A stretch of 64,000 bases of DNA, from contig CAWDVR010000005.1 in the NCBI GenBank assembly GCA_963805975.1, positions 288,001 through 352,000 on the forward strand, read 5' to 3'. Positions 1 to 64,000 of this stretch are shown here, piece by piece. The translations under genes were made by a program, and so were the position numbers. The first letter of the stretch is position 1. Every line of letters begins with the position of its first letter. The stretch is from an uncultured Acidobacteriota bacterium (GTDB taxonomy: Bacteria; Acidobacteriota; Thermoanaerobaculia; Multivoradales; SZUA-115). A model generated the notes under the pieces. It had not been told where the DNA came from, searched no databases, and saw nothing but the letters and a program-made list of their open reading frames with translations.

Positions 1-2633
1 CCGAGCCGCGCGGCGCGCTCGCGGCCGGTGGTGAAGGCGGTGGTGGTGACCGTCGCCTCCGTCGGGCCGTAGGAGCTGAGGAACCGGACCTCGTGCCGGG
101 CGAGCTCCGCCCAGGCCTCGAGCTTCTTGCCCGAGACGCTCTCGCCGCCCGTCAGGTAGAGGCGCACGCCCGGCTCGAGAGGCTCACCCGACGCGGTGAG
201 GTCGTCCACCCACTGGCGCCAGCGCGCCGCCGGCAGGTCGAGGACGGTCAAGGCGAGCCGTGCCGAGAGCGCCTGGATCTCGTCGCTGCCGAGCGCGGCC
301 GGGCGCGGATGCAGGGCCACCGAGGCGCCGTGCGCGAGCGGCACCAGGAGCTGCAGCACCGAGGCGTCGAAGTTCGCCGGCGCGAACCACAGGAAGCGGT
401 CGTGGGGCGCGATGTCGAGCAGCCGGCCCGCGGCGCCCAGGAAGCTCGCGAGCGCGCGCCGGGGGACGACCACTCCCTTCGGCCGTCCCTGCGAGCCCGA
501 GGTGTAGATCAGGTAGGCGGCGGTCTCGGGATCGGGCTCTCGGCGGGCCGTTGCCGCCGCTTCCTCACCGTGGCCGGCGCTCGCCAGGGAGATCGGGAGC
601 CGGCCGAGCGTCGTCGCCGCCAGGGCGGCCTCGGTCTCGCCATGGGTGAGTACCAGCGCCACCCCGGCGTCTTCGAGGAGCGCCGCCAGGTACTCGGCCG
701 GCGCAGCCGGATCGAGCGGCACGTAGGCGGCGCCCACCTCGAGCACGGCGAGCATCCCGGTCACCGCCTCGAACGAGCGCTCGGCGAGGAGCGCCACGCG
801 GTCCTCGGGTTTCACCCCGCGGTCGAGGAGCCGGGCCGCCAGGGCGCGGGCACGGCGGCCGAGCTCGCCGTAGGAGAGGCGCTCGTCCTCGGTGAGGAGA
901 GCGACGGCGTCCGGAGTGGCGAACGCGGGCCCGGCGAAGAGGCCGTGCACCGAGGCCGGTCCCGTGATCGGCTCCCGAGGCCGCGCCGCATAACCGGCGC
1001 TCCACTCGGCGACCACCTGCTGGCGCTCGCCGGCGGCGAGGAGCGGCAGCGTCTCGAGCGCGGCGGAGGCGTCGGCCGCCACGGCGTGGAGCAGGGCCTC
1101 GAGGTTGGCCAGCATGCGCGCCGGAGTCGAGCCGTCGAAGAGGTCGGCGTCGTGCTCGAGCACCAGGTCGAGGGCGTCGGGCCGGTCGGTCACCCGCAGC
1201 ACCAGGTCGTAGTCCGCGCTCCGCACCCCGGTGTCGAGGCGCCGGAGCACCAGGCCGGGCAGGTCGAAGCACGGCTCGGGGCCGCTCCGCAGCACGAAAG
1301 GCACCTGGAACAGCGGCGCGTGCGAGAGCGTTCGCTCCGGCTGCAGCTCCTCGACCACCTTCTCGAACGGCAGGTCCTGGTGCGCGAAAGCGCCCAGCGC
1401 CGCCTCCCGCACGCGGTGGCAGAGGTCGAGGAACGAGCGGCAGCCGGCGAGGTGGACGCGCAGGCTGACGTTGTTGACCAGTGGGCCGATCAGGCGCTCT
1501 GTCTCTCGCCGGCTGCGCGAGGCGATCGGCATGCCGAGCACCAGGTCGCGCTGGCCGCTGTAGCGGGCGAGAAGCGCCACGAAGGCCGCGAGCAGGGTCA
1601 TGAACAGCGTGCCGCTCTGCGCCCCGGGCAACGCTCGCAGGCGCCGGACGAGCGCCTCGGGAAGCCGGCGCGCCACCTGGGCGGCCTGAAAGCTCCGCAC
1701 CGCGGGCCGTGGCCTGTCGGTGGGCAGCTCGAGCACCGGGGGGGCGCCCCGGAGCTGCTGGCGCCAGTAGGCGAGCGGCGCCTCGGTGGTGCGCCCGCCC
1801 AGGCAGCGGCGCTGCCAGGCGGCGAAGTCCGGGTACTGGAGCGCGAGCGGCGGCAGGGCCGGTGCGGAGCCTTCGACGAGGCCGCGGTAGAAGGCGGCGA
1901 GCTCCTCGACGAACAGGTCGAGCGACCAGGCGTCCGCCGCGATCTGGTGGATCGCCACCACCAGCAGGTGCTCCTCGGGCGCGAAGCGCAGGAGGGTGAG
2001 CCGCAGCAGCGGGCCGTGCGCGAGGTCGAAGCGCAGGCGCACCTGCCGCGCCTCGGTGGTCGCTACGAGCGCCGCGCGGTCCCGGCCGCGCAGCCGGCCG
2101 GCGTCCACCACCGCCAGAGGGATCGCGCTCGGCGGGTCGATCCCCTGCGCGGCGCGGCCCTCTACCGCCGGGAAGCGGCTGCGCAGCACCTCGTGGCGCG
2201 CGATCACCTGGCCGGCGCTGGCAGCGAAGCGCGCCAGGTCGAGGTCCCCCGAGATCTCGAGCGCCGTCGACACCACGTGCGCCGGGTTGCCCGGCTCGAG
2301 CTGCTCCAGGAACCAGAGCCGCTCCTGGGCGAAAGAAAGCGGCGGCCGGCCCCGTCGGGGCAGCGGCTCGAGCGGCGGCTCGCGCAGGCCGTAGCCGGCG
2401 CGGATCGCGGCCTCCACCTCGCGCGCCAGGGCGGCGACGGTCGGTGCCTCGAAGACCTGGCTCACCGCGAGCTCCACCTGGAAGGCTTCTGCCAGCCGGG
2501 CCGCGATGCGCATGGCGGCGAGCGAGTCCCCGCCCAGGGCGAAGAGGTCGTCGTGAACGCCCACCTGATCGCGGCCCAAGACGGCGCTCGCGATCTCCAC
2601 CAGGACTTCCTCGATAGGGGAGCTGGGAGTCAT
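1..2633 (-). CDS. Non-ribosomal peptide synthetase, 5' part (PCP - condensation - adenylation; continues beyond the window start)
   Basis: Not in the ORF track; translated by hand from ATG at 2633, with an in-frame TGA upstream. Motifs: LFALGGDSL (PCP), LSFAQERLWFLEQL, IHQIAADAWS, AHQDLPFEKVVEEL (C domain), AYLIYTSGSQGRPKGV, NFDASV, TGGE and SYGPTE (A domain). Confidence 0.95.
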   Translation of the reverse strand, partial: MTPSSPIEEVLVEIASAVLGRDQVGVHDDLFALGGDSLAAMRIAARLAEAFQVELAVSQVFEAPTVAALAREVEAAIRAGYGLREPPLEPLPRRGRPPLSFAQERLWFLEQLEPGNPAHVVSTALEISGDLDLARFAASAGQVIARHEVLRSRFPAVEGRAAQGIDPPSAIPLAVVDAGRLRGRDRAALVATTEARQVRLRFDLAHGPLLRLTLLRFAPEEHLLVVAIHQIAADAWSLDLFVEELAAFYRGLVEGSAPALPPLALQYPDFAAWQRRCLGGRTTEAPLAYWRQQLRGAPPVLELPTDRPRPAVRSFQAAQVARRLPEALVRRLRALPGAQSGTLFMTLLAAFVALLARYSGQRDLVLGMPIASRSRRETERLIGPLVNNVSLRVHLAGCRSFLDLCHRVREAALGAFAHQDLPFEKVVEELQPERTLSHAPLFQVPFVLRSGPEPCFDLPGLVLRRLDTGVRSADYDLVLRVTDRPDALDLVLEHDADLFDGSTPARMLANLEALLHAVAADASAALETLPLLAAGERQQVVAEWSAGYAARPREPITGPASVHGLFAGPAFATPDAVALLTEDERLSYGELGRRARALAARLLDRGVKPEDRVALLAERSFEAVTGMLAVLEVGAAYVPLDPAAPAEYLAALLEDAGVALVLTHGETEAALAATTLGRLPISLASAGHGEEAAATARREPDPETAAYLIYTSGSQGRPKGVVVPRRALASFLGAAGRLLDIAPHDRFLWFAPANFDASVLQLLVPLAHGASVALHPRPAALGSDEIQALSARLALTVLDLPAARWRQWVDDLTASGEPLEPGVRLYLTGGESVSGKKLEAWAELARHEVRFLSSYGPTEATVTTTAFTTGRERAARL

Positions 2634-2792
2634 GAGACAGACGGGCGGGAAGAGCCGACCCCGATCAGCGGCCCTGGCTCAGGATAGCGGGGTGCGTTGC
2701 TGGAGAATTCTCCGGTGCTCTGTCGATCACGCGCTAAAAGTGCGGTCGGAGGAGGGAAGTGAGACAGGGGGGCCTGGGAAGTACTGGAGAAT

Positions 2793-3989
2793 TCAGCGCC
2801 CCAGCCAGTGCTCGACCGGGCGGGAGAGGAAGTCCTCCACCGCGATGCCGTCGCCGCCTACGAGGAGCTTCCGGTGAGGCTTGTATGCCTCCGCGAAAGC
2901 CGCGAGCCCGGGCTGTACGTCCCGTGACCGGCTGCTCTTGACCTCGATCGCGATGAGCATCCGACCCTTCTCGACCACGAAATCCACTTCCCGGTTGCGG
3001 TCGCGCCAGTAGTAGACCTCGCAAGTGCCAGCGGCGGCGGCATTGGCCAAGTGGGCGCCCACCGCCGACTCCACCAGCCGCCCCCAGAGCTCGTGGTCCT
3101 TGCGGGCTTGCTGGAGCGTGAGCCCTAGAGGCGAGGTCATCAGTGCCGTATTGAGCACCTGGAGTTTGGGGCTCGAGGCGCGCCGGCGCACAGTCTCGCC
3201 GGCGTACTTGGCCAGCCCGGTGAGCATTCCCGCCGCGGCCAGAAGGTCCAGGTAGTGCGCGAGGGTGGTCGCGTTGCCGGCGTCCTGGAGCTGGCCAAGC
3301 ATCTTGGTGAAGGAGAGAATCTGTCCTGAGTAGCTCGCCCCGAGCTGGAACAACCGGCGCAGGAGGGCCGGCTTGTCGACCCGCGACAGCAGCAAGACAT
3401 CGCGGGAGATCGTGGTTTCGACGAGGGAGTCCAGCACGTAGCGCGCCCAGCGCTTGGGCTCGCGGATCAGGGGCGCGGCGCCCGGATAGCCGCCGAAGAA
3501 GAGGTACTGATCGAGTGACCAGCCGAAGGCCTCCCGCATCTCGATCAGCGACCAGTGCGGCAGGTAGAGCACCTCGAAGCGCCCGGCTAGACTCTCCGAG
3601 AACCCCTGCTGGAGAAGGAGCGGCGCAGACCCGAGCACGATTACCTTGAGGCGCCGGCCGGCTCGGGTGTCCTCGTCCCACAACCGTTTGACGGGCTCGG
3701 ACCAGCCGGGGATCTTCTGCACCTCGTCGAGGACGAGCACGGCCCCCTGTCGGCCCGCCTCCTGCGCTTCGAGGCGGGCCGCCTCCCACTGCTGCTCGAG
3801 CCAGGCCGACCCGCGAAGCGCGGGTTCGTCGGCACTGGCAAGGCGCGTAGGAAGGCCCGAAGCGCTGGTAACCTGTTGCACGAGAGTGGTCTTGCCGACC
3901 TGGCGAGGGCCGGCCACCGCCACGATGAACCGGCGGGGCTCCTTGAGGCGGCGGGCCAGGATGGCGCCCTGGGGGCGAGAGAAGGGCAT
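2793..3989 (-). CDS. AAA+ ATPase (AAA_14 + DUF4143-type) with C-terminal PD-(D/E)XK-like motif
   Basis: Walker A GPRQVGKT, Walker B LVLDEVQ, ESLAGRF, GGYPG, and C-terminal YYWRD..EVDFVV..IAIEVKS. Confidence 0.9.
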   Translation of the reverse strand: MPFSRPQGAILARRLKEPRRFIVAVAGPRQVGKTTLVQQVTSASGLPTRLASADEPALRGSAWLEQQWEAARLEAQEAGRQGAVLVLDEVQKIPGWSEPVKRLWDEDTRAGRRLKVIVLGSAPLLLQQGFSESLAGRFEVLYLPHWSLIEMREAFGWSLDQYLFFGGYPGAAPLIREPKRWARYVLDSLVETTISRDVLLLSRVDKPALLRRLFQLGASYSGQILSFTKMLGQLQDAGNATTLAHYLDLLAAAGMLTGLAKYAGETVRRRASSPKLQVLNTALMTSPLGLTLQQARKDHELWGRLVESAVGAHLANAAAAGTCEVYYWRDRNREVDFVVEKGRMLIAIEVKSSRSRDVQPGLAAFAEAYKPHRKLLVGGDGIAVEDFLSRPVEHWLGR

Positions 3990-3995
3990 CGACGG

Positions 3996-4037
3996 ATTAC
4001 TCAGTACGCTGAGTAATTTTACTCAATCCCTTGAGTA
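3996..4037. promoter_or_regulatory. Two tandem palindromic operator-like sites (TACTCAR-N4-YTGAGTA)
   Basis: ATTACTCAG-tacg-CTGAGTAAT (3996-4017) and TACTCAA-tccc-TTGAGTA (4020-4037), 22 bp period, AT-rich, immediately upstream of the ATPase ATG. Confidence 0.7.
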
Positions 4038-4232
4038 CTGGCAACCGCCCCTAAGCCGACTCCGGGTCCGGGTGGGGCTCGCCTTCTCTAAGGGGAATGC
4101 GGTTGGCCGCCTTCCATCACCCGGCGCTGGAAGATCCGACCGAACTTTCACCCGTCAGGCCCGTATTTGGTACTCGCCCGGCGGTGGAGCCGGAAACAGG
4201 AGAGTCTCATGCGTTCGCACCAGGAGTGGAAA

Positions 4233-5801
4233 ATGAGGACAGCGGCGATCGTCTTTGCCCTCTCGATTTTTGGGCTGCCCGTGCTCGCGATCGAGGAGCC
4301 CGCCCCGCCGCAGGCCGCGGCGGCCGAAAAGAAGCCCGCGGAGCCCTCCGAGCGCCTCCAGGAGACCACCCACACGCTGCGCCTGGGCAACACCGCGCTC
4401 TCCTACCGCGCCTTGGCCGGCGAGATGGTGATCCGCGACGAGAAGGAGAAGCCGACGGCGAAGATCTTCTACGTCGCCTACCTGAAGAAAGAGGACGGCA
4501 AGGACGCGGCCCAGAGCCTGACGCGCCGGCCCGTCACTTTCGCCTTCAACGGCGGCCCCGGCTCCTCCGCGGTCTGGCTCCACCTCGGCGCCTTCGGCCC
4601 GCGGCGGGTGGTGGTCGACGAGATGGGGCGGCCGGCCGGCCCGCCCTACAGTCTGGAGGACAACCCCGAGAGCCTTCTCGACCTCACCGACCTGGTGTTC
4701 GTGGACCCGGTGTCCACGGGCTTCAGCCGCACCGTGGAAGGCCAAAAAGCCGAGCCCTTCCACGAGGTGCACGGCGACATCGAATCCATGGCGGAGTTCA
4801 TCCGCGTCTTCACCACGCGCCACGGCCGCTGGGCCTCGCCGATCTTCCTCGCCGGCGAGAGCTACGGCACGATCCGGGCCTCGGGGCTCGCGGACTACCT
4901 GCAGCGCCGCTACGGCCTCTACCCGAACGGCGTGGTGCTGCTCTCGCAGGCCCTGAACGAGGCGACCTTCATGGCCCAGCCGGGCAACGACCTCGCCTAC
5001 ATGATGACCCTGCCCTCGTTCGCCGCCACGGCCTGGTACCACGAGAAGCTCGCCTCCGACCTCCAGGGCCTGGGCCTCGAAGCGGTGATCGAGCAGGCCT
5101 CCGCCTTCGCGCTCGGCCCGTACGCGAACGCGCTCCTTCGCGGCGCCTCGCTGCCGGCTGCCGAGCGCGCGGAGATCGTCGGCCAGCTCGCGCGCTTTAC
5201 GGGCCTGCCGGCCGCGGAGATCGAGAAGCGGGACCTGCGGGTGGACCACATGAGCTTCGCCGGCCTGCTGCTCGAAGGCGACCGTCTCGCCGTCGGCCTT
5301 CTCGACAGCCGCTACACCGGCTTCGTCAATGCCCTGCCCAACGAGACCTTCGCGGTGCAGTACCTCTACCCACTCTTCGATCCCTTCCACGCCGACGTCG
5401 CCGGCATGTTCACGGCGACCCTCCACCACTACCTCAAGGAGGAGCTGAAGTTCGCGAGCGAAGAGCGCTACGAGACGCTCGCCATGCCGGTCGCCGCCGG
5501 CTGGGACTACCGCCGGGTGACCAACCGCTACCTCTACGCCGCCGGCAACCTCAAGACCGCGATGACTCTGAACCCCAAGCTCAAGGTATTCGTCGCCAAC
5601 GGCGACTACGACCTGGTGACCACCCACCTCTCGGCCGAGTACGTGATCGATCACCTCGGCCTGGACGCACGCCTGCAGAAGAACATCAAGCTGGTCCACT
5701 ACCCGGCGGGGCACATGATGTACATGCACGCGCCGTCGCTCGAAGCGCTGAAGAAGGATCTCGCGGCGTTCTACCGCGCCGCGGTGCCCTGCGACTGCTG
5801 A
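4233..5801 (+). CDS. Secreted serine carboxypeptidase, peptidase S10 family
   Basis: AGGAG RBS before ATG 4233; signal peptide; FNGGPGSS, DPVSTGFS, GESYG (catalytic Ser), GDYDLVT, AGHMMY. Confidence 0.92.
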   Translation: MRTAAIVFALSIFGLPVLAIEEPAPPQAAAAEKKPAEPSERLQETTHTLRLGNTALSYRALAGEMVIRDEKEKPTAKIFYVAYLKKEDGKDAAQSLTRRPVTFAFNGGPGSSAVWLHLGAFGPRRVVVDEMGRPAGPPYSLEDNPESLLDLTDLVFVDPVSTGFSRTVEGQKAEPFHEVHGDIESMAEFIRVFTTRHGRWASPIFLAGESYGTIRASGLADYLQRRYGLYPNGVVLLSQALNEATFMAQPGNDLAYMMTLPSFAATAWYHEKLASDLQGLGLEAVIEQASAFALGPYANALLRGASLPAAERAEIVGQLARFTGLPAAEIEKRDLRVDHMSFAGLLLEGDRLAVGLLDSRYTGFVNALPNETFAVQYLYPLFDPFHADVAGMFTATLHHYLKEELKFASEERYETLAMPVAAGWDYRRVTNRYLYAAGNLKTAMTLNPKLKVFVANGDYDLVTTHLSAEYVIDHLGLDARLQKNIKLVHYPAGHMMYMHAPSLEALKKDLAAFYRAAVPCDC

Positions 5802-5882
5802 GGGGCTCGTAGCGGTAGCTCTCCTCCGGATCGAGGGCGCTCGCTACGGCATACGACACCTCCTGAGTTCGGGCTCGCCGGC

Positions 5883-6596
5883 TCACTCCACAATCACGCG
5901 AGCCTTGAAGTCGTAGTCCGAGCCGTGCCAGCTCGAGAAGTCGACGTCGTATCGATAGTCCTCATCCTTCTCGAGACTCGCAGTTGCGGCTTTCTCGTCG
6001 ACCAGGCGATTGTCGCGGTAGAGGGCGATCCTGATCCTGACCGACGTACGGCTGTCGCCGTAATTCTTGACATGTCCCCATGCCCGCACGTCGTCCCCGA
6101 TGATGTAAACGAAAGGGCCATAGTAGGCGCGGACATAGGCGGTAGCGGGCCTGGGCTTCACGGCCTCGTGATCCACCGACGACCGAACCCGTTGGCGATT
6201 CAGCTCCTCAACCGCACTGCCGAGGCCCTTGCGATAGGCCTCCGCGGCGCGGGCTGCTTGCTCTGCGGCGGCAGCGGTCGCCTGACGCTTCTGCTCGGCC
6301 TGAACGAGCTCTAGCTTCAATCGCTGGTTCTCCGCCTCGACGACGGCGCTTTCTGCCTCGGCGATACGGGCCGCCTCAGTCTTCTCACGCTCAATCTGCG
6401 CCTGGAGAGCTTTTTCACGCTGAGCTGCGGCTCTTCGAGCGGCGATCTCGGCATCAACCTGCGCAACTGCCTCTGCCTCGGCTGCACGTTGGCGATCCAG
6501 CAGGTAGACCAGACCTCCGCCGACGAGCACGGCCAAGACCACCAAGGCCGCGACGCTACCCACGACGCTCGACCGGCTGGCGCTGGCTGCGGGCAT
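5883..6596 (-). CDS. Membrane-anchored coiled-coil protein with C-terminal Ig-like (FxLYD/CARDB-like) domain
   Basis: AGGAG RBS; N-terminal TM helix; Ala/Glu/Gln/Arg coiled coil; beta-rich C-terminus GHVKNYG..VRIRIALYRDNRLVD. Confidence 0.7.
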   Translation of the reverse strand: MPAASASRSSVVGSVAALVVLAVLVGGGLVYLLDRQRAAEAEAVAQVDAEIAARRAAAQREKALQAQIEREKTEAARIAEAESAVVEAENQRLKLELVQAEQKRQATAAAAEQAARAAEAYRKGLGSAVEELNRQRVRSSVDHEAVKPRPATAYVRAYYGPFVYIIGDDVRAWGHVKNYGDSRTSVRIRIALYRDNRLVDEKAATASLEKDEDYRYDVDFSSWHGSDYDFKARVIVE

Positions 6597-6618
6597 ACAG
6601 ATCTCCTATGCTCGGAAT

Positions 6619-6640
6619 CTCTTAACAGACTCTTAACAGA
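6619..6640. promoter_or_regulatory. Perfect 11-bp tandem direct repeat (CTCTTAACAGA x2), candidate OmpR/PhoB-family site
   Basis: The minus strand reads CTGTTAA-gagt-CTGTTAA, about 22 nt upstream of the ATG at 6596. Confidence 0.45.
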
Positions 6641-6721
6641 GGGAAGTCGGCAAGACAAGTGCGCATTCGGCTCTGAGGCGTCAGGCTGGCGGACGCTTCG
6701 TCGGTGCGGCACCGAGTAGAG

Positions 6722-6798
6722 TGGTGCGCCCTAGTGGATTCGAACCACTGACCTACAGCTCCGGAGGCTGTCGCTCTATCCAGCTGAGCTAAGGGCGC
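6722..6798 (-). tRNA. tRNA-Arg (CCG)
   Basis: GCGCCCTTAGCTCAGCTGGATAGAGCG-ACAGC-CT-CCG-GA-GCTGT...GGTTCGAATCC...GGGCGC-A-CCA; 77 nt. Confidence 0.97.
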
Positions 6799-6859
6799 GT
6801 GGAGGACCCAGCGCTTGAGGAGGCTTGCTGTTCCAACCGCCGCCGGCGCGGCTTCAAGT

Positions 6860-6936
6860 TGGCCTGCCTGGAGGGATTCGAACCCCCGACCCGCGGCTTA
6901 GAAGGCCGCTGCTCTATCCAACTGAGCTACAGGCAG
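6860..6936 (-). tRNA. tRNA-Arg (UCU)
   Basis: CTGCCTGTAGCTCAGTTGGATAGAGCA-GCGGC-CT-TCT-AA-GCCGC...GGTTCGAATCC...CAGGCAG-G-CCA; 77 nt. Confidence 0.97.
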
Positions 6937-6982
6937 CGGCTGCGCGATTCCGTGCCACCGACTCGAATGTCGACGGTGGCGT

Positions 6983-7059
6983 TGGTCGGGGCGCCCAGAT
7001 TTGAACTGGGGACCCCCTGCGCCCAAGGCAGGTGCGCTACCAGGCTGCGCCACGCCCCG
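6983..7059 (-). tRNA. tRNA-Pro (UGG)
   Basis: CGGGGCGTGGCGCAGCCTGGTAGCGCA-CCTGC-CT-TGG-GC-GCAGG...GTTCAAATC...GCCCCG-A-CCA; 77 nt. Confidence 0.97.
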
Positions 7060-7077
7060 TCGGAAGACGCGACGATA

Positions 7078-7106
7078 AGTGTAGGGCAGGCCGAGAGGGG
7101 TGTCAA
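7078..7106 (-). promoter_or_regulatory. Sigma70 promoter of the tRNA operon
   Basis: TTGACA-17 nt-TACACT directly upstream of tRNA-Pro. Confidence 0.85.
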
Positions 7107-7115
7107 ACCTTCTGT

Positions 7116-7604
7116 CTACTGAACTTCGCCCTTCGTCTTCTGAGCTTCCGGAGTCTGGAAGTAGGCCCGCCGGAACTTCAAAGGCGGGCGGCCGGGGCTG
7201 CCCGCGACCCGCAGAGTGAGGCGGATCTCCCGCGCTTCCGCCAGCAGCCGGGAGGCGAGGTCGTTGAGCGGCACGGCGAGCGTCATGTGGTGGAGAGGGG
7301 CGGCCGGCTTCTCCTGCGGCGACCCCACGGTTCCTGCCACGGCCAGGACCGGCCCAGGCTCCTCGGACCCCTCGTCCGGAGGTCCGAGCACTTCGATCGT
7401 CAGCCCTTCGTCCGAGCCCAGCTCGAGGTCTTCGAGCATCAGGACGGCAGCCGGCGCCGAGGCGTCCCCGGCCGAGCGCGCCACGGCCTGTCTCGAAACC
7501 TCCGGCGGAACCTCGAGCAGCACCGATCTCGTCGCCTCCTGTGCGGCGCAGGTGAGGGCCGCTGCCACCACGGGCCAGACGAGCACTGGGTACGGCCCCC
7601 ACAT
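7116..7604 (-). CDS. Exported hypothetical protein resembling a stand-alone polyphenol-oxidase C-terminal domain
   Basis: ATG 14 nt after the oxidase stop; signal-peptide-like N-terminus; VLMLEDLEL..IEVLG..LAVPLND..IRLTLRV follows the strand pattern of the neighbouring oxidase C-terminus. The ORF-track extension to 8204 overlaps the oxidase and is unlikely. Confidence 0.65.
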   Translation of the reverse strand: MWGPYPVLVWPVVAAALTCAAQEATRSVLLEVPPEVSRQAVARSAGDASAPAAVLMLEDLELGSDEGLTIEVLGPPDEGSEEPGPVLAVAGTVGSPQEKPAAPLHHMTLAVPLNDLASRLLAEAREIRLTLRVAGSPGRPPLKFRRAYFQTPEAQKTKGEVQ

Positions 7605-7618
7605 GACGCCAGGATAGC

Positions 7619-8971
7619 TCAGGAGATCAGTTGGATCCCGTCCGCCTCGAGCGGGATCGACGGTGCGGTGGTCCTTCCCGCGGCGTCCAAGGGGGCCACG
7701 TGGAGTAAGACCTCTCCCTTCTTCGCCTCGGCGAGCGGTCCGAGCTTGTCGGTGACGTCGAGGGCGGCGGAGAGCGGGCCCGGATGGTTGTGGCCTTCGC
7801 TCAGCACGCGGCTCACGATCCCCAGGAACCCCGCAGTCTTGGCGCTGTCGACACCGACCTCGGGCTGCCCCACGAAGACGCCGAACTGCACCGTCTCGGG
7901 GGGGAGCTTGTCGAGGTTCTTCAAGTTCTCGATGATCAGGAACTCCGGGCCGGCCGCCTTCATCCGAGTGAGGAGAGGCGCGCCCAGCGTCAGGCGGTTC
8001 GCGGTCTTGGGGACCGAGGCCGCGCGCAGTGAGGCCGGCGCCACGGTGGGTCGCATCAGGGAGGAGTACTGGTAGCCGAGCCTGGCCTCGTCCCGCAGGT
8101 CGTTCACCAGCACGTACCGCCAGACGCGGTTCTCGTCGTAGAAGTACACCTTGAGGTCGCCGAAGTCCGGGTTCGAGTGCCCGGCCGCCACCCAGGAGGT
8201 CCACAGGCGGTCGATGTTGCCGTGGTGGGCGTAGAAGACCGGGTCGCGAGGCGAGTACTGCAGGTTCCCCATGTCACCCGGTGAAAAGGCGTTGTGCACG
8301 TTGGCGTGCGGGCCCGAGTAGGCGGCGGGGGTCGGGGTGCGCTGGACGGCGGTGCCGCCGAAGGTCGAGAAGTTGGGTATGGCGAGCAAAGGCTGGATGT
8401 TTACCTTGTCGTTGGTGAGCGGCCAGCTCGGCCCGCTGAGGTTGCGGTTCTTCCAGTAGAGCGACTGGCCGGGCGGCGCGTAGATGGTGGGCAGGATGCG
8501 GTTCTCGGCCGCGGGGTCCTCCCAGCTCCAGTAGACGAGCCGCAGGTCGTCGTCCTGGGCCAGCTTGCGGAGGATGCGCTCCAGGAAGTACAGCAGGCCG
8601 CGGTGCCAGGGCAGGAAGCTCCAGTCGTAGTGGATGTTGCTCGGGTTGGAGCTCGCGCAGTGGATGCAGTGCTGGGCGATCTGCTTGGTCCAGCTGATGA
8701 CGTCGTTCTCGGGCAGGGCACGCACCAGGCCGAAGGCTTCGCGGAGCTTGGCGAGCTGCGCGGCACGGCTGGGGTCCGCCATCTCCTTCGCCGAGTAGCG
8801 CGTCTGGACCCTGGGCTCGTTGGGGACGAAGCGCTGCGCCGTGCCGGGGTCGGCCAGCGTGCACTCCGGGCCGCCCTGGGCCCAGGAGAAGTCGGTCTCG
8901 AGCCAGAAGTACATGCTGACCGGCCCGACGACCAAGGCCTGCCGGATGAAGCCGCGACGACTGATGGGCAT
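7619..8971 (-). CDS. Tat-exported tyrosinase / polyphenol oxidase (type-3 copper)
   Basis: SRRGFI Tat motif; CuA HCIHC..IH..FLPWHR; CuB HANVH..DMGN..DPVFYAHHGNIDRLW; YFYDEN..LGYQY; GAGG RBS. Confidence 0.93.
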   Translation of the reverse strand: MPISRRGFIRQALVVGPVSMYFWLETDFSWAQGGPECTLADPGTAQRFVPNEPRVQTRYSAKEMADPSRAAQLAKLREAFGLVRALPENDVISWTKQIAQHCIHCASSNPSNIHYDWSFLPWHRGLLYFLERILRKLAQDDDLRLVYWSWEDPAAENRILPTIYAPPGQSLYWKNRNLSGPSWPLTNDKVNIQPLLAIPNFSTFGGTAVQRTPTPAAYSGPHANVHNAFSPGDMGNLQYSPRDPVFYAHHGNIDRLWTSWVAAGHSNPDFGDLKVYFYDENRVWRYVLVNDLRDEARLGYQYSSLMRPTVAPASLRAASVPKTANRLTLGAPLLTRMKAAGPEFLIIENLKNLDKLPPETVQFGVFVGQPEVGVDSAKTAGFLGIVSRVLSEGHNHPGPLSAALDVTDKLGPLAEAKKGEVLLHVAPLDAAGRTTAPSIPLEADGIQLIS

Positions 8972-9144
8972 CCGATTTCCCTCCTCGATTAGATGTGCCG
9001 GGGATTATGCGATCTTCCTTTGATATCTCCAATCGCCCTTGCTCAATACGCGATAGCGCTGCAAGGCCTGCTGCGTTCCTGCGTCGCCGAGCGAGGATCT
9101 CTCACGAGAAGAAGAGGAAGGCGAGGTACTGCGGGGAGGAAGAG

Positions 9145-9170
9145 TCGGGGCGCACGTGGGTGCGCCCCGA
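9145..9170 (-). terminator. GC-rich hairpin downstream of the TonB receptor
   Basis: TCGGGGCGCAC-gtgg-GTGCGCCCCGA, 11-bp perfect stem; only a weak pyrimidine tail. Confidence 0.55.
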
Positions 9171-9183
9171 GAGCGGAGTCTTC

Positions 9184-11628
9184 TTACCAGCTGTACTCGA
9201 CGAACCCGAGGGCGCGGCGGCTCAGGAGGTCACCGCCGAAAGCCTCCCAGTGCTCGTTGTCGGTGACGTTCGAGATGATGGCGCCCACCTTCCAGCTCGG
9301 GTTGATCTTGAAGTTCCCGCCCACGTCCATCGAGTAGTAGTCCTTGACGTCGCCCTGGAAGGGGCCGACCACCCAGCGGAACTCGTCCACCCAGCGGAAG
9401 CTCGTCGAAAAGTCGAAGCGGTCGGCCACGTAGGAGACGCCGGCGCTCAGCTTGTGCTCGGGCGAGTTGGGCAGGAGGATGGTCTCGAAGGTACCCGCGT
9501 CCTTGATGTCGAAGTCGAACCACGAGTAGGAGAAGTTGTAGCGCCAGCCGGCGTCGCCCATCACCTGCAGGCCGAGGTCGATGCCCTGGGTGTCGACGTC
9601 ACCGAAGTTGGTGTAGGAGCGCACGGCGAGGATCGGCGTGCCGTCGAGGTTGTTCGACAGGAAGGCGAACTGCGGCCCGAGCGCCCCTTGCAGCCTGCTG
9701 AGCAGCAGGGCGGCGAGCGGCGCCGGCAGGCCGGCAGGCGGCTGGTAGGCGCCGAAGGTGGGATTGATGCGGCCGAGCGAGGTGCCGACCGTGGGCAGCA
9801 GATCGGTGATGAAGTTCTTGTTCTCGCTGTTGTAGTAGTCCACGGTCAGGAAGGTGCGGCCGCCGAGGATGCCGGTGTAGCCCAGCTCGAAGGTCTTGGT
9901 CTCCTCGACGTCCAGGTCCGCGTTGCCGAGGGCGAGCACGCGTGTCGGGCCCGGGCCGAAGCCGCAGGAGACGCCCCCCGCGGCGCAGATCGCCTCGAAC
10001 GGCGAGAGATTGGCCGGCGCCGCGGCGTTGGCCTGGAGATAGAGCTCGGAGTAGTTCGCCACCTGGAAGGCTTCGTTGTAGGTGAAGCGCAGGCTGTGGT
10101 TGGGGCGGAAGCCCCATACCAGCGAGGCCTTGGGCGAGACCTGCGAGTCGTGGAGAGAGCTGTCGTCGAAGCGGCCGGCGACCACCAGCTTGAGGTTGTC
10201 GGTCAGGTCGTAGTCCAGCTGCGCGAAGACCGCCGTGAAGTCGGCGTCGATGGGCTCGAAGACCAGGGTCTGGCGGCCCTGCGGGTCCGCGGAGTCGATC
10301 GAGTCCTCGCTGTAGGAGACGCCGGCCACCAGGCGGCTCCGGCCGTCGAACAGCTCCCAGTTGGTCTGCGCCTCGAGAGCGTAGTTCTCTTCGTCGAGGT
10401 AGAGCTTGGTGTTCGAAGCCAGGGCGCGCTGGTCCTCGGCCTCGCGGCCGTTGTAGTAGGCGAGGAAGTTCCAGTGCAGGTTGTTGTAGTTGGCGCGGGC
10501 CCAGGGGCGGGTGGCCTCCGTCACCTGGACGCGGCCGATGCCGGTCTGGAAGAGGGGGCCCGAAATGTCCGCATAGCCGCCCTCGAGGGTCAGCACGGTC
10601 GACTCGCCGAGGTACTTGTCGAAGCGCAGGCCGCCGAACTTGACCTCGTTGTCGTTCCGGATCACCAGCGGGGAGAGCTCCTGCGGCAGGCAGTCGGTGG
10701 CGGCGCCCTGCGGGTTGGGGCAGCGCACGCTGTACTCGGCGGCGCCGGCACGCGACTTCGCGAAGTCGCCGCTCGCGTGGTAGCCGCCGGTCACTTTCAT
10801 GTACCAGTCGCCGCCCAGCTCGGTGGCGTAGCGGACGTCGGCGTTGGTGGTCGAGAGCTCGCCTGCCGTCAAGCGCACGGCACCGCCCTGGCTGTCGCGC
10901 GGTGCGCGGGTGGTCAGGTTGAGCACGCCCGAGGAGGCGTTGGCGCCGTAGAGCGCGGCCGACGGCCCGCGCACCAGCTCGAGGCGCTCCAGGTCGTCGA
11001 GCGGGAAGGAGATCGCCGCCCACTCCTGCGAGCCGAGGAAGGGCACCGAGGGCTCGCGGCCGTCGATCAGGGTGGCCACGCGGCGGTTGAGCGAGCTGTT
11101 GAAGCCGCGGGTGTTCAAGTTGTAGTCGTACATGCCGCTCGCCGTGATCTCGACGCCGGGGGTGAACTCGAGGAGCTTGGGCACCAGCCCGTGCGCCGCT
11201 TCGCGCGAGATCTCCTCGTTGCCGAGCACGGTCACCGCGGCCGGCGCCTCGGTGATCTTCTCCGCACGCCGCGAGGCCGAGACCACGGTGATGGTCTCGA
11301 GGAAGGTCAGGTTCCAGTCCACGGCACGGTCGGCAGTGGCGCGGCCGCCGGCTTCGACGGCGACGCCCTCCTGCGCCTCGCGGAACTCGCCCAGCGAGAA
11401 GACGACCTCGTAGCTGCCGGCCGGCACGCCGGAGATCTCGTAGCGCCCGCCGGCGTCGGTGGTGGTCGCCTTGCCGAGGGTGGGGACCTCGACCAGCACG
11501 TCGGCAAGGCCGGCGCCATCTTTGGCCGTGACGCGGCCGGAGATGGTGCCGCTGTCCTGGGCGAAGGCCGGCACGACGCCGGCGAGCAGGCCGGCGACGA
11601 GGACGATGAGCAGGGTTCTCGCTTTCAT
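9184..11628 (-). CDS. TonB-dependent receptor with N-terminal carboxypeptidase-regulatory-like domain
   Basis: AAGGAG RBS before MKARTLL; signal peptide; ETITVVSASR TonB box; NTRGF; ELVRGPSAALYGANASSGVLNL plug motif; ends VEYSW. Confidence 0.93.
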   Translation of the reverse strand: MKARTLLIVLVAGLLAGVVPAFAQDSGTISGRVTAKDGAGLADVLVEVPTLGKATTTDAGGRYEISGVPAGSYEVVFSLGEFREAQEGVAVEAGGRATADRAVDWNLTFLETITVVSASRRAEKITEAPAAVTVLGNEEISREAAHGLVPKLLEFTPGVEITASGMYDYNLNTRGFNSSLNRRVATLIDGREPSVPFLGSQEWAAISFPLDDLERLELVRGPSAALYGANASSGVLNLTTRAPRDSQGGAVRLTAGELSTTNADVRYATELGGDWYMKVTGGYHASGDFAKSRAGAAEYSVRCPNPQGAATDCLPQELSPLVIRNDNEVKFGGLRFDKYLGESTVLTLEGGYADISGPLFQTGIGRVQVTEATRPWARANYNNLHWNFLAYYNGREAEDQRALASNTKLYLDEENYALEAQTNWELFDGRSRLVAGVSYSEDSIDSADPQGRQTLVFEPIDADFTAVFAQLDYDLTDNLKLVVAGRFDDSSLHDSQVSPKASLVWGFRPNHSLRFTYNEAFQVANYSELYLQANAAAPANLSPFEAICAAGGVSCGFGPGPTRVLALGNADLDVEETKTFELGYTGILGGRTFLTVDYYNSENKNFITDLLPTVGTSLGRINPTFGAYQPPAGLPAPLAALLLSRLQGALGPQFAFLSNNLDGTPILAVRSYTNFGDVDTQGIDLGLQVMGDAGWRYNFSYSWFDFDIKDAGTFETILLPNSPEHKLSAGVSYVADRFDFSTSFRWVDEFRWVVGPFQGDVKDYYSMDVGGNFKINPSWKVGAIISNVTDNEHWEAFGGDLLSRRALGFVEYSW

Positions 11629-11876
11629 GACGTCTCCTTGACTCGCTTTCTGCAGAGGTTCGCGGCCTCCCCGAGGGAGCCACGCGATCGGCGCGGCCGA
11701 ATGCGGCTTCAGCCGGGCTGTCAGTTTTTCTTCCAGATACGGGGCTGTAACTTCTTTGTTACCGGGATTCTTGCCTCCGGCCCAGTTCGAGTCAAGGGCG
11801 ATGGGAGAAAAGGACGCGGTTGCGAGTGGGTGTCCTCTCCCGGAGACGAGAGCCACTCTCGAGCCGCTTATTTCCG

Positions 11877-11892
11877 TGGCATCGAGCTTGCT
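11877..11892 (+). promoter_or_regulatory. Sigma54 (-24/-12) promoter
   Basis: TGGCAT-CGAGC-TTGCT about 70 nt upstream of the VWA gene. Confidence 0.7.
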
Positions 11893-11963
11893 CAGGCGTG
11901 CTCCCGTCGATGGTCTCAACCAGCGCGGACGCCGGGGTGCCGTGCTCTCGAGGTGAGGTGCCT

Positions 11964-14201
11964 ATGAACCGTCGCGGAGCCCTCGGTGCGGTCGCCGCTC
12001 TGCTTCTTCTCTTCCCGCCGGCGCTCCTCGGCGAGCCTCCCTCGCGGGGTGAGTTCGGCGAGCAGCTCACCGTCAGCGTCGTACAGGTGCCGGTCCAGGT
12101 ATTCCGCGACGGCGAGCCGGTGGCCGGCCTGACCGAGGAGGACTTCGAGGTCTACGACGAGGGCACGCGGCGCGAGCTCTCCTCCTTCGAGGTGGTAGAC
12201 CTCACGGTGTCGAACGTGGAGCGGCCCGCCGCCGTCACCCCCTCCACCACCAGCGGGCGTAACCTCCTGGTGCTCTTCGATTTCGCCTACACCCCGCCCC
12301 CCCAGCTCGTGCGGTCAGCGCGGCACCTCGAGCGCATGGTCGAGGGGCAGCTCCATCCTGCCGACCGGGTGGCGCTCGCCGTGTACTCGCACGGCAGGGG
12401 CGCCCAGCTCCTCCTGGGATTCACCTCCAACCGCGCCGAGATCCTGGCCGGGCTGGAGCTCCTGGCCCGCATGGTCGCCGGCAGGTCTGGTGAGGTGAAG
12501 GTACCGCCGGCGCTCGCCAAGGCCCTCGAGAGGCGTCCCGTGGCCGGTGATCCTACCGCGGAGCTCGCGCGCCTCTCTTCCCGGCTCGGCCCCGCGGCGG
12601 CTCTCGCCCTGAGCAGCAAGGCACCTGAGTCGAAGCCTCTCTTTACCGGCGTGACACTCTGGGGGCTGCCGACTTTGGGCATGTCGGCGGTGGGTGAGGA
12701 CGGAGAGGAGGCCGCCCGGCCGCCGGGGCCGGTGAGCTCCGTGAGCTTCACCAGCGCCACCGCGCTCGGCGGGAGCTTCGAAGACCAGGCCGAGAGGCGT
12801 AGCGCCCTGACCCTCGCACGGCGGATGGCCGAGTCGCTGGCCGAGCTCGCCACGCTGCTGCGCAGCGTGGGCGGCCAGAAACACATGCTCTACCTTTCGC
12901 GCGGTTTCTCCTCCCAACTTCTCGAAGAGCAGGTGACCGGCCAGTTCTCGAGCGGTCTGTTCGAAGCCTTCCGCCGTACCGGCTGGCAGATCCAGGCCCT
13001 GGACCCCGGTGGCGTGCCCGATCCCTTCGGCGGCGGCCTGCACGAGCTCGGGAGCCCGGAGCCCGGCCCCTCGTCCACGGTGGGCTTCCGCTCCGACTCC
13101 CTTCTCTACCTGGCGCAGGGCACGGGAGGCGAGGTCTACGAGAACTTCAACGACCTGGGGCTGGCCACCGAGCGGGTGCTCGACAAGACCCGTCTCACCT
13201 ACGTGCTCTCCTTCTCTGTGGCGGACCTGCCCGCCGACGGCAAGTATCGCAAGCTCGAGGTGCGGCTCAGAGACGGCCTGCGCGGCACCAAGCTCGTGTA
13301 CCGCGAGGGCTACTACGCGGGCAAGCCCGAGCGCGACAAGAACGAGCTCGAGCGCCAGCTCGACTCGGCCGAGCGCCTCCTGGGCGCGGAGGAGGGCGGT
13401 ACTCTCGAGGTCACCGCGGCGGCCTTTCCCCTGCGGCCCGCCGGTGCCCAGGCGCCGGTGCCCTTCTTCGTCGAAGTGACGGGCTCGAGCCTCGGTGCCA
13501 TCTCGGCTGCCGAGCGCCGCACGATCCGCGTGCGCGCCTACGCGCTCGCCGGCGTCGAAGCCCTCTCCGGCGGCACGCTCTCCGGAGCGCTCTCCCACGA
13601 GATGGGGGTCGATCTCCAACAGGCGGAGCCCGCGCTCTCCTCCCACGGCCTGCGTTTCTACGGCGCGGTGGTGGCGCCACCCGGCGAGCTGCGACTGCGG
13701 CTGTCTGTCGAGGACGTCGAAGGCGGGCGCTCGTGGCTGGGAACGATCCCGCTCCGCGTGCCCGACGCCGGGGAGGAGACCTACCTCGCGCCACCTTTCT
13801 TCCTCGACCTCGAGGGCGGCTGGTTCGTGACCCGCTACGACGCCGGCTCGGCCTCCGTGCTCTATCCCTTCAAGGTGGGCGAGCGCGACGTGGTGCCGTC
13901 CGTCCACCCCCGCCTGGTGCCTGGACAGAAGCGCGCCGTGCTCCTGCTCCTGCAGGGCGACGTGCAAGACGACCTGGGCGTCTCCGCGCGTGTCCTCAGC
14001 GCGGAGGGCACCCCCGTTCAGGGCGGAGCTTTCGAGGTGCTGACCCGCGAAGCCCGCGGCGCGGGCGACATCCAGCGCCTCGTCGCCTCGTTCAGCCCCA
14101 CGGGCCTGCCGCCCGGAGAGTACCGGCTGGAAGTGACGCTGGCGGGAAAGGATGGCAAGGCGAAGGCGAAGAGCGAGGCGGGGTTTGCGGTGGGGGAGTG
14201 A
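11964..14201 (+). CDS. Secreted VWA-domain protein (VWFA-related, Acidobacteria type)
   Basis: GAGGTG RBS; signal peptide; VQVPVQVF.DGEPVAGLTEEDFEVYDEG, LLVLFDF, KHMLYLSRGF, LAQGTGG, DGKYRKLEVRL, YREGYY. Confidence 0.88.
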   Translation: MNRRGALGAVAALLLLFPPALLGEPPSRGEFGEQLTVSVVQVPVQVFRDGEPVAGLTEEDFEVYDEGTRRELSSFEVVDLTVSNVERPAAVTPSTTSGRNLLVLFDFAYTPPPQLVRSARHLERMVEGQLHPADRVALAVYSHGRGAQLLLGFTSNRAEILAGLELLARMVAGRSGEVKVPPALAKALERRPVAGDPTAELARLSSRLGPAAALALSSKAPESKPLFTGVTLWGLPTLGMSAVGEDGEEAARPPGPVSSVSFTSATALGGSFEDQAERRSALTLARRMAESLAELATLLRSVGGQKHMLYLSRGFSSQLLEEQVTGQFSSGLFEAFRRTGWQIQALDPGGVPDPFGGGLHELGSPEPGPSSTVGFRSDSLLYLAQGTGGEVYENFNDLGLATERVLDKTRLTYVLSFSVADLPADGKYRKLEVRLRDGLRGTKLVYREGYYAGKPERDKNELERQLDSAERLLGAEEGGTLEVTAAAFPLRPAGAQAPVPFFVEVTGSSLGAISAAERRTIRVRAYALAGVEALSGGTLSGALSHEMGVDLQQAEPALSSHGLRFYGAVVAPPGELRLRLSVEDVEGGRSWLGTIPLRVPDAGEETYLAPPFFLDLEGGWFVTRYDAGSASVLYPFKVGERDVVPSVHPRLVPGQKRAVLLLLQGDVQDDLGVSARVLSAEGTPVQGGAFEVLTREARGAGDIQRLVASFSPTGLPPGEYRLEVTLAGKDGKAKAKSEAGFAVGE

Positions 14202-14231
14202 GCTCTCCGCTCCTTCCGGTCGTCGCCCCGC

Positions 14232-15113
14232 CTAGTTCGGCGGAGGTGGCTGGTTCTCGTACTTGGGTCCCTTCATCGTAGCGCCCCACCCTTGGAGGTA
14301 CTCGACATCGCCATTGCGGCCCACATCCACCGTCACGCGAACGAGCAGGGGCTCGCCGGATGCCAGCGCCGCGTCGATCTCGTCCGGTGGAACCTCCAGA
14401 CCGATCGAGAAACGGGTCGTCTTCCGCTCCTCGGCGTCGATAGCAGTCTTCTGACCTCGTTTCAGGATCTCTCCCGAGGCTGACAGCTCGATCGTGACTC
14501 GCGCCCACTTGTCGAACGACTCGAGCACGCTGGCCGCGCCGTCGAAATCGAGCTTCACGACCTTCTTGGTCCGATCGACGGTGAGAATCAAGGAAGTGAT
14601 GGACAGAGAATCGCAGGTGAAATGGCGAGTCTTTGGAACTCGCCAGCCAGTGCCCTCCGGAGCGTGAAGCGCCGCATTCGCCTCGAGCTCGAAGCGGATC
14701 GGGCATCCGGCGATCGGTTCCAAGCCCTGATACTTCGCAGCAGGGAAAAAGGCGGAGTCCAGAGAGCCCACGGGGAAGCCCGCCGGTGTGAGCATCAAGA
14801 CGTCGATCTCCGTGCTGGGCACCACCTGATAGACCAGCCCAACCTTGAGCCTGACCGAGCTCTCGACGATCGCGCCTGCGAACTTGGTCCCATCCGCCAG
14901 GAGAAACTCGAAGCCAGACCCAGTCCGCTTGATCTGGAGGATCGCGCCCTTCGGTATCTCGACCTCGCCGGCGGCGGTTCGAATGCGAAACATCTCCGAG
15001 GTCAGCTCGCCGGTGACCTCGGCTCCGGCGACGGTCCGCAGGACGGCAGCATGGGAGGCCGGCGAGCTGGCGACGACGGTTGCCAAGGCAACGAGGATGA
15101 GCACGGCTTTCAT
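14232..15113 (-). CDS. Secreted hypothetical protein
   Basis: GGGAG RBS before MKAVLIL; signal peptide ending ASHA; beta-rich; no family recognised. Confidence 0.65.
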   Translation of the reverse strand: MKAVLILVALATVVASSPASHAAVLRTVAGAEVTGELTSEMFRIRTAAGEVEIPKGAILQIKRTGSGFEFLLADGTKFAGAIVESSVRLKVGLVYQVVPSTEIDVLMLTPAGFPVGSLDSAFFPAAKYQGLEPIAGCPIRFELEANAALHAPEGTGWRVPKTRHFTCDSLSITSLILTVDRTKKVVKLDFDGAASVLESFDKWARVTIELSASGEILKRGQKTAIDAEERKTTRFSIGLEVPPDEIDAALASGEPLLVRVTVDVGRNGDVEYLQGWGATMKGPKYENQPPPPN

Positions 15114-15303
15114 AGGGGGCTCCCGTGGGATTGCAGCCGTGGGATGTCGCCAAGCCTTCAGCCGCCGCATGCCACCACGGTTGGGAACGCGAGAAGCGGG
15201 AACGAGTGGTGGCTCTTCGAGCCTACTCCCTTTTCGTCTCCGCCGCCCAGTCGAGCAGCCCGCTGGCGAAACGAGCCTGTCTAATCGAAGGTGTCTTCAA
15301 CTG

Positions 15304-15318
15304 TGGCACCTCTCTTGC
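15304..15318 (+). promoter_or_regulatory. Sigma54 (-24/-12) promoter
   Basis: TGGCAC-CTCTC-TTGC 35 nt upstream of ATG 15354. Confidence 0.7.
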
Positions 15319-15353
15319 GAGCTTCGTGGCGACCAGGAAAGAGGAAAACGGTC

Positions 15354-15791
15354 ATGAGTACCCCGAGACGCCTCGCCACCGCTGTCGTGTGGACCGTGAT
15401 GACAGCGCTGTTCGTGGCTTCCGCGTCGGCAGAATCAAACTTGGCTATCGTCGGTCAGGTGTTCGGCCCGCAGGGTCAGGTCTTGCCGGGAACGCTGGTG
15501 CGGGCGACCGCGCGCGGTTTCTCGGAGAGCATGCTCGCGGACGAGAGCGGGCGTTTTTGGCTCCCGGTGCCCGCGGGGAGACGCTACAAGGTGACCGTCA
15601 GCCTGGAGGGCTTCCAGCCGGTGACCTTCGTCGCCAAGATCCGCGCCAAGGGAAACCTGCGGCCAATGTTTTCCGTGACGCTCGACTACACCCCTTCCTG
15701 CACTATGCCGCAGATCGTGCTCGAGACGCTGTCCGGATCGCCGGACCCGCGCCCGGCACGGTGGCTTGAACCGGAGCTTTCAGTTTTCTGA
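15354..15791 (+). CDS. Small secreted carboxypeptidase-regulatory-like (Cna-B/transthyretin fold) domain protein
   Basis: GAGG RBS; signal peptide; IVGQVFGPQGQVLPGTLV..ADESGRF..YKVTVSLEGF. Confidence 0.75.
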   Translation: MSTPRRLATAVVWTVMTALFVASASAESNLAIVGQVFGPQGQVLPGTLVRATARGFSESMLADESGRFWLPVPAGRRYKVTVSLEGFQPVTFVAKIRAKGNLRPMFSVTLDYTPSCTMPQIVLETLSGSPDPRPARWLEPELSVF

Positions 15792-15864
15792 ACGAGCTCC
15801 GCTCCCGCCACGCAACACGCTGGAAAAACTGAGCATTTATCGCATTTTACGCAGCGATCCACGC

Positions 15865-15880
15865 TGGCACCGCCATTGCT
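15865..15880 (+). promoter_or_regulatory. Sigma54 (-24/-12) promoter
   Basis: TGGCAC-CGCCA-TTGCT, a consensus match about 50 nt upstream of the receptor ATG. Confidence 0.8.
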
Positions 15881-15931
15881 CTAAGCCGGGTCACGGCATG
15901 GAGACGAATCCGTGCCCGCAACTGGAGGAGG

Positions 15932-18900
15932 ATGGCGATGAGAACCGCAAGATTCTGGCGCGGCTGGATCCCGCGCTTCGCGTTGCTCGCAGTGTGCGCC
16001 CTGCCGCTCGCGGCGCAGCAGGAGTCCGGCAACTTGTACGGCACGGCGAGCGACGGCAGCGGCGCGCCCCTGCCCGGGGTGAGCGTCACCCTGAGCGGCC
16101 TCGGGGCCCCGCAGACCGCGGCCACCGACGTGCGCGGCAACTTTCGCTTCTTGGGATTGGCGCCTGGAGAGTATCAGCTCGAGGCGAAGCTCGAAGGATT
16201 CGTCCCGGTCAACGTCGCCACCGTCACAGTGAGCGTCGGCCGGGATGTGACCTTGCCTCTCCGCCTCGAGCCGCAGGGCGACGATAGCACGGCGCCCAAC
16301 TATGTCGAGACAGTCGTGATCTCCGCCTCGCCGCTGATGGACGAGCGCAAGCTCGTCCTCGGCACGACCATCACGCAGGCCGAGCTCGAGAAGATCCCCA
16401 CCTCCCGCGACCCCTGGGCGCTCCTCCAGCAGGCGCCCGGCGTGCTCAGCGACCGCATCAACGTCGGCGGCAGCGAGAGCGGCCAGCAGTCGAACTTCGT
16501 GAGCCCGGGCACCAACAGCTGCAACTCCACCTGGGCGGTCGATGGCGTGGTGATCACCGACATGTCGGCCATCGGCTCCTCGCCCTCGTACTACAACTTC
16601 GACGCGTTCTCCGAGATGCAGGTCGCGACCGGCGGCTCGGACGTCTCGCTCGCCACCGGCGGCGTCGCCATCAACATGGTGACCAAGCGCGGCACCAACG
16701 AGTGGCGCGGCTCCGGCCGCTACCTGCTGACCGACGAGGACTGGCAGTCCGATCTCGCGCCCGACGCCGGCGACTTCGCCGCTCCTGGCCCCTGGAACCG
16801 CGGCAACGCGCAGGCGCGCTTCAAGCAGGGCAACCGCACGCAGCAGGTCGAGGACTACGGCCTCGAGGCGGGCGGCGCGCTGGTCACCGACCGGATGTGG
16901 CTCTGGGGCTCCTACGGTGTGCAGGACATCGCGGCGCTCACCATCGACGACGTCACCGACCTGACCGAGCTCGAGAGCTCGGCCGCCAAGCTCAACGTGC
17001 AGCTCGCCAAGGGCAACGAGCTGGTCGCCTTCTTCCACAACGGCGAGAAGCTGAAGGAAGGCCGCGACGCCGGCCCGCTGCGCCCACAGCCCACTACCTG
17101 GAACCAGGACGGGCCCACCACCATCTACAAGCTCGAGGACACGCACCTCTTCAACTCGAACTTCTACCTGAACGGCATGGCCTCCTACGTCGAGAGCGGC
17201 TTCGGGCTCACCCCCCAGGCCGGTGGCGTGGGTGATCCCTCGTTCCCCAACGTGGTGCGCGGGCCGGACCGCGTGTGGCAGAACAGCTTCCTGGGCGTCA
17301 GCACCGATCGGCCGCAGACCCAGGCGAAGCTCGAGAGCAGCTACTTCTGGAACACCGACTCGACGAGCCACGAGCTGCGCGTCGGTGTCGGCTACCGCAA
17401 CGCGGAGACCAACTCGGCGTCCAACTGGCCGGGCCGGCAGATCGTGGGCCGCGCGGACCTGGCGCTCGCCCCCGACGTCTACGTCGGCTTCTCGCGCACC
17501 GAGCGCAACGTGTCGGTCGAGAACGAGTACAAGAGCCTCTTCGTGCAGGACACCCTGACCTGGGGCAACCTGACCGCCAACCTGGGGCTGCGCTACGACC
17601 TCCAGACCGGCGAGAACCTGGCATCGACCATCGCCCCGGCGCCGGTCGATGCCGGCGGCGTGCTCACCGGCGGGCGCTACGCCGGCGGCGACGCCGGCTT
17701 CGAGTGGGAGTCGGTCACCCCGCGCCTGGGCCTCACCTACGCCCTGGGCAAGGACCGTCAGTCGCTGGTGCGTCTCTCCTACTCGCGCTTCGCCGACCAG
17801 CTCTCGAGCGCGCAGGCGAGCAACCTCAACCCGTCCAACTCGCAGTACGGCTTCTTCTACTGGTACGACGGCAACCAGGATCTGGAGCTGACCGAGAACG
17901 AGGTCGGCCCGTTCTTCACCTTCGCGGGGGTCGACCCCTCGCGGCCGGGTCTCTTCACCGTCAACGCCAACGACCCGAACCTCGAGGCGCCCATTACGGA
18001 CGAGCTGGTGGCGAGCTTCGAGCACGCCTTCGCTGCGGACCTGGTGGCCGGCTTCTCGCTCACCGGTCGCCGGTACTCCGGCAACGTCGACCTCGAGCGC
18101 CTGGTGATCGACGAGGGTGCCCCGGCCGGTTCCGTGGGTCGCCACGACCGGCGTGAGGACTACGTGCTCTCCCACCGCCTGCGTGGCTCCCTGCCGGATG
18201 GCTCGACGTTCGACGTGCCGCTCTACACTCTCGATCCAGACCTCCGCTACAACGGTGGCGTGCTGCTCGAGAACAGCGACAGCGAGCAGGAGTACCTGGC
18301 GGCCACGCTCTCCTTGCAGAAGCGCCTCTCCGACCGCTGGCTGCTCCGCGGCCACCTGACCTGGAGCGACTGGACCTGGAGCGTGCCCGACAGCGAGAAC
18401 GAGGACCCGACCTCCGTGCTGCCCGGCAACAGCATCGACGGCGGCGCGGTCCTGGTCGGCGGCCTCACCAACTCCGGCCCGAAGGGCGACGTGTTCATCA
18501 ACAGCAACTGGTCCTACGACCTGTCGGCCCTCTACGAGGTGGCGTCGGACAAGGCCTGGGGCTTCAACGTCGCGGCCAACCTGAACGGTCGCGAGGGCTA
18601 CCCCGTGCCGTACAACGTGGCCGTCGATCCGGGCGATCCGATCGGCGCCCGCAACGTGCTCGCGGTGTCGGACGTCGAGAACTTCCGGGTGGACGACATC
18701 CTGATGCTCAATCTCCGGCTCGAGAAGGAGATCACTTTCGGAGACTTCGGGCTCACCCTCTCTCTCGACGGCTTCAACCTGACGAACGAGTCGTTCGCGT
18801 TGCAGCGCGACAGCGCGCTCGCCGCCCAGATGATCGATCTCGAAACCGGAGACGTCACCGCGGTCGGCAGCTCGAGCGGTGACTTCGTGCGCGAGGTCGT

Positions 18901-18946
18901 CAACCCCCGCATCTTCCGCCTCGGCGCCCGGCTGAGCTTCCGCTAG
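15932..18946 (+). CDS. Oar-like TonB-dependent receptor with carboxypeptidase-regulatory domain
   Basis: GGAGGA RBS; signal peptide; GAPLPGVSVTL..GEYQLEAKLEGF; SRDPWALLQQAPGV; INMVTKRGTNEWRG; NLGLRYD; ends PRIFRLGARLSFR. Confidence 0.93.
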   Translation: MAMRTARFWRGWIPRFALLAVCALPLAAQQESGNLYGTASDGSGAPLPGVSVTLSGLGAPQTAATDVRGNFRFLGLAPGEYQLEAKLEGFVPVNVATVTVSVGRDVTLPLRLEPQGDDSTAPNYVETVVISASPLMDERKLVLGTTITQAELEKIPTSRDPWALLQQAPGVLSDRINVGGSESGQQSNFVSPGTNSCNSTWAVDGVVITDMSAIGSSPSYYNFDAFSEMQVATGGSDVSLATGGVAINMVTKRGTNEWRGSGRYLLTDEDWQSDLAPDAGDFAAPGPWNRGNAQARFKQGNRTQQVEDYGLEAGGALVTDRMWLWGSYGVQDIAALTIDDVTDLTELESSAAKLNVQLAKGNELVAFFHNGEKLKEGRDAGPLRPQPTTWNQDGPTTIYKLEDTHLFNSNFYLNGMASYVESGFGLTPQAGGVGDPSFPNVVRGPDRVWQNSFLGVSTDRPQTQAKLESSYFWNTDSTSHELRVGVGYRNAETNSASNWPGRQIVGRADLALAPDVYVGFSRTERNVSVENEYKSLFVQDTLTWGNLTANLGLRYDLQTGENLASTIAPAPVDAGGVLTGGRYAGGDAGFEWESVTPRLGLTYALGKDRQSLVRLSYSRFADQLSSAQASNLNPSNSQYGFFYWYDGNQDLELTENEVGPFFTFAGVDPSRPGLFTVNANDPNLEAPITDELVASFEHAFAADLVAGFSLTGRRYSGNVDLERLVIDEGAPAGSVGRHDRREDYVLSHRLRGSLPDGSTFDVPLYTLDPDLRYNGGVLLENSDSEQEYLAATLSLQKRLSDRWLLRGHLTWSDWTWSVPDSENEDPTSVLPGNSIDGGAVLVGGLTNSGPKGDVFINSNWSYDLSALYEVASDKAWGFNVAANLNGREGYPVPYNVAVDPGDPIGARNVLAVSDVENFRVDDILMLNLRLEKEITFGDFGLTLSLDGFNLTNESFALQRDSALAAQMIDLETGDVTAVGSSSGDFVREVVNPRIFRLGARLSFR

Positions 18947-18971
18947 AGCCAGGCCCGAAAACCCACCCCCA

Positions 18972-18999
18972 CGACCGCCGGGGAAGCTCCCGGCGGTCG
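18972..18999. terminator. Hairpin between convergent genes
   Basis: CGACCGCCGGG-gaagct-CCCGGCGGTCG. Confidence 0.55.
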
Positions 19000-19019
19000 C
19001 CTACCCCTTCTCACCAGAG

Positions 19020-19898
19020 CTAGAGGCCCTCGTAGATCTCCGGGCGGGGGCCGGTGCAGGCGCAGGCCTGGAGGACGACCTGGTCGGTCGCCTTGCCGCA
19101 GGCCTCGACGTGGATGTTGCTGATGGCGTTGCCGATGTCGAAGCCTCCGAGCACGATGGTGACCCGCTTGGTGTCGGTCTGCTCCTTGGCGCGGTCGAGA
19201 ACCTCCGGCGCGATCACCCCGGTGACGAAGAACTGGGCGTCCACCCGCAGCCGGTTGGCCTTCTCGACCTTGTAGTTGCCGAAAGAGTTCTTCTTGAAGA
19301 AGGCGGCCTGGGCATAGGGGGCGAAGAGCAGGACGCCATCCATCCTGTGGGCCGACTGGCGGAGCCGGAACGATCCACTGTCCTTGAACACGACTGGCGC
19401 GGTGCAGTCGGCCGGCACGCTCAGGCTGGTCGGCACGCCCAGATAGGGGTCGCGCGGGTCGATGCCGTCGGGGAACTGCACCTCGGCGTAGCGCTCTGCG
19501 AGCTTGGGCAGCAGGGCCTCCACCTCGGCGGCGATGACCTTGGGGTCCGCACCGCGGCGGCCCTGCATCCAGATCTGCTCGAGCAGGTAGTAGCTGTAGT
19601 CGCGGCCGATCTCGGCGCACAGCGTCTCGTGATAGCGGCAGTCGAAGGGAGCGCTCATCCGTTCGAGGGCCTCACCGCGGTCGTAGTTGTCCTCGCCCAT
19701 GTACTCGTCCATCAGCCGCAGGATCTCGTCGGCCGAGAGGTCGAAGAGGTAGTCGGAAGACGTTCCTCCGTGCGCGGGCATCGTCAGCGCGGCGAGCCCA
19801 ACGAGCAGAGCGAGCGCGCGCAGGCCGCGGCCCAGAGAGGCGAAGCCCAGAGAAATGAAGAAATTGCGGTTGCCGAGGGCAGACGATCCACGGAACAT
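19020..19898 (-). CDS. Secreted Cys-containing hypothetical protein
   Basis: GAGGAG RBS before MFRGSS; signal region ending PAHG; strong GC3 codon bias; six Cys. Confidence 0.75.
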   Translation of the reverse strand: MFRGSSALGNRNFFISLGFASLGRGLRALALLVGLAALTMPAHGGTSSDYLFDLSADEILRLMDEYMGEDNYDRGEALERMSAPFDCRYHETLCAEIGRDYSYYLLEQIWMQGRRGADPKVIAAEVEALLPKLAERYAEVQFPDGIDPRDPYLGVPTSLSVPADCTAPVVFKDSGSFRLRQSAHRMDGVLLFAPYAQAAFFKKNSFGNYKVEKANRLRVDAQFFVTGVIAPEVLDRAKEQTDTKRVTIVLGGFDIGNAISNIHVEACGKATDQVVLQACACTGPRPEIYEGL

Positions 19899-20053
19899 GG
19901 TTTTCTCCTCAGAGTCCGGCGCGGCCCTGCCGCGCCGGCGATGGTTGGTCTTCTGTCGTATCGGTTCAGACAGCGGGCGGCGGTGTGCCGCCCATCGAGT
20001 GCATTGTCGCGGCCGAGCAGACCGGGCAGAACTGACCTGCGGCCGGACTTTGT

Positions 20054-20111
20054 CCTGTCTTTTGGGCCCTGCCCTTCGGCCCCTGTCTTTCGGCGGGGCG
20101 CTGCCTTTTGG
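20054..20111. repeat. Four imperfect 12-bp direct repeats (CCTGYCYTTYGG) in a divergent promoter region
   Basis: CCTGTCTTTTGG (20054), CCTGCCCTTCGG (20068), CCTGTCTTTCGG (20082), GCTGCCTTTTGG (20100); spacing 14, 14, 18. Confidence 0.6.
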
Positions 20112-20147
20112 TGGGTCTGTCCGCGCCTGCACCCGGCTGGCGGTAAC

Positions 20148-22958
20148 ATGCCGCGCTCTGCGTTAGAAGAGAGAAAGGCAGTCCTGTCGGGGCGAGGAGA
20201 GGCGGGTTTGAACGATCGCAAGCGTGTGGATGCGCTGTTCGCGGCGGCGCTCGAGCTGGCACCAACGGAGCGGCGAGCTTTTCTCGCTCGCGAGTGCGAG
20301 ACCGCGGAGCTTCGCGCGGCCGTGGAGCGCTTGCTGGCGGCGAGCGAGCGGAGCGTGACGGAGCCACGCATCGGCCCCGCACTCTGGCAGCAGCTCTCGA
20401 ATGATCTCGGGGGAATGGTCTTGGCGCCGGGAGACTGCGTGGGTGCCTGGCGCATCGTCGGCGAGCTGGGCCGCGGCGGCATGGCCGTGGTCTACCTGGC
20501 GGAGCGGGCGGACGGCCAGTACCAGCAGCGGGCGGCGCTCAAGATGATGGAGCGGGCGGCCTCCGATCTGCCTGCCATGGCCCGCTTCCACCGCGAGCGC
20601 CAGATCCTCGCCAGGCTCGAGCACCCCAACATCGCCCGGCTCCTCGACGGCGGCATCGCGCCGGATGGCCGGCCCTACTTCGTGATGGAGCTCGTGGAGG
20701 GCTCGCGCCTCGACACCTACTGTGACCGGGAGCGGCTCGACGTACGACGGCGGTTGGCGCTCTTCGCGCAGGTGGGGCGAGCGGTGGCCGCGGCGCACCG
20801 GCAGCTCGTGGTGCACCGGGACATCAAACCCGCGAACATCCTGGTGGGCGAGGACGGCAGCCCCAAGCTCCTCGACTTCGGCATCGCCAAACTGATCGAG
20901 GAGGAGGGCACGGCATCCGCAGCCGACCTGACGCGGGCCATGGCGCCGATGACGCCGCGCTACGCCAGCCCGGAACAGGCGGCCGGCGCGCCCGTGACGA
21001 CGGCATCGGACGTCTACCAGCTCGGGCTGCTGCTCTACGAGCTGCTGGCGGGGGAACGGGCTTTCGAGCCCACGGGCAGGACCCCGAGCGAGCTCGAGGA
21101 GCGGGCGGCGACGCGACAGCCAGCGCGGCCGAGCGCCGTAGTGACGCGAGCGCCGGACGACGAGCGTGCCCAGCGGCGTGGTTGTGCCTCGGGCCGCCAG
21201 TTGCGCAAGCTCCTGGCCGGCGACCTCGACACCGTGGTGCTCACCGCTCTGCGCCCGCAGGCCGAACGGCGTTACGAGTCGGCGTCGCGGCTGGTGGAGG
21301 ACGTGGAGCGGTACCTCGCGGGTCGGCCCATCCTGGCGCGGCCGGACTCCCCGGCCTATCGCGCGCGGAAGTTCGTGGGACGCAACCGCTGGGCCGTGGC
21401 CGCGAGCGCGGCGGGGCTCGCGGCGGTGGTGGGGCTCTCGGTGTTCTACGCCGTGCGCCTGCGGGCCGAGCGGGACACGGCCCGGCAGGAGGCCGAGAAG
21501 GCGCGGCAGGTGTCACGCTTCCTGGAGGGGATCTTCCAGGCACCGGACCCCTTTTCGCTCCGCAGCACCGCCAGCCTGACGGCGTTGGAGCTGCTCGACG
21601 AGGGCGCCGCCAAGCTCGAGACCGGCGGCGACGTCTCGCTTGCCGGCCAACCCGCGGTCAGGGCCGCGATGCTCCAAACCATCGCTTCGGTGTATCGCAA
21701 GCTGGTCCGGTTCGAGCCCGCGGAGCGGCTGGCCCGCCGGGCGCTCGAGCTGCGGGTCCGCGAGCTGGGCGAGGATCACCCGGAGACCCTCGAGAGCCGG
21801 TACGAGCTGGCGAGCATCCTCGCGGTTCAGGATCGCGCAGACGAGGCCCTGACGCTGCACCAGCGGGTGCTCGCGGCGCGGCGGCGGGTTCTGGGAGCGG
21901 AGCACGTGCAGGTTGCCTTGAGCCTCAGCGAGATCTCCAACCTCTCGCACCGCCAGGGCCTCTTCGAAGAGGCGCGGCAGGCGGCCGAGCAGGCCATCGC
22001 TATCTACCAGCGATTGCCCGAGCCGGAGCCCTTGCGCCTGGCCTGGGCACACCTCTATCTCGGGCGGACCTTGAACTCGCTCGAGCGCTCGCAGGAAGCG
22101 CTCGGCTCCTACCAGCGGGCGATCGCGCTGCTGCGCAGCCACGTCGATCCTCACCATCCGAGCATCCCGCCCTTTCTCTCGGAGCTGGCCTCGGTCTACT
22201 ACAACCTGGGCCAGCTCGACGATGGTCTGCGGAGCTATCGCGAGGCCCTCGAGGCCGCCGAGGCGAGCCCCCGCGTGCACGAGGGGCAGGCGGCCGTCAT
22301 CCGCGTCAATGCCGCCCACGGGGCCATCGTCTCCGAGCGCTATGACGAAGCTCTGAGGATGGCCGACCAGAGCCTGCCGGTGCTCGCGAGAGTGCTGGGG
22401 CCGGACACGTTCTGGATCGGCATCGGCCACTATCGCCGCGCTCGCGCGCTGCACGGGCTGGGGCGATCCGAAGAAGGGCTGCTGGATCTCGCCGAGGCGA
22501 GGCGGCGTCTCGCCGCCGCCTTCGGCGAGACCTCCCCGGACGTCATCCTCTGCGACAAGGTCGGGGGCACGCTTCTGGCCGCGGTCGGCAGGCAGCGCGA
22601 GGCCGTCGAGCGGCTGCGCGGGGTTCTCGCTTTGGCCCCGAGCGTGCTCGCCGCCGACTCCTGGATCCGCCAGGAGACCCTGGACGAGCTGGGCAGGGTC
22701 GAGCTGGAGCACGGGGACCTCGCCGCGGCAGAGGGCGCTTTCCGCCAGGCCCTCGAGCTCGGCCACCGTCTCTGGCCCAAGGGCACGGCCGAGCTCACGG
22801 CGGCCGAAGCGAGGCTGGGCACGATTCTGCTGGGGCGGGGCGACAGGCAAGGGGCCCGCCAGGCGCTCGAGCGTGCCCTGGCTCTGCTCACCCGCGTACA
22901 GGGAGTGACGCCGAAGGTCGAGAAAACCGTGCGCGACCTCGAAGCGTCGCTGCGGTAG
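20148..22958 (+). CDS. Membrane Hanks-type Ser/Thr protein kinase with C-terminal TPR repeats
   Basis: LGRGGMAVVY, AALK, HRDIKPANIL, DFG, YASPEQ, DVYQLG; TM helix; LGEDHPET-type TPRs. Start is ATG 20148 or TTG 20208. Confidence 0.93.
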   Translation: MPRSALEERKAVLSGRGEAGLNDRKRVDALFAAALELAPTERRAFLARECETAELRAAVERLLAASERSVTEPRIGPALWQQLSNDLGGMVLAPGDCVGAWRIVGELGRGGMAVVYLAERADGQYQQRAALKMMERAASDLPAMARFHRERQILARLEHPNIARLLDGGIAPDGRPYFVMELVEGSRLDTYCDRERLDVRRRLALFAQVGRAVAAAHRQLVVHRDIKPANILVGEDGSPKLLDFGIAKLIEEEGTASAADLTRAMAPMTPRYASPEQAAGAPVTTASDVYQLGLLLYELLAGERAFEPTGRTPSELEERAATRQPARPSAVVTRAPDDERAQRRGCASGRQLRKLLAGDLDTVVLTALRPQAERRYESASRLVEDVERYLAGRPILARPDSPAYRARKFVGRNRWAVAASAAGLAAVVGLSVFYAVRLRAERDTARQEAEKARQVSRFLEGIFQAPDPFSLRSTASLTALELLDEGAAKLETGGDVSLAGQPAVRAAMLQTIASVYRKLVRFEPAERLARRALELRVRELGEDHPETLESRYELASILAVQDRADEALTLHQRVLAARRRVLGAEHVQVALSLSEISNLSHRQGLFEEARQAAEQAIAIYQRLPEPEPLRLAWAHLYLGRTLNSLERSQEALGSYQRAIALLRSHVDPHHPSIPPFLSELASVYYNLGQLDDGLRSYREALEAAEASPRVHEGQAAVIRVNAAHGAIVSERYDEALRMADQSLPVLARVLGPDTFWIGIGHYRRARALHGLGRSEEGLLDLAEARRRLAAAFGETSPDVILCDKVGGTLLAAVGRQREAVERLRGVLALAPSVLAADSWIRQETLDELGRVELEHGDLAAAEGAFRQALELGHRLWPKGTAELTAAEARLGTILLGRGDRQGARQALERALALLTRVQGVTPKVEKTVRDLEASLR

Positions 22959-22980
22959 GAAGCCGGGCGGCCCGCCGCCG

Positions 22981-23499
22981 TCAGGGGGAAGCGGCGAGCG
23001 TGTACTCGAAGTCGTAGAAGTGCTTGCCGTCCGTGATCTCGATCCCCATCTTACCGGCGAGGCCGGCCAGCTGGCCCGTGCCGGAGTCCGGCACCACGGT
23101 GATCGAGAGCTGCGGCGTGCCGCGTGCCATGGTGCCGCTGTGCTGGAGCATGAAGGTGCCGGTGCGGCCCTGGAGCGTGCCGCTGACCTTCTCGATCGCC
23201 ACGTAACCGGCCGAGCCCTGAACCTCCGTCATGGCGGTCAGCATCGTGCCCTTGGCCGTCGCCTCGAGATCGCCGTGATACTGCTTGTCGAGCGACATCC
23301 TGCCCAGGGTGGCGTCGTCCGCCGCCTGGGGGGCGAGCTTCACGTCGAAGGTCCCACGCACACGAGCCGTCACATCCACCTCCTTCTGCATTGCACCCGA
23401 ACCCGACACCGGCGCCTGGGCAGAGGCCCAGGGCCCAGGGCCAAGGGACAGGCAGAGACCCACGACAACCCCGGCCGCGACACGAAGTCGGTTGCTCAT
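22981..23499 (-). CDS. DUF3224 family protein
   Basis: [64 protein letters not shown]. Confidence 0.88.
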
Positions 23500-23560
23500 C
23501 CTTGCTCCCTCGGGCATGCACGGCCCCTTCTCGAGTCTGCCGATGCTACTCCACCTGGTG

Positions 23561-23588
23561 TGTCATCCCGAGCGCAGCGAAGGATCTC
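23561..23588. repeat. Single REP-like element (GTCATCCCGAGCGCAGCGAAGGATCT)
   Basis: Short intergenic imperfect palindrome (ATCC..GGAT) resembling a widespread REP class; one copy in the window. Confidence 0.4.
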
Positions 23589-23612
23589 GGCCCCCATGCG
23601 CTGCCGGGCCCG

Positions 23613-24992
23613 CTACCGCACGCGTACCACCACCAGCGTCACGTCGTCGCTGCGCCGCACGTCGCCCTTGAAGTTCGAGAGGTCGGCGAGCACGAGGTTG
23701 CGCACCTCGCGTGCCGGGCGGCCGCGGCTGGCGGCGTCGGCGAGGATCTTGGTCAGCCGCTCCAGGCCGTAGCCCTCGCCGTCGCCGTTGGCGGTCTCGG
23801 TCAGCCCGTCGGTGAAGAAGCAGACGAGATCGCCGACCTCGAGCGGCGACTCCACCTCGGAGTAGTGGCTGCGGAGCCGGGTGCCGAGGGGCAGGGCCGG
23901 GCAGGAGATCTCTTCCACCTCGCCGCTCGCCGCGGCGTAGCGCAGCGGCGGCGGATGGCCGGCCGAGGACAGGCGCAGGCGTCGTGCCACCGGGTCGAGG
24001 AAGCTCGCGAGGAGCGTCACCAGCATGCGGCGGTCAGTGGTGTGGCGCACCATGCCGTCGAGCTGCTCGAGCACCACGGCCGGCGAGGAGAGCTCGTTGC
24101 GCAGCAGGTAGAGGCAGCTCCTGAGGCCCGAGAGCAGCAGGCCGCTCGCCAGGCCGTGGCCGGCCACGTCGCCGACCACGATCGACAGGCCCCGCCCGGC
24201 ACCCGGCACGCCGGACGGGGCGGCGGGCACCTCCAGCTCGAAGAAGGCGTAGTAGTCGCCTCCCACCTCGCTCGCCGGCAGGGAGACGCTGGCGATGTCG
24301 AGCCAGGGAAGCTGCGGCGTGGTCCGCGGCAGCATGCTGAGCTGGATCTGCCGTGCGTCCTCGATCTCCGACTGGATCCGGCTGCGTTCGCGGTCGAGCG
24401 ACATCTCGCGGCGCCACTCGCCGATAAACGCCTGGCGGCGGCTGCGCGCCAGGCTGGTGGCGACGGAGAGGAACAGGGCGGTGGCGAGAGTGGGCCACAG
24501 CACTCCACCCAGCCCGCGCGGCGCGCCCCAGAGGCCGGTGAGCTTGGTGGTCCAGAGCCAGACGGCCACCGCCCACATCACCGCCAGAAGGGCCGCGTAC
24601 TCGACGCCGCGCAGCCGGAAGACGAGCACCAGGAAGGGGAAGACGAGCCCGGCGAGCGCCACCCGCATCTCGGGTGCAAGGCCCCAGAGTGGGAACACCG
24701 CCAGGCCGAGCTGGAGGAGCAGGAAGGCGATGCAGACGGCGCGGAAGCGGTCGGCGAGGAGGCGCGAATCGCTCTTCAGGTAGACGACCACCAGCAGCAC
24801 CGCGTTGCCCAGGGCCACGGCCATCGGCCAGGGCCTGGCAAGGGCGAAGGAGAGCAGGCCGACGCCCAGCGAGATGGTGCCGGCCACCACCGCCAGCCGC
24901 CAGAGCACGGCGGTGTTGACGTTCTCCTGATGGCGGCGGACAGCCCCCTGCTCTTCGGAGAGATGGACCTGTAGCTCGTCCGCGCCGCCCAT
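23613..24992 (-). CDS. Membrane PP2C / SpoIIE (RsbU-like) protein phosphatase
   Basis: About 6 N-terminal TM helices; ARQIQLSMLP, VGGDYY, VGDVAGHG, AGHPPP, FTDGLTE, DDVTLVVV. Confidence 0.92.
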   Translation of the reverse strand: MGGADELQVHLSEEQGAVRRHQENVNTAVLWRLAVVAGTISLGVGLLSFALARPWPMAVALGNAVLLVVVYLKSDSRLLADRFRAVCIAFLLLQLGLAVFPLWGLAPEMRVALAGLVFPFLVLVFRLRGVEYAALLAVMWAVAVWLWTTKLTGLWGAPRGLGGVLWPTLATALFLSVATSLARSRRQAFIGEWRREMSLDRERSRIQSEIEDARQIQLSMLPRTTPQLPWLDIASVSLPASEVGGDYYAFFELEVPAAPSGVPGAGRGLSIVVGDVAGHGLASGLLLSGLRSCLYLLRNELSSPAVVLEQLDGMVRHTTDRRMLVTLLASFLDPVARRLRLSSAGHPPPLRYAAASGEVEEISCPALPLGTRLRSHYSEVESPLEVGDLVCFFTDGLTETANGDGEGYGLERLTKILADAASRGRPAREVRNLVLADLSNFKGDVRRSDDVTLVVVRVR

Positions 24993-25148
24993 GGAGGGGC
25001 ACTACTGTACCCCGAGCGCGCGGGCGGCTACCTCCCGCCCCGGAAGAGGATCGTCCATCCTTCGCTCCACGCCTGGTCGCGCGTGTAGGATGTACGCTTC
25101 GAACGTCAGCTCTCGAAGGAAGCCAACTCCCACCGGGAAGGAGTCCCC

Positions 25149-26381
25149 GTGAAGCGAGGCATGGGTCTTCTCGTTCTCTCGTTGCTCGCCGCTGCCGCGG
25201 CCGGCGCGCAAACGGCGCCGGCCCCCGAAGCCGTGCCGGCGCCTCCTGCTGCCGCCCTGCCGGCGGCCGGAGGGCCCACGGTGACGCAGGTCTTCAAGCT
25301 GCCGGCGGATGGCTCCACCGGCGCCGGCCTGGGTGACGAGATCGTGGTGGTGGTCGACGGCTACGCGCAGCTCCTCGCCGCGGCGGGTGGCAACTGCGAG
25401 TCGGTCGTGCTCTTCCTCGACGGCCTGCCCTTCCCCGGCATCGATCCCAACTCCTGCGACCCGCAGGAGGGCCGCCTGCGCTACGAGCTCTTCCGCAGCA
25501 ACGAGAGCGACGAGCGCTGGCACTCGCTCCTCGGCGCGCCGCGGTCCTTCACCCGCAAGATCACGGTCTCGGTGGGGCCTACGGACCACCTCTCGATCCC
25601 CACCAAGGTGCGGGAGTTCCCGCTGGTGGTGATCCCGAGAAACGAGTTCTTCGTGGTCTTCGCCGTGCTCCTGGCACTCTGGGGCGCCGGCTTCTGGCTC
25701 GCCCGGCGCACCGACATCATCCGCGACCCGCAGGCCGAGCCCGGCCCCGGCGAGCGCCGTCCCTACAGCCTGTCGCGCTTCCAGATGGGCTTCTGGTTCC
25801 TGCTGGTGATCTCCGCCTACTTCTTCCTCTGGGTGGTGATCGAGGAGCTGGACACCATCACCGACTCGATCCTCGCCCTCATCGGCATCGGCTCGGGCAC
25901 GGCGCTGGGGGCCTCGCTGATCGACTCCGACAAGGAGCAGACGGCGGACGTCGCCACCAGCCGTCTCACGGCCGAGAAGCAGGCCCTGTCCGGCTCTCTC
26001 GACGGCCTGAGCCAGCAGGCGGCGGCCACCCCGGACGCGGTGGCCCGCGCGCCCATCGACTCGCAGGTGGTGGCGAAGCAGGCGCGCATGGCGGAGATCG
26101 ACACGCTGCTGGAGCAGAAGCAGGGGGTGGTCAAGGCCGGCTCGACGGGGAGCTTCCTGCGTGACGTGCTCGACAGCTCGTCGGGGATCAGCCTGCACCG
26201 GTTCCAGATGCTGGCCTGGACCCTGATTCTGGGGGTGATCTTCGTGGCGACGGTCTACCGCACGCTCTACATGCCCGAGTTCTCGGCCACGCTCCTGGGG
26301 CTGATGGGCATCAGCTCCGGCACCTACCTGGGCTTCAAGTTCCCGGAGCGCCACGACACCGACGGCACGCCGCCGGCCTGA
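25149..26381 (+). CDS. Hypothetical membrane protein with a duplicated TM module
   Basis: GTG start with AAGGAG RBS; signal peptide; exported domain; SLSRFQM..W..LALIGIGSGT and SLHRFQM..W..LGLMGISSGT separated by a coiled coil. Confidence 0.8.
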   Translation: MKRGMGLLVLSLLAAAAAGAQTAPAPEAVPAPPAAALPAAGGPTVTQVFKLPADGSTGAGLGDEIVVVVDGYAQLLAAAGGNCESVVLFLDGLPFPGIDPNSCDPQEGRLRYELFRSNESDERWHSLLGAPRSFTRKITVSVGPTDHLSIPTKVREFPLVVIPRNEFFVVFAVLLALWGAGFWLARRTDIIRDPQAEPGPGERRPYSLSRFQMGFWFLLVISAYFFLWVVIEELDTITDSILALIGIGSGTALGASLIDSDKEQTADVATSRLTAEKQALSGSLDGLSQQAAATPDAVARAPIDSQVVAKQARMAEIDTLLEQKQGVVKAGSTGSFLRDVLDSSSGISLHRFQMLAWTLILGVIFVATVYRTLYMPEFSATLLGLMGISSGTYLGFKFPERHDTDGTPPA

Positions 26382-26387
26382 CGCCCA

Positions 26388-26497
26388 CCTCACCCCTGCC
26401 CCTCTCCCCGCAAGCGGGGCGAGGGGTTCTGAGCGGCTGTCCCGTCTCTCTTCCGGCTCCCTCGCCCCGCTTGCGGGGAGAGGGCTGGGGTGAGGGG
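26388..26497. repeat. Inverted pair of REP elements
   Basis: CCTCACCCCTGCCCCTCTCCCCGCAAGCGGGGCGAGGGG (26388-26426) and an inverted copy (26459-26497) between convergent genes. Confidence 0.8.
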
Positions 26498-26504
26498 CCT
26501 GGGG

Positions 26505-27257
26505 CTACGGCGCCGGCGGCTCGACGATCTGAATCGTCGCGCTGCCCTCGACCACCGCGCCGCTCGGCACGTCGGTGACGCGGGCGAAGATCGTCACCGT
26601 GCCGCGGAAGGTGGTCTCGCCGGCGGTGAAGAGCGCAGTCGCAGTGCCACTCGCCGTCGACAGCGTCACGGCGCGGAACTCGCCCAGCCGCGTGCCCGCG
26701 GAGGTCAGGGCCCGAAACTCGACCAGCGTGCTCTCGCTGGCGATCCCCTGGCCGCGGCGCAGAGTGGCGGTCACGGTCGTGGTGTTGGCGAAGCCGGGCT
26801 CGAGCGAGAACGCTCCGGGATCGACCAGGATGCGATCCGGCAGCGCGCCGGTGAAGGCCACGGTGAGCGCCTGGAGGAAGGTCGAGACCTGGGCCGAGAC
26901 CTGCGCCGAGCCCGGCCGGGTGGGGCTCTGGAGCTGGACCACCGCCCGCCCCTCGACATCGGCCGGCACGGCGAGCGACATGCTGGTGCCGCTTCCCGGC
27001 GTGCCGCCCACCAGCGTGCCGCCGGTCGAGGTGAAGGTCACGGTGCGATTGCCGGCCGAGGCGTCGGCCGGGATCAGGGCGGTGAAGGTCACCCGCGACA
27101 CCCCGTCGGCCGGGATCGCCGCCGCGGAGGCGCTCAAGGCGATCAGGTCCCCCGGCGCCACGCTGCGCTGCGGATCGGACTCGGAGCAGCCGAGGAGGGC
27201 CACAAGGGCAGCCGGCAGGAAGAGGTCGGTGACGAGGCGATGGCGCATGGTGGGCAT
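26505..27257 (-). CDS. Lipoprotein with two invasin/Big_1-like Ig domains
   Basis: Lipobox LLGC; IPADGVSRVTFTA, VTFTSTGGTL, TVTATLR, GTATALFTAG. Confidence 0.8.
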   Translation of the reverse strand: MPTMRHRLVTDLFLPAALVALLGCSESDPQRSVAPGDLIALSASAAAIPADGVSRVTFTALIPADASAGNRTVTFTSTGGTLVGGTPGSGTSMSLAVPADVEGRAVVQLQSPTRPGSAQVSAQVSTFLQALTVAFTGALPDRILVDPGAFSLEPGFANTTTVTATLRRGQGIASESTLVEFRALTSAGTRLGEFRAVTLSTASGTATALFTAGETTFRGTVTIFARVTDVPSGAVVEGSATIQIVEPPAP

Positions 27258-27271
27258 CCTATGGCGCGCCG

Positions 27272-27649
27272 CTACTGGATGCGCACGGTGCAGGCCAGTT
27301 GCTCGATGGGCGAGCTGTCGTCCTTGGCATCGCGCACCACGATCGAGGCCCAGATCGTCACCAGCTTGGCCTTGCCGCCGTTGCCGGCCGGGACCAGGCG
27401 CATGGGCTCGATCACGTCCTGCGGCAGGGCGGTGAAGGTCACGTTCTCGCGGCGCAGGATCTGGAACGGCCCGGTGGGCGTCTCGAAGGCGACGTCGAGC
27501 TGCTGGCCGGTCACCTCGACGATGCGATAGATCAGGTCCGTGGTCACGTCGTCGTCGGTCGAGGCGGCGCGGAAGGTGAGCGTCACGTCGAAGGGTATGG
27601 CCCCGGACGTGGGTGCGGCGGCGAGCTCGCGGCTGATGGCGATCGGCAT
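27272..27649 (-). CDS. Small beta-rich hypothetical protein
   Basis: GGAGGA RBS before MPIAIS; co-oriented in a three-gene operon; GC3 bias. Confidence 0.7.
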   Translation of the reverse strand: MPIAISRELAAAPTSGAIPFDVTLTFRAASTDDDVTTDLIYRIVEVTGQQLDVAFETPTGPFQILRRENVTFTALPQDVIEPMRLVPAGNGGKAKLVTIWASIVVRDAKDDSSPIEQLACTVRIQ

Positions 27650-27685
27650 CGAATCCTCCACTCAGGTCTGGGCTACGAGGTCGGG

Positions 27686-29491
27686 CTACGGTCCGGCGAC
27701 CGCCGTCCCCAGCTTGCCCAGCAGGCTCTTGACGTTCCAGTCGAAGGAGATCGAGACGAACAGCTCCTCGGTGAGGCGCAGGTCGTCGATCAGCGGGTTG
27801 GGCGAGTTTTCCTGGAAGACCAGCACGCCGCCGTTGATGCGCGCCGTGTCGGTCAGGCGCAGGCCGGCGCCCGCCACCAGCGCCTGGTTGCCGAAGAGAT
27901 CGTCGCGCAGCACGCGGCCGGCGGCGTCCTCCTCCTTGACCGAGTTGAAGGTCACCCCGAGCAGGAAGGAGAAGCGGCGGCGGAAGCCGCCCAGCACGGA
28001 CAGCGGCACGTCGCGATTGACCGCCCGGGTGTAGAAGTTGGCACCGAAGTAGGGGGTCACCTCGCCGATCTCGCCGGCGTAGAGCACGCCGAAGTCGGCG
28101 CTGATGTGGAAGGCGGCGCGGGTGGTGAAGCTGCCGGTCGAGGTGGCGACGATCGGCACCCGGACCGCAGCCTCGCGCCGCAGGTAGGTGGCGAGGTCGT
28201 CGAGCGCCGCCTCGCGCCCGGCGAGGATCGACGACAGCCGGGTCAGGCTCGAGCCAACGGCCGCCGCCGCGCTCGCCGCGGAGCCGAGCTTGGCACGCAG
28301 CCCGGCCATCTGCGCCGCGTTGGGTCCGAGGGCCGTGGCCAGGGCCGTCACCTGCTCCGCCGTCTTGGTGAGCTCACCTAGCGTGCGGAGCGTCGCGTGG
28401 ACGGTCGCCATGTTGGCGGCGAGCGGGGCGACGTCGGCCGGGGTCCAGAGGTCGGAGGCGAGGGTGTCGGCCGGCACCGCGGCGCTCGGCCCACCCAGTG
28501 CCGCGGCACCGCCGGCGATCGCAGCCAGGAGCGGCGGGTCGGCGCTCGCGAGCGTCGCCAGGCCGGCGAGCGCGGCGTCCGGCAGCAGGTGGGCGAGGTC
28601 CGAGCGGTCGGCGGCCGAGAGCCCGTCCACCGCCGCCAGCAGGGCGGCCGTCGCGGGGTCCTGGTGCACCGCGCGCAAGGCCGAGAAAAGGGCGTCGATC
28701 CGTGAGCCGGCGCCCGAGCCCAGGGGCTTCACCACCACGCGGCGCTGCTGCTGCGTCTCGTAGACGCGCCGCAGCGGCTCCTGCCAGGGCGGCCCCGGTT
28801 CCTCGTCGCCGGCCGTGGATGCGGGGTCGAAGACCGATCCCTTCTCCGGCTGCACCGACTGGCCGGCCGGCAGCGGCTGGGCGGCGAGCACGCGGCGGAT
28901 GGTGTCGAGCAGGCTGGCGTACTGCGCGGCGCCCAGGCTCGGGGGGTTGGCAGCGTCGATCGCACGCAGCTCCCGGTCGAGCCCGGCGCGGACCTGGATC
29001 TTGAGCGCCGCCAGCTCGGTCTCGGAGAGCGCCCGGGAGATGGTGAACAGGAACAGGAAGTCGCGGTTGGGCGACAGGCGGTCGGGGACGAAGAGCTGGA
29101 AGCGGCTGGTCTGCCCGGTCCAGGGCACGAGGTGAGTGGCGGTGGACGCGCCGCCCTTGCACAGGCTCAGGGGAGCGTTCGCGGCGGGGCCGCCGGCCAG
29201 GAGGTTGCCCAGGTTCTTGCCCGAGCTGTCGCCGGCCTCGCAGTAGCTGCCCTCGAGCCTCACCGCGCCCTGGGGCGGGGTGCCCACCAGCAAGAAGGGT
29301 TCGTCGAACGGCAGCACGGCGTTGATGGTGCCGGACGCCAGGTCCACCTCGACCTGCTTGATCTCGGGCGTGTCGGGGACGTTGTTCGTCTGGGCGAAGC
29401 CCGACAGCGCCAGGAGGGCGCTCGAGAGCGCTGCGGCTGTCATGCGCGAGCGCACGAAGCGGCTCGCGGAGCAAAGAGAGAGTCCCGTCAT
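27686..29491 (-). CDS. Secreted protein with helical mid-region and C-terminal amphipathic beta-strands (possible outer-membrane protein)
   Basis: Signal peptide ending GFA; ISADFGVLY..PYFGANFY..FSFLLGVT..VAGAGLRL..INGGVLVF..FVSISFDW. Start uncertain (29518 is an alternative). Confidence 0.75.
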   Translation of the reverse strand: MTGLSLCSASRFVRSRMTAAALSSALLALSGFAQTNNVPDTPEIKQVEVDLASGTINAVLPFDEPFLLVGTPPQGAVRLEGSYCEAGDSSGKNLGNLLAGGPAANAPLSLCKGGASTATHLVPWTGQTSRFQLFVPDRLSPNRDFLFLFTISRALSETELAALKIQVRAGLDRELRAIDAANPPSLGAAQYASLLDTIRRVLAAQPLPAGQSVQPEKGSVFDPASTAGDEEPGPPWQEPLRRVYETQQQRRVVVKPLGSGAGSRIDALFSALRAVHQDPATAALLAAVDGLSAADRSDLAHLLPDAALAGLATLASADPPLLAAIAGGAAALGGPSAAVPADTLASDLWTPADVAPLAANMATVHATLRTLGELTKTAEQVTALATALGPNAAQMAGLRAKLGSAASAAAAVGSSLTRLSSILAGREAALDDLATYLRREAAVRVPIVATSTGSFTTRAAFHISADFGVLYAGEIGEVTPYFGANFYTRAVNRDVPLSVLGGFRRRFSFLLGVTFNSVKEEDAAGRVLRDDLFGNQALVAGAGLRLTDTARINGGVLVFQENSPNPLIDDLRLTEELFVSISFDWNVKSLLGKLGTAVAGP

Positions 29492-29624
29492 GAGGCCCCC
29501 GCGGAAGGTCTGACCCATCGAGCTCGTGATCTGTCGGCAAGGTATCAGAGCAGGGAGGAGCCGGCAAGCACGAAACCGACGCCGCTCTAAGAGGCGCGAC
29601 CGCCGGTCGCCCCTACGTTCCGGT

Positions 29625-29667
29625 CCCCTCGCCCCGCGTCAGCGGAGAGAGGGCAAGGATGAAGGGG
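29625..29667. repeat. REP element (degenerate copy)
   Basis: CCCCTCGCCCCGCGTCAGCGGAGAGAGGGCAAGGATGAAGGGG, same family as 26459 and 31259. Confidence 0.65.
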
Positions 29668-29671
29668 TGCC

Positions 29672-30124
29672 TCAGGAGCCGTACGCGCGGCTCTCGTGCC
29701 CGAGCTGCGCGAGCACCGAGCGCAGGGCGATGCGCACCCGCTCCTCGAGCTCCGCCTCGTCGGCCGTTTCCGGCGCCGGGCCGGCGACGGGTGGGCTCGG
29801 CGGGGCCGCGACGGCGGGGAGCGATTGCGCCGCCGGCCGCGGGTCGCTCGCCAAGCGCTGGGCCAACAGCTTGAGCAGGCCGCCGCTGCCGGTCGGGGCA
29901 GCCTCGGCCACGGCCTCGAAGAAGCGGCTCGGAGGGATGCCCAGGGCGTCGAGCGCGCGCAGGAGGTCCATCACCTTGAGGTCGACCCGGCGTTGGAACA
30001 CGTGGGAGAGGTAGCCACGGCGGCGGCCGATCCGCTCGTCGACCTCGGTCTGCGTGAGGCCGGATGCGCGAATGGCGCCCTGCAATAACTTCAAGCCTCT
30101 GGAGAGAAGTTCTTCTGTGTTCAC
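29672..30124 (-). CDS. XRE-family helix-turn-helix regulator
   Basis: GTG start overlaps the upstream TGA (GTGA); AIRASGLTQTEVDERIGRRRGYLSHVFQRRVDLK. Confidence 0.85.
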   Translation of the reverse strand: MNTEELLSRGLKLLQGAIRASGLTQTEVDERIGRRRGYLSHVFQRRVDLKVMDLLRALDALGIPPSRFFEAVAEAAPTGSGGLLKLLAQRLASDPRPAAQSLPAVAAPPSPPVAGPAPETADEAELEERVRIALRSVLAQLGHESRAYGS

Positions 30125-30546
30125 GGCACCGATCTTATCGCAAGAAGAGAGGGTTCGAGGCGAAGCTCTTCGGCGAGGGCGTTGGCCACCAACCGCTCGA
30201 GCGAGGCGCTTCCGTTCGACAGCTCGGTGGCGGGCGGCCGTTCCGCGGCGGAGTCGGCGCCGTTGGTCTGCGGCAGCAGCCGCAGCAGGTCCCCCCCGGA
30301 GAAATCGGCATCCTGGTGGCCTTCGGGGAAGGCGAGCTCGAAGAAGCCGACCGCGTCCACCCCGATCGCCTCGAGGGCCCGCAGCAGGTGCTTGAGCTTG
30401 AGATCGAGCCGTCCGATCATCACTTGCGACAGGTAGCCCGGCTGCACCCCGATGCGCCGGTCCACTTCCTTCTGGCTCATGCCGGAGCTGCGGATCGCCC
30501 TCTTCAGAAGGGAGAGGATTCTTGCAACCACTTCCTCGTCGGCCAT
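30121..30546 (-). CDS. XRE-family helix-turn-helix regulator (paralogue of the downstream gene)
   Basis: AIRSSGMSQKEVDRRIGVQPGYLSQVMIGRLDLK. Confidence 0.85.
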   Translation of the reverse strand: MADEEVVARILSLLKRAIRSSGMSQKEVDRRIGVQPGYLSQVMIGRLDLKLKHLLRALEAIGVDAVGFFELAFPEGHQDADFSGGDLLRLLPQTNGADSAAERPPATELSNGSASLERLVANALAEELRLEPSLLAIRSVP

Positions 30547-30631
30547 GATGGAAGCCTACACTCGGCCGCAAGAGGTTTCGGGGGGCCTGGGGGAAACACC
30601 CCAGTGCCCGCCACAGGCTGCATGGATCTCG

Positions 30632-31150
30632 TCAGTTGACGCCGCCCTCGTGGATCTCTGGAGGTGGCGCCGCCTGGTCGAGGCGGCGAGCCACGGTCCA
30701 CAGCACCGCGAGGATGGCGTTGCGCACCTGGGAGACGCGCTGGGTGAAGCGGTCGCGGGTCAGGGCGTCCTGGTAGATGCGCTGGCCGAGCACCACGCGC
30801 TCGAAGGGCTCCTGCACGCCGTGGAAGTCGACCCCCAGGGCGAGGAGGGTGAAGCGCAGGTCCCACAGCAGATCCTGCCGGGTGGGGTGGGGGAGGGCCA
30901 GGAAGCGCTCCCGGTGCTGGTCGGAGAGCGCCACGGCGCCCTCGAGCAGAACCTGCTCCGTCTTGCCCTTGCGCAGGCCGACCACCAGGTGGCGGCCCTG
31001 GCTGTCGCTCGCCTCGAGCAGCCAGACGGCGTCCTCGTGGTTCTTCTCGGCGAGCTGCCAGCCCTCGGCCAGGAGCCAGCTCGTGATGCGGGCACGGAGC
31101 GGCTCCCACTCGCGCTCCTCGACTTTGACTGCCGGGGTTTCCTCGCTCAT
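30632..31150 (-). CDS. Hypothetical protein, DUF2299 / YbjN-like
   Basis: ITSWLLAEGW..DLLWDLRFTLL..IYQDALTRDRFTQRVSQVRNA; family recalled by pattern only. Confidence 0.6.
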   Translation of the reverse strand: MSEETPAVKVEEREWEPLRARITSWLLAEGWQLAEKNHEDAVWLLEASDSQGRHLVVGLRKGKTEQVLLEGAVALSDQHRERFLALPHPTRQDLLWDLRFTLLALGVDFHGVQEPFERVVLGQRIYQDALTRDRFTQRVSQVRNAILAVLWTVARRLDQAAPPPEIHEGGVN

Positions 31151-31176
31151 GGCCGGCGGGCAGCTTAGCATCGGAG

Positions 31177-31299
31177 CCCCTCACCCTAGCCCTCTCCCCG
31201 CAGGCGGGGAAAGGGGATCAGAGTGGCGAGCGCGGGCCTCCCAGGAGGGGCGGTGGCGCCCTCGCCCCGCGTGAGCGGGGAGAGGGTCGGGGTGAGGGG
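31177..31299. repeat. Inverted pair of REP elements
   Basis: CCCCTCACCCTAGCCCTCTCCCCGCAGGCGGGGAAAGGGG (31177-31216) and an inverted copy (31259-31299). Confidence 0.8.
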
Positions 31300-31301
31300 C
31301 T

Positions 31302-33038
31302 CTAGGCGAAAATCCGCGGCGGGGCGGGCATGTCCTGCGTGTCGCTGGAGCTCCAGACCGTGCCTGCCGGGGTGCGATACCGGCCCCGGCCCATGTCGAG
31401 GAGGCAGAGGTTCCTGCCCCGGCGCTTGGCCTGGTAGAGGGCACCGTCGGCAAGCTCCGCGAGCTCCGCGGGCGAGGTGACGTAGAGCTCGGGGAAGGCG
31501 GCGACGCCGATCGAGAGGTTCAAGGGCAGGCGCTTGCCGTCGGCCGTCACCGCCAGCTTCTCGACCTCCTTGCGCAGCCGCTCGGCGACCACCAGGCCGG
31601 TCGCGCCGTCGGCGTCCACCAGCAGCAGCATGAACTCCTCCCCACCCCAGCGGCAGCACAGGTCCCGCTGCTTGATGCGGCCGGAGAGCACCCGCGCGAC
31701 GGCGACCAGCGCCTGGTCGCCGGCGGCGTGGCCGTGGGTGTCGTTGATGCGCTTGAAGTGGTCGAGGTCGCACATCAGGATGGTCATCGAGGCGCCGTCC
31801 TCGACACAGGCGCGGTAGGTCACCTCCATCTTCTGCTCGAGCACCCGCCGCATGGCGACCCCGGTCAACGGGTCGAGGTTGGCCTCGCGTTCGAGGAGCG
31901 CGCGGTGCACCGAGGCCGCGAGCTGGGGGAGGAGCGCCTCGACCAGCGCCACCTCGGAGGCATCGATCGCCCGCGGGTCGCACCACAGCCGCAGCGTTGC
32001 GAGCCCGCGGCCCTCGGCCGAGAGCGGGTAGTCCAGCAGCATCCAGGCCGAACGGCGGTGGAAGCCGGGGCGCGCCGGCGGCGTGCGCTCGGGGTTGGGA
32101 GCGCCCTCGTAGAGCACGCCGTCCGGGCCTGCCGCCCAGCTGCGCCGCACCCCGCTACTTTCCAGGGCGAGCTGGAACCAGCGAAAGCGCAGCAGCTTGG
32201 CGCATTCGGCACGGATCTGGTCGGCGAGCGCCACGAGCTGCGGGCTGCCGGTGATCACCCGCTGGCCGGCGCGGCTCACTTCCTCGAGCTCGGAGGCCCG
32301 CTGCTCGGCGGCGAGGACGCGCCGGCCGTTGCGGAAGGCCTCGAGCGAGAGCAGGGCGAGCACGGCGGCGAGGGCGAAGGCGAGGCTCGGGTTCTGCTCT
32401 GCGCCGCCGCCGGCCGCCACGGTGGCGAGGGCGGCGCCGGCCCAGAACCCGCCGAGATCGAGGCCCAGCGGCGCGGCGACGGAGAGCGCTTCCGCCGGCT
32501 CGCCGGGACGGTGCATGCGGTGGTCGAAGAAGCGCACGCCGATCGAGACCAGCAGATAGGCGGCGGCCGCGGCCGCCGTGGCGTCGAAGAGGATCGGGTT
32601 GGCGGCCCCCGTCTCCCCCGCGGCGAGGTTCCAGGCGGCGCCGGCGGCGAGGGTGGCGAGCGCGGTCTGGAGAGCCGCGACTAGGGTGCGGCCCGGGTGC
32701 CGCCGCTCGGGGGGCAGCAAGGGGTTGCTCCTCGCCAGGCCGCGGTGGACGAGCTCGATCGCGGTCACGGCGCCGCCGGCGGCGAGCGCCGCCGGCAGCA
32801 CGCCCAGGAGCGTGAAGGCCGGCGGCAGCACCAGGGTACCGAGGCCCAGCCCCGAGCCCGCGAACGGCCGGTGCAGTCCGGCGGCGAGCGCCAGCCCGAG
32901 GACGACGAAGAACTGCTCGACGCTGCCCAGGGCGCCGCGCGGCGCGAGCGAGGGCACCTGGCTCGCACCCGCCAGGGCGAGAGCGGTCAGGCCGCCCAGC
33001 GCCAACGGCCCCCAGGCACGGCGAGAGGGGACCTTCAC
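31302..33038 (-). CDS. Membrane diguanylate cyclase (multi-TM, GAF-like, GGDEF)
   Basis: GTG start overlaps the lpxL stop; DPLTG, DLDHFKRINDTHGHAAGD, RWGGEEF, SIGVA, ADGALYQAK. Confidence 0.9.
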   Translation of the reverse strand: MKVPSRRAWGPLALGGLTALALAGASQVPSLAPRGALGSVEQFFVVLGLALAAGLHRPFAGSGLGLGTLVLPPAFTLLGVLPAALAAGGAVTAIELVHRGLARSNPLLPPERRHPGRTLVAALQTALATLAAGAAWNLAAGETGAANPILFDATAAAAAAYLLVSIGVRFFDHRMHRPGEPAEALSVAAPLGLDLGGFWAGAALATVAAGGGAEQNPSLAFALAAVLALLSLEAFRNGRRVLAAEQRASELEEVSRAGQRVITGSPQLVALADQIRAECAKLLRFRWFQLALESSGVRRSWAAGPDGVLYEGAPNPERTPPARPGFHRRSAWMLLDYPLSAEGRGLATLRLWCDPRAIDASEVALVEALLPQLAASVHRALLEREANLDPLTGVAMRRVLEQKMEVTYRACVEDGASMTILMCDLDHFKRINDTHGHAAGDQALVAVARVLSGRIKQRDLCCRWGGEEFMLLLVDADGATGLVVAERLRKEVEKLAVTADGKRLPLNLSIGVAAFPELYVTSPAELAELADGALYQAKRRGRNLCLLDMGRGRYRTPAGTVWSSSDTQDMPAPPRIFA

Positions 33039-33925
33039 CCGCTCTCCTTCCACCGCCGGTGCATCCACATCCATTCCGCCGGCCGGCCGCGGATCTCGCG
33101 CTCGGTGGCTTCCAGGTAGAGGCGGGTCATGGCGAGGACGGCGGCCTCGTCCTTGGCGTCGCCCTCGGGCTCGATGGCCGGCCGCGCCACGAAGCGGTAG
33201 CGGCCTCCCGGCTCGCCGAAAGCGAAGATCGGCACCACCGGCGCTCCGGAACGGAGCGAGAGCCGCGCCAAGACCGGGGTAGCGAGCGACGGCCGGCCGA
33301 AGAACGGCGCCACGATGCCCTCGCTCGGCCGCACCCGCTGGTCGATCAGGATGCCCACGATGCCGCGCTCCTCGAGCGTCCGCAGCATGCCGCGCGCCGC
33401 GCCGCGCTTGGACAGGGTCAGATTGCCGAAGCGGCGCCGGAAAGCGGTGAGCTCGCGGTCGAGGTGGGGGTTGTCGAGCGGCCTTCCCACCACCGACAGG
33501 GGCCCGAAATAGGCGCCGGCGACGTGCGCGGCGATCTCCCAATGACCCAGGTGCGCCGAGAGGACGAAAAAGCCCCTGCCTCGTCCCTTGGCCTCGGCCA
33601 GGTGCTCCCACCCCTCGAGGGCCAGGCGCCGGCACAGAGCCGCCAGGTCGAAGCGCATCGCCGACAGGGTGTCGCAAAGGTTGGCCCCGAGATGCCTGAA
33701 GCTCTCGCGGGCCAGCCGCTCGCGCTCGTCTGCCGGAAGCTCCGGGAAGGCCAGGGCGAGGTTGGCACGTGTGACCTCGCGCCGGGACCCCGCCGCGAGC
33801 CAGGTGAGGTCGCCCAGGCGGCGGCCGAGGCCGCGTGCCGTCTGGTGCGGCAGGAGCCGCAGCAGGCCTCGCACCGCGAGGTAGGCGCCGTGCTCCAGGC
33901 GGTGGCGCACCGGGGCGTCCTTCAT
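33035..33925 (-). CDS. lpxL: Lipid A late acyltransferase (LpxL/HtrB family)
   Basis: ANLALAFPE, SAHLGHWE, ILIDQR, PFFG, WMWMHRRWK; ATGA overlap with lpxK. Confidence 0.88.
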   Translation of the reverse strand: MKDAPVRHRLEHGAYLAVRGLLRLLPHQTARGLGRRLGDLTWLAAGSRREVTRANLALAFPELPADERERLARESFRHLGANLCDTLSAMRFDLAALCRRLALEGWEHLAEAKGRGRGFFVLSAHLGHWEIAAHVAGAYFGPLSVVGRPLDNPHLDRELTAFRRRFGNLTLSKRGAARGMLRTLEERGIVGILIDQRVRPSEGIVAPFFGRPSLATPVLARLSLRSGAPVVPIFAFGEPGGRYRFVARPAIEPEGDAKDEAAVLAMTRLYLEATEREIRGRPAEWMWMHRRWKESG

Positions 33926-35010
33926 CGGCTGTCCTTCGCCCCGTCCCGGCGGTCGAGGATCGAGCCCAGGCGCTGGTCGAGCCAGGCCCAGAAATCGGGC
34001 TCGGGCTCGGCGGCCATGGGCAGCTCGGCGAGGGGCACGGCGAGCGCCGCGCCCGCGAGCTTCACCGCGTCCTTCTCGGTCACCAGCACCGCGCGGGCGC
34101 CGGCCGCCGCGAGCTCCGCCTCGATCCGGTGAAGGCTCGCCCGGGGAAAGGCATGGTGGTCGGGAAACACGAGCTGACCCGCCACCTCGAAGCCCAAGCC
34201 CTCGGCCGCGGCGCGGAAGGCGGCCGGCCGCGCGATGCCGCTCGCGAGCAGCACCCGCGTGCCGGCCGGGAGCGGCGAGCCGTCGAGCTTGCGCACCGGT
34301 CCAAAGCGCGCCGGCGCCGCAAAGGCCGGTCCGCGAAAGCCGAAGCCGGCGAGCGACGCACCGAGCCCGCGAGCGTCCTCCGCGCACACGCCGGCCCCGG
34401 TCAGCAGGGCGGCGTCCGCCCGCGCCGCGGAGGAGAGCGGCTCGCGCAGGCGGCCGGAGGGCGGCAGCCGTCCGCCGCCGAAAGGGTCGGCGGCCGGGAA
34501 GGCGAGGAGGTCGAGATCCCGCCGTAGCGCCAAGTGCGAGAAGCCGTCATCGAGAAGGAAGACATCGGGCGGCGGCGACAGGCTGTCGAGCGCGGCGAGC
34601 CCGGCCCGGTAGCGGTCGGCGCCGACCACGACCGCGACTCCGGGGAGCGCCCGCGCCAGGAGCACGGGCTCGTCACCGGCCTCGCGGGGCGTGAGGAGAG
34701 GTCCGCGCTCGAAGGTCGAGACCCAGCGGATGCCCCGGCCGCTCCCGCCGTAGCCGCGGGACAGGATGGCGACGCGGTGGCCCCCAAGACCGGCGCCCGA
34801 ATCCCGCACGTGGGCGGCGAGGGCGGCGACCAGCGGTGTCTTGCCGGTGCCGCCCCAGTGCAGGTTGCCCACCGAGAGCACCGGCCGCGGCAGGGTCCGC
34901 GCGCGCGCCGCGTACCAGCGGCGGCGCAGGCGGTGTGCGCTGCCGTACAGCCTCTGCCAGGGCGAGCGGGGCTCGGCCGGCGCCGCGAAGGCTCTGGTGG
35001 GCTCGCTCAT
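33922..35010 (-). CDS. lpxK: Tetraacyldisaccharide 4'-kinase
   Basis: SVGNLHWGGTGKTP, LSRGYGG, GDEP, LDDGFSH, LPPSGRLRE, FPDHH, TEKDAVK. Confidence 0.95.
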   Translation of the reverse strand: MSEPTRAFAAPAEPRSPWQRLYGSAHRLRRRWYAARARTLPRPVLSVGNLHWGGTGKTPLVAALAAHVRDSGAGLGGHRVAILSRGYGGSGRGIRWVSTFERGPLLTPREAGDEPVLLARALPGVAVVVGADRYRAGLAALDSLSPPPDVFLLDDGFSHLALRRDLDLLAFPAADPFGGGRLPPSGRLREPLSSAARADAALLTGAGVCAEDARGLGASLAGFGFRGPAFAAPARFGPVRKLDGSPLPAGTRVLLASGIARPAAFRAAAEGLGFEVAGQLVFPDHHAFPRASLHRIEAELAAAGARAVLVTEKDAVKLAGAALAVPLAELPMAAEPEPDFWAWLDQRLGSILDRRDGAKDSR

Positions 35011-36341
35011 CCGGCGGCGCGGCGCGGTACGGGGGCCTGAAGAAAGGGGGCCAGCAGCTCGAGGGTCCGCGCCAGGGCGCCGCGGTTCGCCTCGAGGAGC
35101 GCCGCGGCCCTGGCGCCCAGCGCTCCGGCGGCGGCCGGGTCGTCCAGCCACCCGCGCCAGGCGACGGCGAGCTCGGCGGCGGTCGCCACCCGCTGCCAGG
35201 CCTGCGCCTGGTCGAAGCGCTCGGCCATGTCGCGGAAGTTGTCCATCGCAGGGCCCACCGCCACCGGCACGCCGAAGCGGGCCGCCTCCAGGGGGTTGTG
35301 ACCGCCGGTGGGCACGAGTGTACCGCCGATGAATGCGCCGGCCGCCAGGCGATAGAGCGCGGCGAGCTCGCCCACGGTATCGAGCAACAGAGCGTCGAGC
35401 CGCACGGCATCGGTCACGGGCGCAGCCCGGGTTCCGAGCGCGCTGCGCCGCGCGGTGACGAGACCGCGTTGGAGGAGCAGCCGCTCGACGTCAGCGAAGC
35501 GCTCCGGATGGCGCGGGGCGAGGACCAGGAGGGCCCGTGACCCGCCCCCGGCGCCCGCGAAGGCGTCGAGCACGGCCTCCTCCTCGCCCGCCATGGTCGA
35601 GCCCGCGACCAGGATCGGCCGGCCGGCGGCGAGCTCGGTAAGGCGCGCCTCGAGGTCCGGCCGGGCCGCCGGCTCCGGGGTCTCGAACTTGAGGTTGCCG
35701 GTCACCGTCACCCTCTCGGCGGCGACTCCCAGGGCCAGCAGGCGATCTCGGTCGGCGTCCGTCTGCACCCCGAAGCGTTCGACCGTTCCAAAGAGCGGCC
35801 GGAGGAGCCGCGGCGCGCGGCGGGCCAGCCAGGAGAGGCGCGGAAAGCTCCGGTCGCTCAGCCGGCCGTTGACCACCGCCACCGGCACGCCGCGCTCGCG
35901 GCAGCGAGAGAGGAGGAGGGGCCAGTAGTCACCCTCGACCAGGATCAGGGCGCGCGGCGAATGGCGCCGGAGAAAGCGGCCGACGGGCAGGCCGAGGTCG
36001 AAGGGCAGGTAGGCGACCTCGGCCCGCCCGCCGAAGGCGGCCCTGGCCCGCTCCTGCCCGGTGGGGGTGATGGTGGTGATCAGGAGCGGCAGCTCGGCCG
36101 GCAGGGCGCGGGCCAGGGTTGCGGCCACGCCCACCTCGCCCACCGACACGGCATGGATCCAGAGCGGTTGCCGGTCCGGGGCCATCCCGGGCCGTCCGGA
36201 GCCCTGCCGGCGCCCCCCTTGCCAGCGCTCGGGGATCGTCCCCCAGTAGTGACGCCCGCGACGGGCCAGCTGGACCGGTCCGGCCAGAATCATGGCGACG
36301 GCCATCGCGGCCTGGTAGAGGACCCACAGGGCTCGCTGCAT
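35007..36341 (-). CDS. waaA: 3-deoxy-D-manno-octulosonic acid (Kdo) transferase
   Basis: WIHAVSVGE, YLPFD, NGRLSDRS, GNLKFE, AGST, APRHPERF, GGHNPLE. Confidence 0.95.
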   Translation of the reverse strand: MQRALWVLYQAAMAVAMILAGPVQLARRGRHYWGTIPERWQGGRRQGSGRPGMAPDRQPLWIHAVSVGEVGVAATLARALPAELPLLITTITPTGQERARAAFGGRAEVAYLPFDLGLPVGRFLRRHSPRALILVEGDYWPLLLSRCRERGVPVAVVNGRLSDRSFPRLSWLARRAPRLLRPLFGTVERFGVQTDADRDRLLALGVAAERVTVTGNLKFETPEPAARPDLEARLTELAAGRPILVAGSTMAGEEEAVLDAFAGAGGGSRALLVLAPRHPERFADVERLLLQRGLVTARRSALGTRAAPVTDAVRLDALLLDTVGELAALYRLAAGAFIGGTLVPTGGHNPLEAARFGVPVAVGPAMDNFRDMAERFDQAQAWQRVATAAELAVAWRGWLDDPAAAGALGARAAALLEANRGALARTLELLAPFLQAPVPRRAAG

Positions 36342-36416
36342 CGGGAGGTTCCGTCGAGCCGGCGAGTATAATCGTCCTCTTTCGCGCTCGTCCGGGCGCG
36401 CATCCGAGCCCCTAGC

Positions 36417-37145
36417 GTGAGCGATAGCGACGAAACTACCCAGTCGGGCCCGCCCGCCGAGCCTAGACGGCCCCCGGAAGAGGACCGTACAAAGGAGCGA
36501 GGCCGAAATTTGCCCGAGCTAGCCTATTCATCCCACCGCCACCGCGTCGCCTGGTCCCAGGCGAGCGACCGCGACCTCCTGCTCGGTTTGAAGCAGGAGG
36601 ACGAGGCGGCGCTGAACGAGCTCATCAACCGCAAGACAGCGCCCCTGCTGCAGCTCGTCCAGCGCATCGTGGGCGACAGTGAGGAGGCCCGGGACGTCGT
36701 CCAGGTCACCTTCTTCAAGCTCTGGGAGAACCGCGACAAGTTCGACGAGCGCTGGAGCCCCAACACCTGGATCTACCGCATCGCCTCCAACCTGGCCATC
36801 GACCACTTCCGTTCCCGGCGCAGCCGCGAGCGCGTCGCCGAGCCGGTGCGCCATCACCTGCGGGCGGTGGCCGACGGGCAGTCGGGCAACGACCTGGCCC
36901 GGATCTCCGAGGCCGAGGTGGCGGGCATCTTCCGCGAGCTCTCCGCCGACCTGTCCGAGAAGCAGCGCCTGGTCTTCCTGCTGCGCGAGGTCGAAGGCCT
37001 GCCTTCGAACGAGGTCGCCGAGATCGCCGGCTGCCAGGAGTCCACGGTCCGAAATCATCTGTTCAACGCCCGCAAGCACTTGCGGACGGCGCTGATCCGC
37101 CGCTACCCCGAGTATGCGAGCCGCTGGCGCGGGGAGGAAGCGTGA
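36417..37145 (+). CDS. ECF RNA polymerase sigma factor
   Basis: EARDVVQVTFFKLW, WIYRIASNLAIDHFR, LREVEGL..EVAEI..STVRNHLFNAR. Confidence 0.92.
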   Translation: MSDSDETTQSGPPAEPRRPPEEDRTKERGRNLPELAYSSHRHRVAWSQASDRDLLLGLKQEDEAALNELINRKTAPLLQLVQRIVGDSEEARDVVQVTFFKLWENRDKFDERWSPNTWIYRIASNLAIDHFRSRRSRERVAEPVRHHLRAVADGQSGNDLARISEAEVAGIFRELSADLSEKQRLVFLLREVEGLPSNEVAEIAGCQESTVRNHLFNARKHLRTALIRRYPEYASRWRGEEA

Positions 37146-37726
37146 GCTGCCCCGACTGGCGCCATCTGGTGGCGGAGCGGGAGGCGGGAGCGGGCGACGC
37201 GGGCCCGGCCTGGGCCGCGGCCCGCCAGCACCTGTGCTCCTGCCCGCGCTGCCGCGAGGTGGCCCTCGCCGCCGATCCGACCCTGATCTTCCTGCGCCTG
37301 CCGGCGCCCACGGTCCCGGCCGCCGAGGTCACGTCCATGCAGCAGGGGGTCGCGGCCATGATCCGCGCCAGCCGGGTCCGTGCCAGTGGGGTAACGACCG
37401 TTCCCGCCGGGCGCCTGTTCGACCCGCGGCCGGCCCACCGCTTGGGCGGTGCGATGCGCTGGGCACGCCCCGCCGCGGCCGCGGCTCTGTTCGCGATCGG
37501 CGTGCTCCAGGCCCCGGTGGCCAGAGAGAGCGTGGCGAAGAGCTTCATCGCTCGTTCCCCGGCCTCGTCCCTGGTAGAAACCGGCTCGGGGCGCTCGTTC
37601 CCGGCCGTTGCCGCCTCGACCGGCTCGATCCTAGAGGATCTCGACCTTCCCGACGCGCGGGTCTACGAGGTCGCCTCCGAGGAGATGCAGGTGGTGATGG
37701 TCGTGGATTCGAGCCTGGACCTGTGA
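37142..37726 (+). CDS. Zinc-finger (ZAS, HxxxCxxC) membrane anti-sigma factor
   Basis: GTGA overlap with the sigma gene; MSC..HLCSCPRC; TM segment. Confidence 0.8.
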   Translation: MSCPDWRHLVAEREAGAGDAGPAWAAARQHLCSCPRCREVALAADPTLIFLRLPAPTVPAAEVTSMQQGVAAMIRASRVRASGVTTVPAGRLFDPRPAHRLGGAMRWARPAAAAALFAIGVLQAPVARESVAKSFIARSPASSLVETGSGRSFPAVAASTGSILEDLDLPDARVYEVASEEMQVVMVVDSSLDL

Positions 37727-38499
37727 TGCCATCCCTATCCACGAGCGGCCGGCCTTTCGCGGCGGCCGGGCCCTTCATGTGCTCTCGCCGCACACCCGGA
37801 GCGCTGATTCTGGCGCTCGCCCTCGCTTTCGGGGCCGCCGCCGCTGGGGCGGCTCCCAAGGTGCCGCCGGCGCCGAGGATGGAGCTCTACGCCTACGAGC
37901 TGGAGCACCAGCGGGCGGACGAGGCCTTCGCCGTGGTCCAGCCGCTCCTCTCCTCCTCGGGCACACTCGAGCTGCGGCCCAAGGACAACACGCTGGTGAT
38001 CCGCGACACCCGCGCGACGCTCGGCAAGGTGGTGGCGGCGCTCAGGGCTTTCGATCATCCGTCCCGTGATCTCGAGATCGAGGTCACCATGGTGCAGGCG
38101 ACGCGGGCCTCCTTCTCGCCGCTCCTCGCCGACCAGGCGCTGTCGCCCGAGCTCGCCTCACGCCTCAAGCTGATGCTCCCCTTCTCCAATTACCGGGTGC
38201 TGGCCACCACCCTCCTCCATGCCCGCGAGGGCGAGGAGGTCACCTACGAGATCGGCGAGGGCTTCAGCGTCCGGTTCCGTACCGGTGTGGTGCGCCCCGG
38301 GGTCGGCGGAGAAGGCCACCAGATGCTCAAGCTCAACGGCTTCCGCCTGTCGCGGGAGGGCGGCGGCGCGCCGAAGTCGCTGCTGTCGACCACCATGAGC
38401 CTGCAGCTCGACAAACCCATGGCCCTGACCTTGGCCGGCAGCGAAGCCTCGAGCACCGCCCTGGTAGTGGTGCTCGAGCCCCGCCTGGACGGGAACTGA
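37726..38499 (+). CDS. Exported protein with a stand-alone secretin N-domain-like region
   Basis: TGATG overlap; signal peptide; LEHQRADEAFAVVQPLLS..GTL..DNTLVIRD..LRAFD. Start may be 37777. Confidence 0.7.
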   Translation: MPSLSTSGRPFAAAGPFMCSRRTPGALILALALAFGAAAAGAAPKVPPAPRMELYAYELEHQRADEAFAVVQPLLSSSGTLELRPKDNTLVIRDTRATLGKVVAALRAFDHPSRDLEIEVTMVQATRASFSPLLADQALSPELASRLKLMLPFSNYRVLATTLLHAREGEEVTYEIGEGFSVRFRTGVVRPGVGGEGHQMLKLNGFRLSREGGGAPKSLLSTTMSLQLDKPMALTLAGSEASSTALVVVLEPRLDGN

Positions 38500-38547
38500 G
38501 CCCGAGCCCGGCATCCGCCGCGAAGCGTCCTTTCTACCCAGCCCGCC

Positions 38548-39765
38548 ATGCAGTATCTCTGCCGCTTAGGTTTGCCCGACGGCCGCGTCGTCGAGGAGAT
38601 CCATCAGGGTCGCGACGAGAGCTCGCTGGTCGCGGAGCTCGAGCGCCGGGGCCTGCACGTCTTCGAAGCGCGTCCGCGCGGCATCTCGCTCGCCCGCCTG
38701 GTGCCCTCCGGGCGGCGCTCGAAGAAGGTTCTGTCGCCGACCGAGTTCCTGATCTTCAACCAGGAGCTGGCGGCGCTCCTGAAGGCCGGCCTGCCGCTCC
38801 TCCAGGCGCTCGAGCTGATGCTGGAGCGCATGCGTCCCGGCCGCTTCCGGGAGATCCTGACCGACGTGCGCGAGCGCATCAAGGGGGGCGAGGAGCTGTC
38901 CGACGCGTTCGAGACCTACGGCGAGTTCTTTCCTCGCCTCTACCCGGCCTCGCTCAAGGCGGGCGAGAAGAGCGGCGAGCTCGAGAAGGTGCTGCGCCGC
39001 TTCGTCCGCTACCTGAAGCTGGTGACCGACGCCCGGAAGCGCATGGTCTCGGCGCTGGTCTACCCGGCGGTCCTGGTCGGCCTGTCGGGCGCCATGATCC
39101 TCACGCTGTCGATCGCGGTGGTGCCGCAGTTCCAGGACTTCTTCGACCAGATGAAGGTCGATCTGCCCCTGATCAGCAAGATCACCCTCGGGGTCTCGCT
39201 CTTCCTGGTCCACAACCTGGTGCTGATCGCGAGCGTGCTGGCAGTGAGCATCTTCCTCTTCCTGCGCTGGAAGCGGACCGCTGCCGGCACCGTGGCCCTC
39301 GACCACGCGAAGCTCCGCCTGCCGCTCCTGGGCTCGGTGCTGCACCGCTTCTCGCTGTCGGAGTTCTCCCGCTCGCTGTCGACGCTTCTCGCCGGCGGCA
39401 TCCCGCTGGTCGCCTCCTTCGAGATCGCCACCCGCGCGGTGAGCAACCAGTACGTGCGCCGGCGCCTCGAGCCGGCGATCGACCGCGTGCGCGAGGGCCG
39501 CGCCTTCCACATCGCGCTCGAAGAGAGCGGCGTCTTCCTGCCGCTCGGCATCGAGCTGGTGAAGGTGGGGGAGTCGACCGGCGCCCTCGACGAGATGCTG
39601 GGGACGGTGTCGGACTTTTTCGACGAGGAGGTGGAGACCCGGATGCAGCGCCTGCTGTCGCTGGTCGAGCCCCTGATGCTGGTGTTCCTGGGGCTGGTGA
39701 TCGCCATCATCCTGATCTCGATCTACCTGCCGCTCTTCGCCTCGCTGTCGCAGTCGCAGTTCTAG
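38548..39765 (+). CDS. gspF: Type II secretion / type IV pilus inner-membrane platform protein (GspF/PilC)
   Basis: LLKAGLPL, AGEKSGEL, ALVYP, VGESTGALDEML, LVEP, IYLPLF. Confidence 0.92.
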   Translation: MQYLCRLGLPDGRVVEEIHQGRDESSLVAELERRGLHVFEARPRGISLARLVPSGRRSKKVLSPTEFLIFNQELAALLKAGLPLLQALELMLERMRPGRFREILTDVRERIKGGEELSDAFETYGEFFPRLYPASLKAGEKSGELEKVLRRFVRYLKLVTDARKRMVSALVYPAVLVGLSGAMILTLSIAVVPQFQDFFDQMKVDLPLISKITLGVSLFLVHNLVLIASVLAVSIFLFLRWKRTAAGTVALDHAKLRLPLLGSVLHRFSLSEFSRSLSTLLAGGIPLVASFEIATRAVSNQYVRRRLEPAIDRVREGRAFHIALEESGVFLPLGIELVKVGESTGALDEMLGTVSDFFDEEVETRMQRLLSLVEPLMLVFLGLVIAIILISIYLPLFASLSQSQF

Positions 39766-39837
39766 GGCGCCGCTAGACGCCCCGTGACCAGGCTTCGTTA
39801 GTAAGATGGAACGTCTGTCCGACCCCGAGAGAGCCCC

Positions 39838-41475
39838 ATGGCCGTCAACCTGACCCTAGCCGAGCCCGAGACCATCGAACAGGCGCAGGAGCGCCTGGCG
39901 CGCGAGCGCCGGGAGGCGGCGGAGATCGCTCACCGCTACGGGCTCGATCTGGTGGACATGGCGGCCTTCCGCATCGACAACGACCTCTTCCGCTCGATCC
40001 CCTTCGACCTCATGCTGCGCTACGGGTTCCTGCCCGAGGCGCAGCTCGCCGGGCGGCTGGCGGTGGTCATGGCCGACCCCACGGACGTGGTCAAGCTCGA
40101 CGAGATGGAGCTGCTCCTGGGCCAGCCGGTCGAGGTCAAGGTCGGCGCCCGCTCGGCGATCGACGAGATCCTGCAGAAGTCGGAGAGCACCCAGCGGGTG
40201 CTCGACGAGGCGACCGAGGACTTCCGCATCCAGCTCGTGCAGGAGGACGAAGAGGGCGAAGAGGTGCTGTCGATCGACAGCATCACGGCCGACACCAGCC
40301 CGATCATCAAGCTCATCGACTCGACGGTCTTCAACGCCATCCAGCGGCGGGCGAGCGACATCCACATCGAGACCCGCGACACCGAGGTGATCATCAAGTA
40401 CCGCATCGACGGCGTGCTCTACCAGGCCATGGAGCCGATCGACAAGCGGCACCACCAGACGATCATCAGCCGCATCAAGGTGATGTCCGAGCTCGACATC
40501 GCCGAGAAACGGATCCCCCAGGACGGCCGCTTCAAGCTGCGGCTCAAAGGCCGCACCATCGACTTCCGCGTCTCCGTGATGCCCTCGGTGCACGGCGAGG
40601 ACTGCGTGATCCGAATCCTCGACAAGGAGTCGATGAACAAGGAGTTCAAGAACCTGCGGCTGGACATCCTGGGCTTCGACGAAGAGACCATGCGCAAGCT
40701 GCGCAAGTTCATCCGCGAGCCCTACGGCATGGTGCTGGTCACCGGACCGACCGGCTCCGGCAAGACCACCACGCTCTACGCCGCGCTCTCCGAGATCCAG
40801 AGCTCCGAGGACAAGATCATCACCATCGAGGACCCCGTCGAGTACCAGCTGCGGGGCATCACCCAGATCCCGGTCAACGAGAAGAAGGGCCTGACCTTCG
40901 CCCGCGGCCTGCGCTCGATCCTGCGCCACGACCCGGACAAGATCATGGTCGGCGAGATCCGCGACGAGGACACGGCGCAGATCGCCATCCAGTCGGCGCT
41001 CACCGGCCACCTGGTGTTCACCACCGTGCACGCCAACAACGTGGTGGACGTGCTGGGCCGCTTCCTCAACATGAAGGTCGACCTCTACAACTTCGTCTCG
41101 GCCTTGAACTGCGTGCTGGCGCAGCGGCTGGTGAGAAAGATCTGCCCGCACTGCAAGAAGCCGGTGAAGGCCAGCCGGCAGCTCCTCGAGGAGAGCGGCA
41201 TCGACGTCGACAAGTACGCCGGCCAGACCTTCCACGAAGGCAGCGGCTGCATCGAGTGCAACGGCACCGGCTTTCTCGGCCGGCTGGCCATCTCCGAGCT
41301 CCTGGACCTCTCCGACCGCATCCGCGAGCTGATCCTCGAGCGGCGGCCGGCGTCCGAGATCAAACGCGCCGCCAAGGAGGAAGGCATGGTCTTCCTCCGT
41401 GAGTCGGCGCTCGAAAAGGTACTGGGCGGGATCACCACACTGCGTGAGATCAATAAATTTACCTTCGTGGAGTGA
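39838..41475 (+). CDS. gspE: Assembly ATPase (GspE/PilB)
   Basis: ASDIHIE, PQDGRF, GPTGSGKTTT, TIEDPVEY, LRHDPD..VGEIRD, TGHLVFTTVH, CPHC..CIEC. Confidence 0.95.
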   Translation: MAVNLTLAEPETIEQAQERLARERREAAEIAHRYGLDLVDMAAFRIDNDLFRSIPFDLMLRYGFLPEAQLAGRLAVVMADPTDVVKLDEMELLLGQPVEVKVGARSAIDEILQKSESTQRVLDEATEDFRIQLVQEDEEGEEVLSIDSITADTSPIIKLIDSTVFNAIQRRASDIHIETRDTEVIIKYRIDGVLYQAMEPIDKRHHQTIISRIKVMSELDIAEKRIPQDGRFKLRLKGRTIDFRVSVMPSVHGEDCVIRILDKESMNKEFKNLRLDILGFDEETMRKLRKFIREPYGMVLVTGPTGSGKTTTLYAALSEIQSSEDKIITIEDPVEYQLRGITQIPVNEKKGLTFARGLRSILRHDPDKIMVGEIRDEDTAQIAIQSALTGHLVFTTVHANNVVDVLGRFLNMKVDLYNFVSALNCVLAQRLVRKICPHCKKPVKASRQLLEESGIDVDKYAGQTFHEGSGCIECNGTGFLGRLAISELLDLSDRIRELILERRPASEIKRAAKEEGMVFLRESALEKVLGGITTLREINKFTFVE

Positions 41476-42427
41476 GCGCCTGCTGGGCATCACGCCCGTG
41501 CCGGTGCCGCCGCACGCCTTCGGCGTGGACGGCGAGCGCCTGTCCTACCTGCGCCTCGAGCGCGGTGGCGGCGGCCTGACGGTGGCGGCCTTCCGCTCCG
41601 TGGACCTGCCGCCGGAGGCCTTCCACGAGGGTCTGCTCGGTGGCACCTTGAAAGAGGTGCGCGGCTTCCGCGACGCGCTGGCGGCACTCGTCCGGCAGCT
41701 TCCGGGAACGGTGAAGGCGGCCTCGCTGGTGCTGCCCGACGCCTGGCTGCGAGTGGCCTTCACCGAGAGCGGCGATCTGCCGGCAAGCGGCCGGGCGCTC
41801 GACGACGTGCTGCGCTTCAAGCTCCGGCGGCTGGTGCCCTTCCGGGTGGACGAGCTGCGCGTGCGGGGGATCGAGATCGAGCCTCTGCCGAGCCAGGCCG
41901 AGCCGCGGCGCCTGCTCCTGGGGTTCGGCCTCGAGCAGCTCCTCGCGCAGCTCGAGGACGCCTTCGAGGCGGTCGGAGTGCAGCTCGGCCAGATCACCGG
42001 CGAGAGCCTCGCCCTCTTGGGCGCAGTCCACGGCGGAGAGGCCGACGGCGGCCTCCAGAGCCTGGCCCTGGTGGGCCCGGCGGGCTACTCGACGGTCTTC
42101 GCGCGGGGCGGAAAGCCGGTCCTGGCGCGCTACAAGGCGGCGGCCTCCGACCTGGCTGTCGAGGCCCGTGCCTCGATGGTGCGGCGCGACATGCGCCTGA
42201 CGCGCTCCTTCGTCGACGAGCAGCTCCCGGACCTGGCCCTCGGGCCGCTGCTCCTGGCCGCGCCCGCCGAGCTCGGCGGGCCCTGGGGCGAGTGGCTGGC
42301 CGAAGGGCTTGGCGTGCCGGTCGAGCCGCTCGCGCTCCGCCACCTGCCGGCGGTCGCCGGCCTTGCCGACCTCGACCTCTGGCGCGTGGCGCCACTCCTG
42401 GGCGCCGCCACGCAGGAGGTCGCATGA
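41444..42427 (+). CDS. PilM/GspL-like cytoplasmic assembly protein
   Basis: ASLVLPDAWLRV..LRFKLRRLVPF..LEDAFEAVG; operon position. Start uncertain (GTG at 41399, 41444 or 41498). Confidence 0.7.
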   Translation: MRSINLPSWSERLLGITPVPVPPHAFGVDGERLSYLRLERGGGGLTVAAFRSVDLPPEAFHEGLLGGTLKEVRGFRDALAALVRQLPGTVKAASLVLPDAWLRVAFTESGDLPASGRALDDVLRFKLRRLVPFRVDELRVRGIEIEPLPSQAEPRRLLLGFGLEQLLAQLEDAFEAVGVQLGQITGESLALLGAVHGGEADGGLQSLALVGPAGYSTVFARGGKPVLARYKAAASDLAVEARASMVRRDMRLTRSFVDEQLPDLALGPLLLAAPAELGGPWGEWLAEGLGVPVEPLALRHLPAVAGLADLDLWRVAPLLGAATQEVA

Positions 42428-43059
42428 GCGTTCCGATGATGAACCTGGCGCGGCGCCATTTCGTCAACAGCCGGCCGGTGACGCGGCTCGCGGTGGGGCT
42501 CTGGCTGCTCTCGGTCCTGGCGCTCGCCGCCAACGTCTGGCTGTACAAGAGCTACTACCAGGGAAGCGGCGCCCGCGCCCGCCGTCTGGCCGAGATCGAG
42601 CAGGCGCTGGTGAAGGAACGCAACTTCATCGCCGAGCGCCAGGCCGTGCTCGAGCCGCTCCGCCTCGCGCAGCAGAACGCCACCGTGGACTTCCTCAACC
42701 GCAAGATCTCGGAGCGCGCCTTCTCCTGGAGCCGGCTCTTCGAGCGCCTCGGCGAGGTGATGCCCGACCGCGTGCGCCTGACCTCGCTGGGCCAGGACCA
42801 GAAGGCCGAACGCAAGGCCGGCCCGGTCGAGGCAGAGGCGTCCCAGGAGAAGGTCGTCCACTTCCAGATCTCCGGGCAGGCCGACGAGGACGGGGCGCAC
42901 CTGGCCTTCGTCGACGCTCTGTTCGAGCACCCGAACTTCCGCGATCCGAACCTGCTCCGCGAGTCGCAGCGCGAGGGCGACTTCGTGAGCTTCGACGTCT
43001 CCGTGGACTACCTGCCGGCGCGCCCGGTCGCGAGCGCTGCCGGCGAGGGTGCGCCGTGA
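42424..43059 (+). CDS. PilN-like protein
   Basis: ATGA overlap; MNLARRHF, TM, coiled coil, WSRLFERLGEVMPDRVRLTSL. Confidence 0.8.
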   Translation: MSVPMMNLARRHFVNSRPVTRLAVGLWLLSVLALAANVWLYKSYYQGSGARARRLAEIEQALVKERNFIAERQAVLEPLRLAQQNATVDFLNRKISERAFSWSRLFERLGEVMPDRVRLTSLGQDQKAERKAGPVEAEASQEKVVHFQISGQADEDGAHLAFVDALFEHPNFRDPNLLRESQREGDFVSFDVSVDYLPARPVASAAGEGAP

Positions 43060-43655
43060 GCACCTGGGTCGAGGTCTTCCGCCGGCGGCCGGTCCTGTGG
43101 GTGCCGCCGCTCGCCTTCCTGGTCTTGAACATCGTGGCCCTGGCCTTCTACCGCTTCAACTTCGCCAGCGAGTCGGCCGGTGTTGCCGAGCGCCTGGTCG
43201 TGAAGGAGCGGCAGCTCGAGAGCGTGACCGCGGAGCGCCGGCAGCTCGACGCCTTCGTCGAGCGCGCCGAGGTCAACCGCCGCCTGGTCGACGAGATCTA
43301 CCGCGAGCGGCTGGCCACCCGCCGCCAGCGCCTGACGCAGGTGACCGAGGAGGTCAAGACGCTCGCCCGCCGCGCCGGGCTCGACCCGCGCTCGATCACC
43401 TACCCCGAGGAGGCGATCGAGGAGTTCGGCGTCGTCGAGCGCGCCTTCGTGTTCTCGGTCTCGGGCACCTACGCCGAGCTGCGCAACTTCATCAACTTCC
43501 TCGAGCTCTCGCCGTCGCTGCTCACGCTCAAGAAGGTGGACCTCTCGGGCGACCGCGAGGGCAGCGGCGAGCTCGCGATCAGCCTCGAGCTGGCGACGCT
43601 GTTCGCGGTCGAGAGCCCGGCACCCGCGGCCGCAGGCGGAGGGCCCTCGACATGA
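43056..43655 (+). CDS. PilO/GspM-like protein
   Basis: GTGA overlap; TM, coiled coil, VSGTYAELRNFINFLE. Confidence 0.8.
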   Translation: MSTWVEVFRRRPVLWVPPLAFLVLNIVALAFYRFNFASESAGVAERLVVKERQLESVTAERRQLDAFVERAEVNRRLVDEIYRERLATRRQRLTQVTEEVKTLARRAGLDPRSITYPEEAIEEFGVVERAFVFSVSGTYAELRNFINFLELSPSLLTLKKVDLSGDREGSGELAISLELATLFAVESPAPAAAGGGPST

Positions 43656-44290
43656 GCCCGCGCCTGAAGATGCTCCTGGGCGTGCTCGGGGTGGCGGCGG
43701 TGATCTTCCTGTGGAGCCAGCTCAGGCCGCAGGACGAGGTGCCCGCGGCCGCCGTCTCGCCGCTCGACAGGAAGATCGGCGGCACGACGCCTGGCCGCAC
43801 GGGGTCGAGGACCGGCGGGCGCTCCGGCGGGCGCCGGGATGCGCCGGCGGTCACCACCGTCTCCGAGCTGCGCCTGGCCGATCTCGAGCCGGCGACCGGC
43901 GGCTTCCACACCGGCCGCAACCCCTTCGCCTTCGTGGCGGCGCCTCCTCCGCCCCCTCCTCCTCCGCCCCCGCCGCCGACCAAAGAGCAGATCGCGGCGC
44001 GGCTGGCGGCCGAGGAGGCGGCGCAGCGGGCGGCGGCAGCGGCAGCGGTCGAGGCGACCAAGCCCAAGCCGCCGCGGATCACCTTCTCCTACCTCGGCAG
44101 CTTCGGCCCGCCGTCGCGGCGGATCGCCGTGCTGTCCCAGGGCGAGACGACCTACAACGCCATGGTCGGCGACGTGATCGAGGGCAAGTTCCGTCTGGTG
44201 GCGATCGGTTTCGAGTCGGTGGAAATTGGTTTCGTCGATTTTCCAAACCAGCCCCCGGCGCAGTTGCCGGTCGGCGAAAAGGGAAGCTGA
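43652..44290 (+). CDS. PilP/GspC-position protein with poly-Pro linker
   Basis: ATGA overlap; TM; GRNPFAF; PPPPPPPPPPP; YLG..IAVL..GDVIEGKFRLVAI. Confidence 0.7.
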   Translation: MSPRLKMLLGVLGVAAVIFLWSQLRPQDEVPAAAVSPLDRKIGGTTPGRTGSRTGGRSGGRRDAPAVTTVSELRLADLEPATGGFHTGRNPFAFVAAPPPPPPPPPPPPTKEQIAARLAAEEAAQRAAAAAAVEATKPKPPRITFSYLGSFGPPSRRIAVLSQGETTYNAMVGDVIEGKFRLVAIGFESVEIGFVDFPNQPPAQLPVGEKGS

Positions 44291-44292
44291 AG

Positions 44293-46809
44293 ATGCGTGA
44301 GAGAAAAGTTCTGCTAGGCGCGCTGCTGGCGCTCGTCGTCTTCAGCTCCTGTACCAGTTACCGCAACTACCGGCGGGCGCAGATGGCCGCCACGGCCGAG
44401 GACTGGGACCAGGCCGTCGTCTTCTACATGAAGGCGGTGGACGAGAACCCGGGGAACATCACCTACAAGGCGGCCCTGCTCAGGGCCAAGATGCGCGCCT
44501 CGCAAGAGCACTTCAACAAGGCGCGCCGCTACCAGCAGACGGAGGTGCTCGAACGCGCCCTGATCGAGTACCAGCAGGCGGTGGCCCTCGACCCTTCCAA
44601 CCAGTCGGCCGCCGTCGAGCTCGAGAAGGTGCGCCTCGCCCTCGTCGCCCAGCGCGAGAACCGCAAGTCGGACGACACCCTCGACGATCTCAAGCGCCGG
44701 GTGAGCCTGGAGAGCCAGCCGCCGCAGCTCAACCCGCGCTCCAACGAGCCCATCGATCTCGAGTTCCCGGAGCCGGTGTCGATCATGGACATCTACCGGG
44801 CGCTGGGGCGCGCCTTCGGCATCAACATCCTCTTCGACCCCAACTTGAAGGACCAGGAGCTGGGCGTCGAGCTCAAGCAGGTGCGGGCCCAGGACGCGCT
44901 CGAGTTCCTGATGCGCGCCGCCAACCACTTCTACAAAGTGCTCGACCCGCAGACCATCATCATCATCGCCGACACGCCGCAGAACCGCCGCAACTACGAG
45001 GACCTGGTGATCAAGACCTTCTTCCTGTCGAACGCGGAGGTGAAGGACGTGGTCACCATGCTGCGCAGCCTGATCGACGCCAAGAAGATCGCCACCAATG
45101 ACCGGTTGAACGCCATCATCCTGCGCGACACCGCCGACAAGGTGAAGGTGGCCGAGCGCATCATCACCGCCAACGACAAGGCGCGGGCCGAGGTGGTGGT
45201 CGACGTCGAGCTGCTGCAGATCAACACCACCAAGCTCAAGGACCTGGGAGTCACCTGGCCGAGCCAGATCTCGACCGGCATCGACCTCGGTGAGGACGTG
45301 CCGATCCGGCTCTCCGACCTCGAGTTCCTGAACCAGAGCAACTGGACGATCACCATCCCCAACTTCGTCTACGACTTCGTCAAGACCTCGACCGACGCCC
45401 AGCTCCTCGCCAAGCCGCAACTGCGCATCAGCGAGGGCGAGAAGGCGAGCCTGGTGATCGGCGACCGGGTGCCGATCCCGGTGACCAGCTTCAACACCGC
45501 CAACACGGTGGGCAGCAACATCGTGCCCATCACCTCGTTCCAGTACCAGGACGTCGGCATCAAGATCAACCTCGAGCCGCGCGTGCACCACAACAAGGAA
45601 GTCACGCTCAAGGTGATGGTCGAGGTGTCGAACCTCTCCGGCCAGGTGCAGAGCGGCGGCAGCTCGCAGCCGATCATCGGCACCCGCACCATCGAGTCGA
45701 CCATCCGCTTGAAGGACGGCGAGACCAACTTCCTGGCCGGCCTGATGCGCACCGACGAGACGGTCTCCGACAGCGGCGTGCCGGGCCTCTCGGACATCCC
45801 GGTCCTGGGCCGCCTGTTCTCGAAGAACCGCAACCAGAACCAGCGCACCGACGTGATCCTGACCTTGACGCCGCACATCATCCGTTCGGCCGACATCACC
45901 GAGGAGGACCTGCTGCCGATCTGGGTGGGCACCGAGGCCAACGTCACCTTCCGCGGCGGCAGCCCGCGGGTCGAGTCCGAGGTCGAGGGGCCGTTCGAGG
46001 AGGAGGTCGAGCCCACCACCGGCGAGGACATCCGCGAGCTCATCCAGAAGCGCATCCAGCAGCTCCCGGGCGGCTCGCCCGAGGAGCAGCAGAAGCCGGC
46101 GCCGCCGTCGGGCATCGACCTGGTGCCGGGAGGCCCGGGCAACGTGCTCCAGCCGCAGCCGCCGGCGGAGGAGCCGGTCTTCGAGCCGCCGCCGTTCGGC
46201 GTGCCCTCCGAGGAGGAGATCCCGCCGCCGGACGGACCGGGGTTCACGGGCGGCGGCGGCGGTGGCGGCTTCGCGGGCGGCACCTCGTCCTCGACCTTGC
46301 AGCTCGTCCATCCCTACCCGCAGGTGGTCCACGCCGCGATCGGCAACGCCGCCGTGGCCCTGCACTTCGCGCCCCGGCAGATGACCGTGGTGGCCGGCGA
46401 CACCTTCGAGCTGACGCTCGCCGCCGAGGCCCACCGGCCGGTCTCGCACCTGCCCGTCACCCTGGCCTACGACCACCGGCGGCTGGAGGTGGTGGCGGTG
46501 CGCGCCGGCGATTTCCTGGGCGACTCCTCCAAGGGCCAGGTGCTGGCGGACTTCTCCCGCCCCGGCGAGGTGGTGATCGGCGCCAGCCGGCTGGGTGCCG
46601 TGCCCTCGGTTTCCGGCCGCGGCTCGGTGGCGGTGATCACCTTCCGCGCGCTCTCCCACGGCACCACCGAGGTGCGCTTCCGGCAGGCGCAGGCGCTCAG
46701 CGTCGATCTGGCGCCCCTGGCCCCGGTCTCCGCCGAGCCGGCGCGGATCGAGATCCGGGTCGACCGGCCGGTGAACGAGCGCCCACCGAGACCGCCGCAG
46801 GAGACCTAG
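44293..46809 (+). CDS. gspD: Secretin (GspD-like) lipoprotein with N-terminal TPR and C-terminal cohesin-like domain
   Basis: Lipobox FSSC; TPR; KTFFLSNA; PQLRISEGEKA..GDRVP; YQDVGIK; RLKDGET; GVPGLSDIPVLGRLF; C-terminal GDTFEL..LAYD..L..G.FL..SGRGSVAVITFRA. Confidence 0.9.
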   Translation: MRERKVLLGALLALVVFSSCTSYRNYRRAQMAATAEDWDQAVVFYMKAVDENPGNITYKAALLRAKMRASQEHFNKARRYQQTEVLERALIEYQQAVALDPSNQSAAVELEKVRLALVAQRENRKSDDTLDDLKRRVSLESQPPQLNPRSNEPIDLEFPEPVSIMDIYRALGRAFGINILFDPNLKDQELGVELKQVRAQDALEFLMRAANHFYKVLDPQTIIIIADTPQNRRNYEDLVIKTFFLSNAEVKDVVTMLRSLIDAKKIATNDRLNAIILRDTADKVKVAERIITANDKARAEVVVDVELLQINTTKLKDLGVTWPSQISTGIDLGEDVPIRLSDLEFLNQSNWTITIPNFVYDFVKTSTDAQLLAKPQLRISEGEKASLVIGDRVPIPVTSFNTANTVGSNIVPITSFQYQDVGIKINLEPRVHHNKEVTLKVMVEVSNLSGQVQSGGSSQPIIGTRTIESTIRLKDGETNFLAGLMRTDETVSDSGVPGLSDIPVLGRLFSKNRNQNQRTDVILTLTPHIIRSADITEEDLLPIWVGTEANVTFRGGSPRVESEVEGPFEEEVEPTTGEDIRELIQKRIQQLPGGSPEEQQKPAPPSGIDLVPGGPGNVLQPQPPAEEPVFEPPPFGVPSEEEIPPPDGPGFTGGGGGGGFAGGTSSSTLQLVHPYPQVVHAAIGNAAVALHFAPRQMTVVAGDTFELTLAAEAHRPVSHLPVTLAYDHRRLEVVAVRAGDFLGDSSKGQVLADFSRPGEVVIGASRLGAVPSVSGRGSVAVITFRALSHGTTEVRFRQAQALSVDLAPLAPVSAEPARIEIRVDRPVNERPPRPPQET

Positions 46810-47324
46810 TGTCGTCCGGGAACCCAAGACCGGCGTTCATGCCAAGCCTCGTTGTGAGAGAACGGAGCGCCGGCAGCTCCGCCGGGTTCACGCTGGCGGA
46901 GCTGGTGATGGTGGCCATCATCCTCATCGTGCTGGCCGCCGCCACCTTCCCGGTGGTCAAGTTCGCCAGCCGGCGGATGAAGGAGTCCGAGCTGCGGCAC
47001 GACCTCAGGAGCATGCGCCTCGCCGTCGACGAGTACAAGCGCTACAGCGACGCCGGCCTGATCCCCATCGACCTCGGCAGCGAGGGCTACCCCAAGGACC
47101 TGGAAACCCTGGTCGAGGGCGTCGACCTGGTCGGGCAGGTGGACAAGAAAGCCCGCTTCCTGCGCCGCATCCCCATCGATCCGATGACCAGCGAGGCGGA
47201 GTGGGGGCTGCGCAGCTTCCAGGACGAGCCCGACTCGGACTCCTGGGGGGGCGAAAACGTGTTCGACGTCTACTCGCTGTCCGAAGGCGTGGGCCTGAAC
47301 GGCGTCCCCTACCGAGAGTGGTGA
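46809..47324 (+). CDS. Pseudopilin (GspG-like)
   Basis: Prepilin motif G/FTLAELVMV; YPKDLETLVEG; FLRRIPIDPMT. Start may be ATG 46839. Confidence 0.9.
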   Translation: MSSGNPRPAFMPSLVVRERSAGSSAGFTLAELVMVAIILIVLAAATFPVVKFASRRMKESELRHDLRSMRLAVDEYKRYSDAGLIPIDLGSEGYPKDLETLVEGVDLVGQVDKKARFLRRIPIDPMTSEAEWGLRSFQDEPDSDSWGGENVFDVYSLSEGVGLNGVPYREW

Positions 47325-47329
47325 GCGGC

Positions 47330-47800
47330 ATGGACAGAATGATCGGGATCAGACGACGCCTCTTCGGGGGCCGCGGCAAAGACCGCAGCCAGGGCGGCTT
47401 CACGCTGCTCGAGATGATCATCGTGGTGGGCATCATCGGCATCCTGGCCGGCATCATCATGCCCAACCTGATCGACCGGCCGCGGCGGGCCAAGGAAGCC
47501 GTGCTGCGCCAGAACCTCTTCACCCTGCGCGACGTGCTCGACCAGTACTACGGCGACAAGGGGCACTACCCGGAGGAGCTGACCGACGTGGTGGACGCCG
47601 GCTATCTGCGGGCGGTGCCGGTCGACCCGATCACCGGCAGCAACGAGACTTGGGTGGTGGTCTACGAGGAGGAGGATCCGGACAATCCCGGTCCCGAGAG
47701 CGACGAGGGCGAGGACGGCGAAGGCGGCCCGGGGATCATCGACATTCACTCCGGCTCCGAGGAGCTCTCCCTCGACGGCGAGCCCTACGGCGAATGGTGA
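47330..47800 (+). CDS. Pseudopilin (GspG-like)
   Basis: GG/FTLLEMIIVV; DQYYGDKGHYP..YLRAVPVDPITG. Start 47321, 47330 or 47339. Confidence 0.9.
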   Translation: MDRMIGIRRRLFGGRGKDRSQGGFTLLEMIIVVGIIGILAGIIMPNLIDRPRRAKEAVLRQNLFTLRDVLDQYYGDKGHYPEELTDVVDAGYLRAVPVDPITGSNETWVVVYEEEDPDNPGPESDEGEDGEGGPGIIDIHSGSEELSLDGEPYGEW

Positions 47801-48657
47801 GCCCGCGTCTCTCTCGCGCGCCGCAAAGCCAGGCCGGCTACACCCTGGCGGCGCTGGCCATCGCCGTGACCGTGATGTCCATCCTCACGGCGGTGGCGCT
47901 GCCGGTGTGGAGCAAGGCCATCCAGCGCGAGAAGGAAGAAGAGCTGATCGCCCGCGGGCTCCAGTACGCGGAGGCGATCCGCGTCTTCAGGAGCAAGTTC
48001 GGGCGCGCGCCGGTGCGGCTGCAGGAGCTGATCGAGGTCGAGCCGCGCACCATCCGCCGGCTGTGGCCGGACCCCATGATGGAGGATGGCGAGTGGGGCC
48101 TGCTGCTCGAAAACGCACAGCAACTGCAGCCCGTTCCAGGCATTCCACCCGGCCAGGCTCCAGGCTCCCGACGGGAGGACAACGGCCGGGGCTCGGACGA
48201 AGGTGAAGAAGGCAGGCAAGACGAGGAGGGCAAGCTCCCCGACGGCACGCCGCCGATCCCGGTGTCCAACCTCTTCGGCGAGGACAGCGAGGCCGGCACC
48301 CAGGTCACCATCGGGCCGATCATGGGCGTCGTCAGCCGTAGCAAAGAGGAGTCGCTGAAGGTCTTCCTCGACACCAACCGTTACGACCAGTGGAAGTTCA
48401 ACTACCAGATGCTGGCCGCCACCACGGGCTTCAATCCCCCGGGCGGCGGCGCCAATCTCGCCGTGGGCACCCGCCCGCAGTGGATCGGCCGGCCCTGGCG
48501 GCCGGGCATCGTGCCCCCCGGCTTCGGCCAGGTGCCGGGCCAGCAGCCGGTGATGCAGCCCGGGGGCGAGGGCTTCGGCATCCCCGGCGGCCAACCGCTC
48601 CCCGGCGGCAAGCCCGGCGCAGCCGTCAAGCCTGGCTCCGGCGGCGAAGAACAATAG
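47794..48657 (+). CDS. Minor pseudopilin lacking Glu5 (GspK/PilX-like)
   Basis: AG/YTLAAL; REKEEELIARG; IRRLWPDPM; IMGVVSRS; Pro/Gly-rich tail. Confidence 0.8.
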   Translation: MVSPRLSRAPQSQAGYTLAALAIAVTVMSILTAVALPVWSKAIQREKEEELIARGLQYAEAIRVFRSKFGRAPVRLQELIEVEPRTIRRLWPDPMMEDGEWGLLLENAQQLQPVPGIPPGQAPGSRREDNGRGSDEGEEGRQDEEGKLPDGTPPIPVSNLFGEDSEAGTQVTIGPIMGVVSRSKEESLKVFLDTNRYDQWKFNYQMLAATTGFNPPGGGANLAVGTRPQWIGRPWRPGIVPPGFGQVPGQQPVMQPGGEGFGIPGGQPLPGGKPGAAVKPGSGGEEQ

Positions 48658-48662
48658 CGGCC

Positions 48663-49124
48663 GTGAGCCCGCCGTCTCCGCTCCGCGTCCGCCTGCGGCG
48701 CCTGCCCCACGCCACGGACCTGCCTCTTCCCTGCCCCGCCTCGCCCGGCAGCGCCGGCTGCGATCTGCGGGCGGCGATCGCCGCCGAGATCACCCTCGCA
48801 CCCGGCGCTCGGGCGCTCGTTCCCACCGGCCTGGTGCTCGAGATCCCGCCCGGCTTCGAGGGCCAGGTACGGCCGAGAAGCGGCCTCGCCATCCGCCACG
48901 GCCTCACCATGGTGAACGGGCCGGGCACCATCGACAGCGACTACCGCGGCGAGGTCGCCGTGCCGCTCATCAACCTCGGCCAGGAGCCCATCACCCTGCG
49001 CCACGGCGACCGCATCGCCCAGCTCCTCGTGACCCCCGTGCTGGCGGTGGCGTTCGAGGAGGCGGAAGAGCTGTCCGAGAGCGAGCGGGGCGAGGGCGGG
49101 TTCGGGTCTACGGGGGTGGGGTAG
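48663..49124 (+). CDS. dut: dUTP diphosphatase
   Basis: AGCDL, VPTGL, RPRSGLA, GTIDSDYRGE, GDRIAQL, RGEGGFGSTG. Confidence 0.96.
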   Translation: MSPPSPLRVRLRRLPHATDLPLPCPASPGSAGCDLRAAIAAEITLAPGARALVPTGLVLEIPPGFEGQVRPRSGLAIRHGLTMVNGPGTIDSDYRGEVAVPLINLGQEPITLRHGDRIAQLLVTPVLAVAFEEAEELSESERGEGGFGSTGVG

Positions 49125-49414
49125 GGAGCGAGGCCGGCGACCAGCCTCGTCCGCAACGACAAGCCTCCTGCGCCAGGCTGCCCACCACGAAGTCGCCCGA
49201 CTCGCTCTTGCAATCGAGGTCGAGGGAGAACTTCACCTCCTCCACGAAGTCGAGGTCATGGGTGCCTACGGTAGCAATGGCCGCCGGACGGCAACCTTCC
49301 CAGTCCCTCTTCGGCCACCCGGTCACACTACACGGGAAAGAGCTCAATCAACCACGAAAGACGGCCTGCGCGGTCTCAGCCGCGAGCCCACGCGCCTGCC
49401 GCGAAAGGAAGATC

Positions 49415-51292
49415 ATGCCCTCGTCGATCCGCAGCTCGAGCGTCCTCGCGCTCTCCCTGGAGACGGTCGCCTTCCTGGCTGCGGCCGGGACGGCCCGGTT
49501 CACCGAGGCCGGCTCTCCCACCACCGCCCTGCCGAGCTTCTTCCCGCCCGCCGCTGCGGTGGAGCTGCGGAAGCTGGCGCCTTCGACCAGCGGGGCCACC
49601 GTGGAGCTCACCGCCGTTCTGGACGCCGCGGGGATCACGCGCCTGGCCCAGATCACCGGGCAGCGTGCGCTCGCTCACGTCGTGGTCGGCGGGCAGCGGC
49701 TGGTGTTGCACGACGACGGGCAGGCAGGCGACCGCATGGCCGGCGACGGCAGGTTCACGGCGCTGACTTTTCTCGACCCCAACGACGTCCTGGCGCGGGC
49801 CGCGCTCGAGGAGCGCCTCGCCGCCGCCGGCCACCTCGATCGCCTGCCGGTCTTCCGCGACCGCGAGCTGGTGGGCCGCGAGTCCCGGCGGCCCCTGTCG
49901 GCACGGGATTTCGCCGCCGGCCTGCCGGTCGAGATCAAGCCCCTGCCGGCGGGGCCCGAGGGCAATGGCTCGAACCAGGACTTCGAGAATGCGGTCATCT
50001 ACTCGCTGTTCATCTCCAACAACCTCCCGAGCGGCTTGCCGCCGCCGGTGTTCTGGGACCTCACCCGCATCTACGATCCTTGCTTCGAGGAGGGCAACGG
50101 GGACGGGGTGTGGACCTTCGGCCACCTGATGCGGCAGATGGCGAGCGGTTCGGGGTTGTCGGCCGAGGAGTTCACCGAGCAGTGGCTGACCCTCTACACC
50201 GCGGACCAGACGACAGACCTCACGAACCAGTTCACCGTCCCGGCGGTGTCCGGCGCGCAACAGTTCATCGCGGATTGGAAAGCGGCCGGCGGAGGCCAGA
50301 TCGACCTCGATCACCCACCCTTCCGGTTGCAGGCCATCGTGCCGCGCGTCGATCTGCGCAAGGGAGCCTCGAGCCCCTATGGCGGCACCCACGACGGCGG
50401 CGAGCTGCGGTTCATCTTCGGCGCCGTCCAGCCGCTCGATAGCTGTACGCCGATCGATTTCTCGGTGATCGTCGAGTACGGCGTGCCGATCGACGACTGC
50501 TTGACCCTTCGCCAATGGGCCCGCGGCTGGCGCGACCTAACCGCCCTCGGGCTCGACCTGGAGAACGAGGAGCCCTATCTCTCGGCGCTCGAAGCGCTCA
50601 CCACCCAGATCACCGAGGCGGGAAGCGATCCGGCCAACCCCAACGGCAGCGCCCTCAACCAGTTGCGTTCCAACGAGCTCGACCTGGGCTCCAATTGCTG
50701 CTGGCGGATCCGCGAGTTCCACCTCGAGGGCTCCGGCCTTCTCGAGTAGGCCACCACCGCGGACACGCCGGATGCGATCTTCCGCTTCGGCATTCCCCAG
50801 CACAAGGTCTTCGATGCGCTGGTCCTCTCGCCCTCGACGCCCGGCGCACCGGCCTTCATGACCGATCCGATGAGCGGGCAGCAGGTCCGCTTCCTCGGTG
50901 CCGAGGCGATCGTCGGCTTTCCGCACGACGGGCCGGCCTGGGGCTCCACCAGCGACCTCGACTTCTCGTCGGAGGCGATGAGCGATCAGCGCCATCGGCG
51001 GGGATTGCAGACCTGCAGCGGCTGTCACGGCACGGAGACCGGGACGCTCAGGGCGCACATGATTCACCCGGTCACGGGTGAGATGTCGCCCTTCCTGATC
51101 GGCGCGGATTTCCCCGACACCGACAGCCCGAAGACCGTGTTGGACCCGGTGGCGCCGGTCAATACTCCGGGCTCGAAGTACCGCTCGTTCTTCGATCTCC
51201 TACTCCGGTACAACGACCTCAACACAGCCGCCAACCGGCTGTGCGCGGTCGTCGCGGTGGACGAGCTTGCGCTCGCCCAGCTCGAGGAATAG
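49415..51292 (+). pseudogene. Exported choice-of-anchor-X / mono-haem cytochrome c-like gene interrupted by one in-frame TAG (50747-50749)
   Basis: AAAGGA RBS; LHDDGQAGDRMAGDGRFT; PFRLQAIV.RVDL; GELRFIF. The frame continues after TAG (ATTADTPD...) into ORF 50858-51292, which has CSGCH. Confidence 0.75.
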
Positions 51293-51299
51293 CCGCCTT

Positions 51300-51798
51300 G
51301 TCGGGAGCTCCTGAGGGCTCCCACCGGCGAGGCCGGTGGCCGGCTGGCGCTGGTAGTGATCCACTCGGACGCGGTGGTCAAGGCCTCGGGCAGCTCGCGG
51401 TACGGCCGCTACGACCTCTTCGTCCGCACCCGGCTGGATGACCGGATCGAGGGCGAGATCCGCGAGGGCCTCGAAAAGGCGATCGTCGGGGCTCGTGCGC
51501 GCGCCGCGAACCTGGATCTGCCGGCGATCGAGGCGGTCTTCGAGGTCGGTGGGGTGCGCTCGGCCATGGTGACGACCGAGGGAGAGAGCGAGACGAACGA
51601 GATCGCCACCGTCATGCTGCCCGCGGGTTTCATGGTGCTGCTCCTGGCCTGGCGCAGGTCTGGCTGTCGATCGCGATCGGCGTGGCGGGCGTCTACGCCG
51701 CGCTGTGGGCGGCGGCCAAGATCTTCCGCATCGGCCTCCTGATGTTCGGCAAGCCGCCCAACTTCGCGACCTTGATTCGCTGGATCAGGATGGCGTGA
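51300..51798 (+). pseudogene. ABC-2 (NatB-like) permease remnant, 5'-truncated and internally deleted
   Basis: YDLFVRTRLDDRIE..MLPAGFMVLLL, then a frame change at about 51645-51650 into the family C-terminus QVWLSIAIG..AAAKIFRIGLLMFGKPPNFATLIRWIRMA*. Confidence 0.75.
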
Positions 51799-51801
51799 GG
51801 G

Positions 51802-52824
51802 TCACCCGGTCCCGCCGGCCGGTGCTCGCCGGCTGTCCATTTTCTCGATGAGAGTCCGTTCCTCATAGGCGTACTCGGCGAGGACGCCGGTGGTGAACGC
51901 CCACACGCAGACCAGCCAGAGGACGATCTTCAGGGGCAGCGCGAGCGTGGTGGCAAAGAGCTGGATCACCGGGTCGTCGAAGGAGCCGGCGGCGGGCTGC
52001 ATGATCGCGTACACGTAGAGCACCCCGATGGTGCCCGGGCCTGGGTTGAGGTGTTTGCTGCCGAGGCCGCCCACCACCAGCGCCAGGGCCACACCGCTCA
52101 GCATGCCGATGCCCGTCTCGGCCACTCGGATGAGGCTGGGCAGGGTCTTTCCGTATCCGAACCAGGCAGGCACCACGAAGAGCAGGACGATCCCGGTCGA
52201 TACGAAGCGGCTGAACAGCGGCTCGTGAGCAGCGCCCAGCAGGCCCTTCTGCCTGGGTCTGTCGGCTGGCTGCTCCGCGATCGTGATCTCCGCGAGCTCC
52301 AGGTAGAGCCAGAAGACCAGGAGCGCGGTCACCGAGCTCAAGGTGGTGATGAAAGCGCTGTCGAACTCGTTCGGCTGGTTTTGCAGGCTGAGGCCCATCA
52401 CGAGGTAGTGGACCGACCAGAAGAGGAACACGGCGACGAGGTTGAGCTGGATTCTCCGGCATGCCTTCTCGGTCACCCTTCTACGCTCCGGCGGGATCCT
52501 GACGCTCAACCGGAGGCCCGCGGGGTTGGCCTTGGGAGTGAAGAGCGCCAGCACCAGGCACACGGTCGCCTGCAAGAACATGAGAGTGGCGCGCGCCGGC
52601 CTCAGCGTCTCGAGGCGCGCCTCGATCTCGTCCAGGCCCAACGACAGCCACTGAGCCGGCTCGAGCAGGCCGACGGCACCTCCTGCCAGGGCCAGAGCAA
52701 TGACGCCCACGACCTTGTAGCGCGCCTGCGCACGGAGCGAGAAGACCCAGGCCAGGAACGTGGATTGAGAGGGGCCTCGAGAGGTCTCCTCACCCGGTCG
52801 ATCCTCGTCTTTGGACTCACTCAT
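51802..52824 (-). CDS. Multi-pass membrane hypothetical protein
   Basis: GAGGAG RBS before MSESKDED; about 9 hydrophobic helices; no family recognised. Confidence 0.7.
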   Translation of the reverse strand: MSESKDEDRPGEETSRGPSQSTFLAWVFSLRAQARYKVVGVIALALAGGAVGLLEPAQWLSLGLDEIEARLETLRPARATLMFLQATVCLVLALFTPKANPAGLRLSVRIPPERRRVTEKACRRIQLNLVAVFLFWSVHYLVMGLSLQNQPNEFDSAFITTLSSVTALLVFWLYLELAEITIAEQPADRPRQKGLLGAAHEPLFSRFVSTGIVLLFVVPAWFGYGKTLPSLIRVAETGIGMLSGVALALVVGGLGSKHLNPGPGTIGVLYVYAIMQPAAGSFDDPVIQLFATTLALPLKIVLWLVCVWAFTTGVLAEYAYEERTLIEKMDSRRAPAGGTG

Positions 52825-52952
52825 GGTGACTCCTCTCGCGGCGGTCGCTGGCCTGGGGGGCGCAGCGGCCACGAGACCGAGGCGCCAGCGAGGGGTTGCG
52901 CGCTCAGACCTTCCAAGAAGATTGCGGCATTCTAGAGCAAGGCCCTCATGTG

Positions 52953-54149
52953 TCAACGCGTGGCGCGCACCTTCTCCGCCACCCTCCGGTACGCCTCCCG
53001 AAACGGAACGCCCTCTTCCACCACCAGCCGGTAGGCCTCCTCGGCGGCGAAGAGGGAGGGGTCGAGCTGGGTTCGTTCGGGGTGGAAGCGGAGGCCGGGG
53101 AGGGCGTGGGCTAGGACGTCGAGGGTGGCCGTCGCGAGGTCGATGCCGCGGAAGAGCGGCGCTTTCAGGAGCTGGAGGTCACGGTGGTAGCCGGAGGGCA
53201 GCTTGGCGGTGACGGCCAGGGCCTCGACCAGGCAGGCGAGGGCCGTGGCGCCCCGGCCGCGCACCAGCTCGAAGACGTCCGGGTTCCGCTTCTGCGGCAT
53301 GATCGAGGAGCCGGTGGTCATCTCCTCGGGCAGGGTCACGAAACCCAGCTCCTGCATCGAGAAGAGCACCAGGTCCGCGGCGAGCTTCCCCAGATCCTGC
53401 ATCAGGAGCGTGATCTCGAAGAGGAGCTGCGCCTCGGCCTTGCCGCGGGAGAGCTGCACGGCGGTCACCGGCTCGTGGACCTCGGCGAAACCGAGCCGCG
53501 TGCGCGTCGCCTCGCGGTCGATCGGCAGCAGCGGCACGCCGTAGCCGGCCGCCGAGCCGAGGGGGTTCTTGTCCGCCCGGCGCGCCGCCGCCTCGAGGCC
53601 GACGGCGTCGTCCTCCAGCTCCGCGGCGAAGCCGCGCGCCCAGAGCGCCACCGAGCTCGGCATGGCGCGCTGCTGGTGGGTGTAGCCGGGCAGCAGCACC
53701 TCGCCCTGGCCCACCGCAATCCCTGCGAGCGCCGCCGCCACGGCGCGCGTACCGGCCGCGAGCCGCGGGATCGCGGCCTTCAGATACAGCCGCAGGGCGG
53801 CGAGCACCTGATCGTTGCGCGAGCGGCCGAGGTGGATGCGCCCGCCCGCCTCGCCGATCCGCGCCGTGAGCCGGTTCTCGAGCGCTGTATGCACGTCCTC
53901 GTCCGCCAGCTCGATGGCCCACTCGCCGCGCGCGTGCTCTCGGGCCAGCGCTTCGAGCCCGCCGCGGATCGCGTCGAGGTCCGCGGCCGAGAGCAGGCCC
54001 CGCTCGGAGAGCATCTCGGCGTGGGCGATCGAAGCGAGGACGTCGTAGAGCAGGAGCCGCGCGTCGAGCAGGTGGTCCTCGCCCGCGGTGTAGCGCAGGA
54101 CTTTTTCGTCGAGGCCGAGCTCGCCTTCCCTCTGCCAGAGCCGCGCCAT
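52953..54149 (-). CDS. argH: Argininosuccinate lyase (short, 398 aa)
   Basis: EDVH, HLGRSRNDQV, PGYTHQQRA, TGSSIMPQKRNPD, LPSGYHRDLQ, GVPFREAY. Confidence 0.95.
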   Translation of the reverse strand: MARLWQREGELGLDEKVLRYTAGEDHLLDARLLLYDVLASIAHAEMLSERGLLSAADLDAIRGGLEALAREHARGEWAIELADEDVHTALENRLTARIGEAGGRIHLGRSRNDQVLAALRLYLKAAIPRLAAGTRAVAAALAGIAVGQGEVLLPGYTHQQRAMPSSVALWARGFAAELEDDAVGLEAAARRADKNPLGSAAGYGVPLLPIDREATRTRLGFAEVHEPVTAVQLSRGKAEAQLLFEITLLMQDLGKLAADLVLFSMQELGFVTLPEEMTTGSSIMPQKRNPDVFELVRGRGATALACLVEALAVTAKLPSGYHRDLQLLKAPLFRGIDLATATLDVLAHALPGLRFHPERTQLDPSLFAAEEAYRLVVEEGVPFREAYRRVAEKVRATR

Positions 54150-55225
54150 CAGAGGGGCCCCTGCGAGAGCCGGAGCACCAGCTCGATGTAGAAGCGCGCG
54201 CCGTCGAGGACCTCCTCCTCGTACACGTGCTCGTCGATGGTGTGCGAGCGCTCGCTCTGTCCCGGCCCTACCTTGATCGCCGGGATGCCGCCGAGGAGCG
54301 CCCAGTCGGAGAGCGTGGCCGAGCCGTAGGTCCGGGCTGCCGGCCGCGCGGCCCTGGCGGCTTGGAAGACGGCCGAGCCCTCCGGCGTCTCCCGCGGCGC
54401 GAAGCGCTCCGAGGCGATCCGTACCTCGCCCTGGACCAGTGCCTGGAGGCGGGCGATGACCTCGTGGGGCGGCAGAGCTGGCGTGGTGCGCACGTCGAGG
54501 ATCGCCGAGGCATGCGCGGGCACCGCGTTCCGGGCCTCGCCGGCCCGCACTACCGTGGGCTCGAGGGTGGTGGCGCCGAGCCAGGGGTGGGCGGGCTCGA
54601 GGTCGAGGGCCTCGAGCGCCACCAGGTCGCGCGCCAGGCGACGGGCGGCGTTGACCGCCCCGAGCTTCGCCGCATGCGCCGCGTGGCAAGCCTCGCCCTC
54701 CGCCACCAGCTCCAGGACGAGGAGGCCCTTCTGCGCCACGGCCAGGTCGAGCCCGGTGGGCTCGCCGATCACCGCCGTGCGTGGCTCGCGGCCGGTCGCC
54801 CGCAGATGCATGAGCACGCTCTCGGTGCCCACGCTCCGCGTCTCCTCGGCCTCGACCAGCGCCAGCGCCAGAGTGAAGGGCGGCGGCTCGTCGAGAAAGG
54901 CGAGAAACGCCGCGGCCATCGCCGCCACCGAAGCCTTGGCGTCGTTCGCCCCGAGGCCGATCACCTTCCCGCCTTCGCGGCGTGGCGTGAAAGGGTCGGC
55001 CGTCCAGCCGGGCGCCGGCGGCACGGTGTCGAGGTGGGTGTCGAAGAGCACCAGCGGCCCTCGGCCCACCGTCGCGAGCAGGCTCGCGCCCAGCCGCTCG
55101 ACCCTCGCACCTCGCTCCGTGAGCCAGCTCTCCATCCAGTCGGCGATCGGCCCTTCGCCGCCGGAGACCGAGGGGATGCCGACCAGCGAGCGGTGCAGCG
55201 CCAGGATCTCCTCGTCCGGGATCAT
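54149..55225 (-). CDS. argE: M20 family N-acyl-ornithine/citrulline deacylase
   Basis: HLDTV, GLGANDAK, EE, VIGEPT, HAA, SHTIDE; position in the arg operon. Confidence 0.88.
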   Translation of the reverse strand: MIPDEEILALHRSLVGIPSVSGGEGPIADWMESWLTERGARVERLGASLLATVGRGPLVLFDTHLDTVPPAPGWTADPFTPRREGGKVIGLGANDAKASVAAMAAAFLAFLDEPPPFTLALALVEAEETRSVGTESVLMHLRATGREPRTAVIGEPTGLDLAVAQKGLLVLELVAEGEACHAAHAAKLGAVNAARRLARDLVALEALDLEPAHPWLGATTLEPTVVRAGEARNAVPAHASAILDVRTTPALPPHEVIARLQALVQGEVRIASERFAPRETPEGSAVFQAARAARPAARTYGSATLSDWALLGGIPAIKVGPGQSERSHTIDEHVYEEEVLDGARFYIELVLRLSQGPL

Positions 55226-56130
55226 CCTTCTGCCCCCGCCGAGCCGTGCGTGGACGGCGCGGCCATGTTCTCCACCACCATCGTGCCGCAGCCCTCGTTG
55301 GTGAACACCTCGACCAGCAGGCTGTCCGCACCGGCGCAGGAGACCACGTGCGCGCGCTGGACCCCGCCGCGGATGGCGGCCGCGAGCGCCTCGGCCTTGG
55401 GCAGCATGCCGCCCGACAGCGCGCCGCGGCGCTGCAGATCGGCGAGGCCGGCGAGGTCGGTGTAGGAGACGAGAGAGCCGGGGTCGTCCAGGCGCTCGAG
55501 GATGCCGGGAGCACCGGTCAGGAGGATCAGCTTCTCGGCCCCGAGGGCCACGGCGAGCGCCGCCGCCACGGTGTCGGCGTTGACGTTCAGGAGCGTGCCG
55601 TCGTCGGCCGCGGAGAGCGGGGAGACCACCGGCAGCAGGCCGGCGTCGAGCAGGGTGGTGAGCACGCGCGGCTCGACCCGGGCGATGTCGCCCACCAGGC
55701 CGAAGTCCACCACCTCGGAGCCCACCGCGACCGGCGGCCGGCGGCGGGCGCGCACCAGGCCGGCGTCGACGCCCGAGAGGCCCACGGCCGGCAGGTCGAG
55801 GCCGCGGCAGAGAGCGAGGAGCCGGGTGTTGACCGAGCCGTTCAGCACCATCGCCGCCACGTCCAGGGCCTTCTGGTCCGTCACCCGACGGCCGGCCACG
55901 ATGCGGGGCTCGGAGCCCAGGGCCCACGCCAGCTCGGTGGACTGCGGGCCGCCGCCGTGCACCAGCACGACGCGGATGCCCACGCGCCAGAGGACCTCCA
56001 CCTGCTCCAGGAGCCTCTGGGCGCGCCCTTCCTCGACGAACGCCTCGCCGCCGGCCTTGAGCACGAAGGTCTTGCCCTGGAACATGCGGAGGTAGGGCAC
56101 GGCGTGCCGCAGCCCGGCGATCTCGGTCAT
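55222..56130 (-). CDS. argB: N-acyl(acetyl)glutamate kinase
   Basis: PYLRMFQGKTFVLKAGG, VHGGGPQ, GRRVTD, NVNADT, GGMLPK; no C-terminal GNAT domain. Confidence 0.95.
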   Translation of the reverse strand: MTEIAGLRHAVPYLRMFQGKTFVLKAGGEAFVEEGRAQRLLEQVEVLWRVGIRVVLVHGGGPQSTELAWALGSEPRIVAGRRVTDQKALDVAAMVLNGSVNTRLLALCRGLDLPAVGLSGVDAGLVRARRRPPVAVGSEVVDFGLVGDIARVEPRVLTTLLDAGLLPVVSPLSAADDGTLLNVNADTVAAALAVALGAEKLILLTGAPGILERLDDPGSLVSYTDLAGLADLQRRGALSGGMLPKAEALAAAIRGGVQRAHVVSCAGADSLLVEVFTNEGCGTMVVENMAAPSTHGSAGAEG

Positions 56131-57137
56131 GGTCGAACCTCCCCCAGCAGGCGATGGAGCACGGCCATCTGCACCCAGAGCCGGTTGTGGGCCTGTCGGA
56201 CGACGGCGCTCCGCGGGCCGTCGAGCACCTCGTCGGCCACCACCACGTTGCGCCGCACGGGCAGGCAGTGCAGGAAGCGGCACTCGGGCGCGGCGCCGGC
56301 GAACCACGGCTCCGCCACGCACCAGCCGGCGAGGCCGGCCCGGAGCTCGGCCTCGCGCGCCGCGTCGCCGTAGCACTCGGCCGAGGCCCAGGACTTGGCG
56401 TAGACGACGTGCGCCCCGGCGAGCGCTTCCACGCGGGAGGAGGTCTCGGCGAGCGAGCCGCCGGAGGCCGCCGCGGCGCGGCGCGCCTTCTCCATCACCG
56501 GCGCCGGCAGGGAGTGGGACTCCGGCCGCAGCACCGTCACATCCATGCCCCGCGCCGCCGCCATGTGCACCACGGCGGCGGGCACGGCGAGCGGCAGCGG
56601 CTTGGGGTGGTGGGCCCAGGTGAGGACGAAGCGGCCGCCGCGCGCCGGGACGCCCAGATCGTCCAGCGTCTTCCAGTCGGCGAGCGCCTGGCAGGGATGG
56701 TTGGCGGCGGACTCGAGGTTGACGAGCGGCACGGGGCAGAGGTCCGCGATGGTGCCGAAGGTGCGCTCGGCGAGGTCGACCTCCAAGTCCTCGAGCCCGG
56801 CGAACGAGCGCACGCCGAGCACGTCGGCATAGCCGGCGAGCACCGGGATCGCCTCGCGCACGTGCTCGGCCGCGGCGCCGTCCATCTTCACTCCCGGGCG
56901 CGTCTCGAGCTTCCAGCTTCCCTGGCCGGGCGCGATGACGAACGACGAGCCGCCCAACCGTGCCATGGCGGACTGCATCGACGCCAGCGTGCGGAGCGAC
57001 GGGTCGAAGAACAGGAGCCCCAGCACCTTGCCGGCGAGCGCTGCGGGCTCCGGCTGCTTCTCCAATCGCGCCGCGAGCGCCAGCAGGCCTGCGATCTCTT
57101 CTCGGCCGAGGTCGGCCAGGTCGAGGAAGCTCTTCAT
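56127..57137 (-). CDS. argF: N-acylornithine carbamoyltransferase (ArgF' clade; residues point to N-succinylornithine specificity)
   Basis: SLRT, W.LE..G..MDGAAAEH, HPCQ, WAHHPKPLP, KSW, HCLPVRRNV. Confidence 0.9.
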   Translation of the reverse strand: MKSFLDLADLGREEIAGLLALAARLEKQPEPAALAGKVLGLLFFDPSLRTLASMQSAMARLGGSSFVIAPGQGSWKLETRPGVKMDGAAAEHVREAIPVLAGYADVLGVRSFAGLEDLEVDLAERTFGTIADLCPVPLVNLESAANHPCQALADWKTLDDLGVPARGGRFVLTWAHHPKPLPLAVPAAVVHMAAARGMDVTVLRPESHSLPAPVMEKARRAAAASGGSLAETSSRVEALAGAHVVYAKSWASAECYGDAAREAELRAGLAGWCVAEPWFAGAAPECRFLHCLPVRRNVVVADEVLDGPRSAVVRQAHNRLWVQMAVLHRLLGEVRP

Positions 57138-57147
57138 GCCAGGCTCC

Positions 57148-58332
<1,185 letters not shown>

Positions 58333-58351
58333 GGCGGCTCCTCGCGGGCTG

Positions 58352-59440
58352 CTACACCCAACCGAGGCCGGGCTGGGTGAGGCCGGTCGACTCGGGCAGG
58401 CCGTAGAGACGGTTCATCCACTGCACGGCGCCACCCGCCGCGCCCTTCACCAGGTTGTCGAGGGCCGAGAACGCCACCAGCGTGCCGTTCGCCACCGCCA
58501 GGCCGATGCGGCAGCGGTTGGTGCCCACCACCTCGGTGAGGCGCGGCGGCTCGGCCGAGACCGAGACGAACGGCGAGCCGGCGTAGAAGCCGGCCACCGC
58601 CGCCACGGCCTCCTCGGTGGTGAGGTGCCGGGCGGTCTGCGCCGTGAGCGTGGCGTAGATGCCGCGCGCGAACGGGCCGGACTGCGGCACGAACAGGATC
58701 TCGGCCGGCACCGTGGTCGCGGCCCGGATCAGGGCGCGCATCTCGGGCTGGTGGCGGTGGGCGAGCGGCTTGTAGGCGAAGAGGTTGGCGTGGCGCTCCG
58801 GGTGGTGGGTCGACGGACCCGGCGTGCGGCCGGAGCCGGTCGAGCCGGTGGTGGCGACCACCGTGATCCGCGGCTCGACCAGGCCGAGCGCCACGAGCGG
58901 CACGGCGGCGAGCACCACCGCGGTGGTGAAGCAGCCGGGGTGGGCGGCGTGGCGCACGTTGGCCTCTCCCAGGTGCTCGGGCAGCGCGCAGGTGAACTCG
59001 GCCAGGCGGTGGGGCGCGCCGTGCGCCTGGCCATAGACCTGCTCGAACTCCGCGGCCGAGGCGTAGCGGAAGTCGGCGGAGAGATCGACCACCGCGGCCT
59101 CGCTGCCCGCGGCCTCGGCGGCGCGGAGCAGGCGATCGACCAGCGGCGCCGAGGTGCCGTGCGGCGTGGCGGAGAACACGGCCACCCGCGGCCTCGCGGC
59201 CACCAGCTCTTCGAGCTCGGCGAGGGCGTGGAACCTGGCCTGCGGCCAAGCCGCGGCGAGGTGCGGGAAGGCCGCGGCCACGGCCTGGCCGGCCTGGCTC
59301 TCGGACACTGCCGCGACCTCGCCCAGCAGCGGATGCCCGAGGACCGGGTGCGCGGCGAGGAGACGCAGCAGCTCCCCGGCCACGTAGCCGGAGCCGCCCA
59401 GCACGATCGTCTGGACGCCGTCTGCCGCGGGCGCGGTCAC
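58352..59440 (-). CDS. argC: N-acyl-gamma-glutamyl-phosphate reductase
   Basis: GTGA overlap; GGSGYVAGEL, DLSADFR, PGCFTT, TGSTGSG, HRHQPE, DNLVKGAAG. Confidence 0.95.
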   Translation of the reverse strand: MTAPAADGVQTIVLGGSGYVAGELLRLLAAHPVLGHPLLGEVAAVSESQAGQAVAAAFPHLAAAWPQARFHALAELEELVAARPRVAVFSATPHGTSAPLVDRLLRAAEAAGSEAAVVDLSADFRYASAAEFEQVYGQAHGAPHRLAEFTCALPEHLGEANVRHAAHPGCFTTAVVLAAVPLVALGLVEPRITVVATTGSTGSGRTPGPSTHHPERHANLFAYKPLAHRHQPEMRALIRAATTVPAEILFVPQSGPFARGIYATLTAQTARHLTTEEAVAAVAGFYAGSPFVSVSAEPPRLTEVVGTNRCRIGLAVANGTLVAFSALDNLVKGAAGGAVQWMNRLYGLPESTGLTQPGLGWV

Positions 59441-60573
59441 GAAGCCAGCTCCGTGGCAGCCTTGGGCGCGACCGGGCCTTCGGCCGGGGGCGCGGCCGGC
59501 GCGGCCCGGCGCGAGGGGAAGAGGCGCGCCAGCACCCGCTCCGCCAGCTCCTCGGCGTGCGTACGTGCGTTGATCGCCGGCACGCCGGCCGTCTCCTCGA
59601 TGATCCGCGTGCCCGCCAGGTTGTCGCTCGCCGGCCCGGTCACGGCCAGGGGGCTGAGGCCGTAGCGGTCGGCGAGGAGGCGCACGCCGCCCCAGGCGGC
59701 CACCGGGTCGTTGGCCGCGAGCAGCACGGCGGAGAAGGCGGCGCGGACCTCGGGATCGGCGAGGATCGCGTCCACGCCGTAGGCGCCGAGGAGCCCGTCC
59801 CCCAGCTCCACCACGATCACGTCCGGCCCGCCGGCCGCGAGGTCGGTCAAGAGCGTGCGGGTGATGGCCGCGGCGTTGGCGGCGGTGGTCGAGACCACGC
59901 CGAGGTCGGTGAAGAGCGCCGTCTTCCGGGCGCCGGCGTCCTCCATTGCCAGCACGTCGCGGTAGAGCGAGACGCCCGTGGCCTTGAAGGCGTCCACCGT
60001 CAGGCCGGCGTGGGCGAGCCGCTGCACCAGCGCGCAGGCGGCGGCCGTCTTCCCCGAGTTCATGCACGAGCCGACGATCGCCACCACCGGCACGCTGCGC
60101 CCGTCGGGCCGAGCCAGGTTGAGGCGCGGCGCCGCGGGCAGCGGGCGCTCGCCCACGCGGGCCGGTACCCCCACCCGCTCGGCGAGGAACGGGAAGGAGA
60201 GCACCGCGCCGAGCACCTCGCACTCGAAGGGCTGCCCGAGGTCCGGGTTGATCGAGTCGCAGTGGCCCAGCACGCCGCCGGTGTTGAGCACCTGGACGCG
60301 GTCACCCGGTGCCAGGCTCGTCGGCAGGTGCCCGGAGTAGCCGAAGAGCGCGTTGCGGTGCCCCAGAGCACCGGCCAGCACGTCGCCGCGCTTCACCAGC
60401 GCCAGCCGGCCGCTCGGCAGCTCGAGCTGGTTGTAGGTGCTCTTGTCGGAGAGCACGCGGACCGCCACCACCACACCCTCCTCGCAGGGGATGCGCGCGT
60501 CCACCAGCACCTCCCGCTTCAAACGGCAGGCGCGGGTCACGGAGGCGATCTTGTCGAGCAGCACCGGCTTCAC
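59437..60573 (-). CDS. DUF1611-like P-loop protein embedded in the arg operon
   Basis: GTG start overlaps the argG stop and its stop overlaps the argC start; 378 aa; YNQLELPSGR, GALGHR, GSCMNSGKT, KATG, MEDAGA, FTDLG..ST, VVELGDGLLG. Confidence 0.85.
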   Translation of the reverse strand: MKPVLLDKIASVTRACRLKREVLVDARIPCEEGVVVAVRVLSDKSTYNQLELPSGRLALVKRGDVLAGALGHRNALFGYSGHLPTSLAPGDRVQVLNTGGVLGHCDSINPDLGQPFECEVLGAVLSFPFLAERVGVPARVGERPLPAAPRLNLARPDGRSVPVVAIVGSCMNSGKTAAACALVQRLAHAGLTVDAFKATGVSLYRDVLAMEDAGARKTALFTDLGVVSTTAANAAAITRTLLTDLAAGGPDVIVVELGDGLLGAYGVDAILADPEVRAAFSAVLLAANDPVAAWGGVRLLADRYGLSPLAVTGPASDNLAGTRIIEETAGVPAINARTHAEELAERVLARLFPSRRAAPAAPPAEGPVAPKAATELAS

Positions 60574-61799
60574 GACGGACCCTCCGCACCGGCGCGGCCC
60601 GCCTTGGACCCAGCACGAGAGTAGAGCTGGCCGGGGAGGCCCAGCAGGCGCGAGAAGCCGCGCGCGTCCTCGGCCGTCCACTCGCCGGCCGCTTCGCCGT
60701 AGGTGCCGCGCGAGGCGGCCATCAGCGAGTGCGGCGAGGAGACGCCCTCGACGAACAGGCTCCCCGGCCGCAACAGCAGGAAGACCTCGCCCGTCACCCG
60801 CGCCTGGGAGGAGGTGAGCAGCGCCTCGATGTCGCGGCAGGCGGGCTCCAAGTGCTGGCCCTCGTGCACCAGGTCTCCATAGATGGCGGCGACGCCGTCC
60901 TTCACCCGCTGCTGGCGGCCGGTCAAGGTGAGCTTCTCGAGCTCGCGGTGGGCGGTGATCAGCACCTCGGCGGCCGGCGCCTCGAAGGCGACGCGGCCCT
61001 TGGAGCCCAGGATGGTGTCCCCGAGATGGATGCCGCGGCCGATGCCGTAGGGCCCCGCCTCGGCCTCCACGCGCTCGATGAGCGCCACCGGCGAGAGCGC
61101 CTCGCCGTCCCAGGCCACGGGGACCCCCTGCTCGAAGAAGAGGATGTGGCGGGACGGCGGCAGGGGGCTCTCGAAAGCGCCGCGCGACAGCACCCAGGCC
61201 TCCTCCGGGATGGAGGCCGCGCTCCCCAGCGTCTCCCGGCCGCCGATCGTCACTCCCCAGAGGCCACGGTTGATCGAGTACGCCGAGCCCCGCTGCGGCA
61301 CGGCGAGGCCGCGCGCCTCGAGGTAGGCCACCTGCTCGGCACGCGGCTTGGGATCGTCGCGCACCGGCGCCAGGATGGTGAGCTCCGGCGCCAGCGTCGA
61401 GAGTGCCACCTCGAAGCGCACCTGGTCGTTGCCGGCCGCGGTGCAGCCGTGGGCCACGGTGGTCGAGGAAAGCTCGCGCGCGGCGCGCGCCACCTCCTGC
61501 GCCTGGATCACCCGCTCCGCGCCCACCGACAGCGGGTAGAGCTGGCCGCGCCGCACGTTGCCGGCGACGAGGTGACGGAGCACGCGGTCGAAGAACATCT
61601 GCCGCGCCTCGACGCGCAGGTGGCGGACGGCCCCCAGCGCCGCGGATTGCGCCGCGAGTCGCTCGGCGGCCTCGCCGTCGAGCCCGCCGGTGTCCACCGT
61701 CACCGTGACCACCGGCCGCCGGTGGGTCTCGGCCAGCCAGGGCACGCAGTAGGAAGTGTCCAGCCCGCCCGAGAAGGCGAGGACGATGGGCTCGGTCAT
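60570..61799 (-). CDS. argG: Argininosuccinate synthase
   Basis: LAFSGGLDTS, YPLS, HGCTAAGNDQVRFE, KGRVAFEAP. Confidence 0.96.
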   Translation of the reverse strand: MTEPIVLAFSGGLDTSYCVPWLAETHRRPVVTVTVDTGGLDGEAAERLAAQSAALGAVRHLRVEARQMFFDRVLRHLVAGNVRRGQLYPLSVGAERVIQAQEVARAARELSSTTVAHGCTAAGNDQVRFEVALSTLAPELTILAPVRDDPKPRAEQVAYLEARGLAVPQRGSAYSINRGLWGVTIGGRETLGSAASIPEEAWVLSRGAFESPLPPSRHILFFEQGVPVAWDGEALSPVALIERVEAEAGPYGIGRGIHLGDTILGSKGRVAFEAPAAEVLITAHRELEKLTLTGRQQRVKDGVAAIYGDLVHEGQHLEPACRDIEALLTSSQARVTGEVFLLLRPGSLFVEGVSSPHSLMAASRGTYGEAAGEWTAEDARGFSRLLGLPGQLYSRAGSKAGRAGAEGPS

Positions 61800-62260
61800 G
61801 GTGAGGGCTCCGGGGCCTGGGTGAGGAGCAGGCCGAAATGGTCCAGGAACCGCGCCTGGGCGCGGGCGTTGGCGGTGGCGACGAAGATCGTGTCGTCGCC
61901 GGCGATGGTGCCCGCCACCTCCGGCCAGCCGGCGCGGTCGATGGCGAGCGCCACGGTCTGCGCGGTGCCCACCGCCGTTTGCACCACCGCCAGGTGGGGC
62001 CCGGCCGGCCGCACGCGGCGCGCGAACCGCGCGGCGGAGGCGAGATCCTCGTCCGAGCCGCGCTCGCCGCCCGGGGGCAGGTAGCGGCCTCCCACCTTGC
62101 CCACCCCCAGGTAGCGGAGGTCCCGGCTGACGCTCGACTGCGTGGCCTCGATGCCGCGCTCGCCGAGCATCGCAACCAGCTCCTCCTGGCTCGTCACCCG
62201 GCGGGTGCGGAGCAGGTAGATGAGGGCTTCGCGGCGGGCTTGATGAAGGTCGGGTTCCAT
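61796..62260 (-). CDS. argR: Arginine repressor
   Basis: SQEELV..L..GIEATQSSVSRDL, GTIAGDDTIFV. Confidence 0.96.
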   Translation of the reverse strand: MEPDLHQARREALIYLLRTRRVTSQEELVAMLGERGIEATQSSVSRDLRYLGVGKVGGRYLPPGGERGSDEDLASAARFARRVRPAGPHLAVVQTAVGTAQTVALAIDRAGWPEVAGTIAGDDTIFVATANARAQARFLDHFGLLLTQAPEPSP

Positions 62261-62267
62261 GGCGCCT

Positions 62268-62314
62268 CGCGTAAGTATGCGAACAATGGTGCATGAGATT
62301 GCATTTTAAGTCAA
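62268..62314 (-). promoter_or_regulatory. arg operon sigma70 promoter overlapped by two ARG-box-like palindromes
   Basis: TTGACT-17 nt-CACCAT on the minus strand; boxes TGCAATCTCATGCA (62290-62303) and CGCATACTTACGCG (62268-62281). Confidence 0.75.
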
Positions 62315-62319
62315 GGGGC

Positions 62320-64000
62320 CGAGGCCTCGCTCGACGAGCAACCGGAGTCTTCGCTCTCCCTCGGCCGCGAGGAGATCGAGAACCTGCCCCACCTCGGCGG
62401 GGACGTGTTCCGGGCCACCTCGCTCCTGCCCGGGGTGGCGGCCAACGACGTCTCCGCCCAGTTCAGCGTGCACGGCGGGCGCCGCGACGAGGTCAAGGTG
62501 CTGCTCGACGGGCAGGAGATCTACGGCACCTTCCACCTCAAGGACTACGACAACGCGCTGTCGATCGTCTCCTCCCGCATCCTCGCCGGTGCCGACCTCT
62601 CGACCGGCGCCTACCCGGCGGACCACGGCGACCGCATGAGCGGGGTGCTCGATTTGACGACCACCGAGCCCGCGGGCGGCAGGCAGTTCGTGCTCGGTCT
62701 CTCGGTGCTCGACCTGCAAGCCTCGGCCGCGGACCGCTTCGCCGAAGACCGCGGCGCCTGGCTCGCGACCGGCCGCCGTGGCTCCCTCGATCTCGCCGGT
62801 GATGCGATCGGCAAGGAGAACCCGCGGTTCTGGGACCTGTTCGGCAAGGTCTCGCTGGCGGGCGCTCTCGGCCAGGTGAGCGGCCGCGTGCTCGCCGCGG
62901 GCGACGGGCTGGCGATCGACACCGAGGCGGAGGACGGCTTCGAGCGCCTGGCGAACGACTATCAGAGCACCTACGGCTGGCTCAACCACCAGGCCGGGGG
63001 CAGGCGGCTGCTGGTCGAGACCCTCGCCTCGTGGTCCGGGATCGACACCGACCGCGGCGGCGCCGGCAGCGACGAGGAAGGCGGCCACCAGCTCGTGGAT
63101 CGGCGCGACCTCGAGGTGCTGGCGCTCGCCCAGACCTGGAACCTCGAGATCGCGTCGCGGCACCTCGCCCGCTGGGGATGGGAGGTCCGCGGCTACGACG
63201 TCGCCTTCGACTACGCGAAGCGGCTGGACCCGGACGTAGTGGTGATCGCGCCCTTCTCTCCTCCCCGCCGCATCGAGCACGGCCTCTCGGGTCGCTCTCG
63301 GGCGAGCACCTGGGGTTCTGGGCGAGCGACCGCTTCTCTTGGCGCAACCGGCTGACGGCCGAGCTGGGGCTACGCTACGACCGCCACACTGCCACCGACG
63401 ACACGCTGCTTTCCCCGCGCGTGAACCTGGCGTGGCAGTTGGGGGAGCGGAGCGTGGTGCGGGCGGCCTGGGGGCGGTTCTTCCAGAGCCAGCGCCCGTA
63501 CGAGCTCGAGGTCGAGGACGGGGAGAGCACGCTCTCCCGGCCGAGCGCGCGGCGCACTCGGTGCTCGGCTACGAAGCCCTGCTGCCGGCTAACCGGCTCG
63601 GCCTCGAGGCCGTCGGGTCGAGCTCTTCCGGCGCGACGTCGAGGATCCGCGCCCGCGCTACGAGCACCTGCTCGAGCCGGTGAACTTCTTCCCCGAGATC
63701 GAGCCCGACCGGGTGCGCATCGCCCCCGAGCGCAGCGCGGCCGAAGGGATCGAGCTGCTGGTGAAGGGCAGCCACGGCGAGCGCTTCGACTGGTGGCTCG
63801 CCTACTCCTACGCCCGCGCCAGGGACCGGCTGGCGGGCGAGAAGGTACCGCGATCGCTCGACCGCGGCACACGTTGAACGTGGCGCTCAACGACCGGCTG
63901 GGGAAAAGCTGGTGTTGAACCTCGCCTGGCGGTACCACACCGGCTGGCCCACGACCCCGGTCGAGGCGCGCCTGGTGCCGGACCCCGAGGATCCGGAGGA
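62320..64000 (+). pseudogene. TonB-dependent receptor remnant: no 5' end, several frameshifts, runs off the window
   Basis: Plug region LPHLGGDVFR..LPGV..VLLDGQEI..GDRMSGVLDL with no start codon after the in-frame TGA at 62294. Barrel motifs (LGLRYD, SPRVNLAW, GIELLV, WLAYSY, YHTGWP) are spread over different frames. Confidence 0.8.

What the first reader, a model, noticed from the sequence alone, without database searches (positions are those of the whole stretch)
56127..57137. Transcarbamylase has the N-succinylornithine (SOTCase) signature
Seen: MDGAAAEH puts Ala90 (codon 56868-56870) just before EH; the protein also has HPKPLP and RRNVV. Known: this position is Glu92 in Xanthomonas campestris AOTCase and Pro90 in Bacteroides fragilis SOTCase, and E92A/S/V/P switch AOTCase to SOTCase. 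From memory, AOTCase has HPKPLN and RRNVK at the other two sites. Inference: the operon runs on succinylated intermediates, a route characterised in Bacteroidetes, here in a probable acidobacterium. ArgB, C, D and E would then act on succinyl substrates, and automatic annotation as 'acetyl' would be wrong.
Basis: partly seen in the sequence, partly recalled or inferred. Interest (0 to 1): 0.7.

Follow-up and report, generated by a model that had tools for sequence, protein, structure and literature searches.

The report
Succinyl-type arginine operon in an acidobacterium
This bacterium's arginine-synthesis genes carry the sequence marks of enzymes that likely use succinyl- rather than the usual acetyl-protected intermediates, in the carbamoyltransferase and also in the kinase; the route was already predicted for this kind of operon, but databases still label the genes 'acetyl'.

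Summary
Observation confirmed. ArgF' (56127-57137) has Ala90, Pro182 and Val299 where Xanthomonas AOTCase has Glu92, Asn185 and Lys302, which is the published SOTCase signature. It lies in argR-argG-X-argC-argD-argF'-argB-argE-argH, with no argA or argJ found. X belongs to the family that the GapMind 2026 preprint already predicts to be an N-succinylglutamate synthase, using the same position-92 argument. The inference is therefore in print, and this scan noted it before on other DNA. It is not rare either: 100 of 401 sampled genomes of the phylum have ArgF', and 78 of 79 read lack Glu. Added here: (1) ArgB has Arg at the position of E. coli Leu65, which lines the acetyl pocket. This holds in 224 of 224 kinases from succinyl-type contexts, Bacteroidota included, against 2 of 21 controls and 0 of 4 AOTCase operons, though they form one clade. 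(2) X is a P-loop protein with an invariant Walker A, so it may be an ATP-dependent ligase. (3) Some relatives pair X and the Arg-type ArgB with an ordinary OTCase. Nothing has been assayed. New member of a known kind.

The parts
56127..57137 (-). argF': knotted-type N-acylornithine transcarbamylase with the SOTCase signature (336 aa)
56868..56870 (-). Ala90 codon (= Glu92 of X. campestris AOTCase, Pro90 of B. fragilis SOTCase)
56592..56594 (-). Pro182 codon (= Asn185 of AOTCase)
56241..56243 (-). Val299 codon (= Lys302 of AOTCase)
55222..56130 (-). argB: N-acylglutamate kinase (302 aa), predicted N-succinylglutamate kinase
   Evidence: TIGR00761 over cut-off
55888..55890 (-). ArgB Arg81 codon (= E. 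coli Leu65 of the acetyl-methyl pocket)
55738..55740 (-). ArgB Arg131 codon: second Arg conserved in succinyl-context kinases; it lies in a gappy loop and is less specific
59437..60573 (-). gene X (378 aa): DUF1611/BioD-like P-loop protein, predicted to supply N-succinylglutamate in place of ArgA
60046..60072 (-). Walker A-like GSCMNSGKT of X (residues 168-176); G168, M171, G174, K175 and T176 are invariant in 144 of 144 rows
61796..62260 (-). argR arginine repressor (154 aa)
   Evidence: both Pfam Arg_repressor domains over cut-off
60570..61799 (-). argG argininosuccinate synthase (409 aa)
   Evidence: best matches are ArgG models, each below its NCBIfam cut-off
58352..59440 (-). argC N-acylglutamyl-phosphate reductase (362 aa)
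   Evidence: TIGR01850 over cut-off
57148..58332 (-). argD N-acylornithine aminotransferase (394 aa)
   Evidence: best matches are ArgD models, below cut-off
54149..55225 (-). argE-like M20 deacylase (358 aa), predicted N-succinylcitrulline desuccinylase
   Evidence: Peptidase_M20 and M20_dimer over cut-off; function inferred from position
52953..54149 (-). argH argininosuccinate lyase (398 aa)
   Evidence: TIGR00838 over cut-off
62290..62303 (-). ARG-box-like palindrome upstream of argR; a weaker second copy lies at 62268-62281
   Evidence: at most 2 mismatches to a recalled consensus upstream of argR in 45 of 74 related loci, against about 3.4 expected from shuffles

Best explanation
The gene is a knotted-type transcarbamylase with the full SOTCase residue signature, and it likely carbamoylates N-succinylornithine within an arginine operon predicted to run on succinylated intermediates from start to finish. 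Predicted route: X makes N-succinylglutamate; ArgB phosphorylates it; ArgC and ArgD give N-succinylornithine; ArgF' gives N-succinylcitrulline; the M20 enzyme removes succinate; ArgG and ArgH give arginine; ArgR represses the operon. Shown here: gene content and order, residue identities, co-occurrence, and the fold class of X. Inferred: every substrate. In ArgF', loss of the Glu92 carboxylate would admit the succinyl carboxylate, held by His177, Lys179 and Arg295. In ArgB, Arg81 replacing the hydrophobic Leu65 would do the same. How X activates succinate is open: succinyl-CoA transfer as for DgcN (about 55%), or ATP-dependent ligation through its intact P-loop (about 35%).
For: Three of three diagnostic residues match. 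E92A/P/S/V switches specificity, as cited in GapMind 2026. All catalytic residues in the review's Table 1 are present: S47, R49, T50, W75, R110, E142, H147, Q150, K248, C291, L292, R319. The only other transcarbamylase found in the 96%-complete genome has ATCase motifs. No ArgJ (controls ring in 10 of 14), no classical ArgA over cut-off, no AstA. X and ArgF' co-occur in 92 genomes; 8 have ArgF' only, 19 X only and 282 neither, of 401. The one Glu/Asn/Lys ArgF' among the 79 read lacks X and sits with a Xanthomonas-like 438-aa kinase. ArgB Arg81 aligns with E. coli Leu65, and that pocket (L65, R66, V122, N160) holds the acetyl methyl and excludes larger acyl groups (PMC2851564). Arg is there in 224 of 224 kinases from succinyl-type contexts, including 67 of 67 in Bacteroidota-type operons that use a GNAT instead of X, against 2 of 21 controls and 0 of 4 AOTCase operons. 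B. fragilis ArgB is reported to be an N-succinylglutamate kinase.
Against: No assay of any enzyme in this clade was found. The protein is closer to Xanthomonas AOTCase (228 bits) than to B. fragilis SOTCase (178 bits). The B. fragilis succinyl anchor Arg178 is Lys179 here, as in AOTCase. The third site is not strict: 4 of 78 non-Glu ArgF' keep Lys. The Arg81 kinases form one clade (SH-aLRT 81), so 224 cases are one origin and Arg81 could be only a clade marker. Two control kinases without X also have it, and Arg131 is in 4 of 21 controls. B. fragilis ArgB itself was not aligned. The only characterised structural relative of X with a related job, DgcN, is an acetyltransferase, and its match (Z 15.4) ties with BioD and CTP synthase. 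The searches for a Bacteroidota-type GNAT ArgA and the NAT domain had no ringing control, so another ArgA elsewhere in the genome is not excluded.
Confidence: 0.8

Rival explanations
1. The operon uses acetylated intermediates, as annotated. X is a DgcN-like L-glutamate acetyltransferase, and ArgF' is an AOTCase that tolerates Ala at position 92.
For: Passes the NCBIfam AOTCase cut-off; closer to Xanthomonas AOTCase than to B. fragilis; Lys179 as in AOTCase; DgcN is an acetyltransferase.
Against: None of the three AOTCase residues is present. The same model is passed by 78 non-Glu proteins, so it does not separate the two activities. ArgB has a charged Arg in the acetyl pocket, unlike 4 of 4 AOTCase-linked kinases.
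Confidence: 0.07
2. The pathway uses another acidic acyl group (for example glutaryl or malonyl) or accepts several, so 'succinyl' is too narrow.
For: The first enzyme is unrelated to the Bacteroidota GNAT. The residues seen only indicate room for, and attraction to, a carboxylate. Position 299 varies (V, A, I, E, K) across relatives.
Against: The signature residues and the order argC-D-F'-B-E-H are shared with Bacteroidota operons, whose characterised member is succinyl-specific. No other acyl route is described in the papers read.
Confidence: 0.11

Closest known systems
[quoted passage not shown]
   Same: Non-Glu/Pro/hydrophobic signature, Trp in the 80s loop, proline-rich loop, His and Arg succinyl anchors.
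   Different: Only 178 bits similarity; Ala for Pro90; Lys for Arg178; a separate branch of the ArgF' tree; different phylum.
Xanthomonas campestris AOTCase (PDB 3KZC) and its E92A form (3L02)
   Same: Best PDB hits, aligned over the full length (226-228 bits); same catalytic residues; the 3L02 sequence has Ala at the same position.
   Different: Wild type has Glu92/Asn185/Lys302. AOTCase operons have a Leu-type kinase and no X.
Steroidobacter-type arginine cluster with the predicted alternative N-succinylglutamate synthase ACG33_RS14135 (GapMind 2026, bioRxiv 10.1101/2024.10.14.618325, Appendix 2)
   Same: Same gene set and the same position-92 inference. X is 58% and ArgF' 66% identical to a locus labelled S. 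denitrificans, and these ArgF' form one strongly supported clade.
   Different: This operon keeps argE, which S. denitrificans lacks. Appendix 2, read whole, does not mention the ArgB pocket residue, the P-loop of X, or the OTCase-linked variant, and names no acidobacterium in its text (its figure could not be seen).
Bacteroidota succinyl pathway with GNAT ArgA2 (BT3761)
   Same: argC-argD-argF'-argB-argE-argH order and Arg-type ArgB.
   Different: There the first enzyme is a GNAT placed before argG. Here it is the P-loop protein X between argG and argC, and argR leads the operon.
DUF1611 proteins and DgcN D-glutamate N-acetyltransferase (PDB 2G0T, 2OBN, 7XRJ); BioD and CTP synthase
   Same: The model of X (pLDDT 92.5) matches at Z 16.9, 16.3 and 15.4 (rmsd 2.8-3.0, 180-189 aligned), with BioD at 15.6 and CTP synthase at 15.5.
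   Different: 14-18% identity; Pfam DUF1611 scores 14.5 bits against a cut-off of 25; the N-terminal 150 residues of X are barely matched.

Membership tests
SOTCase | Residues at AOTCase positions 92, 185, 302 are A/S/P/V/Q, P, V/I/E | tested here: met
   Ala90, Pro182, Val299
SOTCase | Knotted-group marks: proline-rich loop, extended 80s loop with Trp, extended 120s loop | tested here: met
   By sequence only: HPKPLP and W75 present, and both loops align without gaps to AOTCase. The knot itself was not modelled.
SOTCase | Succinyl anchors H176, R178, R278 | tested here: inconclusive
   H177 and R295 kept; Arg178 is Lys179, as in AOTCase; Lys in 64 and Arg in 15 of 79 phylum homologs
SOTCase | Lies in the arginine biosynthesis cluster | tested here: met
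SOTCase | Carbamoylates N-succinylornithine in preference to N-acetylornithine and ornithine | not testable with these tools
   needs an assay
AOTCase | Glu92, Asn185, Lys302 | tested here: not met
   0 of 3
AOTCase | NCBIfam NF003384 cut-off | tested here: met
   349 bits against 288; the model does not separate the two specificities
OTCase | DxxxSMG loop | tested here: not met
   YAKSW instead; OTCase models below cut-off
Bacteroidota-type succinyl pathway | GNAT ArgA2 as first enzyme in the operon | tested here: not met
   No GNAT in the operon; one GNAT query found nothing genome-wide, without a positive control
Bacteroidota-type succinyl pathway | ArgB acts on N-succinylglutamate | not testable with these tools
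   Shares Arg81 with 67 of 67 Bacteroidota-type kinases; activity untested
GapMind alternative ArgA family (gene X) | Homology to ACG33_RS14135 and position in arg operons | tested here: inconclusive
   58% identical to a locus labelled S. denitrificans, and beside argC in 79 of 80 loci; the named accession itself was not compared (exact look-up failed)
DUF1611 / DgcN | Pfam PF07755 cut-off and distinct best fold match | tested here: inconclusive
   Below cut-off; top Z tied within about 1.5 with BioD and CTP synthase

The most novel reading that the evidence does not exclude
X is an ATP-dependent succinate:glutamate ligase of the BioD/CTP-synthase fold, a CoA-independent first step of arginine synthesis. 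A single Leu-to-Arg change in ArgB marks all N-succinylglutamate kinases. The succinyl route is the main use of knotted ArgF' across many phyla, with acetyl-type AOTCase a small branch, and a third version of the route removes the succinyl group before an ordinary OTCase.
Probability: 0.22. Interest if true: 0.72.

Novelty: new member of a known kind. Interest (0 to 1): 0.36.

Why it matters
If right, the arginine genes of about a quarter of the sampled genomes of this phylum (100 of 401 have ArgF'; 78 of 79 read are non-Glu) and of several gammaproteobacterial groups are labelled with the wrong substrates in databases and metabolic models. The ArgB residue gives a second, one-position predictor of the succinyl route that also works in genomes with no ArgF', and it can be tested with one mutant. 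X is a candidate new enzyme class for the first step. The core inference, however, is already published as a prediction.

Tried and rejected
Papers not held: Shi 2007, Yu 2023 on DgcN and Xu 2007. Their content is taken second-hand from the papers cited. The Luque 2010 thesis on B. fragilis ArgB was not seen and may already describe the kinase residues. bioRxiv supplements were not consulted, and Figure S2 of GapMind 2026 could not be seen. Sequence search of X against the PDB gave nothing. The profile gave only weak P-loop hits to BioD and MobB, and Foldseek's listed rows did not include 7XRJ, though VIA-align did. Direction of evolution (succinyl ancestral, acetyl derived): AOTCase is one small clade, but it sits in an unresolved basal fork in both trees (121 rows quick; 42 of those rows with a mixture model), so no order of events is claimed. 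Arg131 looked as sharp as Arg81 in the 87-row alignment but is in 4 of 21 controls in the larger one. A catabolic AST role was rejected: no AstA, and the cluster is biosynthetic. No structure of ArgF' or ArgB was predicted and no complex job was run. ArgC, ArgD and ArgE pockets were not analysed.

Full report
OBSERVATION. The ORF at 56127-57137 (minus strand) encodes a 336-aa transcarbamylase. Its best PDB matches are X. campestris AOTCase and its mutants (225-228 bits), then B. fragilis SOTCase (178 bits), then OTCases (105 bits or less). B. fragilis has Pro, Pro and Ile at these sites. The review PMC4581275 (passages; sections 5 and 7 whole) gives Glu92/Asn185/Lys302 as the AOTCase residues and A/S/P/V/Q, P and V/I/E as the SOTCase ones. 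All catalytic residues of its Table 1 are kept. Of the three succinyl anchors, His and Arg are kept and Arg178 is Lys. NCBIfam nevertheless names the protein N-acetylornithine carbamoyltransferase.

CONTEXT. The gene lies in a nine-gene unit, argR-argG-X-argC-argD-argF'-argB-argE-argH (52953-62260), with most junctions overlapping or within 20 bases and an ARG-box-like palindrome upstream. A site with at most 2 mismatches to a recalled consensus lies upstream of argR in 45 of 74 related loci, against about 3.4 expected from shuffles. The genome is 96% complete. It gave no ArgJ, no classical ArgA over cut-off and no AstA, and its only other transcarbamylase has ATCase motifs. Searches for a Bacteroidota GNAT ArgA and for the NAT domain were empty but lacked a ringing control. 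The closest named homologs of X are from Thermoanaerobaculia or Acidobacteriota, and a secretin outside the operon matches mostly Acidobacteriota clusters. The phylum assignment is an inference from these.

DISTRIBUTION. The best 80 of 531 genome loci encoding X were kept. Of these, 79 have argC beside X and 66 reach argF'; all 66 have Ala or Ser at position 90 and Pro at 182. They include Acidobacteriota, many Gammaproteobacteria and a locus labelled Steroidobacter denitrificans. In a 401-genome sample of the window's phylum, 100 pass the ArgF' cut-off. I read 79 of these: 78 have a non-Glu residue with Pro, and 1 has Glu/Asn/Lys. Four of the 78 keep Lys at the third site. Counting X from hits at E 2e-45 or better plus one contig-edge fragment, and dropping 12 genomes with only weak hits, 92 genomes have both genes, 8 ArgF' only, 19 X only and 282 neither. 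These tallies include the window's genome and one genome flagged unpublished (G023); no claim depends on G023. In 400 genomes of the class of the Steroidobacter-labelled genome, 11 pass the cut-off. Of the 10 re-fetched (one of the 11 was already in hand), 3 are Glu-type without X and 7 non-Glu with X. Among 67 near-full-length representatives at 50% identity (of 150 listed), only about three carry the AOTCase Asn.

WHAT IS IN PRINT. The earlier finding e1-3885220 pointed to the GapMind 2026 preprint (passages; Appendix 2 whole; figure and supplements not seen). It predicts that ACG33_RS14135 of S. denitrificans is an alternative N-succinylglutamate synthase, notes remote likeness to DgcN (7XRJ), and reports A/P/S/V at position 92 in 90% of 70 neighbouring ArgF'. 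GapMind 2020 (passages), Liu 2021 (passages) and Ashniev 2022 (passages) describe the Bacteroidota route with a GNAT first enzyme and cite B. fragilis ArgB as an N-succinylglutamate kinase. UniRef names a Hyalangium homolog N-succinylornithine carbamoyltransferase. A search for 'succinylated intermediates' with arginine and Acidobacteri- gave 0 papers. Other notes of this scan report the same reading on other DNA.

NEW EVIDENCE FROM ArgB. ArgB reads GRRV where four solved NAGKs read GLRV, GHRV or GFRV. Arg81 aligns with E. coli Leu65. PMC2851564 (passages) states that L65, R66, V122 and N160 form the pocket for the acetyl methyl, and that it cannot bind larger N-acyl groups. The other three residues are conserved here. 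Arg at this site is found in 70 of 70 kinases from the X scan (10 loci had none to read), 75 of 75 from the phylum sample (2 had none), 7 of 7 gammaproteobacterial ones, and 5 of 5 from genomes with X but no ArgF'. It is also in 67 of 67 from Bacteroidota-type metagenome operons (13 of 80 had none of sufficient length), which have a GNAT and no X and whose ArgB is only about 30% identical. Controls: 2 of 21 ordinary kinases and 0 of 4 AOTCase-linked ones. Five LysZ-like control loci were left out. The sets may share genomes. In the tree the succinyl-context kinases form one clade (SH-aLRT 81), and the two Arg-bearing controls lie outside it, so this is one origin and not many independent cases. 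A second Arg (131) is equally conserved in these sets but is in 4 of 21 controls. Searches for N-succinylglutamate kinase (of 20 listed, only GapMind used the phrase) and for the NAGK pocket showed no mention of this residue as a succinyl marker; the Luque thesis and Shi 2007 could not be read.

GENE X. The model is confident (pLDDT 92.5). It matches DUF1611 proteins (Z 16.9 and 16.3), BioD (15.6), CTP synthase (15.5) and DgcN (15.4), all at rmsd 2.8-3.3 over 177-197 residues, mainly through the C-terminal P-loop domain. The Walker A residues G168, G174, K175 and T176, a Lys (197) that aligns with the conserved Lys of BioD, and E256-x-G-D-G are invariant in 144 of 144 rows. BioD and CTP synthase use ATP to activate an acceptor for C-N bond formation (established knowledge, recalled). 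An ATP-dependent ligase is therefore a real alternative to CoA transfer. Finding e1-8545090 made the same suggestion. A shared fold does not show function.

A THIRD VARIANT. Four genomes with X but no ArgF' have only X-argC-argD-argB with the Arg-type kinase, and a fifth has argR in front. In G084, G108, G032, G236 and G060 the ornithine-type transcarbamylase found has an ordinary DxxxSMG loop. ArgJ was found in 0 of 5 and ArgG in 5 of 5 genomes tested (G084, G108, G032, G048, G403). The inference is succinylated intermediates up to ornithine, then an ordinary OTCase; the deacylase was not identified.

TREES OF ArgF'. The window protein groups with Thermoanaerobaculia and gammaproteobacterial sequences (100/95), apart from Bacteroidota. 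AOTCases are one small clade in an unresolved basal fork, so no direction of change is claimed.

VERDICT. It is a new member of a known, already predicted kind and common in this phylum. The additions of value are the ArgB pocket residue, the P-loop alternative for X and the OTCase-linked variant, all untested. Interest 0.36.

Noticed in passing
L204-L208 (G108, G084, G048, G032, G060) and L050, L051, L058, L060, L072: Short clusters (argR)-X-argC-argD-argB with Arg-type ArgB and no argF'. The genomes tested have an ordinary DxxxSMG OTCase and argG elsewhere and no argJ, which suggests a succinyl route that deacylates before an ordinary OTCase.
   Followed up: partly
window 56985-57002 (ArgF' residues 46-51): The carbamoyl-phosphate motif reads PSLRTL; the Arg that follows SxRT in AOTCase, SOTCase and most representatives is Leu here and in several close representatives. 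ENR near the C-terminus reads HNR.
   Followed up: no
L217 (G116:C82): The only Glu/Asn/Lys ArgF' among 79 phylum genomes read; it sits in a Xanthomonas-like order argF'-argG-argE-argB (438 aa)-argD-argC at 43% GC, possibly a transfer or a binning artefact.
   Followed up: partly
L030-L083 (gammaproteobacterial loci): The same operon lacks argE between argB and argH; only 21 of 80 X loci contain argE. The deacylase there is unidentified, as GapMind 2026 also notes.
   Followed up: no
L138, L149, L150, L153: ArgF' with a mixed signature Ala/Pro/Lys (succinyl-type at two sites, acetyl-type at the third), beside X: natural test cases for the role of Lys302.
   Followed up: no
L182 (G006) and L188 (G058): ArgB with Arg at the Leu65 position in genomes where neither X nor ArgF' was found; they branch outside the succinyl-context clade.
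   Followed up: partly
window 52953-54149: ArgH is 398 aa and matches only positions 9-392 of the 455-position TIGR00838 model, so it lacks the usual C-terminal part.
   Followed up: no
window 43700-49124 (+): TPR-secretin, two pseudopilin-like genes, a further type II secretion-like ORF and a dUTPase-like ORF (the last three named from the translation only); the secretin matches Acidobacteriota clusters.
   Followed up: partly
G002, G037, G038, G089, G137, G146, G147, G231, G276, G325, G389, G397: Weak paralogs of X (E 1e-19 to 1e-29) in genomes without the operon-type X; their context was not read.
   Followed up: no
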